The notes beneath the pieces were generated by a model. It made no database searches, was not told where the DNA came from, and saw only the letters and a program-made list of their open reading frames with translations. Positions 1 to 24,167 of a DNA stretch of 24,167 bases are shown in pieces; position 1 is the stretch's first letter, and the number at the start of each line of letters is the position of its first letter. This stretch comes from Ginkgo biloba. Its lineage: Eukaryota; Plantae; Ginkgophyta. The position numbers and the translations under genes are program-made. The DNA is taken from NCBI GenBank assembly GCA_024626585.2, contig JANKJI020000002.1, positions 255,481,452 through 255,505,618 of the forward strand. Reading direction: 5' to 3'.

Positions 1-249
1 CCACTAGAAATAAAAACTAGGAAGCTCCTTTATCATCAATGACATAGAAATGATTCAACAATGTAGGGAATAAGGAGGATTTCCTTACATCAACATCCAA
101 TAAGAACTAAAGGCACTCATTCATGGTTGGAATCACTCCCTGGTTAGATGAGGGAGCCATTTTTATACCATGGTGGTGATATTCAATGACCTAGTAGAGT
201 GATGAGTAGGGGATGATCCAAATTCCATGGATGTAGTAATTGAGGGATG

Positions 250-1286
250 CATGATGTGGTTAATCTTGGATCACCATATTCAACCCAATAAGAAAAAATT
301 ATTAAGGACAAAATATTTGATGAATGAATATCATGGATCTACCTTATGAGAAGTAATAAAGATCCACAAACAGACTTTATTGATTAGAGTAGGGAACAAT
401 ATTACAAACTAGATATCCATACAATAAATGAAAATTGACCAATAAATACACACATGAAAACTATTTCTCCCTAATGGGACTATAAAATCAATGAAAATAA
501 GGGAACACCTCCGTGGTTAGACTAGGGAGTAACTTCCTATGAAAGATATCAAGGAACACAATGATAAGTCATGAATAATGATTCAAAGCATCCTAGTGAT
601 GAAAATATTCCTTAGTGAGTTAGAAATGGTTGCATATGATTATTTTTCCAAAGTTCACAATTTTTTGTATCAACACCTCAAATCGGTTCCTAAAGCATGA
701 TGAGCCCTACTTTCCTCTGAAAATGTATATTGTTAACTTTCATAGGCACTCCAAAAAACTACATAGAGAAAAATTGTTCAACTATAAATAGGGAAAAAAG
801 GGCTATCATAGAGCATAAAATATTATGTTAAAGAAAGGGTGAACCTCAAATAGTTGCTTCATAATGGTCTTTTTCAAGCTACATCCAAGAGTATTTTTTC
901 AATTACTAACAAGGGAATAGGACCATATGGCCCAATGAACATCATTATAATCTAATACCTCTAGGTAAAAGAGTTTCTCTTTCATGGGACCAATGAATAA
1001 CTCCGTTATCAAATGAATGGTTAAATTATGAACTATAATAAAATGGTAACATTTGAACGTATATAATAGTTAATAGAGAAGTCCTTAGAGTTGTAACTAA
1101 GTGTCTTTAGGAAATGTTTAGGTTTAGTGCAAGGTCTATGGGTGAGTAGATACAACCTCTATAGAGTATCATTCATTCATCATTGGATCCTTCAAATATT
1201 ATAGAAGTGTAACTATGGCTCAAAGGAAATATGATTAAAGTTATTTATCTTTTCTATTGGCCATATCATCATTTGGGGGAGGGTGA
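250..1286 (+). mobile_element. Highly degenerate, internally deleted Ty3/Gypsy pol remnant (RT N-terminus and integrase C-terminus) ending in a PPT
   Basis: Hand translation: HDVVNLGSP (about 250-280; pre-RT E.VNLGT-like); KWLHMIIFPK...CIN...KHDEPYFPLKM (about 620-730; cf. RT WVSPMVIVPKK...CVD...KDPFPLP); KGIGPY at 911-928 (GPY/F motif); purine tract gggggagggtga at 1275-1286 directly followed by TG. Confidence 0.45.
1275..1286 (+). promoter_or_regulatory. Polypurine tract (PPT) preceding a probable 3' LTR starting TGTA at 1287
   Basis: Sequence ttgggggagggtga|tgta lies downstream of integrase-like remnants, the canonical PPT-TG arrangement. Confidence 0.5.
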
Positions 1287-2399
1287 TGTATTTTATTACA
1301 ACAACTACTCATACATAGGTTGATAAATATTTGGAAGTTATTGAAAACCACAATCAATCTATTCATATAGATGCTTTGAGATACCATGAACATGGCAACA
1401 TAATGTGGCTAGAATGCTCATAATGGGCCTCAAGAAAAGAGTGCATCCAAAGAGTCTAAAGTTATTGGATTTTTGAGAAAAGTGATGCCCAACTCATCAA
1501 GGGATGTATACCATTTTATTTATTTCATGCTTCATGGATCTCATTTTCAACAGTGATGTGATAATTTTAATTTTCTATCACATGGATTAATTTATTATAG
1601 ATATAATATATATGAATATGATGGTGTTAACCATATATGCCTAACGGGTGCACAGTAAGTCCCTACTCTATGCATAAAGGAATAAAAACACATAAGATAA
1701 CATATTCATATCCATAGCATTGTACATGAATATGGGAAAATCCATCCATGTCCTTTTATTCATACAGGAGAGAACCTGTACATACATATGATACATCATA
1801 CATCAACATCACATAATCATCACTACTTATAANNNNNNNNNNNNNNNNNNNNNNNNNNNNNNNNNNNNNNNNNNNNNNNNNNNNNNNNNNNNNNNNNNNN
1901 NNNNNNNNNNNNNNNNNNNNNNNNNNNNNNNNCATTTGAGAGGTAATCAAGGTGGATATGGAAGCCCACCATCAAGGGAAGATAGAAAGTTAGGTTCTTA
2001 TTGAGCCTTCATGTATAGTCACTCATTTTTTTAAATATAAATATAGATTGGCTATATTATATGCCAAATAAATGGATTACATGTATCCAACCATCAGTAA
2101 AATAACAATACCCATGACAATGGTATTTACTTACCTTCTAAGGGAGGATGAAAAAATAAAGAAATAAATTATTTGAATGTATATAAAGGACAAAAAGGCA
2201 ATCAATAAGACTAGAGTATACATCATGTATAACATGTTAAGGGAGTGTGTAAAGCAAATCCAACCTATCTATAAATAAGTTAATGAAAGGCAAACACAAG
2301 TGTATATAATGTATTCCAACTACAAAAAATGAGTATCATTACGAAAAAATAACTAAAGGCATAAAAACAAGCCTTGAAATGGCGAAGTGACTATAGACA

Positions 2400-2645
2400 A
2401 TCACAAGGCATTACCTTTATCAATTATGATGTACTATCTTAAAGCTTATCTAAGGATGTCATCTAATGAGAGGTACATTGCTAATTAGGAAGCACTTTAG
2501 AAGGGCCTCCTAGATGTTTGTTTCAATTATAAAGTCGACCAAGACAAGAAGCAATGTCTTATGGATGTGTGAATTATGTTGGAGGTATCATATTTATTTG
2601 TGGGTGGCTTTTAACTCAAAAACCTAGCAACAAGCCAAAATAAGG
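2400..2645 (+). mobile_element. Degenerate LINE ORF1 fragment (end of DUF4283 region plus zinc-knuckle)
   Basis: Across frameshifts reads FINYDVLS*SLSKMS...KGLLDV...VNYVGGIIFICGW, resembling plant L1 ORF1 FI..D..S...ARILV.LDL.KGLPD...LDYEGIPFRC. Confidence 0.35.
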
Positions 2646-3599
2646 AGGTAATATAGTTGTTTGTGCTATGTTGACTCTCAACAATTATCATCTAAGAATG
2701 AAAAGATCCCTGATGAAAAGGGCTAGGAATCCCAAGTCTTCATATCTAAGGAAGGTGGACAGAGACCTATTTGTGTTCCTTGGTAAGATATAAATCTCCC
2801 TTTGGCCTTATAATAAATCAAGCATCTAAAGGTAAAATGCATCTCTATCTCAACCTCTAAAAATAAACCCTATAAACGTGTTGATCCCTAAGTTTATGGT
2901 GATATGTCTCCACTCTAAGCTAATGTGTGCAAACTCAAACTAGGGTTAGTAGAAACCTCGACCCATAAGACCAATGTTGCCTAAGATAGTTTACAAGAAT
3001 AATGGTCCTATCTAAGATGATAAGGAAGCATCAATCACAAAATCCAAGCTTGAGGCTAACAAATTCAGATGGAACAATCCATCTGATCTAGATGTATTTT
3101 CAATAAATAAGGCTTTTATTGGCTCCATTAATCTTTTTCTTGAAAGGAAGGATATGAGGGGGAGCATCTAATGAAAATCTAAATGGAGATAAATGGTCTA
3201 CAAAGATGTACAAGGTCTATAAAAATGTCAAAATCTCTTAATTCAAGCACCATTTCTAGATGGAATGGTCTAGGGTTGTCAACCTATAAGACGAACACAA
3301 ATTTAGATAGGGATATATGTTAGAGAAACCATAGCAAGGTGGCTCCAAAGAAGAATGCATAAATTGAAGTGTATTTGATAAATCAAATAAATGAATGGAA
3401 TATGTGTATTAAATATGATCTAGTTAGTTTTTTGATCTATTTAAGTGAGAAATCATTTCTAATTTGAAGATATTCCATAGTAAGCTAGTTACTTCCAAAT
3501 ATTACTATGTATGATGCACTACATAAGGATTGGGATAATTATGGGAAAGAAACAAAAAACATACTTTTGGGGCATAAATTGAGTTTGAATGAGGAAATA

Positions 3600-4207
3600 T
3601 TTTATTATTGAGTGGAAGAAACATATTGTTCCACATTACTTGTGGTTGTAAGATTTTTTCATAATACAAAAGTAGTAAACTGACTAATTAATGATGCTAG
3701 TTATAAAATACTAGTGTTGGAAATAAGGTATATTAAAATTTATGGAAAAATAATTCATGTTATATTCGGAATTCCTAACCATGGAAATTATATTTGGATA
3801 AATATTGAGAAGTGATTATTTGTAATAAAAAAGAACCTATGGAAATTGATATTATAGTAGAAATTATGATTAAAAATGATAATAAGGAGGTAAATAAGTT
3901 TCATTGGTATATATTGATACCAATGATTACTAGGGAATTACAATTAGTATCATTCGAATGATTGTGAAAGAAGAGGTCTCAAGGTTACCAATTGAGTGGG
4001 TGCACATCATGTATGATGCATTACAAGGTAAAGTGAGGTATAATATTGATTAATTTTATTATGAAAAGATTATGGATGATGTTTTATTGGTAAAGAAGAG
4101 AGAAACTTTAATATTTAGAAATTAGTCAATACTATTAGCTTTGGAACCATCTAGATATCCTTTAGATAAGAAAATATCGATTTATAAATAACCAAAACAT
4201 CCAAGAT
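3600..4207 (+). pseudogene. Degenerate retrotransposon accessory ORF (putative plant transposon protein / Athila-ORF-like)
   Basis: Long near-open frames: ...IKIYGKIIHVIFGIPNHG... and VSRLPIEWVHIMYDALQGKVRYNID*FYYEKIMDDVLLVKKRETLIFRN*SILLAL. The pattern resembles PF20167-type (Transposase_32) domains; the family call is inference only. Confidence 0.3.
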
Positions 4208-7200
4208 NNNNNNNNNNNNNNNNNNNNNNNNNNNNNNNNNNNNNNNNCTAATCTCAAATTTATAATAAAATAGAAGTGTAATATGATCAATCTATATTAA
4301 TTATGATATAATAAAGGAATTATAAGGAAGGATGGGACTAAATATAAAAATATTCCTACAAGATATTAAATAATGTCTAAAAATATTAGAGTTAATAGAT
4401 GTATTTGAATAGGAATATTATTAATAATAAGTATATTTGTATATTATAAATCATTTCAAATGTTTCCAATATTGTAGAACTAAAGGAATGGTGTATGATA
4501 ATGGTTTTAGGCAATTGAGTATGTATGATTTCAAATTTTTGGAAAGAGAAAATAAAATCGGAATGTATATGAACAATTTAGGTGGTATTATTATATATAG
4601 AATGAAAACACCAAGTGTAATTTTCTATAAAATTTTAAGTTATAAATTTATTTCTATGATGGAACTTGGGAATTTTTGGTTATAGGTAAGACATATGAAC
4701 TAAGAGGGATTACAAAAGGTTTTCATCAAACTTTTATATTATCATATGAAACCTACAGTATAGATGAGGGTTTGGACATATTTATACTATATGAGTAGAA
4801 ATAAGAATTAATATTCAAAGTAATTAATAAATTAAGTAGGTATAACAATTCTAGAGTTATCAACAAAGTAAATGATTATAAAAATGAAGATTTATTAGNN
4901 NNNNNNNNNNNNNNNNNNNNNNNNNNNNNNNNNNNNNNNNNNNNNNNNNNNNNNNNNNNNNNNNNNNNNNNNNNNNNNNNNNNNNNNNNNNNNNNNNNNN
5001 NNNNNNNNNNNNNNNNNNNNNNNNNNNNNNNNNNNNNNNNNNNNNNNNNNNNNNNNNNNNNNNNNNNNNNNNNNNNNNNNNNNNNNNNNNNNNNNNNNNN
5101 NNNNNNNNNNNNNNNNNNNNNNNNNNNNNNNNNNNNNNNNNNNNNNNNNNNNNNNNNNNNNNNNNNNNNNNNNNNNNNNNNNNNNNNNNNNNNNNNNNNN
5201 NNNNNNNNNNNNNNNNNNNNNNNNATAAAAATAGAAATAAGTATCGATCAAAGATCTAAATTAATATTTCCAAGGGAAACAAGAAATAATATACTATAGA
5301 AAATAAACTATGAGAGGTCATATGAATAAAATAGTAAGATAAGGAGGTGGAGAACCTCATAAAAAAATTAGAAATGTTAATAAATACACATGATATCTAA
5401 AATATAAAAATTATGCATCTCAAAGAAGAAGAAAAGGATTAAGTTAAAAATGTAAGGAATTAACAACTTAAAAAAAGTTAGGATGTTCAAGGGGAAAAGA
5501 CTCAGGTTATGAAAATTATTATTTTAAAAATTTCCCAATCATAGAAAAATGGTATAGAAAAAGACATTTCATAATGTAAGAAGAGTAACAAGTAAAAGGA
5601 AATAGGGAAAGTGGTGTGAATGACGATATTAAAGATATATCATAATAGATAGTGTTAGAATAGTTTTAGGATAAAACACAAGTAATAGAACTTGATGAAT
5701 GAATTGATCATCAAGAAAGGGGGGAAAATAATCAAGTAGATAATAAAAAAGATCTAGAACAATAAAATGTTGATTAAATTAAAAAATTCATATTTTCATA
5801 AATGAAGTAATTTATCAATCTCATATGTTATTCATATAACCAATTCAAAAGATATCTCCCATTGAGGAAATTATAGATGAATATTTAGATAAGATAATTC
5901 TATTTATATCTTTAAAGGAAAAATATACTATTGATTTTGAGGTATAAGATAATAAGAAAATGATAATTATTATAATATAGCCAAAGGAAAGGTTACATAA
6001 GAAAAGGAAAGAATTGGTTGAATGAGATATGGAAAATAGAGAAGTGCAATTATATGTAGAGGCAATGACATTTTAGGGAGTTAAGAACCTAAATTAAAAT
6101 GTATCTAAAGTGGTGAATTTAAAAGTGGATTCATACAAGAGTAATGTTAAGTACATAAAATATACGTTAAGAAAATACCATGACACCACAATAGAATATT
6201 TAGGTAATAAAAATAACATGAAGAAATAATTTTTAAATCAATGTTGGCAACAAATTCAAATTGTCTATAAAAAGTGAACAATAAGTCACCTTAGATTATA
6301 ACCAATATTTTCATAGAAAATTCAATGGTAAAAATAATACATGATAAAGTTTTAAAGTTTATTGATGGATATTGTGAGGTTATAAGAAATTTAAGTTTAA
6401 ATCAGATTAAGTTTATGAAAGTAGTAAGGAATTTTCCATCCAAAAAGGATTAGATTTTGAAATGGGTTAATGGGGTTTTGCAAAGGTATAAGAAAATTAT
6501 GATGCTTAAATATATAATTTTATGCAAAATTTGGATTCAATTTAGTTAAATGTTGATACCAAATACACGAANNNNNNNNNNNNNNNNNNNNNNNNNNNNN
6601 NNNNNNNNNNNNNNNNNNNNNNNNNNNNNNNNNNNNNNNNNNNNNNNNNNNNNNNNNNNNNNNNNNNNNNNAGATAATAAATCCTTTGTGATGCATCTCA
6701 AAATATAAATTTATTTCTACTAAAATCTCTAGCTATAGAATTGGGGTTGCTAATATAATTAGAAAAAATAGTCTAAGTTAGAAAACCATTTATATTACTT
6801 GAAGATCACTATTTGATTATAGTCCTATAAGAACTATTAGTGGTGTCATAATTTAAGTGTGTGGATTCAATACAATTAGTAAAAAATGGAAACAATATGA
6901 CACATTANNNNNNNNNNNNNNNNNNTATTATGTATTTATAATTCAACACTATAGTAGCTAGAGATGGGAATGGGAACTTATAATCATTAGAAAAGTTGAG
7001 TCAAAATTAGTGGAGTGATCCCTATCTTGAAAATTATGATCTGTATCTTATAATATGGTAGCATTTGGTGTTTCCACATTTTAATTTTAAGTTTAATTTT
7101 TTTTTTGAAAATTATCAATGAAAATATAAAGTTTAGTAATAATAAAATTCCAAAACATTTATTATTGTATTGTAGTTTGGATTATTATTTAAATCTATTT

Positions 7201-7794
7201 CCTATGATAGAAAATGATGAATTAATTAGATTTTGGATAAATTTGAAAGCATAAAAGTACTCTCTACAACACTTAATGCAAGATAAATACACACCCAAAT
7301 AGCCCTTCATAGTTGAGTAAAAGTCTAAAATATATTTGNNNNNNNNNNNNNNNNNNNNNNNNNNNNNTGTCAATAGTATAGGATATTGTGAAGGGGTTAA
7401 TATTAAAGGGTATTTTAACATAGTTTATGAGGAAAAATATATTTATGATTATTATTATGGTAAAAGTGTCAATCGTGTGTATCTTTTACTAAGTCAAAAC
7501 TAGACCAAATGAATAATGGAGTTTGAAATAAACAATAAATATATGTGCATAAACCAATAAATATCTCAACATGGAAAAATAATTCCTTGTATATATCTGT
7601 ATATATATATATTGTCATAAGTTTATAAATTTTCATGTATTTATAAATTATTTTGTGTTACCATTATTTTGATGCATATATAATGGAAGATACTTTAATT
7701 TGGTTGTTTTTAGTATCAACCATTATATTTTTTATTAGCCATAGTTCAATGTATTTTTTGAAAGAAAGTAGATAGTTGGAGCAACGAAGTTAAT

Positions 7795-7828
7795 ACACAT
7801 ACATATACATGTATATATAGAGAGAGAG
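7795..7828. repeat. Compound (CA/TA)/(GA) microsatellite
   Basis: acacatacatatacatgtatatatagagagagag seen directly. Confidence 0.7.
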
Positions 7829-8291
7829 GTGTTTAATTATTATGAGTGAATAAGTACTATATCTTAGTAGTTTATGACAACGATAAATGTTCATCAGATA
7901 GGTTTAGTGAGAAATCACATAAGTTAAAAATAAGGAATCACCAAAACCTATCACTCATAAAAATAGCTTCAAAATAATTTTAAAAAATAGTATTAATATG
8001 AAATAAGATTTTATTATTAGATACCCCTTCATCATTCCTCAATTATAGAGTTTAACTAAGTTCCTTCGTTTATTAATTCTATGTGGTTGATCTATGAACT
8101 CTCTACTCAAATAAAATTTCATACTCCATTTATTATTAAGAATGTGATATTTTTTTCTCACTAATTTCCTTTTATCATTTTTAAATAATAANNNNNNNNN
8201 NNNNNNNNNNNNNNNNNNNNNNNNNNNNNNNNNNNNNNNNNNNNNNNNNNNNNNNNNNNNNNNNNNNNNNNNNNNNNNNNNNNNNNNNNNN

Positions 8292-9598
8292 AGTTTTTAT
8301 ATTATAAAACTACAATGTTATGATGTTGGTGTGAAGGAAATTTGTTTGATTTCACTATCATCTTGCTTGTATAGATTTTCTACAATATTATCACTATCCA
8401 AACTAAATTAGGACTATGTCTATGTCCTTAGACTTTGTTATCTTACCTTGTTCAAATACACATCTATATCTATTGGCTATTGTAAGTTCATGGATAGGTA
8501 TTGAATGGAGATACTCTTCATACAGAGTTAATTTTACTAGGATTTGATGAGATTTTTCTTTCTTGAAGAAAATTCCTAACAAAAAGAAATGATGTTTTTA
8601 CTTGTTACATATTTAATTCTTATTACATATCACTGTAATTCCAAAAAAATATAATTTTATCATATGGAATCTACTCCATAAGGATTGAAAAGAACATGTT
8701 ATTCTATGTGTTAAATATCGGGCCTTTAGGTAGATCAAACCTCCCCTTACTATAGATTATAACCCTCATTATCCTTTCCTTAGTAAACCAATATCATGTT
8801 ATTATTATGAGTGTAGTTTAGAATTAAGTTATAGGTGGTTCCGAATTCACTCATAGACTACTTCCTAGTAAAAGGTAAAAAATCATAAGTGATCTTAGTG
8901 GAAGTGCATTCTTTAAATTTGTAAGTCATGTCACACTAACTCTTAAAAATATTTATAATGAGAGAGTTTCCTAGTTTTCTCACATATAGGAATCAAAAGA
9001 TAAATCTTGTAAATATTCATATGATTAATTGAATGATTTTTCAAAGACATAGCTTAGTGTAATAAAAAATCTATCTAGGGGGTTTTGGAGGCACCAGTAA
9101 GATTAGTCAACTCACAATCTCTTCACTCAAAAAATCTAGTTAGAGTGCACCTAGAAGTATCTATGCTAAAAAGAGAGTCATTTTTAACTAATATCAAAGA
9201 TACTATCATTTATAATTTATTATAGTAGTCACAATTCCATGATGAACATAAGGATACCTTATATTTGTTCCATCTCATATAAACATTTCAAATATGATGA
9301 CTTGGAAATAAATGTACATGTAACCTAATTCTCATAGATCACTTTCAATCTCTATTGACCACGTACATAAATTCTAATATGTCAATTAATATTATTTATT
9401 GACAAATATTATTATGCCTAGTTTTCCATCAAATCATGTCATATTATTATATTTGTCACTGCCATGACATATGTCTATCAATTTAGAAGGAGATTTGTAC
9501 CTAGTAATACATCAACTTAGTGAATATTGTTGCAATTAAAACTTATCTAATATATTTTACTAAATTTAGAGGGGTCAATATACTATGATGAATATCAT
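8292..9598 (-). mobile_element. Degenerate LINE (L1 clade) ORF2: AP-endonuclease, linker and start of RT
   Basis: Minus-strand motifs in the expected order: M-I-F..S*YI (SWNI-like, about 9598-9575), DVLL.Q (about 9510), NVYM (about 9287), CDY (GDF-like, about 9230), LTN..G.SK..LDRFFI (LDRFFI at 9078-9061), YDKIIFFWN (GDxNTKFFH-like, about 8655), DNKV*GH...W (KAPGPD-like, about 8435). Confidence 0.6.
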
Positions 9599-10536
9599 GA
9601 AGAACCCAACTCTTTAAATCTTATCAATTTTTTTTTTGCAAGATCTTACTAATCATCTAGAGCATAAAAATAAAGCCAATATAATGAACATTTGTCTGGC
9701 GGGTAGGTAGATTAGGACCATCCCCATTTGAAATAACTTAGAACCTACATAATATGGTTGTTTTATTTTTACTAATTATCCAAAAACCATCAAGGAAATA
9801 ATATCTTATCATCTTTGGAAAACTTCCTCTACTACCTAAAAAGGCTCATCTTGGATAATAATGGACTTAGAGGAAAATTGCCACCTTCATACCAAAATAT
9901 GATCCCAAAATATTGATATGAATAAATTGTAGGCTATAACTAGTGGCATCATATGCTATAACTTTGTGGAATCACATAATTATTTTGGTTACATAGGTGA
10001 TGAATTGGAAGTGATATCTATGGAGTTAAAATATTTCACTTGGTAACATCTGCTCTCCCCTATTTATCCTTTATCATCATATGGTCTTGATATTTTTACC
10101 CTCTCCTAGTAATTTCATATTTCCATATGGATACACAAGGCATAGACACNNNNNNNNNNNNNNNNNNNNNNNNNNNNNNNNNNNNNNNNNNNNNNNNNNN
10201 NNNNNNNNNNNNNNNNNNNNNNNNNNNNNNNNNNNNNNNNNNNNNNNNNATTTCCCACCACCTCAAAAATTAATTTGGTAATTTCATTCCACTAATTAAT
10301 TCTTGGAGTGGATATCCTTAATAATGGAAGATATATTTTACATTATCCCCCTTGATAGTGAAATTTTGAACTCTTAGTCTAGTTACGAGATAAATAATTA
10401 AGGAGGATCACATGGTGCCAAAGAGTCCCAAAAAGTTCATACCCAAAGCATTCAATGTGGTATGTTTCATTATCCTAATGTACTCATTAATCCTAATAAT
10501 TTAAATCCTATACCAACGAATATTTTAATTAGGAAT

Positions 10537-11250
10537 ATGATAGCTTATTTCATGGTTCATCTTCCTCCTAAGTTTTTATTGAGATTATAGATTGAAGAAG
10601 TATGGTAAATCCATTGTTGGAAATTTATTTCCATCTATTACTTGACCAAGAGGTTTTAGTATTTTACTTTTAAATTTTTTTTTATGATATAGGAGGAAAT
10701 TATTAGAGGTCCATGGACTTGTCAAAGGAACCTTGTGGTGTTGAGACATTGTTCTCTTATATTCTTAGCAAATAAAATAGTTTCCTTCAATTTCCCTCTT
10801 TGGGTTGAATTCCTAGGGATCCCCATGAAATATTAGGAGTTCCTAATATCCATATTTTATCTAATAGGAAACTTCATCTATCATGAACCACATAGGTTTT
10901 TTAACTTAAGGCACAATTAATGGGTTTATGTAGAAGGGGATATCTTAAAAGAGCTCAAAAGTGAGGTATGCATANNNNNNNNNNNNNNNNNNNNNNNNNN
11001 NNNNNNNNNNNNNNNNNTCCCTAATAATTTATTTATATTATTAAGCCTATAGAAAAAATATTATGGATTGCCCACTCTTGAATAATAAGGATACCACCAA
11101 TCTCGATAAGCTAGATCAACAAATAACACCCCTTTGTCAAAGACTTGATCACCATACCAAACCTCATATAAAGAAGATAGGTGGAAAAGGTTAATCCCAA
11201 GAGTAAGAAAAATGTAGTAAAAATTGGCATAATCTCACCCAAGGATCACA
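10537..11250 (+). mobile_element. Degenerate LINE ORF1 (DUF4283 plus zinc-knuckle remnant)
   Basis: MIAYFMVHLPPKFLLRL*IEEVW...TKRF*YFTF; RGPWTCQRNLVVLRHCS...FPLWVEFLGIPMKY*...IGNFI...WVYVEGDILKEL (GPW at 10708-10716), matching the GPW...LVL..W...PVWV..PGLP..Y...IG...CVE.D..K.L pattern. After the gap come IMDCPL (knuckle end) and WKRVNPKSKK. Confidence 0.75.
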
Positions 11251-13235
11251 TGGATGGAACCAAGGATACAACACTTAAAGACCCTAGAAAACTCATATCA
11301 TAGGAAGATTTTAACTAAGGAAATGATTCCAAGGAAAGAAAGAGGTATCTCCCTCCACTTATCAATACCACCACCCTAATGTATTCTCAAATTATTGCCA
11401 AGGGAGGAAAGAAACCTTAGACTAGTTTTTTGAATCATAAGGTAAGAGAATCAGGGATCATATTTTATTGAAAAATAATTTGATATTCTAGGGGATGAGA
11501 ACTTGTTAAAATATAAGGGAATTCAATTAAAAAATATACCACACTCCCATGGATTATTCATATTAGTTGGAATGTGGAAGGTGTCATGGACCCATGCAAA
11601 TAGTTTTTTGTTAAAAATATTATTGATGACTTNNNNNNNNNNNNNNNNNNNNNNNCTTCCTCTAAGAGGTCAAAGTGGTTGTCTTTACGATCAAGACCAC
11701 TATTATATTATGCCATCCTAACTAGGAGGGGAATAGTAAATTTTTATATAGGAATATATCTTATCAAGGGTATATAACCAAAGGGAAACCACTAAAGATG
11801 TTTTACTCTATTGGATCTTTCACTTCCTAGCTCATATCTTTGTTATTATGTTTTTAGCTATGAGTTAGTAAAGTATATTTATTAAATTAGATTTAGGATA
11901 ATTATATTTAGTGAATGTGCAAAGTCATATTATTATTGTTATTAATATGGACTTTAATAGACATTAACTACAACATGTGACATTATTAGAGGTTGAATAT
12001 AATATTACATAAAATATCTCCCAAGGGAATATACTATATGTAACAAAGTATCCTCTTATAAAATGACCTTGGGTTTATCCTCATGAATCTTATTCTTGTT
12101 GATATTATATTATTGAATTGTAATTTACAAGTGGAATTAAGAGAGTTTGTTTATTTTCTCAAATGCTTTATGAATGGTTTATGTCTTTGATTTATTATAG
12201 AATCTTGTTTGATAGTGATAGGTATTAGATTGTAAATATCTATAAGTGTATATAATATCAACTAGGTTATCTTGTAGGTTATTTTATAGGTTCATAGGAT
12301 AAGTATATATCATAATCTTAGGGTACATATAATAATGCACCACTTTGAATTCTCAATTTATATTTTAGCAAGTTACCAACATTATTTAACTTCTACACAC
12401 TTCACTATGTTTTTGCGCCACACTAACATTATACTATATATTCACATGACCTAAGAGTGTAAGCTTAAATGTTATTCTCTACAATTGAGTTAACTTGTAT
12501 GGTACTGAGAAAAAAATCTATATAGAGGATCATACATACCATACAATTTGTCTAGAGAGATTTATTCTAGAGTACAAAGATTATAGAGGTTCAAGAAAGA
12601 ATTTCACCCCTTTAGATTTTCAATCACACTTCTTCATACTAGTGAAAATACTTCAACTACTAATAGGGTATATCCTTTAGTATTATATGTAGGCATAGTT
12701 CTAAAGAAGGATACAAAATTTCTACTACAAGTATTATCTCCTAAGAATGTTTATAAAGATAATACCATTAATAGTAGATCTAAATAAAGTTCTAAATTTG
12801 TTATTTTTTCCATAATCCCCTTATTGTGACATTGGTTGGATTTATTATAATAATATGGATTGATCACAATAAAGAGTAAGAGCTTATTGGTGTGTTAGCT
12901 AGCTTACTTCTAGTAAACTTGATTACCTAAATAGGTATAATTATTTGGATTAAATAACTTATCCATGGAAGTTATAAACTTAGTAAGGGATTCACTTTTT
13001 TCATTATGGCCCATATTTCACATTTTCTTATTTTTATATATGGTATCCACTTGAATAATATCAAGGACTATAGGCCAAAATGCAGGAATAGAGGAAGGCA
13101 CTAAAAAGAGGTATGTGTTAACTCTAATTTTTTCTNNNNNNNNNNNNNNNNNNNNNNNNNNNNNNNNNNNNNNNNNNNNNNNNNNNNNNNNNNNNNNNNN
13201 NNNNNNNNNNNNNNNNNNNNNNNNNNNNNNNNNNN

Positions 13236-14299
13236 TACATATGTGTTCTATGAGTACTATAAGTACATTTTTATATTCCCGTGTATAATATCCTAAAAAT
13301 ATAGCTTGCATAAATACAAAAGAGTTGTTCCCACTAAACTAAATCCAACCCAATATAAGATCTAAGATTTCCCAATTTAATTAAGATATCTCTAAGGATA
13401 ATTAGAGAAAATGTATAAAAATAAAACACCTTGGTTCTATTATGGATTCCTATGTGAATCTTATAAGGTAACATGGGACTATATTGTCTCCATATTGGTT
13501 AAATTTTATAAATAATCCTTAAGATGTGGATCCGTAGGTCCCATGATCATTTAAGGCATTTTGATGTTTATCTTGAAGTAAGAAGACCCTAATATAATCA
13601 CCATTATCAATATCTAATATAGAATACTAGCCAAGGTTATAGAAAATATAATAAATTGTGTTCTCTCTATAGTCATTAGGCTTGAGGAAATAGGCTTTGT
13701 TAAGGGAAGGTACATCCATGATAATCTCATTAGATTCTAAGAAGGCATGGAATGGGATACTTATATAGGGTAATAAATTATATTCCTAATAATTATCTTT
13801 AATAAGGAATATGATATAATTGAGTTAAATTTAATTTTTATGGTGCTCTCATAATTGGGATTTAGGGATTATTTTCTTAGACTAGCCAAAGTTATATTTT
13901 CAAAGGCCTCATCCAAAGTCCTCCTTTTTTATCTTTACACCTATAAGGTAAGGATTACCTCTAACCTCATCCATTTATGTCCTAGCAATAGATTCCCTAG
14001 GTTATAAAATAGAGAACAAAGTTACTCAAAGTGATATGTATGGTATTTTCTTACGTCCCTTGGGGGATAACATATTACCAACAACCACTTTATAAATGAC
14101 ACTTTTCTCACTATGCATGCAAAAAAAACTAATGTCTAGGAAGATATAGGATATATTAATATATTTTATGAGGCCTATGAACTAGTAATCTAATGGAAAA
14201 AAATGTCATATTATTGTATCAAGATGGAGCAAATACCTAATGGGGCTTAATCCTTCCAATTGAACTAGATATAAACATGAGAGGCCTTCAAATATCCTG
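13236..14299 (+). mobile_element. Degenerate LINE (L1 clade) ORF2 reverse transcriptase
   Basis: VVPTKL...KTPW..GFLCESYKVTWDYI...GSVGP...YRILAKVI...IRLEEIGFVKGRYIHDNLI..*EGMEW...FNKEYDIIE...LGF (GFVKGR at 13693); IR*GLPLTSSIYVLAIDSLGY (13943; IRQGCPL-like); NHFINDTFLT (14083-14112; HFADDS-like). Many stops. Same strand as, and downstream of, the ORF1 at 10537. Confidence 0.88.
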
Positions 14300-14399
14300 N
14301 NNNNNNNNNNNNNNNNNNNNNNNNNNNNNNNNNNNNNNNNNNNNNNNNNNNNNNNNNNNNNNNNNNNNNNNNNNNNNNNNNNNNNNNNNNNNNNNNNNN

Positions 14400-14990
14400 T
14401 ACTTTTTATATGATGTTATCAATATATATATGTGATGCTTCTCCCTACTAATATTATGAATATATTGGTCCATTTTCTCCTTATTGTTTTGATATAATAC
14501 TTGAATGAAAAGTTATGATTTATATTTATTCATCTACTAACCAAAAGTACAATAATATATTCTCAATGATATATCCCAGATGATTTGATTTCCTATTCTT
14601 CTAAATCTTTGAAGGTAAATTCTATCATCAAGGAGTTAATAATTGAATTAAATATTCCTCCCATGTATTATGAATTTATCCAGTAATTCTAATTTATCCA
14701 ATCCATTAAACAAGATAGTCTTTCTACTATTATAAAATATAGGAAGGAATATATACGGCAACCTTGTTTGATACCTTTGGAGGTATATATTAAAGAATTT
14801 ATTATTCCCTTAATTTCTATGGTAAACTATCCTCAAAGCATATCAAATTATCACTAATTTTCCCTTTTTAAGATACAATGAAAGGAATGTATTCCCATTC
14901 TAGTGTATTGTATGATTTATTTATGTCAAGTTTGAGAAGCATCAACAAAATTTCCCTCATTAGTATTGTATGAATAGATTTTATGACTAT
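14400..14990 (-). mobile_element. Second degenerate LINE reverse transcriptase, opposite orientation
   Basis: Minus strand: KSIHTI...MLLKLDINKSYNTLEWEYI (LKLDINKSY at 14936-14910); SKGIKQGCRIYSFLYFIIVERLS (KGIKQGC at 14778-14758); LLDD; YCTFG**MNKYKS*LF (SGQ.IN..KS-like). Confidence 0.82.
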
Positions 14991-15555
14991 TGGAATTATT
15001 CTAATTTAAGTTATTAGTTGAGATAGCTTTAGTTAGAATGACATGCANNNNNNNNNNNNNNNNNNNNNNNNNNNNNNGAGGATGACATGCAAGACAAAGT
15101 GCATGTAAGCATAGATTTAGGATAGATATTTATTCACCATTGGATTCTATTCTATGAATTTTTAATGTAGGACATTAGCCATATTTTGAAGTTTGTAAGT
15201 TGATAATGTAACTATGAAATCCATCTTATGATATTGAATATTTTTTCATGGTATCAGAGCCATCTTGGTGAGATTATACATTTTTTATTTTTTGACATAG
15301 CCATCTTTCAAAGGCAATAAATCATAACTCATAGCTAGATTTTAGGAAAGTGAGATATCGCTTTGAAGATATAAAGGAGGTCCAAAATTATTAGAAAGGG
15401 TTTCCATAGGAATGCCTATATAATTCCTTTTGTAATGAACAAAAACCATCATTTAAGGGTTAAGAATATATTTCAAAGTTCGAGTACTAGTCTTTTGGTT
15501 CCAAAATATTATAGGAGGAAAATATGGAATTTCTTAGCAATTTTTGATGGCTCTA
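14988..15555 (+). mobile_element. 5' LTR (about 260 bp, ending CA at 15247-15248), PBS and leader of an LTR retrotransposon
   Basis: ...tttttttCA followed immediately by TGGTATCAGAGCCA. The left boundary is inferred where LINE homology stops (tattggaatt, possibly a decayed TGTTGG). Confidence 0.65.
15249..15262 (+). promoter_or_regulatory. Primer-binding site complementary to the 3' end of initiator tRNA-Met
   Basis: tggtatcagagcca, the canonical plant LTR retrotransposon PBS, directly after CA. Confidence 0.85.
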
Positions 15556-15799
15556 NNNNNNNNNNNNNNNNNNNNNNNNNNNNNNNNNNNNNNNNNNNNN
15601 NNNNNNNNNNNNNNNNNNNNNNNNNNNNNNNNNNNNNNNNNNNNNNNNNNNNNNNCCCACTCTTTTGAGCACTCCAAAATATAATTGCTCCTCAAGAGCC
15701 ATACCCATCTTGTCCAAGTGAAGGGCGAACAAATCCCCCATTAAACAATGTGACCTTGGCAATTCCTTCATTTGGAATAAGGTCCAATTACAACTACAA

Positions 15800-17020
15800 A
15801 ATCTTATTAAACCAATTTTATTATATATAAACTTACTACTTAAGATTTTACAGATAGTAAATATCTTTAAGAGCTTTCAGTAATTCAAACATTATCTTCC
15901 TAGGACTTTAAGGGAGATTTTATTGCTTGTATACTATATGGTAAATAAAGTGGAAATCCCCTACCATAAAAGTGGATTTGGTGAAAATAATTTATTGGTT
16001 GATGATATATCAAATATCCCACTAAAACGCCACTCTTTATTTAGGTTTAGTAAGAGTATATACTCTTATCATATTCTATACTTGCTCTTATTTAAATAAT
16101 TGGATCCATACCATATTTCCCCTAAGATAATCGACTTGCAAGTTTGTCTTTTCCTTAATATTGTTATTCAATAGGATTATTATCCCTAAGGATTTATAAG
16201 TCACATTAGAGTATTTATTTTTACATATTGGCTAGGTAATCCTAGCTATTTTTTTTATCTTATTCATTACTAAGAAGATGATTTTGTATTAAAATTACCA
16301 CTCATGGTTTCATTTTTTTAATTATTATTTGAACTTTAAATTCTATTACTTAATATATTATTTCTTATTCCCATGAAATTTCATATCAAGATTCATATAT
16401 AATTATTTGGAGGAACTACATTATTTATTACTTGGAGGTTTATGCATAGATATCATTCTACTAATCTTACTCCTAGATCTATGGTGTTGAATATTATAGG
16501 TCTCCTTCTATTAGGAAAACATTTTTCATTGATTCTTAACTATTTTATGAATAATTTTTATTCCTAACTAAGATCTATTTCTTTGTCTACTATTTGTATG
16601 TTTTGGATTCACATTATCCTTTTCTTAGTGAAAAGGATAAAACCTATTTCCTTGGAATAGATTAGGTAGGATAAATATTATCCCTATTAAGGTTTATATT
16701 AGTTATAGAATCCATTTTATAATTATTTATTTACTAAATTTTCTCTAATATGTATTCCATTATACTAATTATTTCTATTTAATTTATATTAATCTAATTT
16801 TCTAACTATGATTTTATTTAATTCCTTATTATTGTCCTCCATTCACCTTCTTGAGAGTTGCTAGTCTTCTTTATTAAGAGAGATTTTCATTTATGTGTAT
16901 TAATTAAGGTTTAATCATTTATAGTTTAGTGGTATTATTAAAAATTTAATGAATTAGTATCATTCCTATGAGAATATTATAAATATTAAGTGTTTAGATT
17001 GGATGGTATTTTTTCTCTTT
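15800..17020 (-). mobile_element. Very degenerate LINE ORF2 remnant (linker plus RT)
   Basis: Minus-strand motifs in order: RLATLKK...NKELI; RQRNRS*LG..IIHKIVK; VVILIQ; DY.PI...SNVTYK (NVTYK at 16207-16193); RKRQ..SII; EYDK; LW*G.PL (15969-15949; LRQGDPL-like); KVLGR. Many indels. Confidence 0.5.
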
Positions 17021-17120
17021 NNNNNNNNNNNNNNNNNNNNNNNNNNNNNNNNNNNNNNNNNNNNNNNNNNNNNNNNNNNNNNNNNNNNNNNNNNNNNNNN
17101 NNNNNNNNNNNNNNNNNNNN

Positions 17121-17857
17121 TATAATAACTCAAACTTAGTCATGGATCAAGAATTTAAATTTGAAAAACTCAATTATAAATAAAGTTGGTGCTAACCATA
17201 CAATAGGAACTTGAGGCCTACTTAATATGTATGCTTATAAAAGTGAAATCATAGTTAGTCTTTGAGTCTCATGAATTACTTCATGCCACCTAATAATAAT
17301 CTCCTAAGGATAATATGTGATGGTACTACCTAAGTATGAAATAATGGTTCATATGGATTCAATTGGATATAGATTAATAATGAGGAATAGATGAGGTATA
17401 TTGAAATGGAAAGACTTATATTGTTAAAATTGTCATCCTACCAAAAATTATCAATTCAAAACTAAGTCGATTAGGAGTAGATGAAAATGAAAAGAAAAAA
17501 ATGTTCTATAGAAATTATATAAGGAAGAATAGAAAGTGATATAAATAATGAAGATTTATGGATAACCATTGAGGATAATAACCAATTAATGGATATGGTG
17601 TAGAGAGGAAATATTGAGGAGTACTTAGATACATACGGTAAATCCACAATAAAATAAAGCATGATTATTGTATCAAATAATAAGGAGGCCCAACATGAAG
17701 TAATGGGTGACTCTTATGGTTTTAATTACACACCTAATTTAAGAAAAAAGTGATAAATAAATTAAAATACTAAATACAAGAGAATCCATGATGGAATTAT
17801 AGCCATAAAATATACATAGGAAATCAATCCATTAATGAAGTAGGAGGTGAGGGAGAT
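17121..17857 (+). mobile_element. Degenerate Ty3/Gypsy integrase C-terminal half with PPT
   Basis: ANHTI../LEAYLIC (NRTLE.YLRC-like), HAT...SP, LILLKLSSYQKLSI (V.LKLQPY.Q.S-like), IEEYL (chromodomain-like), then purine tract aggaggtgagggaga at about 17842-17856. Confidence 0.45.
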
Positions 17858-18893
17858 ACTACTATTAAATCTCAAGTTTCCAGCCCATAAGTAATATTAA
17901 GAAGAAATTTAAAAATCATTAATCTTACCATAAATTATGTTAGTATCCATAATCTCTACTCAATTATTAAATCTTGGTAACTAACACATAAATTTCATCA
18001 ATGTATAGTTAAGGTTTCCATGTTTTATATTATAATTCTCCACCCTTGTATAGTTAATATTAATAGAAGGGAAATTCTAGTTGGCTTAGATAAACTAGTT
18101 TTTGAATTTATTATTGAGCTAGTGCCCATCATCATATGAAAATTTTTATGTAACTATTTTCCATGATGAATGAANNNNNNNNNNNNNNNNNNNNNNNNNN
18201 NNNNNNNNNNNNNNNNNNNNNNNNNNNNNNNNNNNNNNNNNNNNNNNNNNNNNNNNNNNNNNNNNNNNNNNNNNGACCAAGGCCAAGTGGTACAGAATGG
18301 AGGAACTAGAGGAAACTTTTTCTCACCTGCTTTAAAATTTATTAAATTTTTGTGGGACCCCAAAACCCCCAAATAGGGGAGGTCTAATTGATTTTTGGAT
18401 CCTAACAATCAAGATTTATATCATTTTTTCATAAAGTCCTAATATGCAGTTGAAATGTGAAGAAAATTAATCATTTATGAGCTGACAAATCTCAAGGAAA
18501 GATTTGTAGATTTCTGAAAGAGATTTATAGGGAAATTAATGTCATAGAAAATGGAGTTGTGGTTTGCGAGTTATGCTTTGATTAAGAACTAAGACCCTGT
18601 TACCAAAAACCTTCATATTAAAAGGCTGACTTGAGGATGCAATTAAAAGATCTAGGTAGAATTCTGGGAAAGGTCCATAAGCTTTGAAACTAGCCCAAGA
18701 GGACATAAGACAAAGATGTGGTGAAATTGCTACTAAAGCTGGGAGTTGAGATTGTATGAAGTCTAACTATTTATTAGCTGTTAGATGATGATAAGACCCT
18801 TGTCAAACATCCTAAAATGGGGTGTACTATTAAAGGAGGAGTGTTCCAATACTTGGCCATTTTTTAACTTTTTGAACACTTAATAAAAATGGA

Positions 18894-18985
18894 GTATCAA
18901 GTTATCGAGCCCCTCGCGCCCTGACAAAAGGCTATCGGGTTATCGGGCCCTCGTCCTCTCGATAAAATGCTATCAGGTTATTAAG
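18894..18985. repeat. About 38-bp CpG-rich tandem repeat, roughly 2.4 copies
   Basis: gtatcaagttatcgagcccctcgcgccctgacaaaag / gctatcgggttatcgggccctcgtcctctcgataaaat / gctatcaggttatt. Confidence 0.7.
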
Positions 18986-19425
18986 GAAACAGGCTTATTA
19001 TCCACCCAAGTGAAGGCATCAGATTATCAAGCATCGGGGAATTAGACTTCTTGACCACCAAAGTAAAGGCACCCCACATAACCCCTACAGACCCAAAAAT
19101 TCATTCAATAGAGTTTCAAAACCTTTTGAGTTTTGTACTTGGACATATTATAAAATAAAGGTGAACAAAGACTTTAGAGATCGGGGATTTTGAAGTGAAT
19201 GTGCCAACACCTTTTTCCAAACATCTGATTTAATGGACCCAATGATTTACTCAATGCGCTTTTAGAAATATTTGAGTTTTGTAAGTTGAAGACTTCACAA
19301 AATAAATGTGATTAAGAATTCGAAGNNNNNNNNNNNNNNNNNNNNNNNNNNNNNNNNNNNNNNNNNNNNNNNNNNNNNNNNNNNNNNNNNNNNNNNNNNN
19401 NNNNNNNNNNNNNNNNNNNNNNNNN

Positions 19426-19665
19426 TACAACCTTCTTGTATAAATGCATCATTTATGGAATGAAGAAGTGGAAGATGGTGGTGCAAGTTTGCACATCATC
19501 CCCTCCTCCTAATTTTGAGTGGTGTATGCATTGGATTGTGTTATCTTTATGGAGGAGTAATCTTTTGTATAGATGCATACATTCAATTTTTGGTTTAGTT
19601 TATGTTGTGTTCATTCATGCTCTTGGGATTATTTTTTGTCTGTTGTGCACTTTGATATTTCTACA
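19426..19665 (+). mobile_element. 3' part of a 5' LTR (TATA-like box, T/G-rich U5, terminal CA)
   Basis: TATAAAT at 19439-19445; ends ...ttctaCA (19664-19665), then a 3-nt spacer and the PBS. The LTR start is hidden in the N gap. Confidence 0.65.
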
Positions 19666-19668
19666 AAT

Positions 19669-19682
19669 TGGTATCAGATCCA
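19669..19682 (+). promoter_or_regulatory. Primer-binding site (initiator tRNA-Met), 13/14 match
   Basis: tggtatcagatcca versus canonical tggtatcagagcca, located 3 nt after CA. Confidence 0.75.
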
Positions 19683-19962
19683 TATTAGAGTATTTGGTAG
19701 ATTTGATCTGTGTTATAAGCTTATGAATTTTATAAAATTTTCTCTATGTGTATGACTAAGTAAGAAGAAGTTGTAGAAATTATTTTGAAGCTATGAGGTT
19801 AACTTATTATAGAGAGTTATGTAGTAGTTCACTAAATTCTTAATAACTATGTAAGAATTCTTTGTTATAACTTCTTCATTGGGAGAAGAGGTAAATGGAT
19901 TTTACAACCACTAATATCCATTATTTTTTTCAATTTTATTTTATTTAGTAGCTACCTTAAAT

Positions 19963-20173
19963 ATGGCTAACACAGAGGATATTAAACCTCTTATTTATGA
20001 TAATGGAATTAGAATGGTTAAGGTTGGGTTTGCAAGAGATGATGCTCCAATGATAGTTTTTCCAGAAATGGTGGGTTGAGCATGTCATACTAGAGTTATG
20101 GTGGGACTAGGATAGAAGGATTCTTATGTAGTAGATGAGGCTCAATCAAAGAGAGTATATTATATAACCTATT
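19963..20173 (+). pseudogene. ACT: Processed (intronless) actin pseudogene fragment, residues 1-64 with traces to about 73
   Basis: Translates [62 protein letters not shown], ungapped against plant actin [64 protein letters not shown]. Two in-frame stops (codons 39 and 51); no intron after codon 20. Confidence 0.95.
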
Positions 20174-20760
20174 AGAGAACCCATTAGTAAAATGATTCAT
20201 TTATGTCTTTCTCTACCTCATCAGCTTGAGGATGAGCTAGAAGGTTGAGAGTTAGAGCTTGAAAGGCAATGCTTGAACCATGAATTTATGGTTCAAAGAG
20301 AACTTGCATGAGAATATCATAAATAAATGATCAAAAGGGAGTTAGAATAAGAGTATCATGAAGAAATGGTCAAACAAGATCTTGTTTATGAAGAAAGATT
20401 AACTCATAAAAGTTATTTTTAATTGTCACCCCCTACCCCATAAGGTTTTACAACTCAAGTCTAATGATGTGGGGATAAAGAGGAAAATAACATCAAATTA
20501 TTTTTTAGGGTTGCCTACTTTTTTCAAAAGGATTATTCCCAAGTCTTCAAGGACGAGTGGGCCACCAAAGTGGTGTTCTATCTATAAGGTTGATTTAAAT
20601 ACTAAGAAAGTTATTGAGAAGCATCATATTATAAGGAAAAAAAATAAGTTGATATTAGAACAATTGAAGGAGTGTTCAGGATCTATGAGAAATGGGGATG
20701 CATTATAGCGAAAGAAAGAAACTAATCTAGAAGAGAGCCCATTAAATCAATAAAATGAAG
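20174..20760 (+). pseudogene. Degenerate ORF: Glu-rich coiled-coil repeat followed by weakly gag-like segment
   Basis: HQLEDELEG*ELELERQCLNHEFMVQRELA*EYHK*MIKRELE*EYHEEMVKQDLVYEERL...CGDKEENNIKLFFRVAYFFQKDYSQVFKDEWATKVVFYL*G. Most stops are TGA/TAA, explicable as single-base decay of sense codons (e.g. CGA, CAA). Confidence 0.45.
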
Positions 20761-21709
20761 TGAATGGAGTTCATCACAAGTCCTCCCCCTTAAAAAATAT
20801 TTTCCCTCAAAGCTTTGNNNNNNNNNNNNNNNNNNNNNNNNNNNNNNNNNNNNNNNNNNNNNNNNNNNNNNNNNNNNNNNNNNNNNNNNNNNNNNNNNNN
20901 NNNNNNNNNNNNNNNNNCTTTCTCATTCTCATATTTTTTAATGTGTGCGCCTAATGTCACATCAATAATATAGTATAATAGGCTTCAAGGTAATTTAAAT
21001 GAGTAAAATACACCATAGGATAATTCAAACCACAAACATTTACACAAAAATATCATGATGTTAGAAATAATTAATCATTAATTAGAACTAGAATCAATCA
21101 ATATTTATAGTAATGTTGAATATTGTTGGATGAGGAATTTAACCCATGCTGACACTAACATGAGAGAATTCATTGTTGGGCACTAGTGAGGAATTGGATG
21201 ATAAAGGATTGGCTCTTTAATGACACTAATAGAGGGTAGCTCCACACTATCATGAGTCATGCCCCTGACAAAGGCCTATACCAACATGAGTTAGTTCATT
21301 AATGAAGTTTGAGGTCAGACCCTGCAATAACTTCACTGACATAGGGGAAATATAATATGGAGGTGACCAATAGATAGATGATGCTTCTCATCAATGTCAA
21401 CATGGGGTTCCTACATAAGTATCTAACTTATATGTACATTGTAACTACCATGATAGTTACTTAATCATCTACTCAATGTATATATAATTGACATATGATA
21501 GATAGAGTAGTAGATTCCTATTGTGATGATATATGTAAGACTTGTATTATGTGATCATTAATATAAATACTTGGATGGTTTTTCACATATCTATGTACAA
21601 TGTCTTATTCTTGTATATGTGATATCAATATGATGTGGAAGTAATTATTATGATATATAACTAGAGTAGGGATACACTGTGTACCTGTTATAAAATACTA
21701 TGCTTAAAA

Positions 21710-23079
21710 TTTGGTGCCATTGCATAAGAACAAACTTGAGTCAATGATAGAAAAGAATGATCAGATATTGAATGAACACCAACATGGAAAAGCAATGAAA
21801 TCTGATAGCAAAGTGGATCATCAACAGGAAGGATAAAAAAATGAAATTGATAGAGGACATTGATGTCTTCATTAAAAAAAATGATAGACTTGGAGAAATT
21901 GACCTTGATTGAAGAAGATTCACTATATGATGAGATATCAACTTGGTGGTTCAACAAGATTGATAGCTACATTGAGTTTTATGATCAATGACATAACATT
22001 CCATTGAAAGAGGTGAAAGATAAGTTCTTCACTAACACTCATAAAGAATTCATTATCAACACTCGAATTGAAATATGTGCGTATACATGTGGAGTGGTGA
22101 TAAGTGAAGAAATGAACCAAAAATTATAAGGNNNNNNNNNNNNNNNNNNNNNNNNNNNNNNNNNNNNNNNNNNNNNNNNNNNNNNNNNNNNNNNNNNNNN
22201 NNNNNNNNNNNNNNNNNNNNNNNNNNNNNNNAGGTTTCTAAAGAAGAGGAAAGAGAAAGAGTAAGAGAAAGAGAAAGAGAAAAATAAAAACATGAAGACT
22301 CCACCACCAAGCAAGGGAGAAGAGGAAGAAAAAGAAAAATAAGAATCATTGAAGAGAAGATCGAAGAAGAAGAAAGAAGAAGGCAATAGTAAGGAGAAGT
22401 GACATATAAAAACCAATAGAGAAGATAAGATAGAGGGAAGTAAGGAATAATAGAAAAAATAGATAGAAGGTAGTGGGAAATAATAGGTAGGTAATACCTA
22501 GAAGCCTCTAGAGATAATTGACATCAACAAGGAAGGCAGTCCATCAAAGACACAAGAAGAAAAAGTTTACCAATAATAAGAGGAGGGACTAGGAGAACAA
22601 CAACAACAACAACAACATGACCTATAGAAATAATAACAATAGCTGACATAATAATAATAGAAACAAAAAATAAAGGATTAAGGTGCAACTTTGAAATAGA
22701 TAAATAAGGGAACCACTATTGGAGATAACATAGAGGGTCAAAAAATAAATTAGATTGATGTAGAAGACATTGTAGGAAGAACCATTGAGAAAGAAGAATA
22801 ACCCTTAGATACTGACCCGTTTTGACATCCTTCATCATTCGCTCAAGTATATGGGAGGAAAAAATAAAAGTACGCTATCCCACCAAAGGAACAAGTATAA
22901 CAAGAAGGTACCACCCAAACTGAGGAGCACTAGTCGACCGATAATAGTGTTGAGAGTGAAAAACATATAGACATAGGAAGCATGTTATCATTCGATAAGG
23001 AATCAATAAAGTTTTAGAAACATTGACCAATGGGGTGGGACATCTTCTAGTTTTGAAAAATTAATAGGTCTCTAGTGGT
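21710..23079 (+). other. Degenerate unknown ORF with Lys/Glu low-complexity and poly-Gln region, probably a TE accessory gene fragment
   Basis: MIDLEKLTLIEEDSLYDEISTWWFNKIDSYIEFYDQ*HNIPLKEVKDKFFTNTHKEFIINTRIEICAYTCGVVISEEMNQKL, followed by (GAGAAA)n and (AAC)7; strongly purine-rich plus strand. Confidence 0.4.
22596..22616 (+). repeat. (AAC)7 microsatellite
   Basis: aacaacaacaacaacaacaac seen directly. Confidence 0.9.
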
Positions 23080-23509
23080 AATACTATGCTTAAAAAATAT
23101 ATAAATTTCCATATATATTACTATTTTGATATAGTGAAATATAATTAATGTTGGAAACTTCATGTATTATTTATTAAAATAATACATATAGATAATTTGA
23201 AAATATATACCACTAAAAATATTCTTAGCCAAATTATTTTTGTTATTTAACACGACCTTTGAAATCATATCATTTTCATTTTATAAATATTATATTAAGT
23301 AATATATTTTTTATAATATTTAAGAATAAATAAGGTGATGATCATATGCATTATGAATCATATGAACTTATGGTTTGATCACTTTTATTATATAATTGTG
23401 TATAATACACACGCAAACACACTTATATCTATAAAATTAAGTGGTTATACATATAGGCTAAATCATCTATAGTATTATGTAGAAATTTAAGAATGTAAGA
23501 ATTTTTCAT

Positions 23510-24115
23510 CCTTAATGATAGAACCATATTTATGTTAATTTATTATCATGAATATTATGTTATCTATAATCTTTATGATGGTGGAATAACATATCTCCAC
23601 TAAGAATAATCTTCATAATGGTATATAGACATAGCTACAACACCATAAAGGTAATCCAATCCAACATGGACATGTGTCCACTAATAAGGATAATTTCAAA
23701 ATTAACATGGAGATACTTTCTTAAAAAGTCTTATTTTATATATAATAATATGTATATATATCATTATCTATAAAAGTAGTAATTTAATTTGTCCTATAAC
23801 ATAATTATAATATAAATATCTATGATGGAAGACCTATGTATAAACTTTATTTAACTTCATGATGATGGAACCATAACCATATTGAATTTAATCACCTCTT
23901 TTATGGTGGACCCAATTTGATCCACCATATTTAAAATGGTTAATATATGTTCGTTCTTAATATTTATAGTGGTGGAATAACATGGATATACCATTATAGA
24001 GGTAATCATATTTGAAATATACATTTATCCACCATTATATCCAACTAGAAAGTCATTTTCTTATTATTCATATATTAGTATTGGTATCGGTGTACATGGA
24101 CATGAATCCATCTTT
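23510..24115. repeat. Degenerate repeat array with TG(A/G)TGGA-type cores
   Basis: tggtggaataacat at 23579 and 23970; ggtaatc at about 23650 and 24001; catggacatg at about 23666 and 24096; further atgatggaa/atggtggac variants. Confidence 0.5.
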
Positions 24116-24167
24116 ATAGACATAATAAAAGTTGACAAAGATTTGGGTTTGAATAGTATATAGATTT

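Follow-up and report, generated by a model that had tools for sequence, protein, structure and literature searches.

The Gardner-Rasheed feline sarcoma virus, an acutely transforming retrovirus with captured host genes, carries a gag-actin-fgr fusion, and the chimeric retrogenes produced by LINE template switching have a poly(A) end and target-site duplications, with no PBS or LTR. Among plant elements, maize Bs1 is a non-autonomous LTR retroelement that holds fragments of three host genes (PMC13317346). For gymnosperms, TE catalogues, whose surveys include W. mirabilis, describe host coding fragments within LTR retrotransposons, many of them pseudogenised; gene-fragment capture by TEs is reported as massive, by the hundred thousand, and on average 13.7% of host TEs are given as holding two or more fragments. 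Within the window, the whole 24,167-nt stretch of DNA analysed here, a gap-free contig piece of ~1.39 kb at positions 19426–20817 (+ strand) holds every feature on which the original prediction was built. We lean towards reading this piece as the 5′ portion of a Bs1-like LTR retroelement, non-autonomous, old and now dead, which took up 5′ parts from two host mRNAs through template switching and has these in its internal region in place of gag-pol. As in Bs1, several mRNA-derived host-gene fragments would then lie in tandem inside an LTR element, with a hybrid reading frame now or once; in contrast to Bs1, which has both LTRs and has been shown to be transcribed and translated, the window holds only a 5′ end, which is dead, contains no gag-like sequence and draws on actin and zf-met donors. 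The succession of an actin N-terminal fragment and a second host gene, in sense and joined through recombination during reverse transcription, would recall the Gardner-Rasheed virus, except that the latter is an animal virus with a functional fusion that includes gag, whereas the plant locus has no gag and no function left. The combination of actin with a zinc-finger gene, and its junctions, are not described in the accessible portions of the computational catalogues. The locus is nonetheless an ordinary example of the pickup of host gene fragments by retroelements and matters little alone; it is a tidy case in which reverse transcription appears to have stitched 5′ ends from unrelated host mRNAs behind a retrotransposon leader, with both junctions in one 1.4-kb stretch.

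The scaffold consists of contigs of about 1.2 kb linked by 100-N gaps, and N gaps bound the piece on both sides, at 19326–19425 and 20818–20917. At its left edge, cut by the gap, segment 19426–19665 (+) adjoins the PBS upstream and is the putative U5-side 3′ end of a 5′ LTR: it is T/G-rich, contains TATAAAT at about 19444–19450, has a CpG count of 0 and terminates in CA at 19664–19665. Neither a repeat search (seed 12) nor sensitive blastn found a second copy of 19426–19665 within the 24-kb window, the 3′ end lying beyond the N gap, so that we infer its LTR identity. The TATA-containing LTR end that had been called here holds in that the TATA and the terminal CA are present, while ‘LTR end’ is a label for a segment that starts at a gap and has no second copy in the window. 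Shortly after the CA, TGGTATCAGATC begins at 19669 and opens a PBS (19669–19686, +) complementary to the 3′ end of initiator tRNA-Met, with 15 of the 18 positions matching. In the 24-kb window, the PBS 12-mer with at most 1 mismatch had 2 matches against 0.05 expected, and the 18-mer with 3 mismatches likewise had 2, against 0.00 expected in 100 shuffles. A tRNA-type PBS a few bases past a CA end is one of the structural features that define an LTR retrotransposon, beside two long terminal direct repeats (TG...CA) around the internal region, a PPT ahead of the 3′ LTR and a target-site duplication. A tRNA pseudogene or SINE was considered in place of the PBS and rejected, as ARAGORN reported nothing and Rfam returned no tRNA match even at E 10. 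From the PBS to the actin ATG runs a leader of 276 nt (19687–19962, +) with 25% GC and no coding signal, some of which may be actin 5′ UTR. The initiator tRNA-Met PBS, the leader and the actin ATG were thus all placed correctly, on the + strand, by the original prediction.

The ATG at 19963 starts a plant-actin N-terminus, and the fragment that follows (19963–20152, +; codons 1 to about 63) is dead and intron-less. Its identity is given by its translation, by Pfam and by a match to a solved plant actin structure: the 38-aa translation of 19963–20076 matches Pfam Actin (PF00022) with E 9e-7 and 28.2 bits against a curated cut-off of 27, over profile positions 2–35 only, and the best solved-structure match is the plant pollen F-actin 6iug (E 2.3e-7, 22 of 32 residues identical). 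Further along, KDSYVVDEAQSKR at 20116–20154 matches an invariant motif of actin. Two stops had been noted in the actin frame, and both are there (TGA at 20077 and TAG at 20113), with a third, TAG at 20173, besides. Pfam searches of the 404 stop-free pieces of the 24-kb window found no other actin piece, and the remaining actin codons (64–377) are nowhere among them. We also considered extending the actin fragment to codons 1–73, and rejected this: the piece 20168–20245 (frame 1), which runs from the right-hand part of the junction into the opening zinc-finger codons, had no PDB or actin match, so actin past codon 63 is not demonstrable. The 39-nt junction between the host fragments (20153–20191, +), in which the TAG at 20173 lies, contains a tandem repeat, a 12-nt unit present 2.5 times at 20158–20187. 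It has no A-run, and no poly(A) or A-rich tail occurs anywhere inside the piece. Two origins fit the junction: actin codons 64 to about 73 that have decayed, or a short 5′ UTR belonging to the zinc-finger mRNA.

An ATG at 20192 opens a stretch that reaches the contig end and follows, in collinear order, the N-terminus of zf-met/U1-type zinc-finger host proteins of gymnosperms (Cryptomeria, Taxus, Picea and Pinus); it represents at least the N-terminal 185 codons, starting at the family's own ATG and running off the contig. The family belongs to the host: it has annotated genes in Cryptomeria and Taxus, a UniProt entry in Picea sitchensis (A9P1T2) and a gene model in Pinus taeda. The first part (20192–20444, +) is assigned, with moderate confidence and from sequence comparison, as the equivalent of exon 1 of a zf-met repeat-protein gene. 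It resembles a coiled-coil N-terminus, aligns collinearly with the Cryptomeria and Taxus proteins P0001, P0002, P0004 and P0005, and reads in frame 1 before switching to frame 2 near 20402, with several stops and a diverged tandem 39-nt duplication (20288–20326 and 20327–20365, 27 of 39 positions identical). Residues 11–51 of P0004 match it by tblastn with E 0.015, a profile built from four N-termini matches nothing else in the six-frame window, and the N-terminal coiled-coil match is equalled in score by 21 of 2000 shuffles (p about 0.01). The N-terminus of the Pinaceae subfamily (MDY...) has no match to the window; the Cupressales-type coiled coil alone matches, weakly. The second part (20445–20817, +) is the exon-2 equivalent of the same gene and consists of a linker, one decayed finger and a further linker that the N gap cuts off just as the next finger begins. 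An exhaustive HMMER search with it gave 9 matches, all zf-met repeat proteins, the best being Cryptomeria LOC131050455 (1.3e-25). By tblastn it is matched by P0013 (E 2e-9) and by residues 153–219 of P0014 (E 1.8e-8), and the match to residues 165–256 of P0005 extends to 20813. The finger itself (20565–20672), 53% identical to P0003 over 36 aa by BLASTP (E 7e-12), is of the zf-met/U1 type by homology, with its C-x2-C...H-x5-H pattern broken by replacement of the second Cys by Tyr and of the last His by Asn, leaving two of the four zinc ligands, and the piece no longer matches Pfam zf-met. The exhaustive protein search, in a library that apparently lacks the source genome, returned nothing close enough to the zinc-finger part to be a near-identical sister copy. 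In protein collections with the same apparent gap, which gives such negatives no weight, a word-index search with the leader-plus-actin ORF and an exact look-up of eight ORFs from the window were likewise blank.

Both host pieces lack the introns of their parent families, as expected of processed, mRNA-derived copies. The actin piece is unbroken across the boundary of codons 20 and 21 (about 20022/20023), presumably the exact site of plant actin intron 1. Plant actin genes have four coding exons and three introns in an arrangement described as ‘largely universal’ (PMC3469877). The zinc-finger copy is likewise unbroken at the exon-1/exon-2 point where its relatives carry an intron, a position inferred from Cryptomeria isoforms and a Picea contig, with relatives rather than the parent genes of the source species making up the comparison. 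Specifically, the Cryptomeria isoforms differ by ‘ILQ’ exactly at this point, and the Picea genomic contig shows a gap of roughly 220–260 nt between the matches to the two exons; in Taxus, a CDS of 789 nt is spread over a gene of 1044 nt. Between ‘EERL’ and ‘VLQ’ the window copy has 14 codons and Taxus 13, which leaves no room for an intron in the window copy. Because both pieces run unbroken across the intron sites of their parent families, we regard both as mRNA-derived.

An mRNA-derived actin fragment lying in sense 276 nt past an initiator tRNA-Met PBS has as its most likely origin the capture of host mRNA by an LTR element. To this extent the original prediction of such a capture stands; its other part, a gag following the actin, does not. 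In the mechanism that we propose, host mRNAs would be packaged together with the element's RNA in a virus-like particle. During minus-strand synthesis, the reverse transcriptase would jump from element RNA to the zinc-finger mRNA and copy it to about its 5′ end, switch a second time into actin mRNA at about codon 63, copy that to its 5′ end and then return to the element leader. Successive switches of this kind would make both captured pieces 5′-terminal parts of mRNAs in sense orientation. For the upstream junction, read-through or splicing is equally possible.

An alternative that keeps the actin ATG in the role first proposed for it, as the start of gag in an LTR family that fuses actin to Gag in its first ORF, has in its favour that this ATG sits past a PBS and a leader, and is nevertheless highly improbable, since the actin is followed by a fragment of a second host gene, whose homology to a host zinc-finger protein begins at that protein's own start codon; with this, the ideas of an actin-tagged Gag and of the ATG as gag start both fall. 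An open actin-gag(-pol) frame is contradicted for this copy, in which no gag or pol match exists, actin lies in frame 0 and the zinc-finger part in frames 1 and 2, and stops are abundant. Across the contig and the 24-kb window (404 stop-free pieces), Pfam had no match to gag (Retrotrans_gag), UBN2, zf-CCHC, protease, RT, RNase H or integrase: the stop-free pieces of the contig matched Actin alone, and the 404 pieces of the whole window added three marginal matches with E about 1e-3, the chance level for that many tests. An ESM Atlas search on the gag hypothesis gave no usable match. The gag and pol domains that an autonomous Ty1/copia or Ty3/gypsy element would carry past its leader are accordingly not found. 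The practical value of the analysis is this correction: the stretch encodes no fusion of actin to Gag, and its ‘gag-like’ part comes from a host zinc-finger gene.

A more serious competitor, which we consider possible and clearly less probable than capture by the LTR element, is that a LINE-type chimeric retrocopy landed in the leader of an unrelated old LTR element, target-primed reverse transcription having started at the poly(A) of the zinc-finger mRNA, reached the 5′ end of this mRNA and then switched into actin mRNA at about codon 63, which it likewise copied to the 5′ end; two nested retrocopies are a variant of the same idea. Such a chimera would account for the lack of introns in both fragments, and their order fits it: template-switch chimeric retrogenes classically open with a 5′ piece of gene B, after which gene A continues from its own 5′ end. 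The locus resembles these retrogenes in joining, co-oriented and intron-less, the 5′ portion of one RNA to a second RNA copied as far as its 5′ end, and it differs from them in having a PBS 276 nt upstream, with its 3′ end beyond the gap. Landing in an LTR element would itself be unsurprising: such elements make up more than half of a Welwitschia-like genome (PMC8275611), so that many retrocopies come to lie within them. PBS sites, of which the 24-kb window has two, are also frequent, and no LTR pair, PPT or target-site duplication is visible in the piece bounded by N gaps. What argues against the LINE route is that a gene fragment in sense less than 300 nt from a PBS is expected under capture, whereas by our rough estimate only about 1% of random retrocopy insertions would land in sense within 276 nt of it; the lack of a poly(A) or A-rich tail inside the piece also counts against it, and a nested insertion into a full-length actin pseudogene is opposed by the absence from the window of the rest of actin. 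Less likely still is that the fragments were brought together at the DNA level, by a transposon of the Pack-MULE, CACTA or Helitron type, or that unrelated short-read contigs were joined into an assembly chimera. Pack-type elements typically hold pieces of unrelated genes in tandem and in one orientation (PMC13317346), and the short contigs and 100-N gaps mark an assembly of low quality; DNA-level capture, however, would have kept the introns that both fragments lack, and neither terminal inverted repeats nor Helitron ends were found; the contig around the junctions is free of gaps, and its sequence is unique and decayed, with no long repeat to mislead assembly. We retain capture by an LTR element as the preferred reading, in which the upstream segment would be an LTR, all parts would have moved as one element and the host sequences would have entered by template switching.

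A bolder extension of this reading, which we think doubtful, is that the copy is a decayed representative of a non-autonomous LTR family that was once active and multi-copy in a GC-poor gymnosperm, with a hybrid ORF joining actin(1–63) to a double-stranded-RNA-binding zinc-finger protein, as in Bs1. Such a family would have spread actin-matching sequence genome-wide and might have given rise to small RNAs against actin or to a novel chimeric protein, and many copies with identical junctions would provide a marker family for dating captures and for testing small RNAs against an essential actin gene.

The contig piece is nearly CpG-free (CpG o/e 0.06), from which we conclude that the whole unit is old and decayed; the copy would have decayed since insertion through deamination of methylated cytosines. 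The depletion is equal in all sub-segments, and one old insertion would fit this. Any old methylated DNA would lose CpG uniformly, and uniform loss is no proof of one event. Further marks of decay are the many stops and frameshifts and the lost zinc ligands of the finger, and the unit codes for nothing today.

The whole finding lies on the plus strand inside a single gap-free piece at 19426–20817, in a scaffold composed of contigs of about 1.2 kb with mostly 100-N gaps between them, the next gap beginning at 20818. Every feature that the original prediction had described in the sequence is present, beginning with a CA at 19664–19665 and a candidate tRNA primer site, TGGTATCAGATC, from 19669. 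The 12-mer pattern of this site, with at most one mismatch, matches twice in the window against 0.05 expected, and an 18-mer complementary to the 3′ end of initiator tRNA-Met matches at 15 of 18 positions at 19669 and 16 of 18 at a second site, 15249, with none expected in 100 shuffles. Neither ARAGORN nor Rfam detected a tRNA on either strand, which rules out a tRNA pseudogene or SINE head and identifies the 19669 site as a primer-binding site (PBS). The preceding 19426–19665 is a putative LTR end; nothing resembling a second copy was found elsewhere in the window, and the piece itself starts at a gap. The second site forms part of another LTR-end/PBS module at 15235–15266 (+), 4.4 kb upstream in the same orientation and on a different contig piece, in which ...TTTTTTCA is directly followed by TGGTATCAGAGCCATCTT, and whose flanks are unrelated to 19426–19962 except for the PBS itself. 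We also observed a stop-free stretch of 99 codons across the putative LTR end and PBS (19427–19723, +), the second longest in the window, which has no Pfam match and is probably a by-product of T/G-rich, A-poor composition.

At 19963 an ATG begins a piece of 38 codons whose product scores higher than the curated Pfam cut-off for Actin (E 9e-7). It is the sole solid Pfam match among 404 stop-free pieces scanned across the window (at least 24 codons from 17121 onward, at least 27 codons upstream), and among solved structures the best match to it comes from plant pollen F-actin (6iug, E 2.3e-7), with identity at 22 of 32 aligned residues. The actin-like reading goes on past two in-frame stops, TGA at 20077 and TAG at 20113, to ...KDSYVVDEAQSKR, the invariant motif of actin at about residues 50–62; actin past codon 63 was not demonstrable in the piece by structure-match search. 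Plant actin genes have their first intron between codons 20 and 21, and the copy in the window is uninterrupted at this site (...RMVK VGFA...), indicating that the actin piece derives from mRNA. They also have a 5′ UTR leader intron that ends shortly before the ATG, and within 19888–19962 (+) the leader contains AG|GTAAAT near 19889–19896 and a run of pyrimidines that ends with TTTAG at about 19948, placed 14 nt 5′ of the actin ATG; part of the leader might thus be actin-derived, and in AT-rich DNA such splice-like signals could easily be chance. The arrangement of four coding exons and three introns in plant actin genes has been termed largely universal (PMC3469877).

The longest open stretch of the piece, 101 codons at 20403–20705, has no match in Pfam or Atlas, but when its product was compared exhaustively by HMMER with 1.84 billion representatives, nine matches emerged, the best at 1.3e-25. 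The top eight share repeated fingers of the pattern PGWCSLCEVDCNTEKxLxKHILGKKHQ; six of these match the Pfam models zf-met and zf-C2H2_jaz, in as many as 9–11 finger copies, two reach a weak C2H2 model alone, and the ninth match shows neither zf-met/zf-C2H2_jaz nor C2H2 signal. Annotated host genes among the matches include LOC131050455 and LOC131050485 of Cryptomeria japonica and KI387_027885 and KI387_027888 of Taxus chinensis, to which a second search added PITA_34422 of Pinus taeda and a ‘U1-type domain-containing protein’ of Picea sitchensis (UniProt A9P1T2); the best protein relatives are all gymnosperm. The finger at 20565–20672 is 53% identical over 36 residues to another family member, P0003 (E 7e-12), and is dead, as its second cysteine has become Tyr and its last histidine Asn. 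Homology extends upstream as far as 20457 (the Pinaceae member P0014, 153–219, E 1.8e-8) and downstream to the contig end, where another finger would start (the Cryptomeria/Taxus-type member P0005, 165–256, reaching 20813). The Cryptomeria and Taxus proteins have a coiled-coil N-terminus, and the frame-1 reading that starts with an ATG at 20192 aligns with it Met to Met, a weaker match than the finger (tblastn E 0.015). A profile of four such N-termini gave a single six-frame match in the window, at this same N-terminal part; 21 of 2000 composition-preserving shuffles scored equally high, and the alignment is collinear with correct spacing. On this homology, the region after actin is the N-terminal part, at least 185 codons, of a host zinc-finger gene and not gag.

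Two kinds of N-terminus occur in the zf-met family of gymnosperms: the Cryptomeria/Taxus coiled coil (MGS..LPLLNE..RKYHEQ) and, in Pinaceae, an unrelated stretch some 150 aa long (MDY..GGARAPL). The window copy joins an N-terminus of the coiled-coil type to a finger nearer the Pinaceae type (KHH spacing). Its coiled-coil part contains a diverged 39-nt (13-codon) tandem duplication at 20288–20404 (+), 27 of 39 positions identical, that is missing in the Cryptomeria and Taxus relatives. Exactly at the actin/zinc-finger junction, at 20158–20187 (+), lies a 12-nt unit, TATTAGAGAACC, repeated 2.5 times, which could reflect slippage or microhomology at a switch point, or later decay.

In the zinc-finger relatives, three comparisons place an intron immediately 3′ of the exon that encodes the N-terminus. 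Two Cryptomeria isoforms differ solely by ‘ILQ’ inserted after ...AISQNE, a difference characteristic of alternative splice-site use; a Picea protein maps to a Picea-like genomic contig, L001, as two exon matches about 220–260 nt apart, with exon 2 beginning after a ...ctcattcag acceptor just 5′ of FSKNSD; and the Taxus gene spans 1044 nt against a 789-nt CDS. Between ‘EERL’ and ‘VLQ’ the window copy has 14 codons and Taxus 13, leaving no space for an intron; the zinc-finger piece, like the actin piece, is mRNA-derived. L001 (JGI metagenome contig Ga0643154_049850) is a Picea-like nuclear contig within a metagenome; its two-exon U1-type zinc-finger gene at 5654–7152, with exon 2 99% identical to Picea sitchensis A9P1T2, is flanked by opposite-strand retrotransposon remnants (RVT_1, DUF4283, Retrotran_gag_2).

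Along the plus strand, a 5′ piece of actin precedes zinc-finger sequence that starts at the 5′ end of its mRNA, and both pieces are in sense; two reverse-transcription routes produce this order. We lean towards capture inside an LTR element, in which host mRNAs would be co-packaged with the element RNA; minus-strand synthesis would switch from element RNA to the zinc-finger mRNA and continue to about its 5′ end, then jump into actin mRNA near codon 63 and proceed to the actin 5′ end, and finally return to the element leader adjoining the PBS. In plants, LTR capture is accepted to proceed through aberrant template switching among RNAs that are packaged together (PMC13317346). A LINE-type chimeric retrocopy, with both switches during target-primed synthesis, would yield the same order and sense orientation, its product then landing in an LTR leader by chance. 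Sense insertion within 276 nt of the PBS is predicted by capture, whereas we infer a frequency of about 1-in-100 for random insertion, and the Pfam scan of the 404 stop-free pieces found no gag or pol in the surroundings, which also favors capture; the LINE-type route is less probable. Capture at the DNA level or misassembly is quite unlikely, since introns are absent and unique sequence surrounds the junctions within one contig. The proposal of an LTR element with actin captured ahead of gag therefore stands in its capture part, which is likely, and not in its gag part, a host zinc-finger gene following actin instead; an actin-tagged Gag is essentially excluded for this copy.

The gag-actin-fgr retroviral fusion is a precedent in which an actin N-terminus is likewise paired with a second host gene. 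The present structure works like the maize non-autonomous LTR element Bs1, in which three host fragments are present (PMC13317346), and like the genes captured by LTR elements in rice and sorghum, catalogued at 672 and 1,343, respectively (PMC3726574). A 2026 comparative study, with W. mirabilis in its species set, puts the average for a gymnosperm genome at about 400,000 coding fragments captured by TEs, with 13.7% of host TEs on average holding at least two fragments (PMC13477047). Together these make the locus a further case of a well-known kind, without any new principle.

This plant scaffold is very AT-rich: over the window, the GC content without Ns is 28.9%, level with the published Welwitschia value of 29.07%, and CpG stands at 0.15 of expectation. 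The piece itself has 2 CpG in 1392 nt (observed/expected 0.06), with none in the LTR-end, leader and actin segments, and the GC content of the actin fragment is now down to 37%. Compared with the 6iug alignment and the actin sequence as known, most residue changes and both early stops would fit C-to-T or G-to-A transitions from conserved codons. About one third of normally invariant actin residues are altered, indicating an old insertion, at a rough estimate tens of millions of years, and no present-day function is possible for the piece. Further downstream, a strongly purine-rich low-complexity stretch at 22232–22520 (+; AT skew 0.44 over 22001–23000) gives weak K/E-rich matches to zinc-finger protein linkers (E 0.1–1), which we judge to be a compositional effect and not a continuation of the gene.
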